Positions 1 through 64,000 of a stretch of 64,000 bases of DNA are shown in pieces. This DNA comes from a virus. The stretch is from IMG/VR virus record IMGVR_UViG_3300048999_000192, positions 1 to 64,000 of that record; one strand, given 5' to 3'. The notes under the pieces are model-generated. The model did not search any database. It saw nothing but the letters and a program-made list of their open reading frames with translations, and was not told where the DNA came from. Position 1 is the stretch's first letter. The number at the start of each line of letters is the position of its first letter. Position numbers and translations under genes: made by a program.

Positions 1-126
1 GTCCGTACTTGCCCCAGCTAAGCTCCCGGAACCGGAGCGACCTCCGCGAAGGTGCAAGTACGGACGGTCCACGCTCCGGGTAACCCCCCGGAAACCCCAA
101 AGCCGTCCCGTCTCAAATGCACCTTG

Positions 127-200
127 TCTGGATAGCTGGATTCGAACCAGCAATCCCCTGCTCCCGAAGCAGGTGCCCTGCCAAATTAGGCCATATCCAG
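127..200 (-). tRNA. tRNA-Pro (CGG)
   Basis: Minus strand cloverleaf: acceptor CTGGATA/TATCCAG, anticodon arm CCTGC-TTCGGGA-GCAGG, T arm GCTGG-TTCGAAT-CCAGC; CCA not encoded. Confidence 0.93.
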
Positions 201-271
201 TTGTGAGGACGAGCTGTTCCACTCGGGGTGCACAACCCTCGTGGTCAAGCCAGGCGATATCAGCTCCCGGC

Positions 272-341
272 CACGCACTGCGGGACTCGAACCCACACCT
301 CCGGCAACGCCGGTGTTCTGCCGTAGAACTTAGCAACGCGC
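272..341 (-). ncRNA. tRNA-like RNA with collapsed anticodon loop
   Basis: D arm GTTC-TACGGCA-GAAC and T arm GTGGG-TTCGAGT-CCCGC, but anticodon arm is CCGGC-GTT-GCCGG (3-nt loop) and the acceptor stem is imperfect. Confidence 0.65.
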
Positions 342-350
342 TCATCCTCG

Positions 351-424
351 TCGTCCCAGGAGGAGTTGAACCTCCGACCTCCGCTTTATCAGAGCGGCGC
401 TCTCACCAACTGAGCTACAGGACG
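351..424 (-). tRNA. tRNA-Ile (GAT)
   Basis: CGTCCTG-TAGCTCAGTTGGTGAGAGC-G-CCGCT-CTGATAA-AGCGG...GGAGG-TTCAACT-CCTCC-TGGGACG-A. Confidence 0.93.
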
Positions 425-460
425 TTAGATGCTGACCGGTCACACCCGGCATCTCTCTCC

Positions 461-523
461 GGCCATGGGGTGCGAATCCCTGGGTCCATTCGAGGCTCTT
501 AACGAATTTGAGCTACAGCATCC
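461..523 (-). pseudogene. degenerate tRNA-like remnant
   Basis: D-arm-like TAGCTCAAATTCGTTAAGAGC and T-arm-like GGGATTCGCACCCC; no anticodon stem. Confidence 0.35.
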
Positions 524-614
524 ACCCGAGAGGACCATCGCGTCCCGTTGGTTCGCGGCCGACAGCGCGGGGTCCGTCTCGGAAGATTTTATTTTGTTGT
601 CAAGTCTAAAGGAT

Positions 615-731
615 CACCCGGGCAAGGAATCGAACCTGCTCCTCCAGTACCAACCGGCGGGCACCTTCGCGACGGTGGGTCCGCCGGTTCTGCGCAGTCG
701 GTCTGGCGATGCGTCCATACACCACCGGGGT
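615..731 (-). ncRNA. tRNA-like RNA with a long structured insertion in the anticodon arm
   Basis: Acceptor CCCGG/CCGGG, TGGTGTATGGACGCATC D arm, T arm GCAGG-TTCGATT-CCTTGC; CCAG/CTGG stem encloses about 55 nt including an AACCGGCGG/CCGCCGGTT helix. Confidence 0.7.
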
Positions 732-736
732 CCTCG

Positions 737-832
737 CCTCCAGCCGGGAATCGAACCCGGACCCGCCCGCGCGCCGCCGTTGGGTACGGCGTGGGAGGAC
801 TCGAACCTCCCGGTACGTGGCCTATCTGGAGT
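737..832 (-). ncRNA. tRNA-like RNA with two T-loop arms
   Basis: Closing stem CTCCAG/CTGGAG encloses GGGAGG-TTCGAGT-CCTCCC, GCCGT-ACCCA-ACGGC and CCGGG-TTCGATT-CCCGG. Confidence 0.65.
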
Positions 833-833
833 A

Positions 834-851
834 GGGGTACGCGCGTACCCC
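834..851. repeat. perfect 18-bp palindrome GGGGTACGCGCGTACCCC
   Basis: Self reverse-complementary; read directly from sequence. Confidence 0.9.
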
Positions 852-916
852 ACAGAATCACCGTTCGTCTCCGCCCTCTGCAGCGGGTGAGGAGCTCATC
901 CCGGATCTTCCTGCCG

Positions 917-989
917 TGGCACCGGGTGGGATCGAACCACCGGCCTCTCCCTTTTCAGGGGAGCGCTCTTCCTACTGAGCTACAGGGCC
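917..989 (-). tRNA. tRNA-Phe (GAA)
   Basis: GGCCCTG-TAGCTCAGTAGGAAGAGC-G-CTCCC-CTGAAAA-GGGAG...GGTGG-TTCGATC-CCACC; one acceptor mismatch. Confidence 0.93.
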
Positions 990-1099
990 ATCACGCGGGG
1001 CAAAGGACGCCTAGGATTCGCCCCGCGCTATTCCCCGCGTGTCTCCCAGGTCATCCGCCCTAAGGGCAGAGAGAGCCAGGCTCACATCTCGGGGACCAC

Positions 1100-1245
1100 T
1101 AGGTGGGAGGGTGGGCAGCCGGGTGAAGGTTCCAGCGCACCGCCCTGGGGGCTTCCTCCTGGTCAAGGCCTTCACACCTAGACCAGGCATACGTTCCCCC
1201 ACCACGAGATACCGGCGGCTGACGGCCGCTGGTCTCGGGCCCACT
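1100..1245 (-). ncRNA. candidate pseudoknotted structured RNA
   Basis: GTGGGC/GCCCAC closing stem, two long hairpins; hairpin loop GTGAAGG is complementary to downstream CCTTCAC. Confidence 0.5.
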
Positions 1246-1247
1246 CG

Positions 1248-1361
1248 CCGACACAGCAAGGCTCGAACTCGCTCCTCCGGCTGCGCGAACAACCGGTGTG
1301 CTGCCGTGAGTGGCTCCCATTCGCAAAAATCCCCGGCCACTCGCTGTTACACCATGCGTCG
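1248..1361 (-). ncRNA. tRNA-like RNA with a hairpin inserted in the D loop and an extended anticodon stem
   Basis: CGACGCA/TGTGTCG acceptor, GTGT/GCAC D stem with GAGTGGC/GCCACTC insert, CCGGTTG-TTCGCG-CAGCCGG arm, T arm GCGAG-TTCGAGC-CTTGC. Confidence 0.75.
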
Positions 1362-1417
1362 TTGGCGAGGCGACAGTTGCCGCCTCGCAATATGTGGATC
1401 ACGCTCTTGAGTTGTAA

Positions 1418-1540
1418 AGCCCTCCCCGGCGCGACCAGGGCTATCCGCTGTGGCATGACGTCTCCGGAGCCAGAGACCGATGGGTTGACCGGCGAACGTG
1501 CACCGTTGGCCCATCGCTGGGGCCATACCCCCGGAGGGGC
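1418..1540 (-). ncRNA. candidate multibranch structured RNA
   Basis: Nested helices GCCCCTCCGG/CCGGGGAGGGC, GTATGGC/GTCATGC, CGATGGG/CCCATCG, GTCTCTGG/CCGGAGAC. Confidence 0.45.
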
Positions 1541-1562
1541 AGAGGGTGTCCCAGGTCCTACG

Positions 1563-1633
1563 CAGGATCACCGGGGGTCGAACCCGGGCCAACAGCTTGA
1601 GGGGCTGCCGAGCTACCACTACTCCATGATCCC
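1563..1633 (-). tRNA. tRNA with CTC anticodon (Glu), atypical
   Basis: GGGATCA/TGATCCT acceptor, GCAGC-CCCTCAA-GCTGT anticodon arm (C at position 33), CCGGG-TTCGACC-CCCGG T arm. Confidence 0.8.
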
Positions 1634-1690
1634 TGGAGCCGGGCGGGCGGAGGATCTCGCCTCCGGAGATTCCCTAACCCGGCAAGCACG

Positions 1691-1720
1691 ACGCTACCAC
1701 AACTCCAGGGATCCTTGGTA
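1691..1720 (-). promoter_or_regulatory. probable promoter of the RNA cluster carrying the phage palindromic motif
   Basis: CCAAGGATCCCTGG motif followed by TGG-TAGCGT (-10-like) just upstream of the first tRNA. Confidence 0.5.
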
Positions 1721-1729
1721 GGGGGTTCT

Positions 1730-1804
1730 TCAGATGATCCCGAAAAGTCGCAGAAGCACCAGGATAACGACGATCACCAGGATGATCCACAGGATGCTGT
1801 ACAT
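1730..1804 (-). CDS. 24-aa single-TM peptide (MYSILWIILVIVVILVLLRLFGII)
   Basis: Not in ORF track; GGAG RBS, ATG to TGA, fully hydrophobic. Confidence 0.7.
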   Translation of the reverse strand: MYSILWIILVIVVILVLLRLFGII

Positions 1805-1820
1805 GCTCCAGGCCTACCCG

Positions 1821-2141
1821 TTAGGGCCCGCAGCATTCCCAGCCGCCCTCCTCGTCGGAGCGGATCATGTCCACGCCGCCGACGATCAGGTCCCCGCAGC
1901 GGGTGCACTCGCTGTCGTAGCTCGCGACGATCCACTTCGGCCGGTGGGTGCTGCGCAGGTGCTCCCGGGGGTCACGCTGCCCGGGGTGGCGCTGCCACTC
2001 GGCGCGGCTGTCGGGGTGGCCGCCGGTGGCGAAGGGGCTCGCCGGGCCCTCAGGGTGCGCGTACGGGGTCTTCCGCCCCAGACACTCCCCGCACTGCCCC
2101 GGCAGCATCTCGTGGACGCAGCGGGCTTCTGAGTCGCTCAT
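1821..2141 (-). CDS. Cys-rich hypothetical protein
   Basis: CxH..CxxC and CxxC motifs; ATGA overlap with upstream gene. Confidence 0.65.
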   Translation of the reverse strand: MSDSEARCVHEMLPGQCGECLGRKTPYAHPEGPASPFATGGHPDSRAEWQRHPGQRDPREHLRSTHRPKWIVASYDSECTRCGDLIVGGVDMIRSDEEGGWECCGP

Positions 2142-2293
2142 ATGACACCGATCCCATAGTCGATGGTCGTGATGAGGGTCATGAAGAACAACAGCGCGAG
2201 GAGGACGGGGCTCGCAGACGGCCGCCTGGCGGCTGCCCTGGCCGAGAACAGGAGCCCGGCCAGGGCGAGAGCGGCCACCAGGAGCAGGCTCAC
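2138..2293 (-). CDS. small two-TM membrane protein
   Basis: Not in ORF track; GTG start overlapping upstream stop, two hydrophobic segments. Confidence 0.55.
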   Translation of the reverse strand: MSLLLVAALALAGLLFSARAAARRPSASPVLLALLFFMTLITTIDYGIGVI

Positions 2294-3051
2294 TCGGCGT
2301 CGATACCCGCGTCGCGGAGCTGGCGCCGCAGGCGGCCGATGGTATTGCGGCCGTCGGCCAGGGCCTGCTCCAGGCCATCCTTCTCCGCCGTCAGCCGCCG
2401 GTTGGCGTTGCGTGCCTCGGTCAGCCCGTGATCCCGGCGCTCCAGCTCGGCCCGCAGGGCGGTGGCCTGCCCGAGGTGCTCGTTGTCCTCCTCGATCACC
2501 TGCCGGACGTAGACGATCGCGTCCAGCAGCTCCTCGTACAGGTCACGCAGGCTGTTGCGGCCGTTGAACGGCTGCAGGAAGGACCCGTACCGCTGGTACC
2601 CGACGCTCTTGCGGTTCAGCATGTCCACGACGACCAGGTCATGCATGCTGGGCCGGTCGTTCGGTACCGGCAGCGGCTGGTCGCCCTCACGCGGCTGCTC
2701 GGGCTCGATCAGCTTGCCGGTGTCCCAGTCGCGCAGGCGGCGGTCGACCAGGTCCGAGAAGCGCTCCTCGACCACGTCCCAGCGCGGCAGGCCGGGGCAC
2801 AGGTAGATGTCCTCGGCTGAGCCGCCCTCGATCAGCCAGCGGTGCCAGCCGTGCTTGGCGTCACGCTCGCAGATCATCTCCGGGTACTGCTCCCGGTAGC
2901 GCTCAGGCGGCGAGCTGAGCACGATCTTGGTGTATCCGGGGCAGTGCGCCCGGCCGTGCCCGAAGGGGCGATCGAAGAAGTGTCCCTCGTGGGTCTCCTC
3001 CTCACTCCACTTCGGGCACGGCTCCTCGCCGATCTCTTCGTTGCTGCTCAC
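2290..3051 (-). CDS. protein with all-alpha NTP pyrophosphohydrolase (MazG-like) segment and coiled-coil tail
   Basis: RKSVGYQRYG...RNSLRDLYEELLDAIVY acidic helix motif. Confidence 0.55.
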   Translation of the reverse strand: MSSNEEIGEEPCPKWSEEETHEGHFFDRPFGHGRAHCPGYTKIVLSSPPERYREQYPEMICERDAKHGWHRWLIEGGSAEDIYLCPGLPRWDVVEERFSDLVDRRLRDWDTGKLIEPEQPREGDQPLPVPNDRPSMHDLVVVDMLNRKSVGYQRYGSFLQPFNGRNSLRDLYEELLDAIVYVRQVIEEDNEHLGQATALRAELERRDHGLTEARNANRRLTAEKDGLEQALADGRNTIGRLRRQLRDAGIDAE

Positions 3052-3237
3052 GCTGGATCTCCTGTGGTCGTTTCGGGCGGGGAGTGACGACGGACGCGTT
3101 GCCGTCGAGGATGCGGGCGGACAGGCGGGCCTGCCGGGCGCCTTCGAGGTCGCCTCTCGCCTTGCGCTGCCGGGCGATCTGGTACCACATATCCCTTATC
3201 GCCCGGCGGCCGTGGGGGTGGTCCGGGGCCCAGGACA

Positions 3238-3615
3238 TCAGTGCTTGGCGGCTTTCTTGGAGCCCTTCTTGCGCTCCTCCTCGACCTGGACGGCGATCAT
3301 GCGCAGCGCGTCGGCGTTCGGGTCGGTGATGCCGCCGTGCTCGCTGATCGCCAGCGCCCCTCCGAGGATGGCGTCCTCCAGCAGCCTGATCCGCTCGGCG
3401 TCATTGCGCGCCTGGGCGTTGCACTCGCGCACCTCGTGCTCGGCCTCCTCCAGCCGACCGGCGAGCTGGGAGTGCATGTCCTTCACGGCCGGGTAGCCGG
3501 TCGGGTAGTCGATCCCGTACTCGACCAGGAACTCATTGATCCGGTCGAGCTCCTCCAGCGCCTCCTGAATGCCCGTCAGGGCCTGCGCTGGGGTGAAGTT
3601 CACGCTGATCTTCAC
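3238..3615 (-). CDS. coiled-coil hypothetical protein
   Basis: Phage-like codon usage, translational coupling. Confidence 0.7.
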   Translation of the reverse strand: MKISVNFTPAQALTGIQEALEELDRINEFLVEYGIDYPTGYPAVKDMHSQLAGRLEEAEHEVRECNAQARNDAERIRLLEDAILGGALAISEHGGITDPNADALRMIAVQVEEERKKGSKKAAKH

Positions 3616-3956
3616 GTGCCGCTCCCGTTGGGGTTCGGGGCACCGGGGAGGATGCCCTTGTTGACGTCGTCGACCAGCTTGGCCTTCTCGGCCCGCATGC
3701 CGGTCAGGGTCATCTGGATCTGCTTGTCGATCTCCTCCGGCCGGGGCAGCGGGTGGCCGAACATGATCGGGGCCATCATCCGCTCGTCCAGCGCCAGGCC
3801 ACGGATGGTCAGCAGGGCGACGAGGGAGACCGCCATCCCCTGCGGGGTCGGCAGGAGCTGCATCCAGCAGTCGTACTGGACGTCCTCGCCGAGGGAGTTG
3901 CGGGCGACGGCGTCCGCGACGACGGCGCGGGCACCGTCAGTGATCGTCGGCTGCAT
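3612..3956 (-). CDS. hypothetical protein
   Basis: AAGGA RBS, coupled to neighbours. Confidence 0.7.
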   Translation of the reverse strand: MQPTITDGARAVVADAVARNSLGEDVQYDCWMQLLPTPQGMAVSLVALLTIRGLALDERMMAPIMFGHPLPRPEEIDKQIQMTLTGMRAEKAKLVDDVNKGILPGAPNPNGSGT

Positions 3957-4191
3957 CGGATTCCTTCTTCCAGGATTGAATGGGCTGCGGGACCGCGAGG
4001 ATCTGGGCGTCCTCCTCGGTCGCCTCGCCCTTGATGACCCGGGCGAACCGGGAATAGGCGTCCATGACCGGAATCCACTTGTGGCACTGGTCGGACGTCT
4101 TGTTGGCGGCGGCCTCGGTGAGGACCGTCATGCCCTCGATCAGGGCCTGGTCGATCGCGTCGGCCTCGTAGCCGCCAGGGAGGGTTTTCAC
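3937..4191 (-). CDS. hypothetical protein
   Basis: GTGA overlap with helicase stop. Confidence 0.65.
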   Translation of the reverse strand: MKTLPGGYEADAIDQALIEGMTVLTEAAANKTSDQCHKWIPVMDAYSRFARVIKGEATEEDAQILAVPQPIQSWKKESDAADDH

Positions 4192-5762
4192 TTGGACCTC
4201 TTCCGGGAGATGGAGAACATCAGGCGGCGGTCGGCGGCCGTGAGGAAGGCCTCCTCGTCGGCCACGTCGTCACCTAGGAGTGCGTCCTGGACAGCGTTGC
4301 GGGCCAGCATGTTGTCGACGATCTGGCGCTCGACGGTGCCGGTCAGGACGAAGGTCATGCAGTGCACGCAGGCGGCCTCGGAGTCGATCCGGTGGATCCG
4401 GTTCATCCGCTGGATCCGCTTGGAGTGCGTCAGGCCACTCTCGTACTCCACCACGTAGGTGGCCTCGGGGACGTTGATCCCGCGCGCCCCGGCGTCGGAG
4501 GTGAGCAGCACGGCTGGCTCGTCGGACTCGCGGAACGCCTGGATCGTCTTGTGCTGTTCGACGGCGGACAGCCCGCCGTGATTGAGGAAGAACGGCAGGC
4601 CCGCCTGCTCCAGATCCTGGCGCAGCGCGTGCAGCACCGACTGGCCGAAGTAGGTGAAGACCATCGCCTTGGCCCCCTGGCCCAGCACGAGGGGCTTGAG
4701 GTACTCCAGGAGCGCCTCGGACTTGGCGCTGGGCACCTGGCCCAGGTACTGGGCTCCCAGGCCCGCCACGAGCTCCTGGGCGAGCTCTGAGCGTCCCCAG
4801 AGCAGGGAGGCCGGGTGACCGGCGATCTGGCGCAGGATCATCCACAGGCCGGGCACGTCCTGCAGGTCCCCCTCGTCGTCCCAGGCGAGCCCTTCCACGA
4901 GCTGGTAGAGCTTCTTCTCCTCCGGCCGCATGTCGACGTTGCGGACCTCTTCGACCTGCTGGGGGAACTCGGCGATCACGTCGGGGTCGGTCTTGCGCTT
5001 GCGGATGATCATCGGGGCGCACAGCTCGGCGAACTCCGGGATGTAGCTCCGGTTCCAGATCGGCGCGCGGGCGACCACCCGGTTGCCCTTCTTGATCTCC
5101 CGCCAGGCCTTGATCGCGTTCTTCTCGAACTCCCCGACCGTCGGCATCAGCTTGGGGGCGATCAGCCGGAACTGGTTGAACGCGGTCTCGATGTCGCGCT
5201 CGACGGGGGTGGCCGTCAGCCCGTACACACGCAGCCCGGGGTTCTTCTTCCGGAGCTGCTTGAGCAGGTAGGCGTGGTTCTTGTAGAGCTGGGAGGAGCG
5301 GTTGCCCAGCTTGGTGCACTCGTCGTAGATCACCATCACCCGGCGGCCCGCCAGCCACTCCAGGAAGGGTCCCTCGGCCAGGGTCTTGCCCCGGCCGGAG
5401 GGGCCGGTCACCGTGACGGCGCAGTCGTTGCGCGCGGTCTCGTAGGTGGTGATGACCACGTCGGCCCCGGCGGCGTCCAGCTTCTTGGCCCGCGTCGGCC
5501 CGTGGTAGACGTACGGCGTCAGGGTGGTGTACTTCGCGAAGTCCTCGGCCCACTCGTGGATCTTGTTCTTCTCGGCCACCAGCAGGACCAGGTCGACGTC
5601 CTCGAACTCGAACGAGAGCCCGCCGATCCCCATGGCCGCGTGCGACTTGCCCATGCCGGTGTCCCAGATGAAGGCGGCGCGCTCCAGCAGGTAGCCGTAG
5701 GCGATGCCGTCGACCTGGAATTCATAGACCCGGTCGGACCGGTAGACGGGCTTTTCAGGCAC
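4188..5762 (-). CDS. SNF2-family (SF2) helicase
   Basis: DTGMGKS (motif I), IYDEC (II), LTATP (III), GARGIN (V), QRMNRIHRI (VI). Confidence 0.92.
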   Translation of the reverse strand: MPEKPVYRSDRVYEFQVDGIAYGYLLERAAFIWDTGMGKSHAAMGIGGLSFEFEDVDLVLLVAEKNKIHEWAEDFAKYTTLTPYVYHGPTRAKKLDAAGADVVITTYETARNDCAVTVTGPSGRGKTLAEGPFLEWLAGRRVMVIYDECTKLGNRSSQLYKNHAYLLKQLRKKNPGLRVYGLTATPVERDIETAFNQFRLIAPKLMPTVGEFEKNAIKAWREIKKGNRVVARAPIWNRSYIPEFAELCAPMIIRKRKTDPDVIAEFPQQVEEVRNVDMRPEEKKLYQLVEGLAWDDEGDLQDVPGLWMILRQIAGHPASLLWGRSELAQELVAGLGAQYLGQVPSAKSEALLEYLKPLVLGQGAKAMVFTYFGQSVLHALRQDLEQAGLPFFLNHGGLSAVEQHKTIQAFRESDEPAVLLTSDAGARGINVPEATYVVEYESGLTHSKRIQRMNRIHRIDSEAACVHCMTFVLTGTVERQIVDNMLARNAVQDALLGDDVADEEAFLTAADRRLMFSISRKRSK

Positions 5763-6039
5763 GCTCGATCACGACCACGATGCGGTAAACGCCGCACTCG
5801 CCCATCTGCTCCCGGGCGATCAGGGTGTCCCCGGCGATCACCATCAGCGGCGGTTCCATCGGCATGTCGTACGGGCGGATGAGTATCGCGGGCTCCGAGC
5901 CCTCCACCATTATCTTGCCGAAGACGTCGTGGGTGCGCGGCGGGAAGGCAATGGCGGAGGCGTAATGGTGATCCTTCAGCCAGTCCACGCAGTCCTGCAT
6001 CTCGGCCGTCGGGTGTACCTCGAAACGCTCTTCGCTCAT
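5755..6039 (-). CDS. hypothetical protein
   Basis: Coupled ORF, typical codon usage. Confidence 0.65.
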   Translation of the reverse strand: MSEERFEVHPTAEMQDCVDWLKDHHYASAIAFPPRTHDVFGKIMVEGSEPAILIRPYDMPMEPPLMVIAGDTLIAREQMGECGVYRIVVVIERA

Positions 6040-6338
6040 GCCGGAATCGCTCCCATGTCGTAGAGCTTCTGCAGGCTGATGGGCAGCTCGCCGAGGTCGA
6101 GGTCCTCCATGCTGATCTCGAAGACGAACACCGCCTCCACCGGCTCGCCCTTCTTGTGGACGGCGTCCAGGACATGCCAGTCGCCGAGCATGTGCTGCTG
6201 CAGGACCATTTCGTCGTCCAGATACAGCCCGGACCAGTCATCGTCGTGAATCAGGACTGCGATCACGGGGATCCAATCTTCGGGGGAATGAAGGCCAGGC
6301 CCGTATCTCCCCCACGGGATACGGGCCTGGCTGGTCAA
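6036..6338 (-). CDS. hypothetical protein
   Basis: TTG start overlapping upstream stop; start uncertain. Confidence 0.55.
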   Translation of the reverse strand: MTSQARIPWGRYGPGLHSPEDWIPVIAVLIHDDDWSGLYLDDEMVLQQHMLGDWHVLDAVHKKGEPVEAVFVFEISMEDLDLGELPISLQKLYDMGAIPA

Positions 6339-6676
6339 GCGGCGACGGGCTCCAGCCCCAGCTCCCACTCGAAGAGCGAATGGCCGGGGGGCAGGTGAAC
6401 ACGCTGGCTGGAAACCAGCTCGTGATCCCTGACCGTCATCAGGTCGACAGAAACGTCCCCGTATCCGGGCGAGCAGAGCTCGGCACGGAACACCACGCGC
6501 TGATTCTGGGGGTCGACCCGGCGCTCTGCCGGAATCCCCCGGTAGAAGTTCACGGTGCCGTCGGCGTGGACATCGCCCACGCGGAAGGCCCAGGGGCCCT
6601 CATCGTGCAGGGCCCGCTCCAGGGCCCGCAGGCGGGCCATGCGCTGGCTGATGACCAGCTCGAACTCGGCGGGCAT
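6335..6676 (-). CDS. hypothetical protein
   Basis: GAGG RBS, preceded by a promoter-motif copy at 6694-6718. Confidence 0.7.
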   Translation of the reverse strand: MPAEFELVISQRMARLRALERALHDEGPWAFRVGDVHADGTVNFYRGIPAERRVDPQNQRVVFRAELCSPGYGDVSVDLMTVRDHELVSSQRVHLPPGHSLFEWELGLEPVAA

Positions 6677-6757
6677 GATGGCTTCCTCGGTGGTCTCTAC
6701 CAACGTTTCTAGGAGAAGCGTACAGGACTACCGTGGATATGCCCAGATGAATGGGGG

Positions 6758-7057
6758 TCAGTGCAGGTCGTCGATCAGATCGTCGAGCTGAACCAGCGCC
6801 TGGAGGTTGTTTCCGCCGGAGAACAGATCCCGGATCCGGCGCAGGCGTGCCAGCGCGTTCTCGTTCGGCACGACCTCCTGTTCGCCGGACATCGGCGTCA
6901 GGAGGTACTCCTCCAGCTTGAAGCCGGGGGACAGCGGGGTCTGGGTGTAGGACCCGACCTGATACGTCCGGCGGATCCCGTCACCGAAGGTGAAGCCGAT
7001 GCGCTCGACCGGCCCGAGCGGCATGCTCTGGTCGCCGCTCTGGATCGTGACCTTCAT
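6758..7057 (-). CDS. hypothetical protein
   Basis: AGGAG RBS. Confidence 0.65.
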   Translation of the reverse strand: MKVTIQSGDQSMPLGPVERIGFTFGDGIRRTYQVGSYTQTPLSPGFKLEEYLLTPMSGEQEVVPNENALARLRRIRDLFSGGNNLQALVQLDDLIDDLH

Positions 7058-7216
7058 ACGACACTCCTGATGACCTCATGCGGGGCACCCGGATTGGCAC
7101 CCTCGCAGATCTTGATGAATGCCGACAGATGGGGATCGCAGCACAGGGCGTTGCAGACTTCCCAGACGGCGGGTGCCCCACAGTCGGTCTGACCGGGGAC
7201 CTTCAGCGTGCACAGC

Positions 7217-7420
7217 TCAGCCATCGATCTTCACCACCTCGATCACGGGAGGGTTCTCCAGTCCTTGGGTGAGCTCGCGCAGGCCCGGCAGGATGTGGGC
7301 GTCGCAGACCCGGAGTTCATCCCGGGTCTTCTCGGCGCGCAGGTACCAGTAGGCCACGATCGTGCACCGGGCCGTCTTGTCCTCCAGGAGCGGCCAGTCG
7401 ATGCCGTCGCAGGCGATCAC
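7217..7420 (-). CDS. small Cys-containing hypothetical protein
   Basis: Coupled ORF. Confidence 0.55.
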   Translation of the reverse strand: MIACDGIDWPLLEDKTARCTIVAYWYLRAEKTRDELRVCDAHILPGLRELTQGLENPPVIEVVKIDG

Positions 7421-7752
7421 GAGAGCTTCCAGGAGGGCTTGTAGCCGTCCCTGGTGGCGTAGATCCCTGCCATGATCCGGATGCCCGCCTCGGACTGCTC
7501 GATGAGCTGCTCCTCACCGGTGAGGTAGGCGAACGCCAGCCGGTTCAGCAGATCCATCTTCCCCAGGGCGTCGTCCACGTGCTGCTGGGCCAGCAGCTCC
7601 ATCCGCCCCTGGTCGATCTTGAGCTTGCGGATGAGCCGGTTCGGCTTGACGTTGATGAGCGTGTCGCGTGCCCCCTTGCTGGCCGCCAGCTCGCCCGTCA
7701 GCACCTCCATGGTCCAGTCGTACATCTCCTGGACCTCCTCGGGCAGTTTCAC
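7417..7752 (-). CDS. hypothetical protein
   Basis: AAGGAG RBS, GTG start; ends LAFAY...IYATRDGYKPSW. Confidence 0.65.
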   Translation of the reverse strand: MKLPEEVQEMYDWTMEVLTGELAASKGARDTLINVKPNRLIRKLKIDQGRMELLAQQHVDDALGKMDLLNRLAFAYLTGEEQLIEQSEAGIRIMAGIYATRDGYKPSWKLS

Positions 7753-7967
7753 GCGCTCTCCTTCCAGGTGTAGATCCAGACCGATCCGGCCTGGCGCTTG
7801 ACGACCTCGCCCCGGCGATACGTGCCGAACCCGGGTGTGTCCGCGTTCCCCTGCGGGGTGTGGACGTGCACCTCCTCGCTGGGGTCGCCGTCTGGGCCGG
7901 ACGGGATGTGGAGCAGCTCCCCGTCGCGGGGGCCACCCCACAACTCCGCGTGGTGACTGAGCATCAT
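7749..7967 (-). CDS. hypothetical protein
   Basis: GGPRDG motif common in small phage proteins. Confidence 0.6.
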   Translation of the reverse strand: MMLSHHAELWGGPRDGELLHIPSGPDGDPSEEVHVHTPQGNADTPGFGTYRRGEVVKRQAGSVWIYTWKESA

Positions 7968-8173
7968 CAGCGCATCCTCATGACGACGAAACTGCGGCCG
8001 ACCTTCTCCGGCAGCGCGGTGGCGAAGCAGTTGTGCATCCACTTCACCCCGGCCTTGGTCCGGTACTTCGCCAGCGTCATGCAGCGCGGCTCGTCGTCCT
8101 CGTCCTTGTAGACCAGAACGAGGTGCCACTGCTCAGGGAAGAAGCGGTCGAGAAGATTTTTAAATGATTTCAC
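7967..8173 (-). CDS. hypothetical protein
   Basis: GGAGG RBS, GTG start. Confidence 0.6.
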   Translation of the reverse strand: MKSFKNLLDRFFPEQWHLVLVYKDEDDEPRCMTLAKYRTKAGVKWMHNCFATALPEKVGRSFVVMRMR

Positions 8174-8412
8174 GCGTCCTCCCGGGGCTTCCATTCGATC
8201 GCCTTCTGGTGGGCCAGGGCCGCCTCGATCTCGCGCCAGTCCGGCAGGTCGTACCAGGCGCCGAGCCGGACGTACGGCAGCCCCTGCTGGCCCCGGATCT
8301 TGTACAAGTCCCGGCCGCCGCGTACGACGAGGATGTCCGCCAGCGGGATGCGGTGCTCGAACCGCCAGTCGTCGAGGAAGGGCCAGTCGCTGGTGACGGC
8401 GATGATCTTCAC
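8170..8412 (-). CDS. hypothetical protein
   Basis: Coupled ORF. Confidence 0.55.
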   Translation of the reverse strand: MKIIAVTSDWPFLDDWRFEHRIPLADILVVRGGRDLYKIRGQQGLPYVRLGAWYDLPDWREIEAALAHQKAIEWKPREDA

Positions 8413-8624
8413 GAGAACACGTCCCTGAGTCCGTACCGGCCCGCCTGCTCCCCGTGCAGGCGGTTGGCGTAGTTGATGGCCTCCTGGGCGATGGCGAGGC
8501 TGTAGAAGGGCTTGATCTCCCCCTTGAACGGCACGGTCACCTCGCCGTGGGGGCAGACGAAGACGACCTCCCACCGCTTGACCAGCTCCAGGCGGCAGGC
8601 GATTCGGAGCCACAGCTCCTTCAT
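8409..8624 (-). CDS. hypothetical protein
   Basis: GGAGG RBS. Confidence 0.55.
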   Translation of the reverse strand: MKELWLRIACRLELVKRWEVVFVCPHGEVTVPFKGEIKPFYSLAIAQEAINYANRLHGEQAGRYGLRDVFS

Positions 8625-8626
8625 GA

Positions 8627-9103
8627 TCAGCCCTCCCCCTCGGCGGTCAGCAGCCAGTACGGGCGCTTCTGCTCGGGGCGGATGTCCAGGAGCTCCAGCG
8701 CCCGCTGGAGCTTGGCGTTCCACTCGTTGTAGGGGTATCCGTCGAGCTCGCTGCGGGTGATCGGGAGCGTCTCGCTCTGGTGCACCGAGTACTTCTTGGT
8801 GAAGATCACATAGCCGGAGTACTCATGATGCCCGTGCGTGTCGAGCTGGACCCCCACCTTGCGTGCGGCGGCGGCCTTGGCCTCGCGATAGGCGTCGTAC
8901 GGCGGCGTGTCGAAGTCGTCCCGGCGGAAGTCGCCGATCTTGTCGAGCAGGAAATCGTCGGCGTCCCCGCAGAAGTCGGGGTTGTCGGCATTGAGCCAGG
9001 GGCGGCTGAACTCCTCGAACTCGCCGAGACCCTCGATCTTCCACTCATGGTCGTTGCCGCCCAGCACGTAGCCGTACAGGAACAGACCTTCGATGCTGCT
9101 CAT
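8627..9103 (-). CDS. hypothetical protein
   Basis: Typical codon usage, ATGA overlap. Confidence 0.75.
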   Translation of the reverse strand: MSSIEGLFLYGYVLGGNDHEWKIEGLGEFEEFSRPWLNADNPDFCGDADDFLLDKIGDFRRDDFDTPPYDAYREAKAAAARKVGVQLDTHGHHEYSGYVIFTKKYSVHQSETLPITRSELDGYPYNEWNAKLQRALELLDIRPEQKRPYWLLTAEGEG

Positions 9104-9354
9104 GCGCTCTTCTTCCTCTCGCGGTTCCGGCGGTACTCAAGACCCGCCCGGCGCAACTTCAGGATCACCCGGTCGAGCGAGTGGTGGTCGGACGCGGTGC
9201 TGGGGGAGAAGACCTGCTCACCCTCCGGCGACCGCCAGGAAAAGTGCCCGCCCCGGGTGTGGGTGATCGTCCACCCCTGGTCGATGGCGGCCCGTGCGAT
9301 CGGCCGCCACTCCTTCTTCATCGCCTTGGGGATCCGGCGGTTGCCGTTGCTCAC
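9100..9354 (-). CDS. HicA-like toxin domain protein
   Basis: QGWTITHTRGGHFSWRSPEG...STASD...LRRAG matches the HicA-fold pattern with conserved GxH. Confidence 0.7.
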   Translation of the reverse strand: MSNGNRRIPKAMKKEWRPIARAAIDQGWTITHTRGGHFSWRSPEGEQVFSPSTASDHHSLDRVILKLRRAGLEYRRNRERKKSA

Positions 9355-9857
9355 GAGGGATCCTCGCCCATCCGGCGGATGCCGACCAGGGCGTTCTCGA
9401 TCATGCGCAGGACGGCCTGAGACTCGTCCTGCGGGCCCAGGTACTTCAAGTCCAGCCCCGCGTACGTGTTGGGCGGCGGGGAGGCCACACGGTCGCCCAG
9501 ATCCTTCAGGGCCCGGCGGGCGTACTGCACCTGGGCCTCGGCACGTTGCAGGCGGCTCTTGACGTACTCAGCCGTCTGGCTGGCGGCGGTGGCCGTACCG
9601 ATCGTGCCACCGCCGCCCAGCACCTCAAAAAGCTCGTCTGCCAGGGTTAGGTCATCGTCGAGCCACTCGGCCCGTACGGTCGCCTGCTCGATCAGGTAGC
9701 AGGTGCCGGTGTAGAGCTCATGCTGGCGGGTCTCCGAAAGCGAGGAGAACCCCTTGAGCTCGTAGCGCAGGTAGCGGTCGACATCTGATGGCGTTATCGC
9801 TTTGCGCCGGATCAAGAGCCGGGCAATGCGTTTCGGATCGGTATCGGGGGATGCCAT
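9351..9857 (-). CDS. hypothetical protein, probably leaderless
   Basis: ATG lies 6 nt after a TAGAGT -10 box. Confidence 0.7.
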   Translation of the reverse strand: MASPDTDPKRIARLLIRRKAITPSDVDRYLRYELKGFSSLSETRQHELYTGTCYLIEQATVRAEWLDDDLTLADELFEVLGGGGTIGTATAASQTAEYVKSRLQRAEAQVQYARRALKDLGDRVASPPPNTYAGLDLKYLGPQDESQAVLRMIENALVGIRRMGEDPS

Positions 9858-9863
9858 CCCCGC

Positions 9864-9892
9864 ACTCTACCAAGAAAGCCTGGAGCGGTCGA
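9864..9892 (-). promoter_or_regulatory. phage promoter with palindromic spacer
   Basis: TCGACC-17 bp (GCTCCAGGCTTTCTTGG)-TAGAGT. Confidence 0.7.
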
Positions 9893-10437
9893 GCACTACT
9901 CCCAGTAGATCTGAGAGCCGGTGTTCGCCCCGCATATCGAGCACTGGTACGTGATCGTCACACGGACCCGGCCTTTGGCATCCGGGGAGTCGCGCTTGGT
10001 GACGCTGGTCTTCTGGTTGCAGTCGTGCTCTTTCTCGGGCATGCCTACCTCCCCCGGCCGCAGGTGCAGCGGTTGATGGGGTAGTGGCAGATCGGGCAGT
10101 CCGGGACCTTCGGGGGATCCGGCTTGGGCTCGGGCTTCGGGTCCGGCGAGTCGCCGTTCGTTCCCATCAGCGGTTCTGCTCCTTCAGGGCCTCGGCCTCG
10201 CGCTCGCCCTGCTCGATGCGGTCTCGCTCGGCCTGCTGCTCAGCCGCCACCTGCTTCTCGTACTGCAGGCGGGCGGTCTCCTTCTCGTCGCTCACGGGTC
10301 TCCTGATGCTCGGGTGCGTTGGAGCGGTGTAAGGTGCGTCCACACCTCGAAAATGATCGAGGCCACCCGGTGAGTCCGATGCTTGCAACATCGGCGGGCA
10401 GCCTCGATTAACCAGACGAATTGGGGCCGAGTCTAAC

Positions 10438-11451
10438 GTGCCTATCTCAGCGCGCCAAGTTCCGCGCATCTCCGCAGCTCTCCAGGCTTTCCTGGTGAAG
10501 CATACCGGCTCCACGAGAGCGATCTACGAGTCCCGCATCTACGCCGCCGTCGGCTCCGGCATGACCGAGCTGTCCGGCGTGCGTGCCCTGGAGGCCGCCA
10601 GCGGCCTCGGGCGCCAGACCCTCCTGGACACCCTGCCCGACCAGGGCGCCGCCTCCGAGCACGGCCTGATCGTCGGCCTGAGCCGGGGCACCTTCGACTA
10701 CGAGCACCCTGAGGTCGGCGAGTACTCCTTCGCTGACCTGGGGAAATCCGACACCGGCTGGATCCGGAACACCTTCGGGCGTCAGGGATTTATCTCTGAG
10801 TCCAGGGGAGGGGTGGTCAGCCCCCTGTCTGTGGTGAAAGACCAGGTAGAACCCTCTCAGACCGGAGGTGCTCCGGATCTCGCCGGTGTTCTCCGGACGG
10901 CCTCGGACAGGCTCGGACGCGAGGAGGTGCGCCTGGCGCTGGACCCCTCGCTGGACTCGTGGGCCCCGTACGGCCGGGATACTCCGACGCGGGTCGGCCA
11001 CCGTGGCTGGGCCCTGGCGCTCGTGCTGGGCCTGCAGGACTGCGAGCTCACGCTGAGCCAGGTCCAGACCCTGACGGGCCTCTCCGAGCGGCAGAATCGT
11101 GCCCTGGTCGGGCACCTGGAGACCGCCGGGCTGGCCAGCCGGGTGAGGCGCGGCCGGGAGACTCACGTGGTCTTCCTGCTGGACAGCGTGCTGGTCAACC
11201 CGTACGCCATGTCGTATGATCCGGACGCAGACCGCGCCGAGAGGGCCCGCAAGAAGCGCGAGCGGGCGCACTGGGAGGCGGCCTGCCTCCGCAGTCGCCG
11301 GACTACCCACGGCCGCGAGGCCCGGCAGCTCATCCGGTTCTTCCGCCCAGACGAGACCACGCCGCCCCAGGTCATCGACCTGATGCGGTACCACAATCAG
11401 CTCCAGCTCGCCAAGCTGCTGGAGTCCGAATTCACCTGGAAGGCCGCATGA
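10438..11451 (+). CDS. winged-HTH DNA-binding protein (start uncertain)
   Basis: LTLSQVQTLTGLSERQNRALVGHLETAGLASR helix-turn-helix-wing pattern. Confidence 0.6.
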   Translation: MPISARQVPRISAALQAFLVKHTGSTRAIYESRIYAAVGSGMTELSGVRALEAASGLGRQTLLDTLPDQGAASEHGLIVGLSRGTFDYEHPEVGEYSFADLGKSDTGWIRNTFGRQGFISESRGGVVSPLSVVKDQVEPSQTGGAPDLAGVLRTASDRLGREEVRLALDPSLDSWAPYGRDTPTRVGHRGWALALVLGLQDCELTLSQVQTLTGLSERQNRALVGHLETAGLASRVRRGRETHVVFLLDSVLVNPYAMSYDPDADRAERARKKRERAHWEAACLRSRRTTHGREARQLIRFFRPDETTPPQVIDLMRYHNQLQLAKLLESEFTWKAA

Positions 11452-11711
11452 GTTCTCTCCCCACCCACCATGAGCTCTACGAGCCCGACGTGGCCGCCGC
11501 CCTGCTCGACCAGATCAACGGCGACGGCGACAAGGCGTACGCCCGGCTGGAGCGCATCTACGACAACGCCATGCTCAACGGCAACGAGACCACCGTGCCC
11601 GGCATCCTGGCCGCCTTCCTGGTCCTCTGCCGGATCGTGGCGAACATGCATCCGGAGGACGTCCGGATCTTCCTCACCGACAAGATCATCGAAGGAGGGG
11701 CCGAAGAGTGA
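11448..11711 (+). CDS. hypothetical protein
   Basis: ATGA overlap. Confidence 0.7.
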   Translation: MSSLPTHHELYEPDVAAALLDQINGDGDKAYARLERIYDNAMLNGNETTVPGILAAFLVLCRIVANMHPEDVRIFLTDKIIEGGAEE

Positions 11712-11944
11712 CCACTCCCCCGTCCGTCCCCTACAAGGAGCTGGCCCTGGCCGTCGTCGATGCCGACGGTGGCTCGCTGGGGCTCCACGCCAACCGCGTC
11801 GAGCAGGTCAGCGTCGAGGTCATCTACGACTCCGACAAGCCCGACCTGCTGGGCCGCATCCCGCCGCGCTCGGAGAGCCCGGACGAGATCATCATCCGGA
11901 TCACGCGGCCGAAGAGCTACACCCTGACCAGGGAGATCATCTGA
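11708..11944 (+). CDS. hypothetical protein
   Basis: GGAGG RBS, GTGA overlap. Confidence 0.7.
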   Translation: MTTPPSVPYKELALAVVDADGGSLGLHANRVEQVSVEVIYDSDKPDLLGRIPPRSESPDEIIIRITRPKSYTLTREII

Positions 11945-12504
11945 TGGACACCCCCGAAGACGCCGCACGGGCCGAGGCGGTCACCGAGGCCGCTGAAGCC
12001 ATCCGGCGCGACCGCGCCCAGATCAAAGAGCTCCACGCGAGCCTGGAGAAGCTCTGGGTCAAGGTCACCCTGCTGGAGGGCCTCAGCTCCGAGCCGGAGG
12101 TGGGCCTGACCGTCGGCGACGCCCACGCCCGGCTCGACCGGCAGCAGGAGTGGCTGCAGACCCTGGAGGGTCTGACCCGGGGCAACATCTCCGACGTCGA
12201 GCACAAGCTGACCACCGACCGCGAGCGGGACACCGCCATCGCCCAGGCCTTCTTCTCCCTCGGCCAACTCGCCGCCGACGTGCAGATCATCAAGGCTCAG
12301 ATGGAGAAGTACGGGCGGGAGGTCCATCCGGACCTGACGTCCAAGAACGACATCACCGCCAGGATCATCAACGCGACGGTGTTCAACGTGCTGAACGACG
12401 TCATGGAGGGGCTGGAGACCCACGAGCTGACCCGGGCCAAGGTCGACCAGTTCGTACGCCTCCTGGAGGCCAACCAGCTCCAGCTCGTCCTGAAGGTCGA
12501 CTGA
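11944..12504 (+). CDS. coiled-coil hypothetical protein
   Basis: TGATG overlap; 3' part of track ORF 11470..12504. Confidence 0.7.
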   Translation: MDTPEDAARAEAVTEAAEAIRRDRAQIKELHASLEKLWVKVTLLEGLSSEPEVGLTVGDAHARLDRQQEWLQTLEGLTRGNISDVEHKLTTDRERDTAIAQAFFSLGQLAADVQIIKAQMEKYGREVHPDLTSKNDITARIINATVFNVLNDVMEGLETHELTRAKVDQFVRLLEANQLQLVLKVD

Positions 12505-12726
12505 ATGGTCATCCGGCTGCAGTGGGCCATGCGCCGGATGCTGGGCTGGAAGCCGCTCAGCGATGGCGATCAGCGGCTCGTGGAGCTCGGGTACGAAGTC
12601 CACAACATGAACGAACTGCTCAAAACTCTGCTCCAGAGCAACGGCCGGGCGCTCGATGGCGTCGGTGAGGTCGCCGAGCGCGTGGCCGCGCTGGAGCATC
12701 GCGTGAAAGACCTGGAGGGCTCGTGA
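12505..12726 (+). CDS. small coiled-coil protein
   Basis: Adjacent ORF with heptad pattern. Confidence 0.6.
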   Translation: MVIRLQWAMRRMLGWKPLSDGDQRLVELGYEVHNMNELLKTLLQSNGRALDGVGEVAERVAALEHRVKDLEGS

Positions 12727-12995
12727 CCAACCCCACCGAGTCGATGGCGGAGTTCATCCTCCGCCTGGAGACCACCGACGTGATGCCCCCGGCCCCGGCT
12801 GACCCGCCGACGGCGGTGTCCGTGGCCAGGATCGCCGAGCAGTACCCGTGCCTGTACTGCGGGAAGCCCTCCAACGCGGCGCTGCACTCCGACCACAAGC
12901 TGTTCGGCCCGCGCTGGCTGGACCTGTGTATGCACTGCTACATGCTGTTCGTGCAGGCCTCCGACGGCCGCGAGGAGAAGGAGCTCAGGACATGA
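12723..12995 (+). CDS. Zn-finger hypothetical protein
   Basis: CLYCG...DLCMHC. Confidence 0.65.
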   Translation: MTNPTESMAEFILRLETTDVMPPAPADPPTAVSVARIAEQYPCLYCGKPSNAALHSDHKLFGPRWLDLCMHCYMLFVQASDGREEKELRT

Positions 12996-13276
12996 GGCCT
13001 CTCACTATCGGCCAGCCGTCCGCCAACCGTATCGAGGACACGTTCCCCCACGTCAACCAGCGGATCTACGAGCTGGTGCAGGCGGTGAACGACGCCAACC
13101 GGCGCATCGAGAACCTGGAGCACATGGTCCGGTTCCTGGTGGCGCACTACGACGGCGGCAAGTCACCGGTGGAGGGTCTGGCCAAGGCGCAGGTCGACTA
13201 TCTGGAGGCCACCCTCGGCGCGGCGGAGCTGCGCTCGCGTGCCCGGCTGCCGTTCACCAAGGAGGACGACGGATGA
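12992..13276 (+). CDS. hypothetical protein
   Basis: AAGGAG RBS, ATGA overlap. Confidence 0.6.
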   Translation: MRPLTIGQPSANRIEDTFPHVNQRIYELVQAVNDANRRIENLEHMVRFLVAHYDGGKSPVEGLAKAQVDYLEATLGAAELRSRARLPFTKEDDG

Positions 13277-13662
13277 CCAAGATGACTCCCATCGGGCAGA
13301 TCCAGTACCTCGAAGGCATGGTCCAGGCGCTCATGCGCGCCACGGTGGCCGCCGAACGCCGCCGGGGCCGTACGTGGGTCGAGATCGGCGAGGACTTCGG
13401 CGTCGGCCACTCCACGGTGCACCAGCGCTTCGCCGGGTACGTCAAACAGGCGATCAATCCGAGTACGGCCTGGCAGGCCATCGCCGCGCTGGCCGCTGAG
13501 AACGCTCAGGAGACCCCTGAGGTCCCCCTGGGGTTCGAGCCCCGGCTGAACACCGTCGAGGCCCTCGTGGCCCTCCTGGTGGACGAGCAGGGCTATGACT
13601 GGGAACGATCCTTCGAGGAGGCGCGTCTCATCCCTGCCTCTCCCCGTAAGGAAGTGTCGTGA
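13273..13662 (+). CDS. HTH DNA-binding protein
   Basis: RRRGRTWVEIGEDFGVGHSTVHQRF actinobacterial HTH signature. Confidence 0.8.
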   Translation: MTKMTPIGQIQYLEGMVQALMRATVAAERRRGRTWVEIGEDFGVGHSTVHQRFAGYVKQAINPSTAWQAIAALAAENAQETPEVPLGFEPRLNTVEALVALLVDEQGYDWERSFEEARLIPASPRKEVS

Positions 13663-13862
13663 TGGCTCTCGAAGAATGGCGCTCGTCCGACTGGCTCGTC
13701 CGGCTCGTGATCGTCGCGTTCGCCGTAGTGCTCATCGCCATCATCGGCGGCGTCGCCTACAACCAGATCTCCGCGACGAAGCGCTGCCATGACGTCGGCG
13801 GCCGGTATGTCAAAGAGGGCTACCGGTACGAATGCATCAAGGGCGAACGCGTCCACCCGTAA
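13659..13862 (+). CDS. small membrane protein with CHDxGG..EC ectodomain
   Basis: One TM helix then C-x15-C. Confidence 0.7.
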   Translation: MMALEEWRSSDWLVRLVIVAFAVVLIAIIGGVAYNQISATKRCHDVGGRYVKEGYRYECIKGERVHP

Positions 13863-13874
13863 CTCTCCCCCGAG

Positions 13875-14084
13875 GTGATAATGCGCAGTTGGTACAAGGA
13901 GCATCGCGGCCCCATCCTCTTCACCGTCTTCCTGGTCGTGATCTTCGGCGGCCTCGCCGTCATCGTCACGTTCGCGATCATCAACGACTCGGCTTCGGAG
14001 CAGCGCTGCCACGACGCGGGCGGGCACTGGGTCCAGCGGAAGGCCGGAGCCGAGTGCTGGGTGGGTCACAAGATCAAGGTGTAG
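13875..14084 (+). CDS. small membrane protein, paralog of previous gene
   Basis: One TM helix then RCHDAGGHWV...AEC. Confidence 0.7.
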   Translation: MIMRSWYKEHRGPILFTVFLVVIFGGLAVIVTFAIINDSASEQRCHDAGGHWVQRKAGAECWVGHKIKV

Positions 14085-14157
14085 GTAGGTAGTACCTACC
14101 CACCCTCCGTAGTACGGTACGACGGTAGTAAGGACCCACCTACCGTCGTACCGGAGG
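14081..14157. repeat. GTAG/CTAC-rich element 1
   Basis: GGTAGGTAGTACCTACCCAC at 14084-14103; perfect 14-bp inverted repeat 14115-14128/14140-14153. Confidence 0.85.
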
Positions 14158-14161
14158 ACCC

Positions 14162-14458
14162 ATGTACATCTGCATCGACGACGAGCGCGAGCGGGCGGCC
14201 ATCGTCGCCACCCGACCGGCTGAGCGTCACAACGTCGAGGTGCGCTTCATCCACGGCCTGACCGACCTGTCCGGCGTCCCGATCGACGACCTGCTGGCAG
14301 AGATCCGCCTGCGGGCCAGCGTGGACGAGGGCCTGGAGAGCACCCTGGCCTACGACACCGATGGCAAGGCAGAGCCGATGAAGCCGGACCCGCACCTGCT
14401 GGACGACGTCGAGCGGCACATCGAGCCTCGCAGCAAGCCGAAGTCCAAGGGTAGGTAG
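14162..14458 (+). CDS. hypothetical protein flanked by 20-bp direct repeats
   Basis: GGAGG RBS. Confidence 0.75.
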   Translation: MYICIDDERERAAIVATRPAERHNVEVRFIHGLTDLSGVPIDDLLAEIRLRASVDEGLESTLAYDTDGKAEPMKPDPHLLDDVERHIEPRSKPKSKGR

Positions 14459-14510
14459 TACCTACCCACGTACGTACGGTAGTACGGTAGGTACTACCTA
14501 CCTACCCCCA
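14450..14510. repeat. GTAG/CTAC-rich element 2
   Basis: Same 20-mer at 14450-14469; 16-bp inverted copy at 14487-14502. Confidence 0.85.
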
Positions 14511-14522
14511 CCCGGAGGCCTC

Positions 14523-14684
14523 GTGAAGATCTGCCGCAGGAAGACCCCGCCCGCCGAGACGCCCGAGGAGGGCAAGAGGCTCGGCGACAAGCTCCAGGAG
14601 GCTCTTGGCGACGTCGGGCAGGCCCCGCCCAAAACCCGCGCGCAGGACATCATCGACCGGTCCAAGGGCAAGAAGAAGCCGTAA
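14523..14684 (+). CDS. small basic protein
   Basis: Not in ORF track; GGAGG RBS, GTG to TAA. Confidence 0.55.
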   Translation: MKICRRKTPPAETPEEGKRLGDKLQEALGDVGQAPPKTRAQDIIDRSKGKKKP

Positions 14685-15037
14685 GCGCCTGCTTTCAGAT
14701 CGTGACCATGGTCCGTAACCTGGCTCCCTAAGACCACAAGTCGGAGGGAAGCATGTTCCGGAACATGAAGACCCAGGCCACCGTGGATTATGTCGACGGT
14801 GGCCTGTGGATTGTCTGCGGGTGCGGCCAGCGGGTCGTCGAGCTGAAGATGGGCAAACCGTGGCCGGACATCGTCGCCGAGATGACTCGACACGAATGTC
14901 CCGAAGACAACCGAAAGAAGCGGTAGCAGGCTCTAACCATCCTTGGTAGGGTTCGCCCCGTCGATATGACGAGCGTGAGCCCCTCCATCGTCCGGAGCGA
15001 TCTTCCCGGCCGCTAAGGTCTAGGCGGCTATCTGCCC

Positions 15038-15073
15038 AAGGGCTCTCGCCGATCTCAATGGTGAGAGCCCTTT
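15038..15073 (+). terminator. terminator-like hairpin in leader of nucleotidyltransferase gene
   Basis: AAGGGCTCTCGCC/GGTGAGAGCCCTT stem followed by a short T run. Confidence 0.55.
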
Positions 15074-15099
15074 GCATGCGACAAGGAAGGACGAATGGG

Positions 15100-15768
15100 G
15101 TGAACATACTGCTCAAGGGCGTTTTGGGGACGCCTGGGATTCAACCGGAAGCCGACGCCGTGGGCGTCTATGCGGCCCCCACCGAGGAGTTCCACGGGCT
15201 GAAGCTTCCGGTGCCGGTGCTCTTCTGCGAGCCGTACGGCGTGCTGCTGGAGGCCCGGGAGTTCTGCTCCCGCGCGCTGGAGTGCGAACCGGCGCTGCTG
15301 CGCCTGCTGTGGGCCCCGGAGAGCGCTCTGGAGGTCCGTACGCCCTTCGGCGACCAGCTCCGGGAGCTCCGTGGCGCCTTCCCCTCCCTGGGCCCCATGC
15401 GAGAGGCCTACGGCCGCGCGCTGATGGCCGAGCTCCGCGAGGTCGCCCACCCGGGCCTGCCCGCCGAGGAGGTCGAGGGGAGCGCCCTGCGGCTGCGCCA
15501 GCTCGGTAACGAGGCGCTCTCGCTCTACCGGACCGGCCAGATACTCGCCACGCCGGAGGACCCCGAGGACGTCGAGGCGTTCTGCTGGCACGCCGGGCAG
15601 GGCCACTTCGACCGGATGCGCGACTACGTCCTGTGGATCCAGGCCGAGCTCAACTCCGAGACGAGCTGGCGGAACCTGGACAGCAAGCTCCCCATCGAGC
15701 CGGACACCGCCCTGATCGAGGAGTGGCTGCGGTACGTCCGGACTCGCTACTTCATGGTCGGCGACTAA
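15100..15768 (+). CDS. RlaP/NrdC.11-like (Pol-beta superfamily) nucleotidyltransferase homolog, active site degenerate
   Basis: ILLKGVLG...GVYAAPTEEFHGL...EAREFCSRAL..PALLRLLW...TPFGDQLRELRGAF...PDTALIEEWLRYVR follows the family pattern but lacks GS and DxD. Confidence 0.65.
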   Translation: MNILLKGVLGTPGIQPEADAVGVYAAPTEEFHGLKLPVPVLFCEPYGVLLEAREFCSRALECEPALLRLLWAPESALEVRTPFGDQLRELRGAFPSLGPMREAYGRALMAELREVAHPGLPAEEVEGSALRLRQLGNEALSLYRTGQILATPEDPEDVEAFCWHAGQGHFDRMRDYVLWIQAELNSETSWRNLDSKLPIEPDTALIEEWLRYVRTRYFMVGD

Positions 15769-15770
15769 AG

Positions 15771-15823
15771 ATTTTAAAATGATTGCTCTCCAAGGATTCC
15801 TGGAGTAGCGTGGACCTCGCCAC
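15771..15823 (+). promoter_or_regulatory. phage promoter
   Basis: ATTTTAAAAT, TTGCTC-17 bp (TCCAAGGATTCCTGGAG)-TAGCGT, then GCCAC. Confidence 0.75.
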
Positions 15824-15839
15824 GACACGAGGAGAGACC

Positions 15840-16181
15840 ATGCAGAAGCCCCACGAGTACAACGCCGCCGTCAAGGCCTGGTTCCTGGCCACCGCCGGGA
15901 TCCCCAGCCAGTTCACCGGCGGGGCGAACGACAAGCAGCTCACCGATGCGTTCCGCGAGCACATCAAGACCTGCCCGATCACCTGGGACATCCAGCCGGA
16001 CCTGGGCACGATCGAGGTTTGGGTGGGCACCTTCGCCGAGAAGGCCCGGTACCGCGCCGTCACCGCGACCGTCACCTGTGCCTGCAAGGACTATCGCTGG
16101 CAGGATCTGTCGGTCTGCAAGGACAAGCTGGCCATCGGCGACATCATCCGCGCGGTCGTCCTGCACGAGGCCCGGTCGTGA
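15840..16181 (+). CDS. hypothetical protein
   Basis: GAGGAG RBS downstream of promoter. Confidence 0.7.
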   Translation: MQKPHEYNAAVKAWFLATAGIPSQFTGGANDKQLTDAFREHIKTCPITWDIQPDLGTIEVWVGTFAEKARYRAVTATVTCACKDYRWQDLSVCKDKLAIGDIIRAVVLHEARS

Positions 16182-16314
16182 TCATTCTCCTCGTGATCGC
16201 CGTCGGGATCATCAGCGCGACCTACTCGATCAAGTTCATCCAGTCCAACGACTGGTTCGACCTGACGATCGCGCTGATGTTCCTGGCGGTCGACCTCACC
16301 ATCGCGGTGACCCG

Positions 16315-16656
16315 GTGAGCAGGTACGTGCCGCCGTCGCGCCGCCGGGGAGACCGCTGGGTCTACCCCCGGCGGAAGCGGTGCTTCAAGTGCCGTAGCTA
16401 CTTCGGCTTCATCGTGATCGCCGGACTCTACTGCTCTAAGGAGTGCGCCCCGCCCCGGCCGATCCCCACCGGCTCCTACCGCCAGCACGTGAAGGCCGAC
16501 GGCCAGCCCAAGCGTGGCTGGCTGACCGAGGAGGAGGCGGCGACCTATCCTGACCGGGCCCTCGATCAGGACGTCTACCTGTGCGAGTTCTGCGAGGAGT
16601 GGCACCTGGGCACCCTGCGTGTAAGGAACGGCCGCCCCTGGGTGGAAGCCCGCTGA
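16315..16656 (+). CDS. Zn-binding hypothetical protein
   Basis: CFKC, YCSKEC and YLCEFCEEWHL motifs. Confidence 0.7.
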   Translation: MSRYVPPSRRRGDRWVYPRRKRCFKCRSYFGFIVIAGLYCSKECAPPRPIPTGSYRQHVKADGQPKRGWLTEEEAATYPDRALDQDVYLCEFCEEWHLGTLRVRNGRPWVEAR

Positions 16657-16658
16657 AA

Positions 16659-16717
16659 TCATTTTAAAATCTTGTTGCTCTCCCCATAATCCTTGGAGTA
16701 CCATGGCGATACGCCAC
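16659..16717 (+). promoter_or_regulatory. phage promoter
   Basis: TCATTTTAAAAT, TTGCTC-18 bp-TACCAT, TGGCGATACGCCA. Confidence 0.75.
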
Positions 16718-16735
16718 GAAGGAAGGATCTCCCCG

Positions 16736-18745
16736 ATGACCACTCAGGCCCCCCAGCTCATCACCTTCTCCGACTTCGAGCAGGTGCTGGCCCGGACCCT
16801 GGACGGGTACACCGAGCGACCCCAGCAGCAGGCGCTGGCTGCCGCCGTCGAGGGCATCATCAACTCCGCGCGCCAGGGTGAGGTCAAGCAGCTCCTCGGC
16901 CAGGCCGGGTGCGGCGTCGGCAAGTCGATCGCCTACTCCGGCCCCGCGATCATGGCGGCCCGCAACCACGGCATGCGGGTGGTCATCGCCACCAGCACCA
17001 AGGCGCTGCAGGAGCAGATCGCCACCAAGGACATGCCGTTTCTGGCCGAGCACATCGGCGGCTTCACGTACGCGATCGTCAAGGGCCGGGGCAACTACCT
17101 CTGCGAGGAGAAGGCCTCCAACCTCACGGTGATGGACATCCCCTCGCTCGGCGACATCCGCCGCCAGATGGAGGAGGGCGCCTCCGGCGACCGCGAGCAC
17201 TTCACCGGCCAGATCACCAACCGCGAGTGGGCCAGGCTCTCCAGCTCCACCGCCGACTGCCTGGGCAAGAATGACTGCCCGTTCGGCGAGGCCTGCCACG
17301 CCGAGAATGCCAAGAGCCGGGCTCGCGACGCCGACATCGTGATCACCAACACCTCGATGCTGATGCTGGACATCCAGATGCGCCGGATCAGCGGCGGTGA
17401 GGTGGCGATGCTCGGCGACTACGACCTGATCATCATCGACGAGGCGCACGAGCTCCCCGAGATCGCCACCAACGCCCTCTCCTCCGACCTCCGGGGCAGC
17501 CAGTTCGAGCGCCTCGCGGTCGACGCCCGGACCTTCGCCGACGAGCAGGACAGCGAGGCCCCCGCGAGCGCGGCCGTCAACGAGGCCGTCATGGCCCTGT
17601 GGATGGAGCTGCAGTTCGCGATGGACGCCCAGCGCCGCACCGACCGCAACGCCACCTCCCTGAAGGTCACCCAGTCCTGGATCCTGGAGCGCGAGGAGAC
17701 CTTCTTCCGGATCATCGCCAGCCTGAAGGACCTGGCCAAGCAGGTCGAAAGGGTCGATATCGTGCGCGGCGGCGACCAGGCCTCCCGCCAGCGCAAGCGC
17801 CTCAAGAAGCGCTGCTACAACATGATCGACAAGATGACGCACCTCGTGCTCGACGAGGACGACCAGACCGTCCGCTGGATCGAGATGGAGACCCGCGTCT
17901 ACCGGGGCACCGAGACCACCGACATCCTGCTGAAGATGTCCCCCATCGACGTCTCGGCGTTCCTGCAGAACAACCTGTGGACCGCCCCGGTGGTCATGGT
18001 CTCGGCCACGCTGGCGACCGGCTCGGACTTCGGCTACATGACCGACACCCTGGGCCTGCGCAACCCCGAGGTCATCGACGTGGGCACCCCGTTCGACTAC
18101 GCCGAGCAGGCCTGCCTGTTCGTCCCGCCCGCGAGCGCCCCCGACCCGAGCCCGCGCAACCGGCAGCAGTGGGAGACCTACGCGCAGATGACCATGCTGG
18201 AGCTGGTGCGGACCAGCCGGGGTGGCGCGCTCCTGCTCTTCACCTCCGGCGGCTCGATGCGCAAGGCCCGCGAGGCGATCGGCCCGATGCTCCAGGACAT
18301 GGGGCTGACGGTGATGATGCAGGGTGACGCGCCGAACCGCTCGCTGGCCCAGACCTTCAAGGAGGACACCCACTCGGTGCTGTTCGCCATGAAGAGCTTC
18401 TTCGTCGGGGTCGACTTCGCCGGGGACTGCTGCCGCCTGGTCGTGATCGACAAGCTCCCCTTCCCGGTCCCCTCCGACATCCTGTTCGCCGCCCGCGCCG
18501 ACGCCGTCAACCGCCAGCACAAGGACAAGTGGGCGTCCTTCAACTACCTGTCCATCCCGATCATGATCCTGACCCTCGTCCAGGGGTTCGGCCGCCTGAT
18601 CCGGAGCCACTCCGACCGGGGCGTGGTCGCCATCCTGGACAACCGCCTCACCACCAAGCCGTACGGCAAGCGCATCCTGAAGGCGATGCCCCCGGCGCGC
18701 CAGATCTCCACCCTCCAGCAGGCCGCTGAGTTCTACCAGGGCTGA
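16736..18745 (+). CDS. dinG: DinG/YoaA-family Fe-S helicase
   Basis: ERPQQ Q motif, AGCGVGKS, KGRGNYLC, DC..NDCPFGEAC Fe-S cysteines, DEAH, SAT, QGFGRLIR. Confidence 0.92.
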   Translation: MTTQAPQLITFSDFEQVLARTLDGYTERPQQQALAAAVEGIINSARQGEVKQLLGQAGCGVGKSIAYSGPAIMAARNHGMRVVIATSTKALQEQIATKDMPFLAEHIGGFTYAIVKGRGNYLCEEKASNLTVMDIPSLGDIRRQMEEGASGDREHFTGQITNREWARLSSSTADCLGKNDCPFGEACHAENAKSRARDADIVITNTSMLMLDIQMRRISGGEVAMLGDYDLIIIDEAHELPEIATNALSSDLRGSQFERLAVDARTFADEQDSEAPASAAVNEAVMALWMELQFAMDAQRRTDRNATSLKVTQSWILEREETFFRIIASLKDLAKQVERVDIVRGGDQASRQRKRLKKRCYNMIDKMTHLVLDEDDQTVRWIEMETRVYRGTETTDILLKMSPIDVSAFLQNNLWTAPVVMVSATLATGSDFGYMTDTLGLRNPEVIDVGTPFDYAEQACLFVPPASAPDPSPRNRQQWETYAQMTMLELVRTSRGGALLLFTSGGSMRKAREAIGPMLQDMGLTVMMQGDAPNRSLAQTFKEDTHSVLFAMKSFFVGVDFAGDCCRLVVIDKLPFPVPSDILFAARADAVNRQHKDKWASFNYLSIPIMILTLVQGFGRLIRSHSDRGVVAILDNRLTTKPYGKRILKAMPPARQISTLQQAAEFYQG

Positions 18746-18771
18746 GAAGCCCGCCAGGCCCCGCCGCCCAG

Positions 18772-18801
18772 AGCCCGTCTCCCGACAAGGGAGGCGGGCT
18801 C
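18772..18801 (+). terminator. stem-loop after dinG
   Basis: GAGCCCGTCTCCC/GGGAGGCGGGCTC. Confidence 0.7.
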
Positions 18802-18855
18802 TCGCGCTGTCTGAGGGCTCCTCCGCGCCCCGGAAGAGGTGACAGAGGAGGTGAG

Positions 18856-19032
18856 ATGGGGACCTACGACGAGTACGAGGACCCGCATTTCGTCCCCGAC
18901 GACAGCCCGGAGTTCATTCAGCCTCCGGCGCAGGACTCGGGGATGGACGCCAGCGGGCCGACGGATCGTAATGCGCCCCCTCAGCCGGACGTCGAGTGGC
19001 CGGAGGGGTGGGACGACGATGCCGACGCGTAG
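18856..19032 (+). CDS. 58-aa acidic protein
   Basis: Not in ORF track; strong GAGGAGGTGA RBS; D/E/P-rich. Confidence 0.6.
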   Translation: MGTYDEYEDPHFVPDDSPEFIQPPAQDSGMDASGPTDRNAPPQPDVEWPEGWDDDADA

Positions 19033-20002
19033 CCAGTACGTCGCCTACCTGAAGTCTCTGGAAGGCGGCTACGGTCCCAACCGGGGCCTGGCAAATAACG
19101 ACAATCCGTACAATACGTGGTATTACGGTCATCGCGTCAGCGGGGACAACTACGCGTGGTGTTTCGTCACGGAATGTTACGCCCAGAACCACTTCGACAT
19201 CCTGACGCTCAACGGCGGCAAGGAGGCGTACTGCCCCAACGCCAAGGCTCGGGCCATCCGGGCTGGCGCGCGGGTCGTCACGCACCCGAGTTCGACGGCG
19301 GGGCTGAAGCCGGGCGACCCGGTCTACTACGACTTCAACAAGTCGGGCGAACCGGAGCACACCGGCACATTCGTCAAGGCCATCAACTCCACGGAGTTCT
19401 ACGCGGTCGAAGGCAACACCGCGACTTCGTCCTGGAGCGATGCCCTGGCGCTCAAGAGGCGCAGCATCCACGACGTGCTCTGGCACATCGAGCTGCTGGG
19501 CGTCGATGGGGACAGCACGAGTGAGGAGGATGACGTGCCCAAGGCCGTTTCCCTGGGCGTCGCCAAGCCGCCGAAGGTCAAGACCACGCCGGTCGGGGCC
19601 AAGACGGTCTGGAACACCCTGGAGTACGACACCGAGTACGACGACGCGGGCAAGATGCACGCCGACCCGAGTAAGGCGACCCCGTCTTACCCGTCCGTGC
19701 TTACCGGCCCGCATGCTTTCGCCATCCGGCAGGACCTGCACTTCGCCGGTCTCCCGGAGGGCACCGACCTGCAGGTACGGGCCATCGAGGTCGACGCCAA
19801 GACGAACGACTACGTCAGTTCGTACGGCATCGACGAGCGCAAGGGCACCGAGGGCGACACCTACGTCAAGTACAACGACGCAGCCGCCTACGTGGACAAG
19901 GGCCACAAGGTCCGGGTCCAGTTCGCGGTCTTCGAAAAGGAGGGCCTGGACCTGTCCAAGCTCGGCCTGAAGACCGCCCCGATGCGCCTGCACTACTGGT
20001 AA
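19019..20002 (+). CDS. endolysin with N-terminal CHAP domain
   Basis: YNTWYYG...YAWC, PGDPVYYD, EHTG, VEGNT CHAP motifs; adjacent to holin. Confidence 0.85.
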   Translation: MPTRSQYVAYLKSLEGGYGPNRGLANNDNPYNTWYYGHRVSGDNYAWCFVTECYAQNHFDILTLNGGKEAYCPNAKARAIRAGARVVTHPSSTAGLKPGDPVYYDFNKSGEPEHTGTFVKAINSTEFYAVEGNTATSSWSDALALKRRSIHDVLWHIELLGVDGDSTSEEDDVPKAVSLGVAKPPKVKTTPVGAKTVWNTLEYDTEYDDAGKMHADPSKATPSYPSVLTGPHAFAIRQDLHFAGLPEGTDLQVRAIEVDAKTNDYVSSYGIDERKGTEGDTYVKYNDAAAYVDKGHKVRVQFAVFEKEGLDLSKLGLKTAPMRLHYW

Positions 20003-20007
20003 CCGGC

Positions 20008-20460
20008 ATGCATTCGGTGGTCGCGCTCGACGTGACGTACTGGAACCTGCTGATCACCATGGTGGTGCCCGCCGCCGTCGCGGCGGTCAACACCCGGTTC
20101 GCGCCCGGACACGTCAAGGCCCTCACCCTGGTGGGGCTCTCGATCGTGGGCGGTCTGCTCAACCAGATCGTCGCCCAGGGCGGCTCCTTCGAGGTCGGCA
20201 AGACCCTGTGGTACATCGCGGTCACCTTCGCCGGTGCCGCGCTCGTCCACTTCGGCCTGCTGGCCCCGCTGGGAGTCACCGGCGCGAACGGCAAGATCGC
20301 AGTCAATCTGCCCGGGGGCCTCGGCCCGGCGGGCACCGACAAGGCCCCGCCGCTCGTGCCGGGCACCGTCATCACCTCGGCCCCCGTGGTCACCGCCCCG
20401 GCGGCGTCCACCCCGAGTGACGCGGTGCTGAACGGTGACGACGGCGACGAGGGCCGCTGA
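20008..20460 (+). CDS. holin-like membrane protein
   Basis: Three hydrophobic helices directly after endolysin. Confidence 0.7.
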   Translation: MHSVVALDVTYWNLLITMVVPAAVAAVNTRFAPGHVKALTLVGLSIVGGLLNQIVAQGGSFEVGKTLWYIAVTFAGAALVHFGLLAPLGVTGANGKIAVNLPGGLGPAGTDKAPPLVPGTVITSAPVVTAPAASTPSDAVLNGDDGDEGR

Positions 20461-20473
20461 GTAACGCGAGGGG

Positions 20474-21247
20474 ATGACGTTGGCTCTGCCTGCCGGGCTC
20501 ACGACCGTCGAGGTCACCGGTACCTACCTCAGTCCTGAGGGAGTGCCGCTGACCGGCCAGGTGTCCTTCGACATCCCCTCGCCACTCGTCGACTCCAACG
20601 ACAAGGTGATCCTGGCCCCGACCACGATCCGGCGCACGCTGGATGTGGAGGGGACCTTCCAGGTCACCCTGCCGGTGACCGATGACACCGACCTCACGCC
20701 GCTGAACTGGTACTACACCGTCAGCGTGCGAATCGACCGCTGGAAGACCGACAAGTGGTCCTTCCAGCTCCCGGCCACCGTCGGGGACACCGTCGACCTG
20801 GCCGAGCTCGCCCCGATCACCTCCCCGCTGGAGGTCTTCGGGGTCGTCACCTCGGTGGAGGGCCGCACCGGCGACGTCGAGCTCGACGACCGGTACGCCC
20901 GCCTCGGCAGCGACGGCAGGGTGCTGACCGGCCAGCTCCCGGCCACCGGCGTCGCCTCGGTGAACGGCCACTCCGGCACCGTGGTGCTGAGCTCGGCCGA
21001 CGTCGGCGCGATCGGCACCGGGGCGCGCGGGGCCAACAACGGCGTCGCCTCCCTGGACGGCTCGGGCAAGGTCCCGGTCGGCCAGCTCCCGGCCAACCTG
21101 AACATGCCGGTGACCTTCGTGGTCTATGACCGCAACAGCCAGGTCTGGGCATCCCGGCCCGGCGGCGCTGCGCTGGTCTGGTGGATCGGCCCGACCTTCC
21201 CCGGCGGCGCGCTGCTGCACGACCTGTTCACCCAGACGGCGGAGTAG
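20474..21247 (+). CDS. tail fibre / minor virion protein
   Basis: VTSVEGRTGDV, VASVNGHSGTVVLSSADVGA and GVASLDGSGKVPVGQLP fibre-type repeats. Confidence 0.75.
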   Translation: MTLALPAGLTTVEVTGTYLSPEGVPLTGQVSFDIPSPLVDSNDKVILAPTTIRRTLDVEGTFQVTLPVTDDTDLTPLNWYYTVSVRIDRWKTDKWSFQLPATVGDTVDLAELAPITSPLEVFGVVTSVEGRTGDVELDDRYARLGSDGRVLTGQLPATGVASVNGHSGTVVLSSADVGAIGTGARGANNGVASLDGSGKVPVGQLPANLNMPVTFVVYDRNSQVWASRPGGAALVWWIGPTFPGGALLHDLFTQTAE

Positions 21248-21250
21248 CGC

Positions 21251-22141
21251 GTGACCGCCACCTTCCAGCTCACCGGCGCGGGCTGGATCCAGCTCCCGGG
21301 CGCGATCTCGACGGCGCGCATGATGGTCGGCGCGGCCTCCTCGCACTCTCCGCTCACGCCCATCCAGTCCTGGAACGCCCTGGCGGCGCTGGTCTCCCCG
21401 ATGGTGATCCGGCGCTCCTACGACACCGACATCCCGGCCACTTGGGCGGCCTCCCAGGGCTCCTACGACACCGGCCAGCGGGCAAGTGTGTGGTCGTGCC
21501 ATCCCGACATGACCGCGTGGCTCAGCGGCTCTCTGGACGCCGCCTGGACCGCGTTCGTGAACTCGATCCCCGACGACGGCTACCCCAAGTTCATCATCGG
21601 CTGGCACGAGCCGGACGTGAAGGAACGGGACGGCCTCTACACCGCCTCCCAATGGCGTACGGCGATGGCCCACATGTCCGGGCTCATCCGGGCGGCCGAC
21701 AAGCCGAACGTCTACGTCGCCGGGTGCATCACCAAGGACCTGTGGACCGACCTCGGCGCGGCGCACGGCCAGGAGCCGGACGACTTCTGGATCGAGGACT
21801 GCTTCGACGTCTACTCGATCGACGGCTACGACACCGCCGCCGGGTCGATGTGGGCGGCGGCCATGCCCTGGTTCCGTGAGCACGACATCCCCTGGGCGGT
21901 CTCCGAGACCGGCTACCTGGACACCGACCCGGCCGCCAAGGCGCTGTGGCTGGCCGAGACGGCAGCCTGGTGCGCCATGCAGGCCTCCGGCGGCTGGCCC
22001 TCGGCCGTGTGGATGTGCTGGTTCGATTCCGAAGTCGGCGACGCCGGTGACCCCACGCCCGGCACGACCCCGGCGGAGATCTCGGCCGCGAACAAGATCT
22101 GCCAGCGTTATCACTACGACCCGACAAGCTACGGGAGCTGA
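21251..22141 (+). CDS. GH26-like (clan GH-A) glycoside hydrolase
   Basis: WHEPD acid/base, IDGYD and WAVSETG nucleophile motifs. Confidence 0.7.
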   Translation: MTATFQLTGAGWIQLPGAISTARMMVGAASSHSPLTPIQSWNALAALVSPMVIRRSYDTDIPATWAASQGSYDTGQRASVWSCHPDMTAWLSGSLDAAWTAFVNSIPDDGYPKFIIGWHEPDVKERDGLYTASQWRTAMAHMSGLIRAADKPNVYVAGCITKDLWTDLGAAHGQEPDDFWIEDCFDVYSIDGYDTAAGSMWAAAMPWFREHDIPWAVSETGYLDTDPAAKALWLAETAAWCAMQASGGWPSAVWMCWFDSEVGDAGDPTPGTTPAEISAANKICQRYHYDPTSYGS

Positions 22142-22143
22142 TC

Positions 22144-23238
22144 ATGGCCATCGGATGGCGCGAAGCAGGCCAGGTGGTGGCCGTCAACGACACCAACGGC
22201 AGCCTCACCCTGACGATCCCGGCCGACGTGCAGGTGGGCGACGGTCTGCTGATGTGCGTCGGGGTGGCGGCGTCTGCCGCCTCCTTCACCGTCTCGAACT
22301 CGCGCTGGCAGATCCTGCCGACCGGGATCAGCGTGGTGAGCTCGCTGTCCAGCGCCTTGTGGCGGATGCCGGTCAAGGCGGGCGACGCCGGGACCACGGT
22401 GACCGTCTCGATCCCGACCGGCACGGGCATCAAGATCCGGGGCTTCATCCTGCCCTACAGCCTCACCGACCCGGTGGACCCGATCGCCATGGTCAAGGTC
22501 ACCACCGCCTCGGGCGCGGCCAGCCGGTCCACCCCGCTGATCACCCCGCCGACCGCCATCGCGGGCACCTGGGGCCTGCAGATCGACGTGGCCAAGAACT
22601 CCGGCTCCGAGACCGACTACACCGCCGTCCCGTCCGGCACCGTCCGGTGCAAGAGCCTGGGCACCCTGGGCGGCCACATCAACGTCTGCGCGGTCGACTC
22701 CAACACCCCCATCACCGCCAACGGCTCGGCGACTTACGGCGGCGGGGTGTTCTCCGAGACCACCTCGGGGCCGTGCATCAGCTACACCCTGGCCCTGCGG
22801 CCCAAGGGCACCACCATGGCCGCCCAGCCCTACCGTGACGCCACGATCGACGGCTGGACCGGTACCCCGGCCCCGGCCACCGGCGTGCCGCTGGCAGCCG
22901 ACGTGGGCGACCTGCTCCGGGATGACGCGAGCTACCTGGAGTCCAGCGTTGACCCGACCTCGCAGGTCCTGGTGCTCAAGCTGCAGCCGATGCCGGACCC
23001 GCAGACCTCGGCCAACCACACCTTCGAGTACGAGATCGGCACCGCCGGGGGTGCGACGACCTCCAGCGTCCTGGTCGAGCTCATCCAGTTCACCGCCAAT
23101 ACGGTGGTCGCCTCCTGGACCGAGACCAACCTGCCGGACGGGGTCACCGCGAGGACCAAGACGCTCTCCTCCGGCCAGGCCGACGCGATCACCGACTACT
23201 CCGACCTGGCCCTGCGCATCACCGCGACGGCGGCCTGA
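22144..23238 (+). CDS. minor tail / virion protein
   Basis: T/S/G/A-rich beta protein, TIPADVQVGDGLL motif, lies among tail genes. Confidence 0.7.
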   Translation: MAIGWREAGQVVAVNDTNGSLTLTIPADVQVGDGLLMCVGVAASAASFTVSNSRWQILPTGISVVSSLSSALWRMPVKAGDAGTTVTVSIPTGTGIKIRGFILPYSLTDPVDPIAMVKVTTASGAASRSTPLITPPTAIAGTWGLQIDVAKNSGSETDYTAVPSGTVRCKSLGTLGGHINVCAVDSNTPITANGSATYGGGVFSETTSGPCISYTLALRPKGTTMAAQPYRDATIDGWTGTPAPATGVPLAADVGDLLRDDASYLESSVDPTSQVLVLKLQPMPDPQTSANHTFEYEIGTAGGATTSSVLVELIQFTANTVVASWTETNLPDGVTARTKTLSSGQADAITDYSDLALRITATAA

Positions 23239-23241
23239 CCC

Positions 23242-23616
23242 ATGGCCACCGTCCAGGTCTTCGGGGCGCGCCTGGCGACTCCCGAGCCGCCCGGCGTCGT
23301 ACGCGTGTACGGGGCACGCCTGACGGTGCCGCCGCCGATCACCGTGCGCGTCTACGGGGCGCGGATGAAGGCTCCCCCGGCGGCGCAGGTGCGCGTGCAC
23401 GGGGCCCGGATGCGGGCGCCCGCCGTGGGGGCTCCGGCCGTACGGCTGTACGGGGCGCGCATGAAGACCCCGGCCGCGCCGACGGCCGCTGTACGGCTGC
23501 GCGGCGCCCGGCTGAAGACGCCGACGCCCCTCAGCCCCTCGGGGACCAACCTGGTTGTCGGCGGCCAGCCGACGGCGGCTGCGATGTACGAGCGGCTGGG
23601 AAACTCCTGGGTGTGA
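23242..23616 (+). CDS. protein with six V-R-x-x-G-A-R-x-x-x-P repeats
   Basis: Repeats visible in translation. Confidence 0.7.
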   Translation: MATVQVFGARLATPEPPGVVRVYGARLTVPPPITVRVYGARMKAPPAAQVRVHGARMRAPAVGAPAVRLYGARMKTPAAPTAAVRLRGARLKTPTPLSPSGTNLVVGGQPTAAAMYERLGNSWV

Positions 23617-23697
23617 CTCCAAGCTTCCCTTGAGTCGTTCCATGACGTACGATCGTGACGTGTCCTTCGGGGGCATCTTCATCGAGTTGTGGCGAGG

Positions 23698-23730
23698 TCA
23701 GGCCCGGGATCCTCAGGACCCCGGGCCTGA
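23698..23730 (+). terminator. stem-loop ending the lysis/tail block
   Basis: TCAGGCCCGGG/CCCGGGCCTGA followed by an AT tract. Confidence 0.65.
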
Positions 23731-23793
23731 TCATTTTAAAATCTTCAGATCTTGTTCCTCCCTAGAATCCTTGGTAGAGTGGGGGCACGCCAC
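23731..23793 (+). promoter_or_regulatory. phage promoter
   Basis: TCATTTTAAAAT, TTGTTC-17 bp (CTCCCTAGAATCCTTGG)-TAGAGT, GCCAC. Confidence 0.75.
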
Positions 23794-23822
23794 GAAGAAA
23801 CCCCGAACCTCTGGAGGCGCAC

Positions 23823-24575
23823 ATGACCGAACTCAAGACGATGATCACCCGGGGCCGTCTCGCCCTGAAGGACGACAAGGCCACCCTGAAGTCCGTCGCC
23901 ACGGCGATGGTCGCCGGTGAGGCCGTCGAGGCCCCTGAGACGGTCCAGCTTCCGCCGCTGCCGACGAAGGTCGAACTGACCGAGGCCGACAAGCAGGCGA
24001 TGGACGGTCTGTCCATGTTGTTCTGCAACGTCGTCCCGGAGTCCCGGCGGACGCTCACCGAGCAGGAGCTGCGCACGCTGCACCTGGAGCGCGAGGCTAT
24101 CCGGATCGTCACCGGCAAGCTGACCAGCCGTGACGAGTCGATCAAGGAGACCGTCCGGAACCACATGGACGCCAACGCCGAGGCCAAGAACCTCGCGGTG
24201 TCCAGGGCGCTGGTCGACTCCAAGACCGGCGAGACGATCGTCGCCGCCACCCCGCGTGACGCGCACGGCCACTACGTGCTCGCCACCAAGGAGCAGCGCG
24301 AGGAGGTCCGGATCCCGGGCACCGACCGGGTGTTCACCCGCGAGTACCGCGCGCCGAGCACCGGCGTCGACACCGAGAAGCTCCTGACGATGTACGAGGA
24401 CGGCGAGATCTCCCGCGAGGAGTACCTGGCCTTCACCCGCAACATCCGGGTGATCGACTCGGACAAGGTCTGGGACTTCGTCAAGAAGAACCCCGAGCGC
24501 GGCCTGAGCATCCTGGCCGCCGTCACCACGCACGGACTGCCCAGCACGGCCTTCAACGTTCGCAAGGTCAAGTAA
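23823..24575 (+). CDS. hypothetical protein
   Basis: GGAGG RBS, own promoter and downstream hairpin at about 24597-24626. Confidence 0.8.
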   Translation: MTELKTMITRGRLALKDDKATLKSVATAMVAGEAVEAPETVQLPPLPTKVELTEADKQAMDGLSMLFCNVVPESRRTLTEQELRTLHLEREAIRIVTGKLTSRDESIKETVRNHMDANAEAKNLAVSRALVDSKTGETIVAATPRDAHGHYVLATKEQREEVRIPGTDRVFTREYRAPSTGVDTEKLLTMYEDGEISREEYLAFTRNIRVIDSDKVWDFVKKNPERGLSILAAVTTHGLPSTAFNVRKVK

Positions 24576-24645
24576 GCAGTCCAGCGCATCACGCAGGGCC
24601 CGAGTCTCCAGGGGGAGGCTCGGGCCAGACCCGTATGGAGGAAAC

Positions 24646-25140
24646 ATGGGTACCCACGCTGAAGAAGCCACCCGCCTCAGCATCCTGGCCGATGGTGTCT
24701 CGCCCGAATCACTCGGCCGGGACTACTGGATCTATGACCAGATGCTGCCGGTCCACGAGGAGCTCGTGGATGAGGATGGCAACCCCGTGCCCCTCCCCAA
24801 CTTCACCGTCAAGGAGACCGCGAAGATGTTCTTCGCCCGCTCGGCCGACTGGCTGCGCTGGCGCGGTCGCGCGGTCCACAACGGGCACAAGGCAGACGAC
24901 GGCAAGCCTTGCAACGACCGGTGCCACCCCCTGGGATTCTTCGTCCTGGACGATGTGGTCATCGAGCCACGGCGGACCGAAGCCGGGGCGCGGTTCTACA
25001 CGCTCGCCGACGTCGAGCGGATGGCACACGCGCTGGCCCAGAACGGGGCCCTATCCACAGAGAAGCTGATCGACACGATCATGCTGATCAAGTGGGAGGC
25101 CCGTCTGTATGAGGTGGACATCGAGAATGGAATCCAGTAA
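24646..25140 (+). CDS. MerR-like HTH DNA-binding protein
   Basis: FTVKETAKMFFARSADWLRW...PRRTEAGARFYTLADVERM. Confidence 0.7.
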   Translation: MGTHAEEATRLSILADGVSPESLGRDYWIYDQMLPVHEELVDEDGNPVPLPNFTVKETAKMFFARSADWLRWRGRAVHNGHKADDGKPCNDRCHPLGFFVLDDVVIEPRRTEAGARFYTLADVERMAHALAQNGALSTEKLIDTIMLIKWEARLYEVDIENGIQ

Positions 25141-25825
25141 CGGTCCTACCGGACCTTTCTCCGCTGGGCCTGGCGCACACGGCTGCGAGGCCTGCCAGCG
25201 GGGAGATCACGGGTACTGCGCGTGGATCCTGGCCCAGGAGCGGGCGAACGAGGGCGAGTGGGATCACCACTGCTTCGTGAGCCTGCCCTCCCATGCCTAC
25301 TGCGCCTGCGCGGCGGCCGACGAGGATATTCACCTGGACCCGCGCGACCCCGAGGAGGAGGCCCAGATCGATAACGAGCCGGAAGAGCCCGACGGCGACG
25401 AGCTGGTCTCCTACGGTGACCCGGAGCTCTCGGAGATGTGGGAGGTGGTCTTCCACCCCTACCAGACCACGCCGGTGGAGTTCGAGCAGATGTCCGAGCG
25501 CGTGGCCGACCTGGCCTACGGTGGTGGCCACCCCCTCGCCCTGGCCTGGTTCGACAACGACGGTTTCGGCACCGGCAGCCGTGAGGATCGCGAGCTGATC
25601 TTCACCTGGGACGTGAACGACCCGATGCCGGAGGTCCCGATCTTCGAGGGTCCGACGTTCGTCGAGGGCCGCGAAGCAACCCTGGAGGACTTCCAGCGCG
25701 ACTGCACGCGGCTCATGGCGAGCCTGGGGTACGAGGGGTGGACCAGTGCCCAGCGGATCGTCTCGGCCATCCGGCCGGTGAAGATCATCCACATCGACAA
25801 CGAGCAGGAGCCCGCAAGCCCGTGA
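25127..25825 (+). CDS. acidic hypothetical protein with Cys/His-rich N-terminus
   Basis: CEAC..H..C, CAC; GAGG RBS. Confidence 0.65.
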   Translation: MESSNGPTGPFSAGPGAHGCEACQRGDHGYCAWILAQERANEGEWDHHCFVSLPSHAYCACAAADEDIHLDPRDPEEEAQIDNEPEEPDGDELVSYGDPELSEMWEVVFHPYQTTPVEFEQMSERVADLAYGGGHPLALAWFDNDGFGTGSREDRELIFTWDVNDPMPEVPIFEGPTFVEGREATLEDFQRDCTRLMASLGYEGWTSAQRIVSAIRPVKIIHIDNEQEPASP

Positions 25826-26436
25826 CCGACGACGCCACGAAGCCCAAGATCGACCTCTCCCTGACCCAGATCGTCTCGGCCGCCCTGGTGACCGCCACCA
25901 CGACGGTGGCGGCCTCCTACTTCGGCACGACCGGGGGCATGATCGGCGCGATGGGGATGAGTGCGCTGTCCACGGTCGCCAGCGCCCTGTACAAGCACGG
26001 CCTGACCGTCATCCCGGCCCGGGTGAAGAACGGCAAGCTCATCCCGGCGGAGCGCCGGTGGAAGATGCCGCAGCTCAAGCGCCCGCAGTGGATCGCCCTC
26101 GGCGTGCTGGCCGCTGGCCTGTTCGCGGGGATCATCCTGCTGCAGACCGTCGTCGAGGCGGCGGCGGGCAAGCCGGTGGCCAACATCGTGCAGGGCACGC
26201 CCGGCCACGGCACCACCCTGGGCGGTGGCGGCAATGGGCCCGCCCCGTCCCCCTCACCGTCCGTGGAGCCCTCGCAGAGCTCTGGCCCCAGCACGACCCC
26301 GACGGCCGTCCCCCCGCCCGTCTCGACGCCCTCAGCGCCGTCTCTGCCCCGCGTGGTCCCCTCCTCGCCGGTGCCGATCCCCTCGCCCGACCTCCCGCAG
26401 GTGCCGGTGGCGCCGAGCGCGGGACCGACTGGATAG
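25822..26436 (+). CDS. membrane protein with Pro/Ser-rich tail
   Basis: IDLSLTQIVSAAL...SYFGTTGGMIGA hydrophobic segments, PSPS tail. Confidence 0.75.
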   Translation: MTDDATKPKIDLSLTQIVSAALVTATTTVAASYFGTTGGMIGAMGMSALSTVASALYKHGLTVIPARVKNGKLIPAERRWKMPQLKRPQWIALGVLAAGLFAGIILLQTVVEAAAGKPVANIVQGTPGHGTTLGGGGNGPAPSPSPSVEPSQSSGPSTTPTAVPPPVSTPSAPSLPRVVPSSPVPIPSPDLPQVPVAPSAGPTG

Positions 26437-26443
26437 GAGCTCC

Positions 26444-26542
26444 ATGGCCAAGCTCGTATGGAAATGCGGGATGTGCGGGTTCTGGAACCCCGTCGTCTCC
26501 CTCTGGTGCCTGCGGTGCAAGGCCTTCCGGGGGAGGGGCTGA
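26444..26542 (+). CDS. 32-aa RanBP2/NZF-type zinc finger
   Basis: AGGAG RBS; W-x-C-x2-C-x3-N-x6-C-x2-C exact pattern. Confidence 0.7.
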   Translation: MAKLVWKCGMCGFWNPVVSLWCLRCKAFRGRG

Positions 26543-27465
26543 TGGATGAGAAGGTCCTGCTCGTGGACGGGGACAACATCCTCATCCGCGCGGTGAAGGC
26601 GGTCGAGTACGGCCGCTCCAGCATGACGGCCGCCGACGGCACCCCGACCGGTCCCCTTCTGATCTTCATCAACAGCCTGTCAAGGTACGTGTCAGAGGTG
26701 AAGCCCGACCGGATGGTGATCTGCTGGGACCACGGGCCGTGCCTGTGGCGGCGGGCGCTGTACTCCGGGTACAAGGCCTCCCGCTCCTACGTCGCCGACG
26801 TCGTGGACCCCGTCGGCCAGGAGCCGGAGCTGAAGACGATCTCCCGCGCGCTGGCCCGGGAGTACTGCACCTTCGCGGGGCTGTCCCACGTCGACCGGGC
26901 GGGCTGGGAGGCCGATGACCTGATCGGCGCGTACTGGCGGCTGCACAACCAGGCGCTGTGGGACCGGGTGACGATCCTGAGCAACGACAAGGACTTCATG
27001 CAGCTCCTGGACGCCCCGACCCGGCAGGTCCGGGTGTCCTCGGCCGACACCCCCACCGACGTCTGGGACGAGTTCAGGGTGGTGACCGAGCGCGGGTGCA
27101 CCCCGGAGCAGATCCCCTCGGTGATGGCGCTCACCGGCGACGCTTCGGACGGGGTGCCCGGAGTGCGAGGGATCGGCCCTAAGACGGCCGTCAAGCTCCT
27201 GAAGCAGGCAGGCTGGGACCTGGACCTCATCGACAGCCCCAGGGTCGCTCAGGAGCGCTCTGCGGTCCGCACGTACCGCAGGCTGGTCGACCTGCGGACC
27301 CCGCCGGTCGACCACAACGGCTTCTCGCTCGATGTGGCCCCCGTCTCACCCTTCCGCCCCACCTTGCCAGGAGATGTGATGTATGTTCATCTCACAGCAT
27401 TCCTGGAGCGCCTGGGGATGAACTCCGTCGTGGAGCGTATCCAGCAGGCGACGCTCTGGCGTTAG
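26542..27465 (+). CDS. 5'-3' exonuclease / flap endonuclease (Pol I N-terminal type)
   Basis: LLVDG, YKASR, EADDLIG, SNDKDFMQL, LTGDASDGVPGVRGIGPKTAVKLL. Confidence 0.92.
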   Translation: MDEKVLLVDGDNILIRAVKAVEYGRSSMTAADGTPTGPLLIFINSLSRYVSEVKPDRMVICWDHGPCLWRRALYSGYKASRSYVADVVDPVGQEPELKTISRALAREYCTFAGLSHVDRAGWEADDLIGAYWRLHNQALWDRVTILSNDKDFMQLLDAPTRQVRVSSADTPTDVWDEFRVVTERGCTPEQIPSVMALTGDASDGVPGVRGIGPKTAVKLLKQAGWDLDLIDSPRVAQERSAVRTYRRLVDLRTPPVDHNGFSLDVAPVSPFRPTLPGDVMYVHLTAFLERLGMNSVVERIQQATLWR

Positions 27466-27700
27466 TCACCAGGCTTTCTATGGAGTAACTGGCCAATCCC
27501 TGCCAGCGGTTATGCTTGACCATCCCCCGAGGCCCCTCGTACGCTCTCGTCGAGTCGTCTTCAGGGTGCAACACCCCAAGGATTTTATTTTCTTGACGAA
27601 TAAGGCTTCCCCGCCCTTTCTTCGTCGTGGCCCGGCGGACGAGGGGGCGGGGCTCTCTCCCCGTCGGAGGAAGGTGACACGCGGTATGGAGGTCCCCCGG

Positions 27701-28012
27701 ATGGGCTCATCGGTCTCGGCGAAAGCCATGGCCAGGGCTGCGGTGGAGAAAAAACGGCTCATCTTCAATATCACCGGCGACTGGTCCGTCTGCGGATATC
27801 TAGTCGGGATGGACGACTTTCATTGGGTCGTCGCGGAGCTTGATGGATCCGACTCTCCCATCATCAATCTCGTGCACAAGTCGATTCCCGTCGTGACGTT
27901 CACGGCATTCACTCTCCAGAGTGAGGCTGAAAAGTTCCGTCAGAACGTGGAAAAGATCGGAAAATCATTCTGGGATAGCTGCAACAAGCAATATCTCGGA
28001 CGCAATTCATAG
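27701..28012 (+). CDS. hypothetical protein
   Basis: GGAGG RBS; AT-richer codons than neighbours. Confidence 0.6.
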   Translation: MGSSVSAKAMARAAVEKKRLIFNITGDWSVCGYLVGMDDFHWVVAELDGSDSPIINLVHKSIPVVTFTAFTLQSEAEKFRQNVEKIGKSFWDSCNKQYLGRNS

Positions 28013-28020
28013 GGGGAACG

Positions 28021-28407
28021 TTGCAGTATTTCGCAGCCCAGACCACTACCACCGTCCGGGAGCGCACGCCGGACGTCCGCGAGACCGTCAAGGTCACTCC
28101 CCTGAGCGAGAGCGCCTCCCATCTGCTGGTCGGCACCGAGTCGTGGGGCTGGTCCGAGCTGAGGGACTACGTCATCCGTGAGATCGAGGCCCGCCATGGC
28201 AAGCAGGCCCGCGACCCCCGCCGGGAGAAGGGCACCTTCTCCAGCTTCCTCACCCGCTTCCCCGACGGGCAGGCCGTCCGTATCGCCCGCGCCGCCTTCG
28301 AGATCTATGACGGCTGGTGGGCCAACGCCCCGATCAGCGTGAACCGCTTCTGTAAGGGCTCCGACGAGTATTTCGCGGCCCCCATCCTGGCCAAGCTGGA
28401 GAGGTGA
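28021..28407 (+). CDS. hypothetical protein upstream of helicase loader
   Basis: TTG start with purine-rich RBS; position is typical of an initiator or loader partner (inference). Confidence 0.65.
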   Translation: MQYFAAQTTTTVRERTPDVRETVKVTPLSESASHLLVGTESWGWSELRDYVIREIEARHGKQARDPRREKGTFSSFLTRFPDGQAVRIARAAFEIYDGWWANAPISVNRFCKGSDEYFAAPILAKLER

Positions 28408-29255
28408 CCATGAGCGACTCGGCCGCCAGCGAGCCGCGTTATCTGGAGCCCAACCCCCAGGTCGTCATGCCGCTGAGCACCAACGACTGGAACCGGCTGC
28501 AGGAGACCCACTCGGGCCTTTGGATGCATCCCGAGGCCTCATGCCTGACGTGTGAAAAGCAGGGGGAATTTCTGACGGTCCGGGACGGGCAGGACGTCCT
28601 GATGCAGTGCGACTGCACTGAGCAGTGGCTGCTGCACATGTGGCTGCTGAACGCCGGGATCGGCCTGGCCTACCAGCGCCTGGGATGGGAGCAGGCCGAC
28701 GGGGTGACCGAGGAGACCCTGATCCCCATCGACGGCTACCTGAGCGACGTCGATGTGCTCTCCGGCATCGGGCACGGCCTGACGCTGTGGGGGCCGCCCG
28801 GCACCGGCAAGACCCTCCTGCTCACCCTGATCCAGCGCAAGCTGATCGCGCTCGGCTTCGACACCTACTTCGTCCTGTTCAATCAGCTCGTCAATCTCCA
28901 CACGGCGGGCTGGCGCGACGACGGGGCCCGACGGTACTTCGAGCGCCGGGTGATGAACGCCGAGCACCTGTTCATCGACGACATGGGCAAGGAGAACTCC
29001 AACCGGGGGGAGATCGTCGGCTCCCTGGTGGACGAGATCCTCCGGCACCGGATCCAGCACGGCCGTACGACGTTCGTTTCGGCCAACCTCTCGCCCGAGA
29101 CGATGGAGGACCGGTACTACACCGGCACCCTCGGCCTCTTCCAGGAGGTGAACCGGATCATCGAGATCCAGGGCAGCAGCTATCGCGACCACCGCCGTGA
29201 GGTCATGGCCAACCAGGCCCGGCGCGGCATCCGGTACCCGGTGGTGATCGGGTGA
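28404..29255 (+). CDS. DnaC/IstB-like helicase loader ATPase
   Basis: CLTC..CDC Zn motif, GPPGTGKT, LFIDDMGKE, R..TTFVSAN. Confidence 0.88.
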   Translation: MTMSDSAASEPRYLEPNPQVVMPLSTNDWNRLQETHSGLWMHPEASCLTCEKQGEFLTVRDGQDVLMQCDCTEQWLLHMWLLNAGIGLAYQRLGWEQADGVTEETLIPIDGYLSDVDVLSGIGHGLTLWGPPGTGKTLLLTLIQRKLIALGFDTYFVLFNQLVNLHTAGWRDDGARRYFERRVMNAEHLFIDDMGKENSNRGEIVGSLVDEILRHRIQHGRTTFVSANLSPETMEDRYYTGTLGLFQEVNRIIEIQGSSYRDHRREVMANQARRGIRYPVVIG

Positions 29256-30559
29256 TCCACGCCGAGCGCGTCCTGCTCTCCCTGCTCGACGACGTCGAGG
29301 CGCTGGAACGAATCGCCCGCTCCGGCTTCGACCCGGCAGTGATGCCGACCCAGCCGCTGCGCCGGATCGTCACCTGGGCGCTGGAGGAGTTCCACCGTAC
29401 GAAGTGCCTGCAGGCCCCCTCCCGCGAGGCCCTCATGGCCTCCTGGACCCAGTCCCTGGAGGACGCCGAGTACGAGCTGATCGAGGAGGGCTACGAGGCC
29501 GACTCGATCGACTGGGCCATGGAGTGGCTCAACTCCAACTACCTGCACGCCCAGTGGCAGGCGCTGGTGAAGAAGTCCGCGCCCGCCGTGGCCAAGGCCG
29601 CCCCCTCCGAGCGGGTCGAGCTGGTCCAGGACTTCGTCAGCGACTTCGTCCAGCTCTCTTTCCAGGTGGGCGACCAGACCCATCAGGTGACCGTCGGCGA
29701 GGGCATGCGGCGGATCATGCAGACCTACGAGCGCCGTAAGGCGGGCACCGGCGGCGTCGGCCTGAAGCTGGGCTACGAGGAGATCGACCAGCACACCGGC
29801 GGCGTCCAGGACGGGGAGCTGGCCATCATGGCGGCCGGACCGAAGCAGGGGAAGAGCTACCAGCTCGCCCGCAGCGCCCTGACCGAGTTCGAGGCCGGGG
29901 CCTGTGTGGCTCTGTACACCCTGGAGAACTCCGTGGACATGACCATGGAGCGGGTCATCTGTATGGCTGCCAACGTCGACTACCGGCGCTGGCAGCGCGG
30001 GCAGGCGACCGAGGATGAGGAGCTGCGGGTCCAGCTCTACTGGGACGAGCGGATCAAGGGCAACGAGGACCGCTTCAACATCATCCATCCCCTGCCCGGG
30101 GAGTCGACCCCGGCGGCGATGGTGAAGCGGGCGCACGTCCTGGGGGCCGACCGGCTCTACATCGACCAGCTCACCTTCATCGAGCACCCGAACCCGGCGC
30201 GCAAGCCGCGCCACGAGATCATCCGCGACATCCTGCACGAGCTGAAGTCGCTGATCTCCGCCGGGAGCTCCCCTCTCCCCTGCCTGCTGGCTCACCAGAT
30301 CAACCGCGAGGGCGTGAAGAAGGCCGAGCAGAGCGACTCCCTGGAGATGTGGATGATGGCCGAGAGCTCCGAGGTGGAGCGCACGGCCGACTGGGTCTTC
30401 GGCCTCTACGCCAGCCAGATGGAGCGGATCGGCGGCATGGCCAAGCTCCAGATCCTGGCCTCGCGCCGGGAGACCCTGAAGAACTGGCGGATCACCTGGC
30501 GGCCGGGCGTGCGCGAGAGCGTCGTGCGCTCGGAGTTCACCGCGACGGGAGCATCATGA
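29252..30559 (+). CDS. dnaB: DnaB-like replicative helicase
   Basis: GGVQDGELAIMAAGPKQGKS, YTLEN, YIDQL, HQINR, VERTADWV. Confidence 0.9.
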   Translation: MIHAERVLLSLLDDVEALERIARSGFDPAVMPTQPLRRIVTWALEEFHRTKCLQAPSREALMASWTQSLEDAEYELIEEGYEADSIDWAMEWLNSNYLHAQWQALVKKSAPAVAKAAPSERVELVQDFVSDFVQLSFQVGDQTHQVTVGEGMRRIMQTYERRKAGTGGVGLKLGYEEIDQHTGGVQDGELAIMAAGPKQGKSYQLARSALTEFEAGACVALYTLENSVDMTMERVICMAANVDYRRWQRGQATEDEELRVQLYWDERIKGNEDRFNIIHPLPGESTPAAMVKRAHVLGADRLYIDQLTFIEHPNPARKPRHEIIRDILHELKSLISAGSSPLPCLLAHQINREGVKKAEQSDSLEMWMMAESSEVERTADWVFGLYASQMERIGGMAKLQILASRRETLKNWRITWRPGVRESVVRSEFTATGAS

Positions 30560-30867
30560 CCGACACCCCCACCGAACGTCCCTCACCCCCGGCCGCGAAC
30601 GTCGGGGGTGAGGTGACCCCTCCTGATCTACCCGCGCACAATGCCTACACGGCCTGCCCGAAGTGCGGCACCACGCTGATCGAGCACCACAAGATGCGGT
30701 ACCACGAGGCGGCCATGCCTTTGGACCTGGGCCGGGACATGCAGCATCAGGAGAGCTGCGCCCGGATGGCCTCCCTGGGCACCCACGTCGGCGAGCACCT
30801 GTGCCACCTGTGCGACGTGTGCGGGCACGGCTGGGTCTCCCAGATCGCGGAGCCCGCCGATGGATAA
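30556..30867 (+). CDS. Zn-ribbon protein
   Basis: CPKCG...EHLCHLCDVCGHGW. Confidence 0.7.
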   Translation: MTDTPTERPSPPAANVGGEVTPPDLPAHNAYTACPKCGTTLIEHHKMRYHEAAMPLDLGRDMQHQESCARMASLGTHVGEHLCHLCDVCGHGWVSQIAEPADG

Positions 30868-31951
30868 CCCCTTCGGCACCGGCACGCCGCCGGTCAGCGG
30901 CCCGTTCGAGGCGGGCATGCTCCCCCGTGCGCAGAAGGAGCAGCTCTGCCGGGACCTGCTGGTCGAATTCGGGGCCGAGCGCATCTCCGTCGGCGGCCGG
31001 GAGCGTGACGAGCTCGTGCACGGCTGCCTGGTCACCGCCTACCACCGGGATCAGCGCCGCAGTCCGACGGCCGCCCTGAACTTCGACAAGCTCACCTACA
31101 ACTGCTTCGGCTGCGGGGCCTCCGGCGGCCTGCTGTGGCTCATCGCCACCTGCCGTAAGAGCACCAGCGAGCAGGCCCTGGGCTGGCTGTCCAAGCAGAC
31201 CGGCACCGGCGGCCACACCACCGACGCCGAGACGCTCCTGGCCTTCCTGGAGGCGGTCTTCGCCGACAAGGCCAAGCCGCCGCCGATCCCCACGTACTCC
31301 CCGCGCGTGCTGGAGCCGTGGCTGGCCATCCACCCCTATCTCACCGACGGGGCGCCCGATCTCGGCCTGAAGGGCCGCTACCTGCCCGAGACGACGATCG
31401 AGCGCTTCAAGCTCGGCTGGGATCCCGAGGCCGACCGCATCGTCCTGCCGCACTTCTGGAAGGGCAAGCTGGTCGGCTGGCAGACCCGCCGGATCTGGAG
31501 TGATGGCAGCCCGAAGTACCTGAGCTCGCCGGACTTCCCCAAGGACCGGACCATCTTCAACGCCGACGACCCGATGATCGCCAAGCACGGGTATGCCGTG
31601 GTCGTCGAGTCGATGATGACCGTCTACGCCCACGCGCACGAGTGGCCGGTGGTGGCGACCTTCGGGGCCGAGCTCACCGAAGCCCAGCTCCGGCTGCTGC
31701 AGGGCCTCCCGGCCGTGATCACGTTCTTCGACAATGACGAGGCAGGCTGGAAAGCGACGGAGCTCGTACGCGACCAGCTCGACGGCCGGGGGCCGCTGGT
31801 CTACTGCGTGGAGAGCCCCTACACCAAGCGGACCGACGGCGGCGACTTGTCAACCGATGAGTTCGGGATGATGGTTGATCAATCCGTTTACGGCTCGACC
31901 TGGCAGCGGCCGGACGAGCTGGACCTGATCGAATACCAGGAGGCAGCATGA
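30860..31951 (+). CDS. dnaG: DNA primase (CHC2 Zn finger plus TOPRIM)
   Basis: C..H...YNCFGCGASG, KYLSSP, VVVES, FFDNDEAG. Confidence 0.9.
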   Translation: MDNPFGTGTPPVSGPFEAGMLPRAQKEQLCRDLLVEFGAERISVGGRERDELVHGCLVTAYHRDQRRSPTAALNFDKLTYNCFGCGASGGLLWLIATCRKSTSEQALGWLSKQTGTGGHTTDAETLLAFLEAVFADKAKPPPIPTYSPRVLEPWLAIHPYLTDGAPDLGLKGRYLPETTIERFKLGWDPEADRIVLPHFWKGKLVGWQTRRIWSDGSPKYLSSPDFPKDRTIFNADDPMIAKHGYAVVVESMMTVYAHAHEWPVVATFGAELTEAQLRLLQGLPAVITFFDNDEAGWKATELVRDQLDGRGPLVYCVESPYTKRTDGGDLSTDEFGMMVDQSVYGSTWQRPDELDLIEYQEAA

Positions 31952-32103
31952 GCTTCAGGAAGCATGGCAGCGCCGACGGCAAGGTGACCGGCACCGAGGG
32001 GCCCGTCACCAAGACGGCCGCCGCCGACCAGCCCTGGACGCCGGAGGACGATGACGAGCTCGCCAAGGAGAGCTCGCGCGGCGAGACCGCCGACGAGGAG
32101 TAG
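31948..32103 (+). CDS. small acidic protein
   Basis: Not in ORF track; GGAGG RBS, ATGA overlap. Confidence 0.55.
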   Translation: MSFRKHGSADGKVTGTEGPVTKTAAADQPWTPEDDDELAKESSRGETADEE

Positions 32104-32106
32104 CGC

Positions 32107-32967
32107 ATGGGCTTCCGGGAGTCGCTCGATCTGAGCGTCATCGTCAAGGACTACGAGGCCTTCGGGGGCACGGCACCGCGTCCGGCGACAGCGATCCCCA
32201 TCCCCGAGGAAGCCTCTCCGATCCCGAGGCACCCGGTGGCCTATGGCCTGCGGGGGACGCTGGCGGCCAGCTCCTGCATGGGGCTGGCGCCGTTCCGTCC
32301 GATCGTCTGGGACACCAACGGCTACTACCGTGCCCTCGGTGTGCGCACCGACGCGACCAGGAAGGAGCTCAGGGAGGCCTACCAGGCCTGCAGGGGCGAT
32401 GAGAGCGTCTGGGTGACCTACGCCTTCAGCCAGCTCCTGAACGAGGCCGTGCGGCGCTCCTATGACGCCACGCCGCTCGGTGAGCTGTTCCTGGACGAGT
32501 ACGTCGAGGCCGACATGAAGAAGCGGGCCGCAGCCGAGGCGGGCCGCCGTACGGCCGAGGCGGGCGAGCCGATCAAGGCCGAGACCGTTCTGGGCGAATG
32601 GGGCTATGACCTCATCCCGGATGAAACCTCATCCGAGTCGGGTGAACTGGAACAGCTTGACAACCCGCCCCCGCCCAAGCAGGATTGGCGCTACCAAGAA
32701 ATCTGGGGGTGGGGGTACTACCTCTGGAGGACGCGGGACTTCGACATCTTCCAGCTCCGGGACTGGCAGTCCCTGCTTGTCGCAGAACTGTCGGCACGGG
32801 GATGTAGCGTCCGGTTCGCAGTCGGGATCGGCGGTGAGATCGAAGGGGGAGTGGGCTTCAACTACGGGGATCATTTTGTTTTCTTCATCCCCGCGCTGAC
32901 CCTCCCGACCGAGGAGATGGCCTTTCAGGTCGTCGAGCATTTCCTCAAAGCGACCCAAAGCGACTAA
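32107..32967 (+). CDS. protein with degenerate J-domain
   Basis: YYRALGVRTDATRKELREAY...AFSQLLNEAVRRSYD but no HPD. Confidence 0.6.
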   Translation: MGFRESLDLSVIVKDYEAFGGTAPRPATAIPIPEEASPIPRHPVAYGLRGTLAASSCMGLAPFRPIVWDTNGYYRALGVRTDATRKELREAYQACRGDESVWVTYAFSQLLNEAVRRSYDATPLGELFLDEYVEADMKKRAAAEAGRRTAEAGEPIKAETVLGEWGYDLIPDETSSESGELEQLDNPPPPKQDWRYQEIWGWGYYLWRTRDFDIFQLRDWQSLLVAELSARGCSVRFAVGIGGEIEGGVGFNYGDHFVFFIPALTLPTEEMAFQVVEHFLKATQSD

Positions 32968-32997
32968 AAGCGAACAACGAGCGAAAGCGAACCGCAC

Positions 32998-33957
32998 ATG
33001 ACGGAAATGCCCTTCGGCACCGGTGGTGACGAGGCTGAGGAGGCTGGCCGGTCGAGTTTCGACAAGGTCAGGTACTTCTCCCTGAAGAACAAGGGTGACC
33101 AGGCGATCATCCGCATGCTCACCGAGCAGAACGTGTGGCCCTACACCCAGCAGCACGGGTTCGTCCCGACGAAGGCCGCCCCCTCCGATCTCAAGGAGGG
33201 CGTGAAGTGGCCCAAGACGATGCCCGCCATCTGCCGGAACGACCCCAAGCTGGTGAAGAACCTCCCCGGGTTCGGTGACTGCTACATCGACTCCGCGCCC
33301 GAGTACCAGGGCAAGAACGAGTGGGGCAAGGTCATCAGCAAGACCACCGTCAAGGTGTGGGCGCTCTGCGTCATGCGTGAGTACGTTCTGGACTCCGAAG
33401 GCAACAAGATCGGCCTGCGGGACAAGACGGTCGAGATCACCGACAAGGACGGCAACACCAAGTCGGTCCTGGACATCCAGGTGATCAACATGTCCACGAA
33501 GAACTTCTTCGGGCATTTCACCGGGATGTACCACGTCTACGGCACGGTCCGCGACCGCGACTACGTCGTGACCCGCAAGGGCGAGAAGAAGGACGTCGAC
33601 TACCCGCCGGTGCCGCTCGACAAGGTCGAGATCGTCAACGAGGACGGCACCAAGTTCTTCCACCAGCCGGGTGCCCCGACGTGGAAGGTCTACGAGGACT
33701 CGATGGCCGAGCAGGGCATCGACCTGGTGAAGACCATGCTGGAGCGCTGCTCGACCGAGTACTTCAGCAAGTTCTTCGTCCCCGGCGAGGGCGAGACCCC
33801 CGCGCAGGTGGCCGAGGGCAGTGGCGAGACCGAGGCGGCCGACGAGGCTCCCAAGCCCTCCCAGGAGCGCCTGGCCAGCATCCGTGACCGCATCCGCAGT
33901 CACGGCGGCAAGGGTGAGACCGAGGACGCGGCCGAAGAGGCCCCGGCCGAGGCCTGA
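32998..33957 (+). CDS. single-stranded DNA-binding protein (gp32-like, inferred)
   Basis: YFSLK..IIRML N-terminus, DYVVTRKG..DY, acidic C-tail, position just before polymerase. Confidence 0.6.
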   Translation: MTEMPFGTGGDEAEEAGRSSFDKVRYFSLKNKGDQAIIRMLTEQNVWPYTQQHGFVPTKAAPSDLKEGVKWPKTMPAICRNDPKLVKNLPGFGDCYIDSAPEYQGKNEWGKVISKTTVKVWALCVMREYVLDSEGNKIGLRDKTVEITDKDGNTKSVLDIQVINMSTKNFFGHFTGMYHVYGTVRDRDYVVTRKGEKKDVDYPPVPLDKVEIVNEDGTKFFHQPGAPTWKVYEDSMAEQGIDLVKTMLERCSTEYFSKFFVPGEGETPAQVAEGSGETEAADEAPKPSQERLASIRDRIRSHGGKGETEDAAEEAPAEA

Positions 33958-34025
33958 TCAGGTAGCGCGCGACGCCCCGCTGGCTCTGTCGAGTCGGCGG
34001 GGCGTCGTCGCCCGATGGGAGTCGC

Positions 34026-37000
34026 ATGCTGCACCTGATCCAGACCCTGCATTCCAACACCGTCGTGGTCATCGACGGCCAGAGCCTGCCCGACCACTGC
34101 CTGGTCGAGGACGATGAGGGCCTGCGCTGGTACGTGCTGCCGGACGCCGAGACCGTTGACGTACGTTCCTGGGCGAGTGCCTATGCCGGGGGCGCGGCCG
34201 GGTTGGTCCACCCCGCCCCACTGCGGGCCATGCTCACCGAGACCTTTACGGAGCGTCGCCAGGAGGCCCAGACGGTCTTCAAGCTCGCCCCCGAGGTGTG
34301 GACCCCCCTCGCCCGCTTTCCTCGCTACCTGGAGCTCCTGAGCGCCGTGCAGACGGCCCCTGAGCCTCGGCCCTCGGGCGGGTTCGTCCAACTGCACACC
34401 CACGCCGAGTACAGCCCCATGGACGGCCTGTCGACGATCCCCGAGCTCGTCAAGACCGTCGCCGAGGACGGCAACACCTCCCTCGCCCTCACCGACCACG
34501 GCACCTGCGCCGGGCACCCGACCCTGCAGCGCGAGTGTGAGAAGGCCGAGCTGGCACCGATCTTCGGGATGGAGGCCTACTTCATCGACGACCGGCTGTA
34601 CCGGCCGGACAAGGGCGATGAGGAGGGCGTCAAGCGCCGCCGGGCCTACAACCATCTGATCCTGCTGGCCAAGGACGATCAGGGCCTGCGCAACCTGTGG
34701 GCGCTGAGCACCGAGGGCTACCGCGACGGCTTCTACCACAAGCCCTGCATCGACTGGGACTCCCTGAGCCGTCTGCACGAGGGCGTCATCGCCACTTCGG
34801 CCTGCCTGGGCGGCCCGATCTCCCGGCTCCTGCTGGACGGCAAGGACACCCTGGCCCGCCAGCGCCTGGGCCGCCTCCTGGACATCTTCGGCGAGGACTT
34901 CTACATCGAGATCCAGCCCTCGGAGCTGGACGAGCAGATCCGGCTGAACCCGATGCTGATCAAGCTCGCGCATGACCTGTCCGTACCGGTCGTGGTGGCC
35001 GCCGACGGCCACTACCCGACCGCCGCCGACAAGCAGGCCCATGACCTCTGGCTGGCCTGCCAGACCGGGCCGAACAACGAGAACTACTGGCACTTCGACC
35101 ACTCCATGGGCGAGGCGGAGGCACGTAAGCGGCTGAGCTACCTCGATCCACAGGCTGTGGACGAGGCTGTGCACAACACCGTCCGGATCGCCGAGCAGTG
35201 CACCGCGCGCATCACCCCCAAGCCCAAGACCCCCGTCTTCGCGAAGAAGGGCGGCCACGACGCCGACGTCCAGCGGCTGCTGGACATCTGCCTGGCCAAC
35301 TGGTCCAAGATCGCCGACAAGCCCGACCAGGAGGCGTACGAGGCCCGCTTTGAGCAGGAGATGAAGCTCCTGATCGACAAGGACTTCTGCGGGTACTTCC
35401 TGCTGGTCTGGGACTATGTCAACTGGGCCAAGGGCGAGGGCATCCTGGTCGGCCCCGGGCGCGGCTCCGGCGGTGGCTCGCTGGTCGCCTACCTGGCCAA
35501 CATCACCGAGCTGGACCCGATCGAGTACGACCTGATGTTCGAGCGGTTCCTGACCAAGGGCCGCACCTCGCTGCCTGACTTCGACATCGACTTCCCGGCA
35601 TCCCGCCGGGCCATGCTGCAGGACCACCTGGGCGACCGGCACGGCAAGAGCCACGTCATGCGGGTCGGCACCCACCTGAGGTACGCCTCCAAGGGCGTGC
35701 TCGGCAAGCTGTTCTCGGTGCTCGCCGATGAGCTCCCGGAGACCTCGTTCGTCGACAAGAAGGCGATCAGCGACCTGATCAAGGAGGCCGAGGCCAGCAC
35801 CGCCGGACTGGGGCTGTCCTGGGAGGAGCTGTGGATCCAGCAGGGCGACGTCCTGGAGCCGTACCGGCAGAAGTACCCCAAGGTCTTCCAGTACGCCGAG
35901 ATCCTCGTGGACCGGCTCTACTCCTACGGCAAGCACGCCGCCGGGATGGTGGTCTCCACCGACGAGCCGCTGGACGACCGCTGGCCGATGCGCCGGGACG
36001 AGGACGGGGAGAACATGATCTCCCAGTTCGAGTTCCCCGACCTGGAGTGGCTCTGGCTGATCAAGCTCGACCTGCTGACCCTGCGCACCCTGGACACCGT
36101 CCAGGACACGATCGACATGATCGCCGAGCGGCGCGGCGTCAAGATCAACGTCTACGACTGGGACGAGGAGCTGCGCGACCCGCAGGTCTGGGAGGAGATC
36201 GGCGCGGGCAACACCCTGGGCATCTTCCAGATCGAGACCAAGTCCGGCACCAAGCTGTGCCAGCGGATGAAGCCCCAGTCGATCTCTGATCTGGCCGACG
36301 TCGGCTCCATCGTCCGGCCGGGCCCCACCCGCTCGGGCCTGACGGAGGCCTACCTCCGGCGGCGTGCCGGAGATGAGCCGGTCACCTTCCCGGACCCTCG
36401 CATGGAGGAGTTCCTGGGCAAGACCTACGGCTGCATGATCTACCAGGAGGACATCCTCACCGCCTGCATCGTGCTGGCCGGGTACGACGGCGACGAGGCC
36501 GACCAGGTCCGCAAGATCCTCGGCAAGAAGAAGGTCGAGCAGGTCGCCGCCGCCGGGCAGAAGTTCATCGCCGCCTGCGTCAAGAACGGCATGGAGACGG
36601 CCGCCGCAGAGCACCTGTGGGCCCAGATGGCCGAGTTCGCCAAGTACGGCTTCAACCGTGCCCATGCGACCGCCTACGCCCTCGTCAGCTACTGGACGGC
36701 CTGGTTCAAGGTCCACTACCCCGTCGAGTACCTCACGGCCATCCTGACGACCGTCAAGAAGGAGCGCGCCTTCGAGTTCGTCGGCGAGGCCCGTCGGCTC
36801 GGCGTGACCGTCCTGCCGCCGGACATCAACGAGTCCGGCACCGGCTTCCGCGCGGTCTCCAACCTGGAGATCCGGTATGGACTGGAGTCGATCAAGGGCA
36901 TCGGGGAGGCGGCCGTGGCCGACCTGACGGTGGGCCAGCCGTACGCGAGCTTCGAGGACTACCTGGAGCGCAAGGGCAAGAACGCCAATGCGGGCGTCAC

Positions 37001-37712
37001 CCGGACGCTGGCCAAGATCGGCGCGTTCGACTCCCTGGTGCCGCACCGGCGCGCCCTGGTGGAGCGGCTGGAAGCCGAGCACGACGGCTCGGCGTTCACC
37101 TGCGTTCACAAGGACGAGCTCGTCGTGGTCGACATCAGCATGGGGCCGCGCCGTCTGGAGGTGCTGAGCAACGGCATCCCCTGTACCTACGACTGGGACG
37201 CCGAGCCGCCGGTGATCGGCAAGTCGGGCAAGAAGCTGAAGCTGAAGAGCGTGCCCAAGAAGTGCACCAAGGCCTGCCGGTTCTACACCCCGCCGTCGGC
37301 GGTCGACCCGGACACGATCGAGCCCTACACCGAGGAGGAGATCCGCAACATCGAGGCGGAGATGCTCGGCGGGCACCTGAGCAGCACGCCGTTCGATGCC
37401 CTTCCTCCCGATCTACGGGAGGAGTTCCGGGATGAGGCGGAAAGTATGATCACTGGCCCGGAGGGTCTGTACACTCTTGCCGGGATCGTCGCCCGTTCCA
37501 AGCCCCACAAAGACCGCAACGACCGCAAGATGGGCTTCCTGCTCCTCACCACGGAAGCCTCTGACATCGACGTGGTCGTGTTCGCGGATCACTGGGAGAA
37601 GTACTCCGCCTCGTTCACGGTGGGCTCGCTCGCCGTCTTCGAGGTGTCCAAGCGGTTCAACCCCAAGCGCGGCGAGGACGGCTACACGCTGTCCTCGTTC
37701 ATCAAGATCTAG
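34026..37712 (+). CDS. dnaE: DNA polymerase III alpha subunit (phage DnaE)
   Basis: PHP HTHAEYSPMDG/TDHG/DGHY, GPGRGSGGGSLVAY, PDFDIDF, KLDLL, FAKYGFNRAHA, C-terminal OB fold. Confidence 0.96.
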   Translation: MLHLIQTLHSNTVVVIDGQSLPDHCLVEDDEGLRWYVLPDAETVDVRSWASAYAGGAAGLVHPAPLRAMLTETFTERRQEAQTVFKLAPEVWTPLARFPRYLELLSAVQTAPEPRPSGGFVQLHTHAEYSPMDGLSTIPELVKTVAEDGNTSLALTDHGTCAGHPTLQRECEKAELAPIFGMEAYFIDDRLYRPDKGDEEGVKRRRAYNHLILLAKDDQGLRNLWALSTEGYRDGFYHKPCIDWDSLSRLHEGVIATSACLGGPISRLLLDGKDTLARQRLGRLLDIFGEDFYIEIQPSELDEQIRLNPMLIKLAHDLSVPVVVAADGHYPTAADKQAHDLWLACQTGPNNENYWHFDHSMGEAEARKRLSYLDPQAVDEAVHNTVRIAEQCTARITPKPKTPVFAKKGGHDADVQRLLDICLANWSKIADKPDQEAYEARFEQEMKLLIDKDFCGYFLLVWDYVNWAKGEGILVGPGRGSGGGSLVAYLANITELDPIEYDLMFERFLTKGRTSLPDFDIDFPASRRAMLQDHLGDRHGKSHVMRVGTHLRYASKGVLGKLFSVLADELPETSFVDKKAISDLIKEAEASTAGLGLSWEELWIQQGDVLEPYRQKYPKVFQYAEILVDRLYSYGKHAAGMVVSTDEPLDDRWPMRRDEDGENMISQFEFPDLEWLWLIKLDLLTLRTLDTVQDTIDMIAERRGVKINVYDWDEELRDPQVWEEIGAGNTLGIFQIETKSGTKLCQRMKPQSISDLADVGSIVRPGPTRSGLTEAYLRRRAGDEPVTFPDPRMEEFLGKTYGCMIYQEDILTACIVLAGYDGDEADQVRKILGKKKVEQVAAAGQKFIAACVKNGMETAAAEHLWAQMAEFAKYGFNRAHATAYALVSYWTAWFKVHYPVEYLTAILTTVKKERAFEFVGEARRLGVTVLPPDINESGTGFRAVSNLEIRYGLESIKGIGEAAVADLTVGQPYASFEDYLERKGKNANAGVTRTLAKIGAFDSLVPHRRALVERLEAEHDGSAFTCVHKDELVVVDISMGPRRLEVLSNGIPCTYDWDAEPPVIGKSGKKLKLKSVPKKCTKACRFYTPPSAVDPDTIEPYTEEEIRNIEAEMLGGHLSSTPFDALPPDLREEFRDEAESMITGPEGLYTLAGIVARSKPHKDRNDRKMGFLLLTTEASDIDVVVFADHWEKYSASFTVGSLAVFEVSKRFNPKRGEDGYTLSSFIKI

Positions 37713-37720
37713 GAGTCGCG

Positions 37721-38755
37721 TTGGCCAAGAGCGGGCTCGAAAAGCTGAAGGAAAACCTCGCCAAGAACTACGGCGACGCACGCACCTCGGTGCCGACCGC
37801 CGCCGTGCCGCAGTACACCGTCACCACCACCGGCTCTCTCACGCTCGACTACGCCCTGGGGGTCGGCGGCTGGGTCGGCGGCCGGATGCACGAGATCGTC
37901 GGCGTCGAGGGGGTCGGTAAGACCACCCTGACCCTGCGCTCCCTGGCGGCGCTGCAGCGGGCCTACCCCGACAAGGCCGTGGCCTACATCGACATGGAAC
38001 AGACCTTCGACGTCCGCTGGGCCATCGCCAACGGCCTGGACCTGGACCCCGACCGGTTCCTGCCGCTGCAGCCCGACCACGCCGAGGACGTCTCGGACAT
38101 GCTCCGTGCGGTCTGCTACGAGGGCGACGTCTGCGGAGTGGCCGTCGACTCGATCGGCGGCATGGAGTCCAAGAAGGCCCTGGAGAAGGAGGCCGAGGAG
38201 GTGACGATGGGCAAGAACGCCCAGGTCATCACCCGGATGGTCAAGAGCACCGCGACGCTGGCCCGGCAGAACAACATCACCGTTCTGCTGGTCAACCAGT
38301 ACCGGGCCAACATCGCCTCTCCCAAGGGTGGCGACATCTCCGCCGGACCCAAGGCCCTGCGGTACGCCACCTCCACCAAGGTGGCCATGCGCAAGACCGG
38401 GGAGCCCGCCGTCCGGCTCAAGATCAACGGGCAGGAGGAGGAGGTCTCCCGGCAGGTGCGCGCCCGCGTCGAGCGCAACAAGGTCGCCCCCCAAGGCCGG
38501 GTCGCCACCTTCTGGATCTGCAACCAGGAGGTGGCCGACGCCCACCTGAGCGTCGGCATCGACATGGCCGACGAGGCGATCTCGCTGGGCACCATGACCG
38601 GTGTCATCGGCCAGCGCGGGGCCTGGTACGACCTGCCCTCGGGTCAGAAGTGCAACGGCCGCGCCGCCGCGCTGGAGACCCTCCGCAAGGACCCCAGCGC
38701 GGTCGAGAGCGTCCGTGACGCCGCCCTGGCGCTGCTGAAGCCGGTGACCGCATGA
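37721..38755 (+). CDS. recA: RecA-like recombinase
   Basis: TGSLTLDYALGVGG, EIVGVEGVGKTT, YIDME, VDS, VNQYR, RNKVAP. Confidence 0.93.
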   Translation: MAKSGLEKLKENLAKNYGDARTSVPTAAVPQYTVTTTGSLTLDYALGVGGWVGGRMHEIVGVEGVGKTTLTLRSLAALQRAYPDKAVAYIDMEQTFDVRWAIANGLDLDPDRFLPLQPDHAEDVSDMLRAVCYEGDVCGVAVDSIGGMESKKALEKEAEEVTMGKNAQVITRMVKSTATLARQNNITVLLVNQYRANIASPKGGDISAGPKALRYATSTKVAMRKTGEPAVRLKINGQEEEVSRQVRARVERNKVAPQGRVATFWICNQEVADAHLSVGIDMADEAISLGTMTGVIGQRGAWYDLPSGQKCNGRAAALETLRKDPSAVESVRDAALALLKPVTA

Positions 38756-39171
38756 GCCCCGTGCTGCAGGGTCTGGCAGTGACCTTGCTGATCATCTCCT
38801 TCATCCTCGCCGTGGTCGCCATCATCGGCGAGGTCATCCTGCTGCGCCGGGTCGACGCCCTGACGGCGCTGCCCGCCACCCGTCGGGCCGCCCAGCAGGC
38901 GCTCGTCGAGGAGTCAGCCCCCGAGACGCTGCAGGAGTGGGAGGAGGCCTGGCAGGGCGACTCCCGCCCGCAGGCGCGCAAGGCGATCCCGGCCGACCCG
39001 GACGACATGCCCCGGCCCTGGAAGTTCAACGGGCCGCCGAACAAGCGGAAGTGCCACTGCCACGGTCGCTTCCTCGTGCCGGGCGAGGAGATCATCTGGT
39101 GGCCGCGCCCGGACCTGGCCGAAGGAGCCGTCGAGCTCTATCACTTCGACTCCCTGGAGGGGCGCGCGTGA
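38752..39171 (+). CDS. membrane-anchored hypothetical protein
   Basis: N-terminal TM helix, CHCH motif. Confidence 0.65.
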   Translation: MSPVLQGLAVTLLIISFILAVVAIIGEVILLRRVDALTALPATRRAAQQALVEESAPETLQEWEEAWQGDSRPQARKAIPADPDDMPRPWKFNGPPNKRKCHCHGRFLVPGEEIIWWPRPDLAEGAVELYHFDSLEGRA

Positions 39172-39575
39172 AACCCATCGGCGGCGGCCTGGACCGCAAG
39201 AAGATGTCCGCCAAGCACGAGAAGGACGTGGCCGGGCTGCTCGGCGGCCGGGTCCCCCGGGGCTCGGGCAACCAGTGGCACAACCCCACCGACGGGGTGA
39301 ACCCCCACGGTGGGACGTTCGCCTTCTCCTGGGACTGCAAAGCCACCCTGGCCAACAGCTTCTCCCTGACCCGGATGACCTGGTCGAAGATCAAGGAGCA
39401 GGCGAGCGGCCTGCGCCCGGCGGTGCCGGTGCGCTTCTACGACGACTTCACCTTCCGTACCTACGTCGACCTGATCGTGGTCGACCTGAACGACTTCGTG
39501 GAGATGAAGAACCGGATCACCGAGCTGACGGCCGAGGTCGAGCGGCTGCAGCGCGGGCAGGAGGCGATCTTCTGA
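39168..39575 (+). CDS. PD-(D/E)XK nuclease, Holliday-junction-resolvase-like
   Basis: HEKDVA..LGGRVPRGSGN...PTDG...WDCKAT. Confidence 0.65.
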   Translation: MKPIGGGLDRKKMSAKHEKDVAGLLGGRVPRGSGNQWHNPTDGVNPHGGTFAFSWDCKATLANSFSLTRMTWSKIKEQASGLRPAVPVRFYDDFTFRTYVDLIVVDLNDFVEMKNRITELTAEVERLQRGQEAIF

Positions 39576-39943
39576 TGATCAAGTACACGATTCAGATCCG
39601 CACGGATTACCGGCCGTGGTGGGCGCCCTGGCGTAAGCGGGTGCCGTTCGAGTACCGCACCTGGCGGAACGACCGCCGGGTGAACGACATCTTCAACATC
39701 GAGCTCTTCCGCTCGATCTGCGAGCCCCCCTCGATCAAGCTGAACGGCATCCAGGTGAAGTGCGCCGATGTCTGGGTCGACGGGGTGCTCTACATGCAGG
39801 TGCCGGACGCGACCGCCTCGCTGACCAACAGCGAGTTCCACATCGCGGGCGACGGCAAGGAGATCACCACCTACGACTACGCGGCGGAGCCGGATATCGC
39901 CAACCACATCTACTGGCCGAAGGAGTTCGAGGACCGTGGCTGA
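39575..39943 (+). CDS. hypothetical protein
   Basis: GGAGG RBS, TGATG overlap. Confidence 0.6.
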   Translation: MIKYTIQIRTDYRPWWAPWRKRVPFEYRTWRNDRRVNDIFNIELFRSICEPPSIKLNGIQVKCADVWVDGVLYMQVPDATASLTNSEFHIAGDGKEITTYDYAAEPDIANHIYWPKEFEDRG

Positions 39944-40193
39944 AGACCCGTCTAAGGCCCTTACCGAGGAATACGACCCGTACGCCATCCGGGACGACCC
40001 GGATGCGCACCCGACGCACAAGATGTACGCGGAGATCAACATCGGCGTGCTGGAGCGGGGTGAGATCTGGTCCAAGTGCGCCAACTGCGGTACCCCGTAC
40101 GAGCTCACCGAGGCGTGGAGCAACGACACGGTGTGCGGCAAGCCGTGCTTCAACGACTATGCCGCCTACCTGAACAATCCGGGGGCCTGGTGA
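39936..40193 (+). CDS. small Zn-finger protein
   Basis: CANCG...VCGKPC. Confidence 0.65.
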   Translation: MAEDPSKALTEEYDPYAIRDDPDAHPTHKMYAEINIGVLERGEIWSKCANCGTPYELTEAWSNDTVCGKPCFNDYAAYLNNPGAW

Positions 40194-40993
40194 GCCCCTC
40201 CCCCTTCGCCACGATGGCGGACATGGCCAGCAACAACCTGGTCCTGAAGCCGCTGCTGTACCGCTACTTCCACGAGGCGCAGTTCCCCGACGAGTTCACG
40301 ATCACCTACAAGAAGGGGCAGCTCGGCGACCGGGGGCCGGACGGCTGGTTCCATCCCTCCGAGCACCCCCTGATGACCGAGCGCCAGCTCTACTACTACC
40401 TGACCGACCCGGACGGGTACGAGGGCTGGAAGCCGGACTACGCGATGCGCATGGCCACCCTGATGGGCTCGGCGCTGCACGACTTCGTGGAGATGTGTCT
40501 GATCGACCTGGGGCTGCTCATGAAGCCCTCAGGGACCTGTGTGGCCTGCGGGCGCCCCCAGCCGTCCCGGTGCAAGGAGTTCGGGGCGATCGACCGGCAG
40601 ACGCGCTCTCGTGGCCATACAGACGGCCTGCTGAAGACCGGGAAGGGGTTCGAGCTGAAGTCGGCCCACCCCTCCACCATCCAGTCGGTCGCCGACAACG
40701 ACCTGGAGGCCTTCAAGCGGAAGTGGCCGCGCTACTGGGCCCAGCAGCAGGAGTACCAGCGGATGATGGGGCTGGAGGAGACCATCCTTCTGTTCTTCGG
40801 GATGGGCACCCCCTGGGAGATGCGCGAGTTCCTCATCCCCCGCGACCCGGTGTTCCAGTTCCAGACCGAGCAGAAGTACCTGAGGGCGCGCGAGGCCGCC
40901 GAGAAGGGCATCCGGCCGGAGGCCTGCTGCGGCCCCCGCTCCAAGATGTCCAAGGAGTGCCCGGCGACCCATTGCGAGATGAAGCGGCTGTGA
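40190..40993 (+). CDS. Cas4/RecB-like PD-(D/E)XK exonuclease
   Basis: FHPS, GSALHD, GHTDG, ELKS, QQQEYQ, C-terminal C..ECP..HC. Confidence 0.8.
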   Translation: MSPSPFATMADMASNNLVLKPLLYRYFHEAQFPDEFTITYKKGQLGDRGPDGWFHPSEHPLMTERQLYYYLTDPDGYEGWKPDYAMRMATLMGSALHDFVEMCLIDLGLLMKPSGTCVACGRPQPSRCKEFGAIDRQTRSRGHTDGLLKTGKGFELKSAHPSTIQSVADNDLEAFKRKWPRYWAQQQEYQRMMGLEETILLFFGMGTPWEMREFLIPRDPVFQFQTEQKYLRAREAAEKGIRPEACCGPRSKMSKECPATHCEMKRL

Positions 40994-41607
40994 AGGAAGA
41001 GACCGTCCGGCTGCTCCAGGATCGCCTGGGGACGTTCCGGGACAAGAACTTCAAGATCGTCGAGCCCAAGAAGCCCTGGCAGCCCCCGGAGATGGAGGAC
41101 TTCGCCTGGGACTGCCGCGTGCAGTCGATGGACCAGAGCCTCACCAACTTCGGCCTCGTCCGGTTCGCGATCGAGGACGGCGAGGTGATCATGCTGGACA
41201 GGGACACGATCCGCCCCGAGCGGCACCCTGAGCTGATCACCTTCGCCGAACACTACGAGCTGGCCTGGACGCTGGAGACCCACCTGCTCAAGGTGCTCTT
41301 CCCGCACGAGACGGTCATCGAGATGCCGCCGGTCTTCGGCAACCGGACCGAGTCGATCCTGCTGTCCGGCTACGCCGTCTACGCCGCCTGCAAGGAGGTC
41401 GGGGCCACCTTGACGATGGTCTCCAAGAACCACGTCGGCGCGGTGCTCTGCGGCGACCAGAACGCCTCCAAGAAGCAGGTCGGTGAGGCCGTCTGCCGGT
41501 ACATCCCCGAGGCCGTCGGCCGGAAGTGGAACGAGCACACCCGTGACGCCGCTGCTCTGGGCCTGACCAGGCTGTACGACATGAAACGGGAGAGTGTCAG
41601 TGGCTGA
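40990..41607 (+). CDS. RuvC-like resolvase
   Basis: SMDQSLTNFG, VIEMP, ASKKQV, NEHTRDAAALG. Confidence 0.8.
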   Translation: MKEETVRLLQDRLGTFRDKNFKIVEPKKPWQPPEMEDFAWDCRVQSMDQSLTNFGLVRFAIEDGEVIMLDRDTIRPERHPELITFAEHYELAWTLETHLLKVLFPHETVIEMPPVFGNRTESILLSGYAVYAACKEVGATLTMVSKNHVGAVLCGDQNASKKQVGEAVCRYIPEAVGRKWNEHTRDAAALGLTRLYDMKRESVSG

Positions 41608-41776
41608 TGGGAAGGTGGAGATCGACTTCACCGCGATCAACAATCCTCACCACGTGGCGGAGCTGATCGCGGTTGCGGTGAAGCGCGCGATGTACAGCGC
41701 CCAGGGTTACCCGCCGGAGGAGTTCGGCTGGAAGATCACCATGAACGGAGAAGTGATCGATGAATACGGACGCTGA
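41600..41776 (+). CDS. small hypothetical protein
   Basis: GGGAG RBS, GTG start. Confidence 0.5.
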   Translation: MADGKVEIDFTAINNPHHVAELIAVAVKRAMYSAQGYPPEEFGWKITMNGEVIDEYGR

Positions 41777-42437
41777 GGAGCGCCAGGTCGCCCGCAAGGT
41801 GGCCGAGGAGATCGCCACCCAGGACGAGACGATGGAGGTCGACCCGCACCCGGACCGTACGAGGGAGTTCCGGACCCCCGGCTTCGCCCGGATGCGCCTG
41901 AACTGGTCCGGCGAGGACGGCGCGGTGATCGCCGGGGTCATCGAGACCGTGGACATGATCCTGATGGAGCGGTTCCCGGTGGCCTACGAGGTCATGTACG
42001 AGATCTTCAACGTCGTGCGGGAGCCCGAGGTCGACGGCACCGGCCAGCCGATGATGGACCACCTGCAGCTCCCGATCTGGCGGAAGAACGCCTCGGGCAC
42101 CTACGTCGAGGACTGGGGCAGGCTCACCGACCGGCTGCGGGAGAACTCCCTGCACAAGATCACGCTCTACCTGATCGAGTGGGAGGAGCACAAGGAGAAC
42201 CTCTGGGGCGAGGCCATGTTCGCCAAGGCGGCCTGGGAGGAGCGCTTCGCGGGGGGCTTCCTGAGCGCGCCGGGGACCAAGCCCACGGTCGACGCCGCCA
42301 CCAACTACGGCCGGGCGGCCAGCATGGAGGAGCGGTACTTCGCGATCTTCAAGACGCTGGTCTCGCGCCGGGCCGACGCCCTCACCCGCTCGATGGAGCG
42401 GCTCGGCCAGCGGCTGAAGGACACGACGATCCGGTAG
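41760..42437 (+). CDS. hypothetical helical protein
   Basis: Typical codon usage; followed by hairpin 42440-42473. Confidence 0.8.
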   Translation: MNTDAEERQVARKVAEEIATQDETMEVDPHPDRTREFRTPGFARMRLNWSGEDGAVIAGVIETVDMILMERFPVAYEVMYEIFNVVREPEVDGTGQPMMDHLQLPIWRKNASGTYVEDWGRLTDRLRENSLHKITLYLIEWEEHKENLWGEAMFAKAAWEERFAGGFLSAPGTKPTVDAATNYGRAASMEERYFAIFKTLVSRRADALTRSMERLGQRLKDTTIR

Positions 42438-42782
42438 CCGTTCAGCTTTCCTGAACATCGCCGAAAGCTGAACACGTGGCCGGGCACCCTGGACTTGCAC
42501 CAGGGTTCTCCGCCCTCCAACGGACGGTGACCTCACCGGGTCCATTCATCTCATGCCGGAAATTTGCGCGCGTCCGGGCGAGGTGTTCCCAGTACCCCCG
42601 AGGGGGCTCGTTGATCGATACCCGAGCTTTGAGGGTATCTGGTCCGCACGGCCCGACCAACCTTCCTTGCCAATCACCCCGCTGGGTGAGTTAATCTTCA
42701 ACCAGCGGGGTGATCCACTTCCGCCTCCCCCGACTACAGGGGGGCGCTGCGTCTGGGCCGGAAGGGGCGAGGTCGTCGAGGG

Positions 42783-43703
42783 TTGAATCACAAGCTGCTG
42801 CGTGAGCTCTTCCGCCATCTCCAGGCCTTCAAGGCACTGTTCGAGAACGAGGGCGTCGACAGCATCACCTCACCTACGGGCGAGGAATACTTCCTCTACG
42901 ACATCGACTACCTCTACGAGTGCACCCAGACACGCGTACGGCTGACCCCCGTCTCACCCCCCGAATACCTTCTCTCCCCCCGGCAGCGCCAAGCCATTGA
43001 GCTGTTCCTCTATTGCAACATCCGCGAAAAGGATGTCGCAGTGCTCATGGGCGTCTCGGATACGAATCCGATTGCGATCTACGCCACGCAGGGGCTGAAC
43101 AAATTGTGCGCCCTGATCAACTCTGGCCAGTTGAGCCGTTATCGGCCTGTGCTCGATGGAGGGATGGAACATGCGAATTCGCTATGGGGTGAACCAGCCG
43201 CTGGAGGAGATGGCCAACGAGCTGATCCGCCAGTCGCTGGCCGGGGTGACGGCCCGCTCAGCGAAGGCGGACATCCTGACGCCATGGAAGGAACGCGACC
43301 GTCTGAGCCGCGAGGTCTACAACTCGTCGGGCACGGTCGACCCGGCGACGCGACGGGGGATGTACCACCGCGCGTGGAATTCACAGCACTCCCACCTGAA
43401 CTCACGCGATGGCGTCGCGCCCCCGCGCCGGATCCCGACGGGACTGGCGGAGTTCGTGGACAAGGAGTGGCCGTCGAACCCGTTCTGGCCGGACGACCCG
43501 AGCCCGCAGGAATAGATCAGCGCCTTTACCGGCTCACCATTCGCTGGGGCAAGCAGGTCCGGCTGAAGTGCGCCCAGTGCACCAAATACATCAAGGGCGG
43601 CGCGGAGGGGCATCTGCACTGCAGTTGTGGCTGCGCCTATCGTCAGGTCCAGGACGACTATTACGAGATGATCGAGGTGGACCGTGACGCAGCCGTCGCG
43701 TGA
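42783..43703 (+). CDS. sigma70 region-4-like HTH protein with C-terminal Zn finger
   Basis: LSPRQRQAIELFLYCNIREKDVAVLMGVS; C-terminal CAQC...HCSCG; middle third overlaps another ORF. Confidence 0.6.
   Translation: MNHKLLRELFRHLQAFKALFENEGVDSITSPTGEEYFLYDIDYLYECTQTRVRLTPVSPPEYLLSPRQRQAIELFLYCNIREKDVAVLMGVSDTNPIAIYATQGLNKLCALINSGQLSRYRPVLDGGMEHANSLWGEPAAGGDGQRADPPVAGRGDGPLSEGGHPDAMEGTRPSEPRGLQLVGHGRPGDATGDVPPRVEFTALPPELTRWRRAPAPDPDGTGGVRGQGVAVEPVLAGRPEPAGIDQRLYRLTIRWGKQVRLKCAQCTKYIKGGAEGHLHCSCGCAYRQVQDDYYEMIEVDRDAAVA
43171..43515 (+). CDS. hypothetical protein nested in another frame of the sigma-like gene
   Basis: GGAGG upstream of ATG; protein-like composition with G/C third positions in this frame. 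Confidence 0.6.
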   Translation: MRIRYGVNQPLEEMANELIRQSLAGVTARSAKADILTPWKERDRLSREVYNSSGTVDPATRRGMYHRAWNSQHSHLNSRDGVAPPRRIPTGLAEFVDKEWPSNPFWPDDPSPQE

Positions 43704-44322
43704 GCTCCTGCCGCAGAGCGTCGCTCAGGTGCGGATCGGCAAGCACGTCTACCCGGTGAGATCGGTGCCGACCTGCACTGTCTGCCAGAGCCCGCACCGC
43801 TACTCGATCGAGCGCGAGCTGATGTACGGCAGTACCTACAAGGCCGTGCACACCTCCATGGAGGCGCTCGACCCGCCGCCGCCGACGGCCGAGGCCATGG
43901 CCCGCCACGTGGTGAACAACCACATGCCGCTCCAGCAGACCTCCCAGCGCCTCATGATCGAGCGCCGGGCCGTGGAGATGGGCAAGAGCATCGAGGAGGG
44001 CGCAGAGAGCCTCCTGGACGCCGCCGGGGTCAACTCCGCGATCATCGAGCGTGGCTTCCGCCGCCTGCAGGACGGCGACATCGAGCCCAACATGAACGAC
44101 CTCCTGCAGGCGCTGAAGCTCCAGGCCCAGATCGACGCCGCCACCCCGTCCGGCTCGGTCGACAACGAGGTCTGGATGGAGGCGATGATGGAGGCGATGA
44201 AGATCGCCCAGAAGATCATGCCGCCAGAGATGTGGGGTCGGTTCGGGGCGGAGCTCGCCGCCTCCCCGGTGGTGAAGGCGATCCAGGGGCACACCGTCCC
44301 CGGCGAGGTGGCCGAGGGATGA
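43684..44322 (+). CDS. hypothetical protein, candidate terminase small subunit
   Basis: CTVC..PHRYSIE...ARHVVNNH N-terminal motif plus helices; near large terminase (inference). Confidence 0.5.
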   Translation: MTQPSRELLPQSVAQVRIGKHVYPVRSVPTCTVCQSPHRYSIERELMYGSTYKAVHTSMEALDPPPPTAEAMARHVVNNHMPLQQTSQRLMIERRAVEMGKSIEEGAESLLDAAGVNSAIIERGFRRLQDGDIEPNMNDLLQALKLQAQIDAATPSGSVDNEVWMEAMMEAMKIAQKIMPPEMWGRFGAELAASPVVKAIQGHTVPGEVAEG

Positions 44323-44324
44323 CA

Positions 44325-44395
44325 TCATTTTATTTTCTTCCTACATCTTGTCCTACTCCAAAGAAGCTTGGTAGTCTGAGGGCTCCAAACGCCAC
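44325..44395 (+). promoter_or_regulatory. phage promoter variant
   Basis: AT tract, TTGTCC-18 bp (TACTCCAAAGAAGCTTGG)-TAGTCT, GCCAC. Confidence 0.6.
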
Positions 44396-44407
44396 TGGAG
44401 GTGGAAG

Positions 44408-45448
44408 ATGTTCCTTCGCGAGATGAGCGGCGACACCCTCGAAGACGTCGCCAACAAGCTCGGGCGTGACCTGCGGTCCTGGACCGGCCCGGCGATGGAC
44501 GTGGAGCCGCACCTGGAGGAGCCCGAGCCGTACTTCGTCCTGGGCGACGACCGGGTGCAGGTGCCCGCCACGACCGCCACGGTCAAGCAGTTCGCCAGCT
44601 TCGTCGGCCTGCCGCCCAAGACCGCCCTGGAGTTCCGCGACAAGGGCGCGGATCTGCAGCAGCTCGCCTTCAAGACCTACCTGGACCACATCCCGCACGA
44701 GGTGACCGTCCGCTTCGACGACGCTGGTGTCCACGAGATGTGGAAGGCCTCGCTCCAGCGGGTGCCGGTCGATGAGCTCGTGCAGGTGGCCATCGACGTC
44801 ATCGCGCCGAACGCGCCGGTGGTGGAGTGGTCGGCCGACGCCGAGGAGTTCTACCTGGACGTCGTCGCCCCCGCCGACCATGACTTCGGCCGCGTCGGCG
44901 GCCCCGGCGCCGTCGGCGACATCACCGCCGGTGGGATCGTCATCACCCAGAACCGCAAGGCCAACCAGGCCCCGCAGGTGAACACCAAGCTCTTCCGCCT
45001 GGCGTGCACCAACGGGTACGAGAGCGCCTCCTCCGGCCGCAAGGTCGACTCCCGGGGCGCGTCGGTCGAGGAGATCCTGGCCGAGCTCAACCGGATGGCC
45101 AACCAGGCCTTCGCCGAGGTCGAGGCGCAGGCGCACAGCTTCTACGAGACCCGCAACGAGGCGATCGTGGGTGACCCCACGCAGGCGATGATCCGCCTGG
45201 CCGACGAGTACGGCCTGCCGGAGCGCACGTCCGGCGCGCTGGCCCGCCTGGTGCCGGACGTGATCAGCGGTCTCGACGATGGTGAGTCGCTGAGCATGTT
45301 CCACTTCATCAACGAGATCACCAACTACGCCAACCAGGGCAACCTGATCGAGCACCGCAACGTCCGCCGGGCGCTGTACCGCGCCGGTGGCTCCCTGATC
45401 AGCGAGCACCACGAGCGCTGCGGCACCTGCCGCCAGCGCCTGAGCTGA
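44408..45448 (+). CDS. DUF932-like protein
   Basis: VGDITAGGIVITQN...LFRLACTNG signature. Confidence 0.75.
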   Translation: MFLREMSGDTLEDVANKLGRDLRSWTGPAMDVEPHLEEPEPYFVLGDDRVQVPATTATVKQFASFVGLPPKTALEFRDKGADLQQLAFKTYLDHIPHEVTVRFDDAGVHEMWKASLQRVPVDELVQVAIDVIAPNAPVVEWSADAEEFYLDVVAPADHDFGRVGGPGAVGDITAGGIVITQNRKANQAPQVNTKLFRLACTNGYESASSGRKVDSRGASVEEILAELNRMANQAFAEVEAQAHSFYETRNEAIVGDPTQAMIRLADEYGLPERTSGALARLVPDVISGLDDGESLSMFHFINEITNYANQGNLIEHRNVRRALYRAGGSLISEHHERCGTCRQRLS

Positions 45449-45509
45449 GCAACGACGAGACAGCGGGGCCGGGCCGACACCCGGCCCCGTCTGCATGAGA
45501 GGAAGTGCC

Positions 45510-45935
45510 ATGGGCGTCGACACCAGCATCGAGCTCTACGACTCGGATCTGCTCGTCATCGAGGCGGTCCTGATGATGCTGAATGAGAAGGTCGGCACAC
45601 GCCGGAACATCCAGGCCTTCCACGACGAGATCATCGGCCGGTTCGCCGAGGGAGTCGACGGCGTCGGCTTCCGCGTCTCGGTCACCTGGCATGAGTACGC
45701 CGTCGGCGGCCAGAAGGTCGATGGCGCGATGCCCGAGATCATGATCCTCGGTCGGATCGAGGAGGAGACAGAGTTCGACCGCGAGCGCCAGCAGGCGCAG
45801 GTGGTCGGCAACATCCTGGAGCTGCCCGGCCAGACCAAGGGCGAGACGCTCAAGATGGACAATGAGCAGGTCAAGCAGTTCATGGAGCAGCACAAGCAGA
45901 CACACGGCAGTGGCTGCGGTCCCGACGAGGAGTAG
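45510..45935 (+). CDS. hypothetical protein
   Basis: GAGG RBS. Confidence 0.75.
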   Translation: MGVDTSIELYDSDLLVIEAVLMMLNEKVGTRRNIQAFHDEIIGRFAEGVDGVGFRVSVTWHEYAVGGQKVDGAMPEIMILGRIEEETEFDRERQQAQVVGNILELPGQTKGETLKMDNEQVKQFMEQHKQTHGSGCGPDEE

Positions 45936-45938
45936 GGA

Positions 45939-48038
45939 ATGGCCCTAGCTTCCCGATCTCCCCTGGTCCAGTCCGCGACCACAAAGCGGCGTAGCAAGCT
46001 GCCCCCGGCCGGGCCGGTAGAGGTCTTCCAGTGGTTCCACGGGGTGCAGGTCCCCGACCCGATCACCTTCGTGGTCGGGGAGCAGTGGCTGAACAGGCCG
46101 AATCTGTACCCGCGCCAGGCCACCATGCTCAAGATCATCTTCCTGCGGGATGACCTGTTCACCGCCTATGACCATGCCGTCATCCAGGAGTGGATCGAGG
46201 AGTTCGACCCCAAGACCAACCCCGAGGGCATCCAGCCGGACGTCTACGAGCGCATCACCCAGCTCAAGGCCGAGGGGCGGCGGTGGTTTCGCGAGGTGCT
46301 GCTGGCCGTCGGCCGACGCGGTGGCAAGGGCTACATCTCCGCGCTGGCCATGGCCTACATCCTGTGGTGCTACATGGCCAAGGGCGACCCCCAGGACTAC
46401 TACGGGATCGACCGGGACAAGAAGCTCACCCTGCTGGTGTTCGCGGGCAAGCGGACCCAGGCCAAGGAGAACCTCTGGCGCGACGTCTACAACGTGATCA
46501 CCGGCGGCCCCTGCTTCGGCCCGTACATCAACAACGCCACCACCGAGAACCTGACGATCTACGCCCCGCACGACTTCGTCCGGATCAAGGAGCTGGAGGA
46601 CCGGGGGATCTCGCCAGCGATCGACATGGCGACCTTCCAGGTGCTCCCCCGCGAGTCGACCAGCCTGGCCGGTCGAGGCCCGGCCTCCTTCATTCTCGGC
46701 TTCGACGAGATGGCCCACGTGGTCAAGGCCGTTGCCAAGGCCGACGCCGGGGAGGTCTACGACGGCGCGACACCCAGCCTGGACCAGTTCCGGCAGGACA
46801 GCTTCATCGTGGCCCCCAGCTCGACCTGGCAGATGCTGGGCAAGTTCTACGAGCTCTGGGAGCTCTCGCTGGAGACCGATGACGAGACCGGCGAGGCGCT
46901 GTACCCGGAGAAGCTGATGATCCAGCTCTCCTCCTGGGGCCCGTACATGGACTGGGAGGACGCCCACCGGATCCCGTTGTTCCCCGCCGACTTCCAGGGG
47001 GACCAGGGGGAGTACGTCGAGGTCAAGCACCCCACTCTCAAGCAGCTCAAGGGGCCGGTGCAGGCCTACGACGCCCAGATGCGCCGGGAGGAGCGGGCCA
47101 ACCCTGACACCTTCCGGGTCGAGCGTCTCTCGCGCTGGGCGACCGCGCTGGACGCCTACCTGAACGAGCGCAAGGTGGACGCGATCTTCGACCCCTGGCT
47201 GGGGCGGCCGGAGGAGTACGGGCGTGCCGACCTGCGCATGCAGTCCAAGGGCCTGCTGGTCACCACGTACAAGGCCCATGGGGACCCGGCGGAGGTCAAC
47301 TGCAGGTTCGGTTTCGCGGTCGCGCACGAGGAGATCGTCTGGACCAAGGACGAGAAGAATCGCGACGTCCCGGTGGCGCATGCGGTCTTCGACCTGATCC
47401 ACCACTGGGACCCGGCGGACTTCCCGGATCACACGATCGACTATGACGAAGTGCTGGACTGGATCTGGGACAAGGTCGTCACCAAGTTCCACCCCGAAGA
47501 GCTGACGTTCGACCAGTTCAACAACGTCGCCACGATCCAGCGGCTGCAGAAGAGGGTGCGCGGCACCCGGCTGCCCAAGCGGGTCAGCGTCGAGGAGAAG
47601 ACGGCCACGGCCCAGCTCAACTGGACCCGCTTCGAGCAGTTCAAGGCCGCCATCAACATGGGGCTCGTGCACGCCCCGCAGTACGACTTCGCCCAGCAGG
47701 AGCTGAAGTTCCTCACTAAGCCGGACGGCACCAACCGGGTCGACCATCCGACCAGCGGTCCGGTCCAGACGAAGGACATCGCCGACTGTATGGTGGAATG
47801 CGTACATGTCCTACTCGGGGAGCAGATGAACAACTTCCTGAACAAGGACCTGCGCGGCTTCGGCCTGCCGGGCAGCATCCCCGGCGGCGTCGACCCGATG
47901 CGGCACATGGACGGCGGCGAGCACCGGACACCCCAGGAGGCACTCTCGGGGTTCTCCCGGGCGCGAGGTGGCGGGAGGCCCCAGGGTGGCGGCTACAACC
48001 GCCCGCGCGGCCCAGGCCGCCGGGGCGGAAGGTACTGA
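45939..48038 (+). CDS. terminase large subunit
   Basis: LYPRQ, VGRRGGKG Walker A, LGFDEMAH Walker B, HGDPA, TFDQFN, VDHP...KDIADC nuclease motifs. Confidence 0.9.
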   Translation: MALASRSPLVQSATTKRRSKLPPAGPVEVFQWFHGVQVPDPITFVVGEQWLNRPNLYPRQATMLKIIFLRDDLFTAYDHAVIQEWIEEFDPKTNPEGIQPDVYERITQLKAEGRRWFREVLLAVGRRGGKGYISALAMAYILWCYMAKGDPQDYYGIDRDKKLTLLVFAGKRTQAKENLWRDVYNVITGGPCFGPYINNATTENLTIYAPHDFVRIKELEDRGISPAIDMATFQVLPRESTSLAGRGPASFILGFDEMAHVVKAVAKADAGEVYDGATPSLDQFRQDSFIVAPSSTWQMLGKFYELWELSLETDDETGEALYPEKLMIQLSSWGPYMDWEDAHRIPLFPADFQGDQGEYVEVKHPTLKQLKGPVQAYDAQMRREERANPDTFRVERLSRWATALDAYLNERKVDAIFDPWLGRPEEYGRADLRMQSKGLLVTTYKAHGDPAEVNCRFGFAVAHEEIVWTKDEKNRDVPVAHAVFDLIHHWDPADFPDHTIDYDEVLDWIWDKVVTKFHPEELTFDQFNNVATIQRLQKRVRGTRLPKRVSVEEKTATAQLNWTRFEQFKAAINMGLVHAPQYDFAQQELKFLTKPDGTNRVDHPTSGPVQTKDIADCMVECVHVLLGEQMNNFLNKDLRGFGLPGSIPGGVDPMRHMDGGEHRTPQEALSGFSRARGGGRPQGGGYNRPRGPGRRGGRY

Positions 48039-48222
48039 CTGTCGCGATGGTTGTTTCGAGGGCGGCGGTCTGGCATGGTAATCGGGTCGTCAGCGGTGGG
48101 TGAGCCGGGTCTCTGGCGGGACCTCTCAGGCCCCGAGATGGCCTCTCAGCGGTCCCGTCGGCTCAGGCGACTCCAATCCGGCGGGACCGCCTTCCTTGGC
48201 ATCGAGCTCAACGGCTGGCGAC

Positions 48223-48438
48223 GTGACCTCTGACAACCGCCCTGCGTGGGAGTACCTCTGCGACCTGTGCGGTCACTCCCACCCGCTCCACCGGAACGGC
48301 ACTTCCCGGTGCAGGGCCATGGGGTGCAAGGCAGGCCCGAACGAAACTCCCTGTCCCGGCTTCATCGTGAAACCCGACGAGATAGGTGAACCCAATGCCC
48401 GTACGGCTTCCGGTCGGCGGACCCCGCGCTCTAGCTGA
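48223..48438 (+). CDS. small Cys/His Zn-binding protein
   Basis: CDLCGH...H....CRAMGC...CPGF. Confidence 0.55.
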   Translation: MTSDNRPAWEYLCDLCGHSHPLHRNGTSRCRAMGCKAGPNETPCPGFIVKPDEIGEPNARTASGRRTPRSS

Positions 48439-48653
48439 GCACCTGGCCGATACCGAGCTCCCGGACCTGCGCCCGGCGGACATCGAGAATGACATCCGCC
48501 GCCACCCGCGCATCTACTACGTGGACTACGCGGCCCTGTGCGCCACGAAGAAGACCGAGCCCCTCTCGGTGGGCGTCTGGGTCGACCTCTGCATCGGCTG
48601 AGCTGTCAGCGGCTCTCCTGCGGCGCTGAAGAGGTGAACCAGGGGAGGTCCAG

Positions 48654-48809
48654 GTGGCGATCGTGCGCAAGGTGCGGGTCCGGGCACCGCGAGGCAAGGA
48701 GCCGTGTGCCGACTGCGCGGCCGACGGCTGCGAGACGTGCGACAAGACCGGCTTCCTCCCGGCCGGGTCGGCCCCGGCACGACGACGCTCCTGGAGGGCG
48801 GCTCGGTGA
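48654..48809 (+). CDS. small DnaJ-type Zn-finger-like protein
   Basis: Not in ORF track; GGGGAGG RBS; CADC...CETCDKTG; GTGA overlap with next gene. Confidence 0.55.
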   Translation: MAIVRKVRVRAPRGKEPCADCAADGCETCDKTGFLPAGSAPARRRSWRAAR

Positions 48810-51800
48810 GCGACTTCGACTTCTCCCACGAGGAGATCAACACCGGAGGGACGAAGTACCCGACGAGGGTGCATCTGCGCGCCCACCACCCGGACGGCTC
48901 GGACGCCGGGTCGATGCACTACTTCCCGCCCAAGCGCAAGGGCAGCCCCGTCACGGTGGACACCCTGCCTCACGGTGACGACCGCGCCCGGGGAGCCGGG
49001 TCGGCCTTGCTGGATGAGATGGAGCGCCGCCACCCGGGCTCCCGCGTCGTCTACATGGACGAGCTCCACGAGAAGAACAAGCCGAAGCCGGGCGATCCGA
49101 ACTTCAACGCCAACCGCGACTACGGCCTGCCGACCGACTGGGAGCACCACTTCCCCAAGCTCCCCGGCCAGATCCACCGGGGGATGGGCGTCCGGCTGGA
49201 CAAGTACACCGCCGGGGACATCAACAGCGGGGACATGCCCTCGGGCGACCAGGCCAAGATCCTGCGCGGCGCGATCGAGAACGGCGGCCCCGGCGGCATG
49301 CACTGGTCGGCGGACGAGTCCAAGTCCCACCAGTTCGCTCACCGGAACGTCATCGACCCCCGTACGGACATCCCCGTGGTGCTGCACGCCCGTACGCCAG
49401 GGCTCAAGGACGTCGAGACGCGTCCTGACGTGCTGCGGAACAAGGGCGTCTGGCCGCACGACCACATCTCCGGCGACGCTGAGGTGCCGATCCGCAAGAA
49501 GCGGCCCGTCCACATCACCGGGATCTCCTGGCTCCCCGACGCCGACCACCCGGAGGCGGACGAGCACGGGTGGGTGCACCACACCTTCGCCGAGCCGCTG
49601 GTGCACAACGCGTCCCAGGGCTTGGCTCCAAGGATTCTGGGGAATACACTGGGTGAAAGCCACGAAAGGGGCCGTAATGAGCACCGAGCAGGGCGGGGGA
49701 AGCCTCGTCATCGTGTCCAGCCGGGAGCTGGCGACGATTCTGGCCGAGCGGGAGAGCTCGGGGGAGACGCCGGTGACGTGGGAGCAGGTCAAGCAGCAGA
49801 ACGGCCTGTGACCTTCCACCCTCAGGCGGCCAAGGAGTTCGGCAAGCTCGACGGGCAGACCAAGCGCCAGGTCCAGAAGACGATCGACGCGCTGTCCACC
49901 GGCCAGCCGACCCAGACCCACTACCTGGACGCCCCGCTGAAGGGCTGGCAGGGCACCAAGGCCTCGCGCGGCCACCGGATCGTCCACAAGGACACCGACG
50001 ACGGGGGCCTGCACATCGGCTACGTCGGCCTGCACGACTACGAGAAGGCCGAGCGCCGCCTGGGTGCCCGCGAGCCCTTCGAGTTCGAGTACGCCCGCAA
50101 CACGATCCCGGCCCCAAAGATGCCGGGCGACGTGTACGGCCAGGACATCGAGCCCCACGGCCGGTATATGACCGTGCGCTCCCAGCCGGGCAACTACGTC
50201 GACAACGAGCGCATGAAGTGGGAGTTCGGCCAGCACCGCTTCGAGAACCCGCTGCACCTGGACGCCGAGGGCTGGAAGCAGCACCTCTCCGACATGCACG
50301 GCGGCAAGACCGGCCGGGAGCTCTCGCAGGCCGTACGGGACGCCGGGCACGACGGCATCGTCACGCATGAGACCTGGCGCGGCCAGCGCACGCCTGGCGA
50401 GATCGTCGACCTGACCGGCTTCAAGCGGCGCAGCAGGCTGGCGCGTACGGCGGCCGACGATGATGACGACTACCGCATGCAGCACCGGCCGCCGGATGCC
50501 GACTTCGGGGCTCCGCATCACGATCTGACCCAGATCCTGCCGGACGACGTCTACACCCACCCGCAGTACTACGACCCGAACGGTCAGGGCGGTGACTGGC
50601 ACGACCGGAAGACGTTCCAGGACTCTTACCACCAGATCCAGCGGACGCGGGACAAGCCGGAAGCTAAGGTCAAGATCTACCGATCCCTCCCGGCCGAGTA
50701 CGCCCATCAGGGCTTCCGTCCCGGCGACTGGGTGAGCACCTCTCGCGACTATGCGATCGGGCACGGCAAGCACCACGCCGACTCCAAGCACGACTGGCCG
50801 GTCATCTCCACCTCGGTACCGGCCAAGCACCTGCAGACCAGCGGTGACGACCTGCGCGAGTGGGGCTACACCGGCCCGCACAAGGAGTGGCCCGCCGTCT
50901 CGCACAAGGGCGGCTATCACCAGGAGATCCGCCAGCGTGCCGACGGCACCATCGCGCCGGTGAAGCGCCGTGCGCCCAAGGAGGCCGCCGACCGGGCGCT
51001 GTTCACCGAGAAGCAGCCGGAGGACATGCGCAACCAGGGCGGCACCGACTGGGACCGCGTTCACCCCACCCTGCCGCCGACTGTGCACCGGGGCGCAGGC
51101 TTCCTGCTCTCGCCCAAGGACCACGCCTACGTCCATGACGCCTCGATCCCGGCGGCCGACCGCGCGCACCACCTGATCGGCCTGATGAAGGGCAAGGCCT
51201 ACTCCGGCGGCATCGGCAAGCACTGGAGTACCGACCCGTGGGTGGCGCATCACTTCGCGGCCAATGAGGCCGGGCGCAACAGCGACGCCTACGAGACCGA
51301 AGCGCCGGACTACAAGTGGGGCACCGACGATGACGGTGACCCGAAGTGGCGGCCCGCCACGATGGTCATGCTGCACGCCAAGACCCCGGCTCGTGCCGAC
51401 CTGGACGAGACCCACCACGACGTCTGGGGACGCGGCGTCGACTACGAGACCCACCACGAGAAGGAAACGCCGGTCATCGCCGGGCGGCCGGTCCACGTCA
51501 CCGGCATGTCCTGGGGTACCGAGGATGATCCCGCGCCGGATGATGACGGCGAGCCCCAGACGCTCTGGCAGCACCACGAGGACGACTACGACGGCCCGGC
51601 GGACCCGCCGCAGCACGCCTACCCGCATCGCCACACCTTCCCTGGCGGGCAGGCCCACACCGCGACCTGGGAGGACGAGACGTACGCGGGCTGGGAGCCG
51701 CACCAGCGCGCGGTCTCTGAGGCCCAGGAGGCCGTACGGGCCGAGCACCCGTACCTGACCGCGCCGCTGCCGGACTCCATGAGCGAGCGGGACGAGGAGC

Positions 51801-54604
51801 TCCGCAAGGTCCTGCGCCACGGCGGCCACCCGCGCGCCGACGACGCGTACGTCCACATCCACCGCGACCCGAACCGGAGCAGCTCCAACTCCGGCATCAG
51901 CCGGGAGACCGGCGCGCCCATCGTGAGCCTGCACCCGAGCCGGGCCGATCGCGGCACCATCACGCACGAGGCCGCGCACATCCTGAACGACCACGACCAC
52001 GGCAGGCAGGTCAACGAGGAGGCCCCGGACCACTACGTCCACGGGATCGGCTTCGCCCAGCACTACGCCCGCATGCTGCAGCCGTACGGGCCCCGCACGA
52101 CGCCGGGCGGCAACTACAAGCCCGGCGCGGGCGACCTGTTCCTGAACACCTACTACCGCTCGCTGGCCAAGCAGAACCGGGGCTTCGCCCACACCGCCGC
52201 CCGCGCCCTCCCGACCGACCGGATCTTCGGGCCGACGTACGGCCTGGACCATCGGCTGTTCAACGGCGAGGTGATCCGGCCGGAGGTGCGCAAGGCGGTC
52301 ATGGACCGGCTGGACGAGGTCTTCCGGGTGACCTCGGGCCTGCTCGACTGGTCCTCCTACATGCGCGTCTACCTGGCGGGCTCGGAGGCGAGCGAGTGGA
52401 CCAGCCCGACGCTGGAGGGCAACAACGACTTCGACACCTTGATCGGCGTCGACTACGACCAGGCGCGGGCGCACCGTGACGACAACTTCCTGACCATGAC
52501 CGACGGGGAGATCGACGACGTCCTGAACGACATCCTGCGCCAGTTCTACAACGACGAGGACTGGCAGGCCCCGTTCGGCGGCGTCTGGCACCTGACCGGC
52601 TACGTCAACCCGGACGCCTACGACATCCGGGACATCAAGCCGTACGCCGCCTATGACCTCTCGGACAGCCGCTGGGCAGTCAAGCCACCGCACCTGCCCT
52701 CCTGGGGCCCGGAGAGCTTCCCTGAGGGCCCCGCGCTCTGGCATGAGGCCTCGGCCGTCGCCGACTACATCGAGTCCATCCTGGAGCTCCCAGAGCCGTA
52801 CAGGACCCAGCAGGGCGGGGCGCTGTACGACCACCTGCACTCCGACCGGCACCGGGCGTTCGGGCCGAACGGCGAGGGCTGGTACGACCCGGGCAACGTC
52901 ATCGAGAAGTACCTGGACCAGCTCGGTCTGTGGGCCAAGCTCCTGCACCTGAAGAAGAACGCCGAGCACGGGGCCTACGACCCCGGTGAGCAGCCGATGC
53001 TGGAGGCGACGGCGCTGAGGGTCTATCACGGCACGTCGGCGGAGAACGCGGCCAAGATCAAGCACGAGGGCCTGACCTCACCGGTCTACGACGAGACCCA
53101 CAACACCCTGTCCGAGAGCCGGAGCCAGGCCCTGGAGCTGGCCCGGCGCCGGGGGCGTCAGGACCCGGCGGTCGTGGCCTTCGACGTGCCGGACGAGGCC
53201 GTCGGTGAGCACCTGCACCCGCCGTACGAGTACTGGGGTGGCAGCGGGGTGGCCAACACCTACGCCCTGCGCAAGCCGCTCCCGCCGCACTTCGTGGCCA
53301 CGGCCAAGGTGGCCAACTCCGACGGCGACGACTGGATGGAGTGCGACCAGGGGCACGAGCACTGGGGCACCAACGGGGCGGCCGGTCTGCTCCTCCGCCA
53401 CCACGACCCCGAGGACGGCAAGACCAGGTACCTGCTGCAGAAGCGCTCCCCGTGGGTCGACCACCCCGACACCTGGGGGATCCCCGGCGGCGCGCTCGGC
53501 CACGGGGAGCACCCGCTGAAGGGCGCGTTCCGCGAGGGGATCGAGGAGCTCGGCACCCTGCCGCCGGGCGTCCGCCGGAGCCACACCACCACCGACGACC
53601 ACGGCGGCTGGGCCTATCACACGGTGGTCGCCGACAGCCCGGAGCGCTTCGAACCCGGCGGCGGCCAGGACGACCATGAGAGCGACGGGCACGGCTGGTT
53701 CACGCACGGGGAGATGCAGGACCTGCCGCTGCACCCCGGCTTCGCCAAGAGCTGGGACCGCGTCCGCACGAGCCACCCGGGCAACAGCACGGTGCATGCG
53801 GCCAGCCACCACTGGATCGCCAACGAGCACAACCTGCGGGGGCCGGGGGAGCTCGAAGACGAGGACGAGGCCCCGGCGTACTTCCATGGTGACCGGGAGA
53901 GGCGCAACGGCCACTTCGATCGGGCCTGGGACCACCTGCGGCCGGAGCAGCACGAGAACATCCGGAAGAACCTGAAGGCGCTGTCCGCCAAGAAGATGAT
54001 CGTCGGCACCAACCATGCCGCCGAGATCTTCGACCACGGGCAGATGAAGACCCTGCACGAATACGATCCCCACGAGCGGACGGCGGGCTACCTCTTCGAC
54101 CGTAAGGCGCTGGAGCGCCACGTCCTCGGCGTGCCGGAGAGCACCAACCCCGACCAGCAGCCGATCTACGGGTCGATGCACGATGATCCGGTCGAGAACA
54201 ACTACGGCCGCTACAAGCTGGAGCTCAAGCCGCATGTGCGCGCCCGCGCCGGTGTCACCATGGGGGACTCGCTCAACGAGAAGCTCCGGGGTTACCACAT
54301 CGACCATGTGCCGCACCTCAGCCATGCGGAGATGAGGGAGATGGTCGAGCCCACCGAGCTGATCAACCTGGCCGAGAACGAGAAGCCCAAGTCCTACATG
54401 GAATTCCAGGTCCACGGCGGGATCGGGGTCCATGACATCGCGAAGCTGCACGTCCATGAGGATCACGGCAGGCCGCTGACAGAGAAGGATCACCAGGTGA
54501 TGGACAAGGCCCGCGATGCGGGGGTCGAGGTGGTCCACCACAAGCCGGACCCGAACTTCGGCCTGACGGATGATCAGGTCGCGACGCTGAGGGGGCACCG
54601 ATGA
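48806..54604 (+). CDS. giant His-rich polyvalent protein: GNAT-like, several ADP-ribosyltransferase-like modules, RelE-like, HExxH zincin, Pol-beta nucleotidyltransferase, Nudix, DUF3626-like
   Basis: RARGAGSALL; HRG..HWS..E (x2); IYRS..GDWVST..EWG; THEAAH; LAGSEAS..NDFD; VYHGTS; GGALGHGEHPLKGAFREGIEELG; PIYG..YG..GDS..YMEFQVHGG. Confidence 0.8.
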   Translation: MSDFDFSHEEINTGGTKYPTRVHLRAHHPDGSDAGSMHYFPPKRKGSPVTVDTLPHGDDRARGAGSALLDEMERRHPGSRVVYMDELHEKNKPKPGDPNFNANRDYGLPTDWEHHFPKLPGQIHRGMGVRLDKYTAGDINSGDMPSGDQAKILRGAIENGGPGGMHWSADESKSHQFAHRNVIDPRTDIPVVLHARTPGLKDVETRPDVLRNKGVWPHDHISGDAEVPIRKKRPVHITGISWLPDADHPEADEHGWVHHTFAEPLVHNASQGLAPRILGNTLGESHERGRNEHRAGRGKPRHRVQPGAGDDSGRAGELGGDAGDVGAGQAAERPVTFHPQAAKEFGKLDGQTKRQVQKTIDALSTGQPTQTHYLDAPLKGWQGTKASRGHRIVHKDTDDGGLHIGYVGLHDYEKAERRLGAREPFEFEYARNTIPAPKMPGDVYGQDIEPHGRYMTVRSQPGNYVDNERMKWEFGQHRFENPLHLDAEGWKQHLSDMHGGKTGRELSQAVRDAGHDGIVTHETWRGQRTPGEIVDLTGFKRRSRLARTAADDDDDYRMQHRPPDADFGAPHHDLTQILPDDVYTHPQYYDPNGQGGDWHDRKTFQDSYHQIQRTRDKPEAKVKIYRSLPAEYAHQGFRPGDWVSTSRDYAIGHGKHHADSKHDWPVISTSVPAKHLQTSGDDLREWGYTGPHKEWPAVSHKGGYHQEIRQRADGTIAPVKRRAPKEAADRALFTEKQPEDMRNQGGTDWDRVHPTLPPTVHRGAGFLLSPKDHAYVHDASIPAADRAHHLIGLMKGKAYSGGIGKHWSTDPWVAHHFAANEAGRNSDAYETEAPDYKWGTDDDGDPKWRPATMVMLHAKTPARADLDETHHDVWGRGVDYETHHEKETPVIAGRPVHVTGMSWGTEDDPAPDDDGEPQTLWQHHEDDYDGPADPPQHAYPHRHTFPGGQAHTATWEDETYAGWEPHQRAVSEAQEAVRAEHPYLTAPLPDSMSERDEELRKVLRHGGHPRADDAYVHIHRDPNRSSSNSGISRETGAPIVSLHPSRADRGTITHEAAHILNDHDHGRQVNEEAPDHYVHGIGFAQHYARMLQPYGPRTTPGGNYKPGAGDLFLNTYYRSLAKQNRGFAHTAARALPTDRIFGPTYGLDHRLFNGEVIRPEVRKAVMDRLDEVFRVTSGLLDWSSYMRVYLAGSEASEWTSPTLEGNNDFDTLIGVDYDQARAHRDDNFLTMTDGEIDDVLNDILRQFYNDEDWQAPFGGVWHLTGYVNPDAYDIRDIKPYAAYDLSDSRWAVKPPHLPSWGPESFPEGPALWHEASAVADYIESILELPEPYRTQQGGALYDHLHSDRHRAFGPNGEGWYDPGNVIEKYLDQLGLWAKLLHLKKNAEHGAYDPGEQPMLEATALRVYHGTSAENAAKIKHEGLTSPVYDETHNTLSESRSQALELARRRGRQDPAVVAFDVPDEAVGEHLHPPYEYWGGSGVANTYALRKPLPPHFVATAKVANSDGDDWMECDQGHEHWGTNGAAGLLLRHHDPEDGKTRYLLQKRSPWVDHPDTWGIPGGALGHGEHPLKGAFREGIEELGTLPPGVRRSHTTTDDHGGWAYHTVVADSPERFEPGGGQDDHESDGHGWFTHGEMQDLPLHPGFAKSWDRVRTSHPGNSTVHAASHHWIANEHNLRGPGELEDEDEAPAYFHGDRERRNGHFDRAWDHLRPEQHENIRKNLKALSAKKMIVGTNHAAEIFDHGQMKTLHEYDPHERTAGYLFDRKALERHVLGVPESTNPDQQPIYGSMHDDPVENNYGRYKLELKPHVRARAGVTMGDSLNEKLRGYHIDHVPHLSHAEMREMVEPTELINLAENEKPKSYMEFQVHGGIGVHDIAKLHVHEDHGRPLTEKDHQVMDKARDAGVEVVHHKPDPNFGLTDDQVATLRGHR
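49622..49663 (+). promoter_or_regulatory. internal phage promoter inside the giant ORF
   Basis: TTGGCT-17 bp (CCAAGGATTCTGGGGAA)-TACACT, then GCCAC as in other copies. Confidence 0.75.
49677..49811 (+). CDS. 44-aa antitoxin-like protein nested out of frame in the giant ORF
   Basis: AAGGGG RBS; ends ETPVTWEQVKQQNGL like RelB/ParD-type antitoxin C-termini; its TGA overlaps the GTG of the RelE-like domain. Confidence 0.65.
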   Translation: MSTEQGGGSLVIVSSRELATILAERESSGETPVTWEQVKQQNGL

Positions 54605-56028
54605 GGATGGATCTCGGCGGCGGCCGGTTCGCTGACGTCCCGGACGGGGCCAGCCATCGCAGCCTGATCAAGGTGATCAGCCCGGACGGCGTCCACGAGG
54701 TGTCCTGGGGCGGTCTGCAGGGCCTGTCCAACGGGGAGCTACCCGCCCGCCGGACGCCCAAGACGGCCGACTACCACCTGCAGCACCGGGCGCCGGACGA
54801 GGAGTCCGGCAAGCCCCTGCACCACTACGAGGGCGGCGACGGGGATGAGCACGTCGACATCTACCGGGCCGTCCCTCACGATGTCCGGCACATCGAGCAC
54901 GACTCGTGGATCACCACCAACCCCGAGTACGCCCACCAGCACGCCCAGCAGTACGACGGGTCGGAATCCTGGCCGGTGCTGCATGCCAGCGTGCCCAAGA
55001 AGCACCTGTACTGGGACGAGAACGACCCGAATGAGCACGGCTACCAGGGGCCGGACATTCCCGAGGCCGACGTGCACGACGAGGAACACGGCGTCATCTC
55101 ACGGGACGAGCACGATGAGGCGCACCCGCAGCCGAGCGAGGAGGAGGCCGAGCGCGGCGGAGAGCACTTCCACGGCACCGCCGTGCACCTGCCACCGAGG
55201 GCGCACCAGATCGTCCACAACCCGAAGAAGCCCATGGACGTACGGGCGCGCGTGCTACTGGGTCACCTGCCCAAGGAGGTCCAGCACAACTCCGGGGGCC
55301 CGTGGGAAGAGGACGCCGACGACGCCGAGCTGGAGTCGATGAGCCAGGCCGACGACATGGGCCCGCACCCTGAGCACGGCACCCCACCGACGCAGGTCGT
55401 GGTGCACGGCAGTCCGTACGGCAGCAAACCGCACGGCATCTCCTGGGCGGACTCGGCCAAGGAGCCGCTGGTCTTCCACCGCGACTACGCGCACCACACG
55501 TTCGGCGGCAAGACGGCCAAGACTGCGGTGGACGCCACTGGCTCGATGATGGTCGCCTTCGTCCCGCCGAAGAACGTGATCGACCACCTCGTGCAGGAGG
55601 GCGGCGAGACGGCCGACGAGCTCCACATCACCCTGCTCTACCTGGGCAAGGAGTCGGCGTTCACGCCCAAGCAGGTCGCCCAGCTCCCCACCCTGGTGAG
55701 CCAGTGGGCCAAGGGCCAGCACCCGATGCAGGCCAACACCCAGGGTGCGGGCACGTTCATCAGCAAGGACAACCACAAGAACAGCCACGTCATGTGGGCC
55801 TCGGTGAACATCCCCGGGGTGACGCGGGCCCACGACGGCCTGGTGGACTTCCTGCGCGGCCACGGCCTGACAATCAAGGAGGATTTCGGGTACATCCCGC
55901 ATATAACCCTGAAGTATGACAAGTATCACGTCCGGTTCCTGCCCAAGGTCGAGCCCATGACCTGGGACATCACGCAGGTCTGGTTCTGCCGGGGCGATGA
56001 GTGGACACCGTACGTGCTAGGACGTTGA
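54601..56028 (+). CDS. second polyvalent protein: ART-like modules plus 2H phosphoesterase
   Basis: Modules paralogous to the giant protein; ELHITL and IPHITL HxT motifs. Confidence 0.8.
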   Translation: MRMDLGGGRFADVPDGASHRSLIKVISPDGVHEVSWGGLQGLSNGELPARRTPKTADYHLQHRAPDEESGKPLHHYEGGDGDEHVDIYRAVPHDVRHIEHDSWITTNPEYAHQHAQQYDGSESWPVLHASVPKKHLYWDENDPNEHGYQGPDIPEADVHDEEHGVISRDEHDEAHPQPSEEEAERGGEHFHGTAVHLPPRAHQIVHNPKKPMDVRARVLLGHLPKEVQHNSGGPWEEDADDAELESMSQADDMGPHPEHGTPPTQVVVHGSPYGSKPHGISWADSAKEPLVFHRDYAHHTFGGKTAKTAVDATGSMMVAFVPPKNVIDHLVQEGGETADELHITLLYLGKESAFTPKQVAQLPTLVSQWAKGQHPMQANTQGAGTFISKDNHKNSHVMWASVNIPGVTRAHDGLVDFLRGHGLTIKEDFGYIPHITLKYDKYHVRFLPKVEPMTWDITQVWFCRGDEWTPYVLGR

Positions 56029-56060
56029 CTCCAAGGTTTCTTGGGGTACCTTGGAGTCAA
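56025..56060 (+). promoter_or_regulatory. phage promoter within a 13-bp inverted repeat
   Basis: TTGACT-16 bp-TACCTT; TTGACTCCAAGGT/ACCTTGGAGTCAA. Confidence 0.7.
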
Positions 56061-56107
56061 GAGGGACTGCCATATCAGACAGACCCGACAGTCTCAAGGA
56101 GATCCCG

Positions 56108-56575
56108 ATGAGAGATGGCACCAAGATCGCCCTGTTGGTCGGCATTCCGCTGGTCGCCTACGGGGGTGTCGTCGGCTCCATCGTGCTGAAGCACCACGTC
56201 GACACGATGTATCGCGAGCAGGGCATCGATCAGGCCGACAAGACCACCAACGGCTGGATCACCGCGATCGGGGTCTTCCTCATCCTCGCGATCACCATCG
56301 CCACCGTGGTGCTCGCGATCCGGATCTCCCGCTGGCTGGCCCGCCGGACCCTCCAGTTCGAGGCCTCCATCGCTCACCTGGACCCTGAAGACCAGCTCGC
56401 CGCCCGCCGTCGGCGCAACGCCGTTCAGGCCGCGCTGATCGTGGGAGGCTCCATCGCCGCGCACGAGCTCATGAAGCACCGCGAGCGGATGGCGGCCGAG
56501 GACCTGGAGCGCACCCGCGAGCGGAACGACGACATCACCCGCCAGTCGCACCACTACTACGAGGACATGCGTTGA
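56108..56575 (+). CDS. membrane protein
   Basis: AAGGAG RBS, two to three TM helices. Confidence 0.75.
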   Translation: MRDGTKIALLVGIPLVAYGGVVGSIVLKHHVDTMYREQGIDQADKTTNGWITAIGVFLILAITIATVVLAIRISRWLARRTLQFEASIAHLDPEDQLAARRRRNAVQAALIVGGSIAAHELMKHRERMAAEDLERTRERNDDITRQSHHYYEDMR

Positions 56576-56775
56576 GGCTTCCGAAGTTCCCCGAGCGATC
56601 CTGCCGCGAGCACGTCGAGGGCAACGGGCAGATCGGGCTGTGCAGCGTGATCTCGGGTCACCCGGGTCCCTGTGGCTCCCTGACCATCCCGGGCTCCATC
56701 AAGCGGCGGGACGCCTGGGAGGCCGACAATCCGGACTGGGAGAATGGGCTGGCTGAGCACGATCCGTTCGTGTGA
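56572..56775 (+). CDS. small Cys/His protein
   Basis: C...CSVISGHPGPC motif. Confidence 0.55.
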   Translation: MRLPKFPERSCREHVEGNGQIGLCSVISGHPGPCGSLTIPGSIKRRDAWEADNPDWENGLAEHDPFV

Positions 56776-56869
56776 TGCCTTTTCTTGCCGGATACTCCCA
56801 GAATCCTCGGTAGAGCTGCTACGGTTAGTCCCTAGATACCTCCTCATATCGAAGGAAAAGGGGACAACC

Positions 56870-57064
56870 ATGCCCAAGCCCGTGGAGACCGAAGCCCTGC
56901 TCACCCCCGCCGAGGTCGCGAGCATGTTCCGCGTCGACCCCAAGACGGTCACCCGGTGGGCCAAGGCCGGGAAGCTGACTTCAATCCGCACCCTGGGCGG
57001 CCACCGCCGCTACAAGGAGGCGGAGGTCCGCGCACTCCTGGGCGGGCTCCCGGCGCAGGCCTGA
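56870..57064 (+). CDS. bldC: BldC-family developmental regulator (stand-alone MerR-type wHTH)
   Basis: LLTPAEVASMFRVDPKTVTRWAKAGKLTSIRTLGGHRRYKEAEVRALL, almost identical to Streptomyces BldC as recalled. Confidence 0.92.
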   Translation: MPKPVETEALLTPAEVASMFRVDPKTVTRWAKAGKLTSIRTLGGHRRYKEAEVRALLGGLPAQA

Positions 57065-57082
57065 GCCTCTCCCGCTCGACCC

Positions 57083-57110
57083 GAGCCCCCGCCCTCACCG
57101 GCGGGGGCTC
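57083..57110 (+). terminator. stem-loop after bldC
   Basis: GAGCCCCCGCC/GGCGGGGGCTC. Confidence 0.75.
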
Positions 57111-57111
57111 G

Positions 57112-57182
57112 ATCATTTTAAAATGATGGCTGGAATCGCTTCCCTCCCCAGAATCCTTGGAGTAGAGTGGCGTTATCGCCAC
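57112..57182 (+). promoter_or_regulatory. phage promoter, fullest copy
   Basis: ATCATTTTAAAATGAT palindrome; TTCCCT-17 bp-TAGAGT; GTGGCGTTATCGCCAC. Confidence 0.8.
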
Positions 57183-57201
57183 CAACGAGGAGGAAAACCC
57201 C

Positions 57202-57813
57202 GTGAAGAAGATCCAGACCGAGCTCGTCGAGACCTTCCAGTACGGCCCCGAAGCCCTGATCGGCCGGACGATCGCCGCCTACGGCAAGCCCGTCGGCGAG
57301 ATCACTGGAGTGCAGGACCACGAGGGCCACCGGTATCTCGCGATCGAGGGCCAGGAGATCCCCTTCTGCTTCGGGGCGAACAAGGTCTTCGAACTGGTCG
57401 TGGAGGAGCCCGAGCTGACCCGTGACGGCCCGGCGGAGAACCTCGCGCCCAACCAGCGCCGCGTCGGCCCGATCGTGCTCACCCGCCACGCCAGCGACCA
57501 GTGGACGATGGTCTTCCTGAACGGGCCGCACTACACCTACCTCCGGGTCGACGAGCTGATGATGTACGCCGTCCAGCGCCTCGGCGTGAACCTGGTCGAG
57601 CTGGAGAAGAAGGTCCGGGAGCTCAGTGAGGCGGCTCCCCAGCGCCCGGAGAGCCCCGTGGAGGCCTTGCTACGCGGCTTCGAGGAGCGGGGCACCATGC
57701 TCTGCAAGGCGGAGCGCACGCGGCTTACCACGGCCTTCGAGGCGGGCCGGAAACTCGGCCAGGACGAGGGCTACCGCCAGCACTGCGACGAGATCGACGA
57801 GTCCGGATACTGA
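57202..57813 (+). CDS. hypothetical early protein
   Basis: GAGGAGG RBS behind promoter. Confidence 0.8.
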   Translation: MKKIQTELVETFQYGPEALIGRTIAAYGKPVGEITGVQDHEGHRYLAIEGQEIPFCFGANKVFELVVEEPELTRDGPAENLAPNQRRVGPIVLTRHASDQWTMVFLNGPHYTYLRVDELMMYAVQRLGVNLVELEKKVRELSEAAPQRPESPVEALLRGFEERGTMLCKAERTRLTTAFEAGRKLGQDEGYRQHCDEIDESGY

Positions 57814-58133
57814 TGAGCACCTTTCGCGAGCTGGGGGACGGCACCCTGCTGGATGCCGTCCCCAACGGCACGGACCATCTGATGCTCCTCGCGCGGGTCT
57901 CCAGCGACGCGATAGAGGGCACCGGGGTCTTCCTCGGCATGGCCGACAAGAACCGGGCCGCCGGGACGTGGAAGGTCATGGGCGTCGGGCCGATCTGGGA
58001 CATCGAACTGGAGGTGTCCATCTACCAGCCGTACACCTCGTTCGCCCAGCGCATGGGCGACGCCCTCGCCCTGCTCTACACCGCCCACCAGCTCCACGAG
58101 CTCCCCGTGGACCACGACGTGAGGAACGACTGA
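57813..58133 (+). CDS. hypothetical protein
   Basis: TGATG overlap. Confidence 0.7.
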   Translation: MSTFRELGDGTLLDAVPNGTDHLMLLARVSSDAIEGTGVFLGMADKNRAAGTWKVMGVGPIWDIELEVSIYQPYTSFAQRMGDALALLYTAHQLHELPVDHDVRND

Positions 58134-58134
58134 A

Positions 58135-58386
58135 ATGGCCGACAAGCGCCGTCCCACCCAGTACGAGACCCGCGCGGCCATCCGCCGCCTGGAGGAGGGT
58201 CTGGAGTCCCTGCGGCAGTTCCTGGACCCCCAGAACGACGACTGCTCCGTCCCGGCCGAGGTGCGCGAGGCATCCAAGAGCTACCTGCAGTCCTGGGTCG
58301 AGGGCCCGGCCGAGGGGGCCCTGAAGATGCTCATGCGCTCCCAGGAGGGCAAGCCCACCATCAACAGCCACTGGCAGGACTACTAG
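58135..58386 (+). CDS. hypothetical protein
   Basis: GAGG RBS. Confidence 0.7.
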   Translation: MADKRRPTQYETRAAIRRLEEGLESLRQFLDPQNDDCSVPAEVREASKSYLQSWVEGPAEGALKMLMRSQEGKPTINSHWQDY

Positions 58387-58394
58387 GAGGCACC

Positions 58395-58613
58395 GTGTGG
58401 CCGTACCGGACTGAGACCCGGGTGGCGATCAGCCGCCCGCCTCGCGACCGGCCAGGGGAGGCCGTCACCGTCTACGGACTGGTGGCGGCCTTTACCGCTC
58501 GCGAGGCCGAGCTGATCGGCTGCCAGATGGCCACGGCGATGCACCCCGACGCCGTGATGGCCATCTCCAGCAAACCGGCGATCGAGATCACCGATCTCGG
58601 AGAATCATTTTAA
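58395..58613 (+). CDS. hypothetical protein
   Basis: AGGAGG RBS. Confidence 0.65.
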   Translation: MWPYRTETRVAISRPPRDRPGEAVTVYGLVAAFTAREAELIGCQMATAMHPDAVMAISSKPAIEITDLGESF

Positions 58614-58662
58614 AATCTCTTCCACTCCAGGAATTCTAGGAGTAGAGTGACGTTATCGGCAC
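58604..58662 (+). promoter_or_regulatory. phage promoter
   Basis: ATCATTTTAAAAT; TTCCAC-17 bp (TCCAGGAATTCTAGGAG)-TAGAGT. Confidence 0.8.
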
Positions 58663-58681
58663 CAACGAGGAGGAACCCCCA

Positions 58682-59266
58682 ATGATCAGCACCATCGCAC
58701 ATGTGACCTACCAGGTGGTCGCCAACGACGCGGGCCTGCAGGGCGTCTCGATCGCCCGGGACGTCACCGCCGACGGCACTGAGGCCTGGCGAGTGGTGCT
58801 GGAGTACGCGCAGGCCCGGAACGTGGACGTCCCGGTCGCCAACGCCACCGAGGCCTGCGAGCACGCGATCCACGTGCTCCCCGAGGACCAGCCGAACACG
58901 ACCACCGACGCCGTCAAGGCCGTCCGTACGATCCAGGACGCGGTGCTGTACCGCGCCTACTCCCTCGCCCACACCTACGCGGTGCGCCTGGAGGAGAGCG
59001 GTCACAACCCCAAGCTCTACGTGAACTACCACGAGGGCACCGTCATGAACGGCAAGCGCTGGACCGCCGACGTCTTCCAGGTGCAGCTCTCGGCCAAGAA
59101 GGACTGGTTCTCCTCGCACCTGCTCGTCTCCTGGCGCACGCTGGCCGAGGGCGCGCCCCGCCGGACCACCTCCCGCCTCACCGGCACCGTCCACCAGTCG
59201 CGCAAGGCCATCAAGATCAAGAGCGCTCGCGACCTGGACGCCTGGGTCTACGCCCTGGCGAGCTGA
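58682..59266 (+). CDS. hypothetical early protein
   Basis: GAGGAGG RBS behind promoter. Confidence 0.8.
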   Translation: MISTIAHVTYQVVANDAGLQGVSIARDVTADGTEAWRVVLEYAQARNVDVPVANATEACEHAIHVLPEDQPNTTTDAVKAVRTIQDAVLYRAYSLAHTYAVRLEESGHNPKLYVNYHEGTVMNGKRWTADVFQVQLSAKKDWFSSHLLVSWRTLAEGAPRRTTSRLTGTVHQSRKAIKIKSARDLDAWVYALAS

Positions 59267-59360
59267 GCCCGCTGAGGTAGATTCTTTGGAGAGATCGGCC
59301 TACGGGTCGATCTCTCCCACTTTTCTTGGTAATGTGACAGAGCACCACAGAGGAGGGCCA

Positions 59361-59669
59361 ATGGCTTCTCGTGAAGAGATGGCCCGTGAGCTCATGCTGA
59401 TCAGTGTCGCCCTCGGGCGCGTCGCCGCTTTCAGGGGCATTGGCGACGCCAGTCCGACCGTGATGATGGTCGACGAGCTCGTCCGGGATCACGAGGAGCT
59501 GGAGGCCCGCATCGACGCGGCCATGATGCTCTTGAAGCAGCTCAACGAAGGCATCATCTGGCCGGATGGCCATGATGACTGGAGTTGGCAGGTCAATGAG
59601 CTTGCGCGGCTCCTACAGGGTGGGGCTCGCGTGCCGGAAACCCCCGAAGATCTGGAAGGACACGAATGA
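59361..59669 (+). CDS. hypothetical protein
   Basis: GAGGAGG RBS; promoter variant TCGATC-17 bp-TAATGT at 59307-59335. Confidence 0.7.
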   Translation: MASREEMARELMLISVALGRVAAFRGIGDASPTVMMVDELVRDHEELEARIDAAMMLLKQLNEGIIWPDGHDDWSWQVNELARLLQGGARVPETPEDLEGHE

Positions 59670-60019
59670 CCCAGGGCTACAACTACCTCGCGATCGGCGG
59701 CTCGGCGGACGGTCAGCAGATCGTCCAGCAGTTCCCCGTCAACTGGATCGAGATGGACGTCAACGGCCAGCCGCAGTCCTACCGCAAGGTGCCGGTGCCG
59801 GTGTTCGACCGGGTCTTCGAGGTGCTCGTCTACGAGCCGCTCACCAAGAACCGCGCCGACCTGTCCACCGCCCTGGCCCGCTCCCTGCTGAGCGGCCCGG
59901 CCTCCGCGCTGTGGGAGGTCGGCTCCCCGCTCACCCCGCCTGCCACGCAGGGCGACGGTCAGAGCTCCGTTCCCCCCACCCGGCAGCAGCCTGCCGTCGG
60001 TGACGAGGCGTCCCGCTAG
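59666..60019 (+). CDS. hypothetical protein
   Basis: GGSADG motif, ATGA overlap. Confidence 0.7.
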   Translation: MTQGYNYLAIGGSADGQQIVQQFPVNWIEMDVNGQPQSYRKVPVPVFDRVFEVLVYEPLTKNRADLSTALARSLLSGPASALWEVGSPLTPPATQGDGQSSVPPTRQQPAVGDEASR

Positions 60020-60084
60020 GACGCTCTCAGCGCCGTAGGGCCCGGTCCAGACGGGCCGGGCCCCGCTCTCCCCCGGAGGTACGC

Positions 60085-60528
60085 ATGAACCGCTTCATCC
60101 GCACGGGCCTGGCGGCGTCGTTGACGCTGCCCCTGCTCACCGGCTGCTACTTCGCCCACAAGAGCGACGCCGACAAGGGCGGCGATGACCCGGCGCTCAA
60201 CGCGCCGACCTCCTCGGCGACCAGCACGGCCATCCCGGAGGGCGGCGGCGACGTCGACACGCTCTGGGGCAAGATGAAGGACCCCGCGCCGTTCCTCGCC
60301 TACATGCACGCCAACGAGCAGCCCTATCTCGACTCCCTGACGGACAACTCGATCATGCAGGACGGGTACGTCGAGAACTACGCCTACATCGCGTGTGAGG
60401 ACCTGCGGAAGGGCAAGACGGTGGCGCAGACGGCCGCCGACGCCAAGGACGTCCCGGAGCTCGTCCGCATCACCAACATCATGATCAGGTTCATCTGCCC
60501 CGACCAGAAGGCCAAGATCACCTCCTGA
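60085..60528 (+). CDS. lipoprotein
   Basis: Signal peptide ending LLTGC lipobox; C-terminal ACEDL..G...FICP. Confidence 0.8.
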   Translation: MNRFIRTGLAASLTLPLLTGCYFAHKSDADKGGDDPALNAPTSSATSTAIPEGGGDVDTLWGKMKDPAPFLAYMHANEQPYLDSLTDNSIMQDGYVENYAYIACEDLRKGKTVAQTAADAKDVPELVRITNIMIRFICPDQKAKITS

Positions 60529-60539
60529 TCCGGCTCGAC

Positions 60540-60621
60540 TGCAGGCCCTGCCCTCCCGTCATGGGGCAGGGCCTGCAATATGTCCGAATCACTTCCACTC
60601 CAAGAAATCCTGGAGTACTGT
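60540..60621 (+). promoter_or_regulatory. terminator hairpin plus phage promoter
   Basis: TGCAGGCCCTGCCC/GGGCAGGGCCTGCA, then TTCCAC-17 bp (TCCAAGAAATCCTGGAG)-TACTGT. Confidence 0.75.
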
Positions 60622-60646
60622 GGCTAGCAGTCACGAGGGAGTGCAC

Positions 60647-60943
60647 ATGAATCAGCAGGAGTTCGTCGAGGCCGTACGCGATGGTCTCGCCGAAGCCGGG
60701 ATCGAAGTCCAGATGATCAACGGGGCGACCCCCATGATGGTCCTGGCCGTCGAGCCCGACGTGCAGGTGATCTGCTTCGGCCACCCCCGGTATCCCGGGA
60801 AGCGCTCGAACCAGTTCGAGGTCTGCCTGCGCGACCATGGCCGCAACCGGGCGCTCGACTGGATCGACGAGGTCGCCGACCAGATCACCGGAGCCGTCAA
60901 GGCCGTCATCGACGCCATCACCCCCACCGCCCCGAAGGAGTAG
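60647..60943 (+). CDS. hypothetical protein
   Basis: GGGAG RBS behind promoter. Confidence 0.7.
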   Translation: MNQQEFVEAVRDGLAEAGIEVQMINGATPMMVLAVEPDVQVICFGHPRYPGKRSNQFEVCLRDHGRNRALDWIDEVADQITGAVKAVIDAITPTAPKE

Positions 60944-60946
60944 TCC

Positions 60947-61606
60947 ATGGCCACCGTGAAGCTGTTCGCCGCCTCGAACACCTGGGCCCCCGGCGACGAC
61001 GCCGCCCGGATGGCCGGTGTACCCAAGCACGCCATCGGCAGCAACTGCATGAACGTCTACGTGCAGGCCTACACCAAGGCCGAGGCCAAGGAGATGCTGA
61101 CCGGCTTCGGCGTGACCGAGGGCCGGGCGGAGAACATCGTCAAGGAGCTGCGCGTCAACAAGGGCCCTCTGCCGCACAGCATCGTCAAGCTGCGCGAGGT
61201 CGGTCTGGTCGGCGAGCGTGAGCGTGGTGTCTGGGCCTACTACGAGTTCAACGCGGGCTCGCCCGTCCTGGAGCTCACCAAGACCGGGCCGAAGATCGTT
61301 GCCAACGTGCAGCTCTGGACCCCTTCCGAGCCGCTCAACGTCGAGCCGGTCAACACCGGTCCGTACCGGCTGAACTGGCGGAGCGACCCGTCCATGTTCA
61401 ACCGGCCGACCGGCTTCTTGAACGGCCTGCCGATGTTCCGGATCGAGGACTCCTACCCGAACCGGGGCTACCAGCTCGTGACGAACCTGCCCGGCTGGGG
61501 CCAGAAGAAGTGGGACTGCCGCAACCACATCCACGCCTACCAGACGGCTGACCGGCTGATCCAGTCCTACCTGGACCGGCTGGGCGCGGCCTTCATCGAA
61601 GGCTGA
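60947..61606 (+). CDS. hypothetical protein
   Basis: AAGGAG RBS. Confidence 0.8.
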   Translation: MATVKLFAASNTWAPGDDAARMAGVPKHAIGSNCMNVYVQAYTKAEAKEMLTGFGVTEGRAENIVKELRVNKGPLPHSIVKLREVGLVGERERGVWAYYEFNAGSPVLELTKTGPKIVANVQLWTPSEPLNVEPVNTGPYRLNWRSDPSMFNRPTGFLNGLPMFRIEDSYPNRGYQLVTNLPGWGQKKWDCRNHIHAYQTADRLIQSYLDRLGAAFIEG

Positions 61607-61620
61607 TACCGTCCATCGCC

Positions 61621-61727
61621 TGAGACCCGACCGCCCCGGAGCGCGGTCGGGTCTCAATCATTTTAAAATCATTGCTGAAAGTGCTTCCCTCCCTAGAATC
61701 CTTGGAGTAGAGTGGCCTTATCGCCAC
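61621..61727 (+). promoter_or_regulatory. terminator hairpin plus phage promoter
   Basis: TGAGACCCGACCGC/GCGGTCGGGTCTCA; ATCATTTTAAAAT; TTCCCT-17 bp-TAGAGT; GTGGCCTTATCGCCAC. Confidence 0.8.
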
Positions 61728-61748
61728 CAAGGGAAGGGAATCCCCCAG

Positions 61749-62600
61749 ATGAGCACGAACCGAAACCTCTCCGCCCCCCGTAACGAGTTCGACCTGGGCC
61801 GCCCGCTCGCCACCCGCACCGGCAAGGTCATCCACCGGCTGGCGCGAGTGCACGAGGACCGGGGCCTGGCCGAGACGAGCTGCACCAAGTTCCTCCCGGC
61901 GATGCAGCCCACGCTCGTCACCCGGACCGACCGCAAGGGCCGCTGGGGCGTCCTGCTCGGTGGCGGTGTCGTCCCGACCTGCCCCGCTTGCCTGGCCGCC
62001 CACCACGCGGCGATCGGGGCGGCGCGCGAGGAGAGCCCCCGGGAAATCGCCCTGGCGAACATCTCCTCCGCCCCGGCCACCCAGGCGGGCCACGACGAGC
62101 TCACCCGGGTGTACGGCCAGAAGGACCCCCAGACCGCCAAGGTCGGTGACCTCGTCTACGGCTACTCGCGCGGTGCCTACCGCCGGGGAGTGGTCATCAA
62201 GGTCACCCCGACCAAGGTCGAGATGTTCTACACCACCGACGGCGCGGTCAAGGACGCCCAGCGCATCTTCGAGTCGATCTCCTCGATCGTCCCCGCCAAG
62301 AGCGCCAAGTTCGCGGCCGAGAGCGCCTCGCGCAACTACGCCCACTACCGCAAGACGGCCGCCGAGTACCAGCGGCGCGTGGACGGCGGCGAGCCCTACG
62401 AGGCGCTGAGGAGCTTCGAGCAGACCGACTTCGCCAACATCAAGGCGCTGCTGGAGGAGACCCGCGAGGACTACATCGCCCGCAATGCCACCGAGGCCTT
62501 CGAGAAGGCCTCGGCCAAGCTGGAGAACAACAAGAGCTACCGCCAGTACGTGCACTGCACCACCAAGGCCGTCAAGAAGAGCGATATCTACCTCGTCTGA
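61749..62600 (+). CDS. hypothetical early protein
   Basis: H..C..CxxC N-terminus and SH3-like KVGDLVY..RRGVVIKVT segment. Confidence 0.8.
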   Translation: MSTNRNLSAPRNEFDLGRPLATRTGKVIHRLARVHEDRGLAETSCTKFLPAMQPTLVTRTDRKGRWGVLLGGGVVPTCPACLAAHHAAIGAAREESPREIALANISSAPATQAGHDELTRVYGQKDPQTAKVGDLVYGYSRGAYRRGVVIKVTPTKVEMFYTTDGAVKDAQRIFESISSIVPAKSAKFAAESASRNYAHYRKTAAEYQRRVDGGEPYEALRSFEQTDFANIKALLEETREDYIARNATEAFEKASAKLENNKSYRQYVHCTTKAVKKSDIYLV

Positions 62601-62746
62601 CCGGCCTGGCCGCCCCCACCCCGGGGCGGCCCCACCCCTGGAGCTCCTGAATGACTCTCAACGAAGCCGGGTGGGCCCTCGTGGCCTGTCTCTACCTCTG
62701 CCTCTACCTCTTCATTTCCGCATCGTTCTACCGGAAGTAGGACAAC

Positions 62747-63421
62747 ATGAACCGCAAGGCCTCCGCTGCCCGCCACGCCGCCCGCATCACGCGAGAGCTG
62801 CGCCGCCTCTTCCCCGACGCCGAGCTGCAGTACGAGCGCGAGTGCATCTCCACCAAGGTCTTCCGTCTCGCCGACTGGAGCTACACCCTGCGGGTCACCT
62901 GGGCGCGGCTGGACACCCGCGACGGTGCCAAGGTGCTGAACGTCCTGAAGGGGCTCGTCGAGAACAGCTCGGACACCCACCTCGCTCGCTACAGCCACTT
63001 CGACGCCGACGTGGAGGTCACCGACGTCTTCGATGACGACCCGGAGTCCCAGATCGAGGTGGCCGCCGAGAAGCGCCTGCGGGAGACCGAGGCGGCCTTC
63101 GACGCCTCCCATCCGGAGCTCCCGTCCTACCAGGAGGCGGGTGAGGTCGAGATCCTCCTGATGCCCCACGAGATCCTCGGCATGCTCGACGGGAGCCGCA
63201 TCGGCGTCCAGGAGATCGGCGAGAGGCGGGCGTACGCCCGGATGATCACCGCCGATGAGTACGTGGCCTGGATGCACCGCGAGCAGGCCAGGTGCGAGGC
63301 CGACGGCCGCCACTTCCCCGAGCAGCCGACCGGCTGGGAGGCCGACATGCGGCGCAAGCTCACCCCGCTCTCGACCGAGATGGTCAACCGGCTCCTGAAC
63401 CCCAACCGCCGCCCCTTCTGA
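62747..63421 (+). CDS. hypothetical protein
   Basis: AGGA RBS, typical codon usage. Confidence 0.75.
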   Translation: MNRKASAARHAARITRELRRLFPDAELQYERECISTKVFRLADWSYTLRVTWARLDTRDGAKVLNVLKGLVENSSDTHLARYSHFDADVEVTDVFDDDPESQIEVAAEKRLRETEAAFDASHPELPSYQEAGEVEILLMPHEILGMLDGSRIGVQEIGERRAYARMITADEYVAWMHREQARCEADGRHFPEQPTGWEADMRRKLTPLSTEMVNRLLNPNRRPF

Positions 63422-63433
63422 CGAGGAGAGATC

Positions 63434-63853
63434 ATGACGTTCGAACGCAAGACCGGCATCTGGTGTGACTTCAACGACCACGAGCAGGAGATGTTCGCTC
63501 AGATCCTGGACCTGGCCGAAAGCAACGTCGAGCAGGCGCATGGCCCTCAGGCGCGGCTGGAGCTGCTGATGATGACCGGTGAACTGCGCCGGGTCTTCCA
63601 GCTCAAGCGTGAGCCCTGGATCGCCGAGGACATCCGCGCCCAGATCGCCGACCACCGCCGCTCTCACCACGTCAGCAATAAGATCGTCCGCTGCGCCCGG
63701 GACGGCTGCGGTGAGGTCCAGGAGGCCACGGCCGCCCTGAGCGCCTGGCGGATGGCGCGGACGCAGGAGTGGAAGCTCAACGCCCCGGGCAACGAGACCT
63801 CCACCGACCTGCTCTGCCCTGAGCACGCCGAGGAGCTCGGCAAGACCCAGTAG
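63434..63853 (+). CDS. hypothetical protein with C..C..CxxH motif
   Basis: GAGGAG RBS. Confidence 0.7.
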   Translation: MTFERKTGIWCDFNDHEQEMFAQILDLAESNVEQAHGPQARLELLMMTGELRRVFQLKREPWIAEDIRAQIADHRRSHHVSNKIVRCARDGCGEVQEATAALSAWRMARTQEWKLNAPGNETSTDLLCPEHAEELGKTQ

Positions 63854-63942
63854 GCTGCCCTCAGGTGTAGGCCTGGGGACGAGGGGCCCGGTTCGCTTCG
63901 GCGGCCGGGCTCTTCGCATTCAGACTCTTTTCAGACAAGCGA

Positions 63943-63971
63943 TTGACTCCAAGGATTCTTGGCAGTACCTT
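63943..63971 (+). promoter_or_regulatory. phage promoter, near-consensus
   Basis: TTGACT-17 bp (CCAAGGATTCTTGGCAG)-TACCTT. Confidence 0.8.
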
Positions 63972-64000
63972 CCCTCTTGTCTCGATCGCGGTCAGATCGT

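Follow-up and report, generated by a model that had tools for sequence, protein, structure and literature searches.

The minus strand at the start of this 155-kb soil phage genome carries a row of tRNA genes of about 1.6 kb (126–1725). In our view this is probably a phage tRNA operon that encodes, next to true tRNAs, a set of tRNA-derived RNAs without a decoding function, namely Z, X, U and probably W/V, which would be co-processed and serve as decoys or scaffolds. It also encodes one or more unrelated structured RNAs, of which S is the clearest. The analysis shows the anatomy of the row, its enrichment in T arms and the conservation of structure through sequence change. The window analyzed comprises 64,000 nucleotides, positions 1 to 64,000 of the viral record (Table 1). 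As the first-pass annotation had proposed, four canonical tRNAs (Glu-CUC, Phe-GAA, Ile-GAU, and Pro-CGG), identified with both ARAGORN and Rfam (57–69 bits), alternate on this strand with at least four tRNA-shaped RNAs, as Z, X, U, and W/V lie between them. The host of the phage is probably a high-GC actinobacterium.

Table 1. Elements of the tRNA gene row, with their position in the window, strand and the basis of the assignment.
Feature	Position	Strand	Basis
3′ trailer of the array, passing through the overlap of the record's ends to a stretch rich in hairpins, then the next ORF	1–125	-	
tRNA-Pro (CGG), canonical, final gene of the row	126–200	-	ARAGORN; Rfam 63.9 bits
Z, anticodon-less tRNA mimic	272–341	-	Rfam tRNA 30.3 bits; structural alignment with homologues
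tRNA-Ile (GAU), canonical	350–424	-	ARAGORN; Rfam 69.4 bits
Y, degenerate tRNA-like remnant	450–523	-	Read from the sequence
Q, long irregular hairpin, just 3′ of an AT-rich UAAAAU stretch (588–609)	520–587	-	MFE z-score
U, tRNA-like frame with extended anticodon arm	610–734	-	Comparison with L004/L005
W/V, composite tRNA-like region; both of its T arms (810–794, 760–744) are perfect	737–864	-	T-arm motif; folds
tRNA-Phe (GAA), canonical	916–989	-	ARAGORN; Rfam 64.6 bits
R, 259-nt spacer with several long hairpins	990–1248	-	Comparison with L004/L005
X, tRNA-like RNA with D-loop hairpin	1249–1361	-	Acceptor search; unconstrained MFE fold is a cloverleaf
Leader hairpin, 8 bp, between promoter candidate and X	1363–1386	-	Alignment with L004/L005
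Sigma-70-like promoter candidate inside the array (TTTACA, 18 nt, CATATT)	1389–1418	-	Consensus match only
S, conserved structured RNA, four helices round a junction	1420–1561 (about)	-	RNAalifold, four phages; covariance model
tRNA-Glu (CUC), canonical	1562–1633	-	ARAGORN; Rfam tRNA 57.2 bits
Leader A, conserved, directly upstream of tRNA-Glu	1634–1725	-	Comparison of L004, L008 and L011

True tRNA covers about 300 nt of the row, the mimics and companion RNAs about 670 nt. Most mimics and the tRNAs share a trailer in which C follows the discriminator base. Positions 11–136 are identical to positions 154973–155098 of the record, which is the overlap of the record's ends, and a separate tRNA-Met is located outside the array (record positions 153165–153239). 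A promoter consensus scan returned one site where 0.3 were expected; its CATATT hexamer is unchanged in the related loci L004 and L005, in which the first hexamer reads TTGAAA. Gene callers predicted zero genes on the array strand of these two loci. For comparative analysis the array was recovered from five or six related metagenomic phages (loci L004, L005, L006, L008, L009, and L011), and the pairing counts given here derive from sets of two to five lineages with structures derived from those same sequences.

We searched both strands of the 155-kb genome for a strict T-arm motif, defined as a 5-bp stem closed by G-C with the loop TTCRANN. Ten such T arms were found, eight of them inside positions 1–1720 and all eight on the minus strand. 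Four of these eight are orphans (at 1272, 810, 760, and 296), and an imperfect fifth is present near 636. This agrees with the earlier observation that the convincing mimics keep GTTCGA T-loops. In the 64-kb window the sequence GGTTCRANNCC occurs 11 times, roughly tenfold over the expected 1.13, with 8 of the 11 in the array, and none of 100 shuffles reached 11. No orphan T arms were found outside tRNA arrays in approximately 250 kb of related loci. Every orphan comes with an acceptor-like stem and an abnormal arm.

What the mimics share with true tRNAs is a 7-bp acceptor stacked on a T arm (5-bp stem, UUCRA loop). Both Z and X show 7/7 acceptor pairs and a perfect T arm; W has 6/7 pairs, V has 6/7 with the partner strand located inside W, and the acceptor of U is imperfect in this genome and 7/7 in L005. 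Z, X, and U lack the standard anticodon arm, in which a 5-bp stem carries a loop of 7 nt with U33, the three anticodon bases, and a purine at 37. Only W offers a plausible anticodon loop, but its stem has 4 bp and its D arm is abnormal. Z scores 30.3 bits against the Rfam tRNA model RF00005 (gathering threshold 29) and is not called by ARAGORN, whereas X, U, W, and V give no RF00005 match up to E = 1. Rfam thus accounts for none of the abnormal elements, with Z alone marginally above the tRNA threshold, and at E ≤ 1 the tRNA family is the only one that accounts for any array element. Matches to the Plastid-ycf2, miRNA, and Thr-leader families were rejected as antisense tRNA matches or noise. 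No tmRNA was detected with ARAGORN or Rfam in the 64-kb window or the whole genome. Among the tRNAs of the clade we found no canonical parent for any orphan, as the best local scores were 13–28 compared to a median of 42 among canonical tRNAs, indicating that the orphans are not recent copies of the canonical tRNAs of the clade. The analysis supports the view that the orphans are tRNA-derived RNAs, predicted to be incapable of normal decoding.

We consider it very unlikely that some of these elements are unconventional decoders, with W as a divergent tRNA-Trp and X, through its 6-nt (or 8-nt) loop, as a frameshifting or otherwise non-standard reader. The region W (864–783) does contain a Trp-like loop (C-U-CCA-G-A) on its 4-bp stem, ARAGORN reports a tRNA-Trp(cca) at 783–864 at a relaxed threshold only, and the canonical tRNA-Trp carried by relatives is missing in this phage. 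However, in W a 7-bp/4-nt hairpin that lacks the GG elbow bases stands in for the D arm and the acceptor is mismatched at one pair, Z and U possess no loop able to present an anticodon, and, as for X and U, W has no Rfam tRNA score. In addition, the genome contains no Pth2-type gene (neither Pth2, PF01981, nor Pth, PF01195, was matched genome-wide at E ≤ 0.1), and no gene needing a shifted frame was seen.

Element Z forms a complete cloverleaf. Its acceptor is 7 bp long, its D stem has 4 bp and a loop that contains GG, and its T arm reads GUGGG/UUCGAGU/CCCGC, whereas the anticodon arm is reduced to 5 bp and a 3-nt loop (CCGGC-GUU-GCCGG). Homologues are present in L005 (5314–5382), L009 (2886–2952; Rfam tRNA 47.7 bits), and L006 (8205–8272; 40.3 bits), with anticodon arms (stem + loop) of 4 + 4, 5 + 3, and 3 + 5. 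The arm is therefore shortened in four of four phages, to 13, 12, 13, and 11 nt versus 17. In a manual structural alignment of the four, 75 of 76 stem cells are paired, the acceptor, D and T stems covary, and 12 of 19 stem positions show two to four types of pair. In L006 and L009, Z lies between tRNA-Gly(UCC) and tRNA-Val. At the syntenic place L006 encodes 20 canonical tRNAs and the L009 fragment 8, compared to 4–5 in this lineage. Z therefore did not arise as a by-product when this lineage lost tRNAs, since it occupies a conserved position in phages that have many canonical ones.

The acceptor of X pairs with a partner strand 113 nt upstream of its 3′ strand, and its T arm reads GCGAG/UUCGAGC/CUUGC. 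The D loop carries a 7-bp hairpin insert, and the loop of the anticodon arm counts 6 nt, or is zipped to 4 nt. Acceptor pair 7-66 is A-U in this phage and G-C in L004/L005, and the leader hairpin shows two double changes relative to these loci (G-C to U-A and G-C to A-U), with pairing intact. X is 97% identical to its counterpart in L004, whereas the flanks are 76–90% identical and tRNA-Glu and tRNA-Pro 89–92%. In a soil contig exactly positions 1249–1361 are exchanged for 98 other letters, and likewise tRNA-Glu for 68 letters; the exact exchange of X suggests that the mimics are discrete modules. A proposed homology of X to a 95-nt element of phage JustBecause was rejected, since model R2 misses X and the likeness is architectural only.

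In U the anticodon arm is replaced by a helix of approximately 60 nt, in which an unpaired CUGCGCAG bulge is kept and the apical loop includes UCGCGA. Compared with L004/L005, U is only 55% identical and 91.8% of cells are still paired. Eight double changes were counted versus 3.0 in shuffles (0/500 shuffles reach this number), and at most two when partners were slid; the inner 9-bp helix has four double and two single changes and zero breaks. The T stem and acceptor of U are imperfect in this genome (three unpaired T-stem cells and acceptor breaks). The sequence shared between X and U is limited to UGGUGUA and the 3′ part GGAGGAGC...GUUCGA...CUUGC, which is suggestive of paralogy. For W/V, an alternative fold places a CUCCAG/CUGGAG stem around both T arms. 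W/V is 100% identical in L004/L005, and so is Y; the identity of W/V, Q and Y in the only close relatives is silent on selection. Y has a good D arm (GUAGCUC...GAGC), but its T-like stem is just 3 bp with the loop AUUCGCA, it is missed by both ARAGORN and Rfam, and it looks like a decay product.

The main rival to the operon of non-decoding RNAs, which we hold to be unlikely, is decay: an ancestor with about 20 or more tRNAs would have lost most of them, and the orphan hairpins would persist by inertia and GC-richness. Relatives with as many as 20 canonical tRNAs in the syntenic position fit such a loss, as does the absence from this phage of the tRNA-Asp that L004/L005 carry. Signs of erosion are also consistent with it: Y and leader A resemble half tRNAs, the T and acceptor stems of U are weakened here, the T-loop consensus at the position of Z is lost in L004, a soil relative lacks Z and tRNA-Pro together, and relaxed motif searches found further imperfect T arms in relatives. 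Under decay, however, pairs would break, whereas the observed changes are compensatory; Z, U, X, and S keep their helices in related phages in this way. Furthermore, four phages share a neatly resealed anticodon arm in Z, phages with full tRNA sets retain Z at a fixed position, X outconserves the neighboring tRNAs and spacers, and the orphans have no recognizable canonical parent. The first-pass annotation had argued that the paired insertions speak against simple decay, and the compensatory changes in the inserted and other helices, together with the conservation of X, reinforce that argument. Elements come and go between near-identical phages, suggesting that each is dispensable, but canonical tRNAs turn over equally often, so that turnover is no mark of the orphans. 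Because of this turnover between close relatives, and because U, Y, and leader A are partly eroded or weak, a mix of selected mimics and decaying genes appears to fit the comparisons best.

The RNA S begins one base past the 3′ end of tRNA-Glu with an invariant GUAGGACCUG, is about 140–190 nt long, and has a variable insert in helix P3. Covariance model R1 matches L008, which was outside the training set, with 59.9 bits (E = 2e-16). In the alignment of five sequences 97.2% of cells are paired and 12 pairs have both sides changed; the covariation score is 0.386, compared to 0.152 in shuffles (0/500) and ≤ 0.111 with partners slid. No Rfam family matches S, and judged from these alignments it is a new RNA family with strong covariation.

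Evidence for structure in the remaining spacers is uneven. R may possibly be a structured RNA, a weak case: relative to L004/L005 it has three double changes, approximately nine single changes with pairing intact and two broken pairs, from two lineages only, and MFE z-scores of -1.4 and -1.8. The region around Q (515–604) is the sole spacer with a notable MFE z-score (-2.58; 2/200 shuffles), and in the variant on the soil contig three differences amount to one double change from G-C to A-U and one change from G-C to G-U, with the pairs intact. In its 5′ part leader A looks like the half of tRNA-Glu that holds the acceptor and D arm; the leader was rejected as a mimic as its consensus fold is weak (16 pairs, two compensatory, several broken) and its MFE z-score is +0.09. 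Against dinucleotide shuffles, spacers score from +0.9 to -1.8, except 515–604 (-2.6), and true tRNAs score no better than spacers, so that these z-scores are uninformative here. Folding energies lend no support to the initial impression of nested helices in nearly every spacer; sequence comparison does support structure in S, Q and the leader hairpin, and weakly in R.

A further alternative, which we regard as improbable, is that the modules are punctuation only: cis-acting cleavage sites for RNase P and RNase Z that free or stabilize the true tRNAs, S, R, and Q and have no function as free RNAs. The mimics retain exactly the acceptor/T-arm half that RNase P needs, with the rest lost, and they flank non-tRNA segments: S is preceded by tRNA-Glu and followed by X, and R fills the space from X to tRNA-Phe. 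The tRNA punctuation of mitochondrial transcripts and the mascRNA-mediated 3′-end formation of MALAT1 work likewise. However, cleavage would require neither the insert helices of U nor the D-loop hairpin of X, yet both are conserved, in U together with a bulge and a loop, and as Z already lies between two true tRNAs, an extra cleavage site there would be superfluous.

For an operon of non-decoding RNAs, we infer transcription, processing, stability and a decoy or scaffold role as follows. An upstream promoter, together with one or two internal ones, would drive transcription of the whole row, and host RNase P and the 3′-end machinery would cut at each acceptor/T-arm module, be it tRNA or mimic, freeing tRNAs, mimics and intervening RNAs as discrete stable species. 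tRNA-like domains without an anticodon are handled by tRNA enzymes. The mimics would retain the half that is gripped by enzymes and sensors, i.e., the acceptor stem, T arm and GG elbow of the D loop, with the decoding end sealed or swapped for other helices. These retained and sealed parts suggest that the mimics would most likely act as decoys or sponges for tRNA-binding factors, or that their tRNA frame serves the inserted helices as a scaffold for processing and stability.

Searches of public phage records with the array (megablast and blastn) matched the canonical tRNA-Phe and tRNA-Ile only, and in no cultured phage does the helicase exceed about 27% identity to the one encoded here. Searching IMG/VR with single proteins gave zero matches, and a profile search of IMG/VR and of metagenome and genome collections returned only distant relatives lacking the array, or noise. 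A DNA-pattern scan of IMG/VR for S and Z yielded 119 chance matches with a 14-base pattern, none confirmed by model R1, and zero matches with longer patterns. One identical 156-nt contig (420–575) was recovered from a soil RNA library, next to unrelated tRNA look-alikes; as DNA may be present in this library, the contig is no evidence of transcription. Array parts that lack cover in the sequencing runs are uninformative. In cultured Streptomyces phages we found analogous unannotated elements, which also covary.

A wider proposition, to which we assign a low probability, is that large actinobacteriophages, including the cultured Streptomyces phages JustBecause and Satis, commonly encode, within their tRNA operons, a hidden class of host-matured tRNA mimics that lack an anticodon or bear inserts, along with companion RNAs like S. 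These could serve as anti-defense decoys against factors that grip the acceptor or elbow, for example toxins modifying or cutting the acceptor end, or as tRNA-scaffold carriers of hairpins. Phage tRNA arrays are now read as devices for codon supply or tRNA replacement. If many array members are selected non-decoding mimics and companions, annotation pipelines overlook a class of phage RNA genes, and tRNA-array biology would extend to decoys, scaffolds and regulators. It would also bear on a 50-year-old question, the job of T4 RNAC and RNAD, and the comparable elements in cultured Streptomyces phages make the proposition testable at the bench.

Several known systems resemble parts of this array. 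The tRNA-like parts of mascRNA/MEN-beta and of murine gammaherpesvirus 68 are cloverleafs with a shrunken anticodon arm. They act as modules for processing by RNase P/RNase Z, and the tRNA-miRNA transcripts of this virus use them to carry attached hairpins. Herpesvirus tRNA-like genes are cited in PMC6409571. These systems belong to eukaryotes and animal viruses. In U and X the extra helices are located inside the tRNA frame and not appended to it. The mascRNA-menRNA model RF01684 has no match in this array; the Z homologue of L009 scores 32.1 bits on it, below the gathering threshold of 42.5.

YrlA RNAs are tRNA mimics with D and T arms and no anticodon, found in some actinophages; they bear tRNA-type modifications and are substrates of several tRNA-recognizing enzymes (PMC4201824). 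The lack of an anticodon is common to YrlA-type Y RNAs (RF02553), which are partners of Ro60/Rsr, and the mimics described here. The defining features of YrlA, however, are a Ro60 gene lying about 4 kb away or less on the same strand and a GNCGAA stem formed from the 5′ and 3′ ends of the RNA, whereas the mimics end at the acceptor stem, and the apical loop of U (GUCGCGAA) is, by eye, a poor fit to the Ro-binding GNCGAA. We rejected a YrlA/Ro60 reading for this genome, as Ro60/TROVE (PF05731) had no match in the 155-kb genome at E ≤ 0.01, with control genomes positive, and RF02553 had none up to E = 1 in positions 1–6000. CCA-adding enzyme, RtcB and RNA ligase are also absent from the genome, the seven ORFs neighboring the array match no Pfam family, and no partner protein is evident. 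In more distant relatives of the phage, a TROVE gene with an adjacent sub-threshold YrlA match is present.

GOLLD and ROOL are structured non-coding RNAs of unknown function that often lie beside tRNA genes in prophages and phages (PMC5737381). They are about 580–800 nt in size and have their own Rfam models, which gave no match here up to E = 1, in contrast to the shorter, four-helix S. tRNA arrays of large actinophages are ordinary, as are the four canonical tRNAs of this phage (PMC6409571). Described phage arrays are catalogued as decoding tRNAs, and in the literature searched conserved anticodon-less members are not described. For the literature searched, this agrees with the first impression that the array is not a described system, but precedents of kind exist in T4 RNAC/RNAD, YrlA, mascRNA, and GOLLD/ROOL. 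RNAC and RNAD (species 1 and 2) are small RNAs of the T4 tRNA region. Their accumulation has been validated (PMC9697503), and what they do is still unknown (PMC3014915). Compared by description only, they and the elements reported here are alike in being non-tRNA RNAs encoded inside a phage tRNA cluster. T4 has two such small RNAs and eight tRNAs, whereas in this phage at least four mimics and S exceed the four tRNAs.

The array at the start of the window is a mixture of canonical tRNAs and tRNA-shaped RNAs; this central observation is genuine and exceeds chance by a wide margin. A strict T-arm motif was found at 10 sites in the genome (both strands searched), 9 of them on the minus strand and 8 inside 1-1720, and half of these eight (at 1272, 810, 760 and 296) lie outside any tRNA; a further, imperfect orphan T arm lies near 636. 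GGTTCRANNCC is present in 11 copies in the 64-kb window, where 1.13 are expected, and 8 of the 11 fall in the array. Every orphan T arm is paired with an acceptor-like stem at sensible spacing, and the unconstrained minimum free energy (MFE) folds of the elements Z and X are cloverleaf-like. About 250 kb of related loci held no orphan T arms outside tRNA arrays. These data bear out the first-pass annotation, which described canonical tRNAs interspersed with tRNA-shaped RNAs with abnormal arms. Its claim that nearly every spacer folds in a special way gained no support from folding energy (z-scores of +0.9 to -1.8, with only 515-604 at -2.6), a weak test, since the true tRNAs score no better than the spacers.

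Features of the array and tRNA-like elements of cultured phages (window positions unless stated otherwise)
Feature	Position	Strand	Description
tRNA-Pro (CGG)	126-200	minus	ARAGORN and Rfam
tRNA-Ile (GAU)	350-424	minus	ARAGORN and Rfam
tRNA-Phe (GAA)	916-989	minus	ARAGORN and Rfam
tRNA-Glu (CUC)	1562-1633	minus	ARAGORN and Rfam
tRNA-Met (CAU)	record 153165-153239 (13166-13240 of L003, a segment of the record)	minus	Fifth canonical tRNA; three ORFs between it and the array
Z	341-272	minus	7-bp acceptor, 4-bp D stem with GG-containing loop, 4-nt variable loop, perfect T arm
X	1361-1249	minus	7-bp acceptor, T arm, D stem with 7-bp hairpin in its loop
U	734-610	minus	tRNA-like frame; anticodon arm extended by about 60 nt of helix
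W/V	864-737	minus	Two T arms
Y	about 523-450	minus	Half-tRNA look
Leader A	1725-1634	minus	Half-tRNA look
S	1561 to about 1420	minus	About 140 nt, after tRNA-Glu; four-helix junction
8-bp hairpin	1386-1363	minus	Two double changes; behind promoter-like TTTACA-18-CATATT
R	1248-990	minus	3 double changes, 2 breaks; weakly supported
Q hairpin	587-520	minus	Soil variant: one double and one wobble change
JustBecause elements	L038 11604-11772 and 12502-12596 (about 122725-122893 and 123623-123717 of the phage record)		In tRNA array, unannotated
Elements of cultured Streptomyces phages	L041 about 1506-1603; L042 about 1447-1545		In tRNA arrays, unannotated

The virus record, of which the window is the first 64 kb, comprises 155,098 bp with 67% G+C, and the sample behind it was probably soil. 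The phage stands far apart from all cultured phages: its helicase is at most about 27% identical to that of any of them, the best matches being actinophages. Window 11-136 recurs at the end of the record, which shows that the record is a circular permutation with the array spanning the junction; IMG/VR lists it as linear, but in effect it is circular or permuted (record 154963-155098; window 1-12 and 54-65). Bases 1-10 of the window do not match the junction, and bases 1-12 repeat 54-65 in reverse complement, which has the look of a fold-back artefact of the contig end. Small ORFs lie upstream of the array, ending near 1731, and past the junction three ORFs (97, 310 and 120 aa) precede the separate tRNA-Met; a strong GC hairpin after this gene resembles a terminator for the unit as a whole. 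The ORFs neighbouring the array matched no Pfam family.

Z is a complete cloverleaf except that its anticodon arm is closed, a hairpin of 5 bp and a 3-nt loop; the anticodon arm of X has a 6-nt loop able to zip to a tetraloop. W carries a Trp-like CUCCAGA loop and a 7-bp hairpin with a 4-nt loop in the D-arm position; alternatively, W/V folds as a single CUCCAG/CUGGAG stem around both T arms. Y and leader A were unconvincing as mimics and resemble half tRNAs. An AT-rich island (UUGACAACAAAAUAAAAUC, window 588-609) in the otherwise 64% G+C array directly precedes the Q hairpin; it may be a second internal promoter, and a simple consensus scan made no promoter call there.

Searches of public phage records and IMG/VR yielded no close relatives. 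Metagenomes contain relatives, at 90-34% identity, of the 310-aa protein encoded immediately downstream of the array, and the syntenic arrays were recovered from their contigs. In L004 and L005 (90%) the row is the same, with a tRNA-Asp and two tRNA-like elements in addition; L009 (65%), L006 (62%, with 20 canonical tRNAs), L011 (62%) and L008 (51%) combine tRNAs with orphan T-arm elements in other ways; in the more distant relatives examined, no array is present at the syntenic place. A 1616-nt contig from another soil run represents a further array variant. L005 has an HNH/NUMOD4 homing-endonuclease gene (9294-9797) that its near-identical relative L004 lacks at this position, a sign of mosaic turnover around the array. 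Further non-canonical tRNA-like elements occur at L005 5230-5304, L008 7009-7081 and 7916-7988, L006 4627-4720 and L009 142-231; among these five, one resembles tRNA-Ile but has a CAGAUAA loop without U33, another carries a 9-bp arm, a third an encoded terminal ACCA, and the other two have long inserts.

Comparison of these arrays points to selection on structure. The anticodon arm is also truncated in the Z homologues of L005, L009 and L006 (13, 12, 13 and 11 nt in the four phages, against 17 in canonical tRNAs), and the acceptor, D and T stems of the family diverge, yet 75 of 76 stem cells pair, with 2-4 pair types at 12 of 19 positions. In L006 and L009, Z occupies the same slot, after tRNA-Gly(UCC) and before tRNA-Val; since both phages keep it alongside many canonical tRNAs, Z is not a by-product of tRNA loss. 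U is 55% identical to its counterparts in L004 and L005, and 91.8% of its cells pair; pairs changed on both sides number 8, where shuffles give 3.0 (0/500) and sliding the partners gives at most 2. Four double and two single changes fall in its inner 9-bp helix, none of which breaks a pair, and an unpaired CUGCGCAG and a loop word, UCGCGA, are constant. X is 97% identical (flanks 76-90%, tRNA-Glu and tRNA-Pro 89-92%), with one acceptor pair being A-U in our phage and G-C in L004/L005. In the soil contig exactly 1249-1361 is swapped for 98 other letters, just as tRNA-Glu is swapped for 68, so that X behaves as a gene-like cassette. W/V and Y are identical in close relatives and therefore uninformative on selection.

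The segment S aligns with the sequence following tRNA-Glu or tRNA-Trp in L004, L011 and L006. A covariance model built from these and our own sequence, with L008 left out, recovered the element in L008 (59.9 bits, E = 2e-16). Over the five sequences 97.2% of cells are paired and 12 pairs are altered on both sides, with a covariation score of 0.386; shuffles give 0.152 (0/500) and sliding the partners gives at most 0.111. S had no Rfam match. Taken together, the L008 match, the covariation and the lack of an Rfam match make S a new family of predicted structured RNA tied to the array start. In a soil metatranscriptome run, one 156-nt contig was identical to window 420-575, the Q/Y spacer up to the tRNA-Ile 5' end; DNA carry-over is possible.

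The orphans might instead be decaying tRNA genes. Some relatives have as many as 20 tRNAs, which suggests that the ancestral array was larger; U of our phage has a weakened T stem and acceptor, and L004 has lost the T-loop consensus at the position of Z, where a cloverleaf-like fold with a 3-nt-loop hairpin persists. Elements are also gained and lost among near-identical phages, but canonical tRNAs show the same turnover. Beyond the T arm, the orphans bear no likeness to any canonical tRNA of the clade. We read the row as mixed, with Z, U and X as selected mimics, S as a new RNA, and Y and A as remnants.

The data show the anatomy of the elements, their enrichment and the conservation of their structure. 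From established tRNA biology, all acceptor/T-arm modules would be substrates for RNase P and 3'-end maturation, by which the precursor would be cut into tRNAs, mimics and intervening RNAs. Rival readings of the elements are that they are pure punctuation, or that they serve in unconventional decoding. Because the mimics have given up the decoding end of a tRNA but kept its acceptor, T arm and elbow, we favour a role in which they would act on tRNA-binding factors, as decoy or sponge, or would scaffold the inserted helices.

The T-arm screen, applied to annotated arrays of cultured actinophages, detected two orphans in the Streptomyces phage JustBecause, six in GodonK and one in Pumpernickel. 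In the 95-nt JustBecause element, which has a 7-bp acceptor and a T arm, the first arm bears an insert and the second is small and closed; it lacks an anticodon loop. Kela, Frankenweenie and Satis keep this element, with five double changes. The 168-nt JustBecause element (L038 11604-11772) combines an acceptor, D arm and T arm of normal form with an insert of about 95 nt. A model of the 95-nt element gives no match to X, so the likeness of the two is architectural and does not establish homology.

With respect to known systems, the genome of our phage encodes no TROVE/Ro60, CCA-adding enzyme, RtcB, RNA ligase, Pth or Pth2. A TROVE/Ro60 gene is present in more distant relatives, namely L012 (9327-10979) and the contig of P0005, and just upstream of it in L012 a YrlA-like match (9169-9232; 41.7 bits, gathering score 69) overlaps a tRNA-Lys call. 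This pair corresponds to the known phage Ro60/Y RNA pairing (PMC4201824), which the genome of our phage lacks. Conserved anticodon-less members of phage tRNA arrays were not described in the literature searched. The closest precedents are T4 RNAC and RNAD, small RNAs of unknown role from the tRNA region (PMC3014915, PMC9697503), which offer no family fit. The YrlA tRNA mimics (PMC4201824), mascRNA-type elements and the GOLLD/ROOL RNAs that adjoin phage tRNAs (PMC5737381) are likewise precedents of kind, into whose families the array elements do not fit. The finding is real and unexplained by existing families, and the array RNAs are a new variant on a known theme, that of tRNA-like and tRNA-associated phage RNAs.

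Follow-up and report, generated by a model that had tools for sequence, protein, structure and literature searches.

Does a giant phage protein carry a toxin whose antidote is encoded off-frame within the same gene? This question is raised by a locus in the 64,000 nt stretch of DNA analysed here (the window), whose source record is a 155 kb virus genome. A first-pass annotation had proposed that a continuously open frame at this locus contains a phage promoter copy together with a ribosome-binding site and a 44-aa ORF in another frame, the stop of which overlaps (GTGA) the start of a RelE/ParE-like domain. The frame is indeed free of stops from 48704 to 54604 (frame 2; 1,966 codons), and the ribosome-binding site, the small ORF and the overlap can each be read at the positions given below. 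The likely start of the giant ORF is GTG 48806, which, as read directly from its context, overlaps (GTGA) the stop of an upstream 51-aa ORF. We conclude that a complete type II toxin-antitoxin (TA) module has probably been built into a phage polyvalent effector gene as one mobile cassette. The features of the locus are as follows:

48806-54604, + strand: giant polyvalent effector ORF (the long frame), from its open frame and translation
48806-49619, + strand: long-frame N-terminal module that runs to ...HNASQ without a stop codon, from relatives
49622-49650, + strand: putative internal promoter, -35 TTGGCT (49622-49627), 17 nt spacer, -10 TACACT (49645-49650), member of a repeated family
49659-49666, + strand: GCCACGAA leader motif after the promoter
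49665-49671, + strand: Shine-Dalgarno-like AAAGGGG, 5 nt before the ATG of the small ORF, read directly
49677-49811, + strand: nested 44-codon ORF in the +1 frame with an antitoxin-like, Phd/YefM-type C-terminal tail, from codon GC, conservation and hhalign
49688-49708, + strand: AGRGKPR, a long-frame peptide motif that lies over the 5′ region of the small ORF
49808-50083, + strand: toxin-like domain with a YoeB/RelE fold, encoded in the long frame, from AF2, VIA and profile matches

The searches yielded 88 giant relatives, and the same cassette was found in sixteen diverged relatives; these 16 cassettes are kin, so the counts given below overstate their independence. Within different relatives' proteins the cassette lies anywhere from residue 1 to approximately residue 2042. 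The giant proteins of relatives add GNAT, ART-PolyVal, Arr-ms, 2H and LPD domains, and the positions of their modules vary. Searches with a single sequence or with a four-sequence alignment recovered only 0-1 loci in viral and metagenome contigs, and a DNA pattern for TKASRGHRI identified four metagenome loci and none in viral contigs.

The identity of the domain at 49808-50083 was examined by structure prediction. An AF2 model with a pLDDT of 86.5 replaced an earlier model built from four sequences (pLDDT 65). With VIA, this model gave Z scores of 12.0 to the YoeB/ParE entry 6n90 (rmsd 1.5 Å over 77 residues), 11.7 to YoeB (2a6r), 11.3 to RelK and 9.4 to ribosome-bound RelE, and the top 50 matches are all members of the RelE/ParE superfamily (BECR fold), being either toxins or a RelE-fold effector domain (Cami1). 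The model therefore supports a YoeB/RelE fold of the compact beta-alpha-alpha-beta-beta-beta(-alpha) BECR type. Among profile methods, a PDB profile search matched YoeB (E=1.3e-3) and hhalign against canonical ParE_toxin toxins gave a probability of 90%, with further matches below the cut-off to the RelE-like PHROG 1213 (E=0.0015) and to NCBIfam RelE_StbE (E=0.012). Pfam returned no match at E≤1 for either this domain or the small ORF. The earlier assignment to RelE/ParE is thus borne out by structure and not by Pfam.

Among 15 sequences of the domain, H38, H76 and Y78 are invariant and R57 is nearly so. In the HMM alignment with YoeB, H38 stands opposite Glu, R57 opposite Arg and H76 opposite the C-terminal His; Y78 falls outside the printed alignment. 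We take these three positions to be those of the catalytic E46, R65 and H83 of E. coli YoeB, and Y78 to correspond to Y84. The YoeB Glu is replaced by His in the phage domain.

The small ORF points to the same class of systems, in keeping with its earlier description as antitoxin-like. When its profile was compared with Phd/YefM antitoxins by hhalign, it matched P0165 (97.5%, E 9e-12) and P0168 (96.8%), both PF02604, and the alignment covers the last 20-29 residues of PF02604 antitoxins. The 44-aa product spans only residues 57-85 of the 85-aa P0165, and Pfam found no Phd/YefM N-terminal DNA-binding/dimerisation domain in it. Relatives of the small ORF match RelB-like and TIGR02574 models weakly. 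These comparisons support homology between its tail and the toxin-neutralising tail of Phd/YefM antitoxins, with neutralisation predicted here as well.

Further evidence comes from 77 actinobacterial loci (L019-L095; P0165 and P0168 represent their antitoxins) that carry an antitoxin matching this tail and display the same overlap geometry as the phage. Their Phd/YefM-ParE/RelE operons share with the phage the antitoxin tail ...PVPWEQVK..LGL, an upstream antitoxin that extends a few bases past the toxin start, a toxin of RelE/ParE fold and an off-frame VGAGQ..PR before the toxin start. In 44 of the 77 loci the downstream ORF weakly matches the profile of the phage RelE domain, and the three downstream ORFs tested are ParE_toxin genes according to Pfam, whereas the phage toxin sequence is too diverged for Pfam. 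The two arrangements also differ in other respects. The phage antitoxin lacks the Phd/YefM DNA-binding/dimerisation domain, and its toxin lies within a protein of 1,900 residues rather than forming a separate 90-aa polypeptide. Unlike in the actinobacterial operons, the phage toxin frame is open upstream and fused to other modules, and a putative phage promoter takes the place of an autoregulated operator. Of the type II TA organisation, the upstream antitoxin and the overlapping toxin start are present, and a separate small toxin with its own start is absent.

The small protein might nonetheless be real without being a classical antitoxin; it could be a chaperone, a packaging or processing factor or a regulator, with the RelE-fold domain binding ribosomes or RNA instead of acting as a toxin. 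We consider this unlikely in view of the invariant or nearly invariant residues at the YoeB-aligned positions (including the Tyr two residues after the His), the tail common to antitoxins of ParE/RelE-type operons, and a gene geometry typical of type II TA modules. What speaks for such a role is that the small protein has no DNA-binding domain and that inactive BECR domains are known, for example in Mu MuF (Iyer et al., 2017; PMC5512222).

Codon composition indicates that the small ORF is a gene. Its ATG is at 49677 and its TGA (49809-49811) overlaps the in-frame GTG at 49808, the first codon of the RelE-like domain, as GTGA (49808-49811). Third-position GC of the giant ORF is approximately 0.9-1.0 except across 49620-49800, where it falls from approximately 0.95 to 0.5 in the long frame and rises to 0.95 in the frame of the small ORF, giving the latter values of 0.64/0.48/0.95 by codon position in this phage. 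The ORF is found in all 16 cassettes, and in 13 of them its stop is placed 1 nt into codon 1 of the RelE domain. Across cassettes its GC1/2/3 is approximately 0.7/0.43/0.9, and long-frame GC3 over the same stretch is 0.37-0.5 in 14 of 15 cassettes (0.68 in L007). Together with the initiation signals described below, these features support the proposed small ORF as a real, conserved and separately initiated gene. A +1 frameshift leading ribosomes out of the long frame and into the small ORF was rejected as a source of this product because a slippery or stop context is lacking and the ORF has its own SD and ATG.

Could the small ORF instead be a decaying, untranslated or non-functional relic of a captured TA operon, next to a RelE-like domain that is inactive or held harmless in some other way, such as by its polyprotein context? 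This would fit the missing Phd/YefM domain, the poor conservation of the N-terminal half, where long-frame selection overrides, and the strong divergence of the small ORF in two distant cassettes (L007 and L018). It would also fit a pN/pS near 1 in the conserved tail (1.05 versus 1.69 by Nei-Gojobori, values that do not clearly favour the small frame). Decay, however, would have brought stops and loss of the SD, and the ORF is intact in approximately 14 of the 16 diverged cassettes, with a GGAGG-type site 4-8 nt before its ATG. Coding-type GC3 is kept in all 15 cassettes measured, and the tail is near-identical to those of full-length antitoxins. Hence we regard a relic as very unlikely.

Transcription of the small ORF is predicted to start within the giant ORF itself. 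The promoter-family pattern TTGNCTCCAAGGATTCTTGG has six matches in the 64,000 nt window, with 0.02 expected, and more copies with the same spacer and the GCCACGAA leader occur at 15783, 16675, 23752, 44348, 56025 and 63943. By this motif evidence, the segment at 49622-49650 is a copy of a phage-specific promoter family, in agreement with the first-pass annotation. A generic sigma-70 scan of the window did not flag 49622 because the site agrees with the E. coli consensus at only 8 of 12 positions, and the promoter call rests on the phage-specific motif rather than on that scan. In 8 of 15 cassettes a sequence of the form TTGNNN-N16-18-TANNNT precedes the small ORF, versus a single match in 71,878 nt of giant-ORF background, and the -10 and -35 bases come from long-frame codons that are rare, namely T-ending ones and TTG. 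We also considered that ILGNTLGE and YFGGG are conserved as peptides rather than as promoter and SD. This was rejected as the main cause because conservation sits on the rare T-ending and TTG codons and on GGAGG plus ATG.

The same stretch appears to be translated in the long frame as well. In the AGRGKPR motif, the first two codon positions are invariant whereas the third takes all four bases, and pN/pS is 0.074 in the long frame versus 2.3 in the small frame. All 65 occurrences of the motif lie 25-70 aa before a RelE-like domain. The motif is found nowhere else in 164,510 residues, and for that reason its interpretation as a generic inter-domain cleavage site was rejected. Moreover, the long frame is uninterrupted: in every one of the 16 cassettes it is open over at least 95 codons upstream, and none of these relatives has a stop before the RelE domain, the observation by which the first-pass annotation had proposed its reading could be overturned. 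Among homologous bacterial operons, the toxin frame is open for at least 95 codons in 4 of 45 (9%) and for at least 60 codons in 20%. The uninterrupted frame and the purifying selection on AGRGKPR together indicate, at the level of sequence, that the long frame is translated through and that this region codes in two frames.

This result upholds the long isoform of the earlier account, for which 48806 is the likely start. The second isoform, proposed to begin at 49808, is not supported as a conserved feature: among 16 distinct cassettes, the RelE domain opens with GTG in only 5 and with a non-start codon (GTA, GTC or CTA) in the other 11. Initiation at GTG 49808 in this phage is possible, but it is not needed. 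In the nearest relatives, L002 and L003, an SD and ATG lie 5′ of the cassette and are translationally coupled to a preceding small gene, and this upstream site is judged the likelier start there than the GTG of the RelE domain.

That two separate genes are present, with the open stretch at 49616-49807 a by-product of high GC content, an upstream module that lost its stop and only a toxin-headed protein from GTG 49808 of consequence, would agree with the GTG in the window, with JGI gene calls that begin at the RelE GTG in L002 and L003 and with synonymous resampling (by chance the long frame would remain free of stops over the small ORF with a probability of 43-86% per cassette), but it is highly improbable against the frame open in every cassette, the selection on AGRGKPR, the RelE domains without a start codon of their own and the coupled upstream starts.

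We therefore return to the TA module built into the effector gene, a reading drawn from the anatomy of the locus, the fold, the tail homology, selection on both frames and the conservation of promoter and SD. The YoeB/RelE-fold domain would be the toxin part, translated within the giant protein, and the DNA just upstream would provide the phage promoter, the ribosome-binding site and the 44-codon gene in the +1 frame. Ribosomes synthesizing the giant protein would read through this stretch as a flexible Gly/Ala/Arg-rich linker containing AGRGKPR, and ribosomes initiating at the internal ATG would produce the small protein. The latter presumably represents the toxin-binding tail of a Phd/YefM-type antitoxin without the DNA-binding domain, and it would neutralize the RelE-like domain in the cell producing the giant protein. 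RNase activity of the domain, the timing of expression and virion delivery of the giant protein are likewise conjectural parts of this scheme. Because the small gene is nested, it would go along with the toxin domain when recombination shuffles polyvalent modules.

A more elaborate version is conceivable but doubtful. The cassette might be a self-immunized, portable toxin module that is injected within the packaged giant protein, without its antidote, and turns host translation off at time zero. The nested antitoxin, expressed by host RNA polymerase from an early-type promoter on the incoming genome, might then inactivate the toxin and so act as a timer, AGRGKPR might serve as a cassette-specific processing or RNA-binding element, and dual coding might prevent module shuffling from separating toxin and antidote.

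Several known systems resemble parts of this arrangement. Polyvalent proteins of phages and conjugative elements, some of them with PBECR RNase domains, likewise combine many unrelated effector domains that are shuffled among relatives (Iyer et al., 2017; PMC5512222). That study describes neither antitoxin or immunity genes for RNase domains nor nested genes. Judged from its description of the PBECR1-6 families, the phage BECR domain would be of the classical YoeB/RelE TA type and not one of them. Fused single-gene YefM-YoeB toxin-antitoxins, which also place an antitoxin and a YoeB-type toxin in one gene-sized unit, have been listed (Gerdes, 2025; PMC11980606). Those fusions are one polypeptide in one frame, in contrast to the phage, where the antitoxin would be a separate polypeptide whose gene occupies a different frame within the ORF that bears the toxin. 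In the literature searched, a nested antitoxin ahead of a RelE/YoeB domain in a giant phage protein gene is undescribed.

Nested off-frame small genes include comS inside srfAB of Bacillus subtilis and Rz1 inside Rz of phage lambda. To our knowledge, neither pair has a toxin-antitoxin relation or a dedicated internal promoter inside a phage effector. Unlike them, the phage nested gene is predicted to be functionally tied to the next domain of its host ORF.

If the small protein neutralizes the RelE-like domain, the phage could carry a translation poison without harming its own late protein synthesis. The origin of such a cassette would be simple: in high-GC genomes the frame of the toxin frequently stays open 5′ of a TA operon, and a larger gene could thus take in the whole operon in frame. 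The overlap would also be a clear natural example of partitioned dual coding, with its first half selected in one frame and its second half in the other, and a test bed for the detection of overlapping genes. Since gene callers annotate a single ORF at these loci and overlook the nested gene, hidden immunity genes of this kind may exist in other polyvalent and polymorphic toxin genes.

The surroundings of the cassette offer some additional observations. Nothing was found in the neighbouring genes, which have no assigned function, that points to packaging of the giant protein in the virion; the upstream neighbour, a 699-aa protein, has a weak terminase match. In blastn/tblastn searches of phage and plasmid collections, neither the cassette nor the N-terminal module gave a match, and the sole match was a 257 nt segment further downstream shared with Gordonia phages. 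Elsewhere in the giant protein, Pfam and profile searches identified NUDIX, ParB-C-like and other modules, and an HExxH motif was noted by eye, with no profile behind it. The N-terminal module is missing from L002 and L003, but copies that are 45-71% identical occur in approximately 70 relatives, mostly at their N-termini, and a second copy (33% identical) resides inside the same giant protein.

The window covers the initial 64 kb of a virus record of 155,098 bp. It has a GC content of 67% and encodes PolIII-alpha, DnaB, a primase and RecA, along with a protein that weakly resembles terminase. The open frame, promoter, nested small ORF and GTGA overlap described in the first-pass annotation are all present within the giant ORF, whose surroundings include the following features.

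15783, 16675, 23752, 44348, 49622, 56025, 61672 and 63943, + strand: sites of a phage-specific promoter family
48654-48809, + strand: zinc-ribbon-like 51-aa ORF with two CxxC pairs (CxxC...CxxC), its TGA overlapping the giant ORF GTG (GTGA)
48704-54604, + strand: long frame (frame 2), read as open with no stop
48806, + strand: GTG, probable start of the giant ORF, preceded by GGAGGG and in GTGA overlap with the CxxC ORF stop
~49130-49580 and 51040-51575: copies of the N-terminal module of the giant protein (P0001), 33% identity
49622-49650, + strand: promoter TTGGCT-N17-TACACT, a member of the family
49688-49708, + strand: long-frame peptide AGRGKPR, about 40 codons before the RelE-like domain
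49809-49811, + strand: small ORF TGA, overlapping the long-frame GTG at 49808

A sliding plot of the long frame gives GC3 values of 0.85-1.0 throughout except at 49620-49800, where GC3 is ~0.5; where it drops, GC3 in the frame of the 44-codon small ORF (49677-49811) rises to 0.95. We compared the DNA of 16 distinct, phylogenetically related cassettes, each comprising the small ORF and the RelE-like domain. A +1-frame ORF of 42-63 codons ends at the domain boundary in all 16, with its stop 1 nt into the first codon of the domain in 13, and a GGAGG-type site lies 4-8 nt 5′ of its ATG in ~14. In the 15 cassettes measured, the +1 frame has coding-type GC1/2/3 values (~0.7/0.43/0.9). Across this span, 14 of them have a long-frame GC3 of 0.37-0.5 and the distant cassette L007 has 0.68; flanking long-frame values are mostly ~0.9 (range 0.68 to 1.0). 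The predicted translation of the small frame is founded on GC3, the SD and ATG, ORF integrity and homology.

With regard to homology, searching with a profile built from 14 small ORFs retrieves complete Phd/YefM antitoxins (PF02604) that end in 20-29 residues almost identical to the tail of the small ORF (hhalign probabilities of 97.5% and 96.8%); an HTH_17 protein sharing this tail is also retrieved. The Phd/YefM antitoxin with this tail is present at 77 actinobacterial genome loci, 44 of which have a weak match to the phage RelE-domain profile in the next ORF downstream. At the three bacterial loci tested, the downstream genes are canonical ParE_toxin genes by Pfam, which the phage domain profile matches with 90% probability. 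Because of the tail match and the toxin-paired bacterial loci, the small ORF is predicted to encode only the C-terminal, toxin-binding part of a Phd/YefM-type antitoxin, with no DNA-binding domain, and the cassette appears to descend from an ordinary actinobacterial TA operon. The toxin frame of the canonical actinobacterial operons likewise spells ...VGAGQ..PR.. ahead of the start and has 60 or more open codons in 20% of cases, so that a larger gene could capture a whole TA operon in frame. In the most distant cassettes, of the AGKGKPRRDAPDV type (L007, 3861-4001; L018, ~2190-2353), the +1 ORF still stops precisely at the domain boundary (CTAG) but has a strongly diverged, Arg-rich sequence; it may represent an antitoxin in decay or one put to a new use.

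A Pfam search gave no match for the toxin-like domain, and PHROG and NCBIfam matches were weak. However, a profile from 15 relatives matched YoeB in the PDB (E=1.3e-3), and an AlphaFold model from a 15-sequence alignment (pLDDT 86.5) superimposes on a YoeB/ParE toxin (Z 12.0, 1.5 Å over 77 residues) and on E. coli YoeB (Z 11.7); RelK, YafQ and ribosome-bound RelE also align. Every one of the top 50 structure matches is either a toxin of the RelE/ParE superfamily or an effector domain with the RelE fold. Among 15 sequences there is no variation at H38, H76 or Y78 and almost none at R57, and in the profile alignment H38, R57 and H76 lie opposite a Glu, an Arg and the C-terminal His of YoeB. We take these residues and Y78 to correspond to catalytic E46, R65, H83 and Y84 of E. 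coli YoeB. In an exhaustive HMMER search only 89 representative clusters carry the domain, nearly all within large proteins.

Four lines of evidence argue that the long frame is translated through the cassette. First, it has no stop for at least 95 codons ahead of the domain in 16 of 16 cassettes, compared with 4 of 45 homologous bacterial operons; by synonymous resampling, the joint probability of an open frame is ~0.001 over just the small-ORF span. Second, the first codon of the domain is GTA, GTC or CTA in 11 of 16 cassettes, so that there the selected domain can be produced only by read-through. Third, AGRGKPR has invariant codon positions 1 and 2 and all four bases at position 3, with a pN/pS of 0.074 in the long frame versus 2.3 in the small frame. 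Fourth, this peptide occurs 65 times in 127 proteins, always 25-70 residues before a RelE-like domain and nowhere else. For the small ORF tail alone, Nei-Gojobori pN/pS values (1.05 versus 1.69) are not decisive between frames. These lines of evidence point to a partitioned overlap, with long-frame constraint on its 5′ half and the antitoxin tail in its 3′ half. The AGRGKPR peptide is basic, AT-hook-like and more conserved than the RelE-like domain; candidate roles are a processing site, RNA or DNA contact and cis-regulation.

The proposal of a second isoform initiated at 49808 fared less well. Of the 16 cassettes, 11 have a non-start codon at this position. L002 and L003, the nearest relatives, lack the N-terminal module and have their JGI gene start at the RelE GTG, but they carry an SD and ATG upstream of the cassette. 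This ATG overlaps the stop of the conserved CxxC ORF (ATGA) and is homologous in position to 48806, so the linker is probably translated there too. Such an isoform is therefore neither conserved nor required, and is possible in the phage of the window.

The promoter family has the form TTGaCT, conserved spacer CCAAGGATTCTTGG and TAc..T, followed by a GCCACGAA leader. The common spacer CTCCAAGGATTCTTGG with the GCCACGAA leader occurs at 15783, 16675, 23752, 44348, 56025 and 63943, all on the + strand; the pattern with up to three mismatches has 6 matches in the window versus 0.02 expected. Inverted partial copies lie at 57147-57166 and 61692-61711. Among 15 cassettes, 8 have TTGNNN-N16-18-TANNNT no more than 110 nt before the small ORF; beyond the cassettes, it occurs once in 71,878 nt of sequence from giant ORFs. 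Codons rare in these genomes (TTG for Leu; AAT, AGT and GAT instead of C-ending forms) supply both the TTG of the -35 element and the initial T of the -10 element, which points to selection on the DNA itself.

Matches to P0001 residues 34-640 were found in 88 giant proteins, which combine GNAT, NUDIX, ART-PolyVal, Arr-ms, 2H and LPD domains and are therefore polyvalent proteins as defined by Iyer et al. (2017; PMC5512222). Placement of the RelE-like domain among them varies from residue 1 to ~2042. We propose that the RelE/YoeB domain is produced as an internal part of the giant protein, and that the nested gene, expressed via read-through transcripts or its own promoter, would supply the antidote from the same DNA; nesting would hold the pair together through module shuffling. 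By analogy with the polyvalent-protein paradigm, the giant protein might be packaged and the toxin delivered unguarded; gene neighbourhood is uninformative on packaging. Nested antitoxin genes are not described in the literature searched, whether for polyvalent proteins or otherwise; Gerdes (2025; PMC11980606) lists in-frame YefM-YoeB fusions and sets aside multidomain RelE proteins without an identifiable antitoxin.

Two relatives were found in Streptomyces assemblies, suggesting Streptomyces-like actinobacterial hosts. The N-terminal module recurs within P0001 (residues ~144-293 and 781-958, 33% identity) and is present in two or three copies in many relatives. Five distant relatives (P0041, P0117, P0123, P0124 and P0130) have two tandem RelE-like domains, one of a divergent type (...GGHQVVHR...GYAGHN...). 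Faint intein and LAGLIDADG signatures occur in or beside the polyvalent genes of some relatives (L013 and L017). Finally, the next gene, at 54601-56028, overlaps the giant ORF end and encodes another polyvalent protein, smaller than the first, in which a ParB-C-like module is combined with a 2H/LigT phosphoesterase module.
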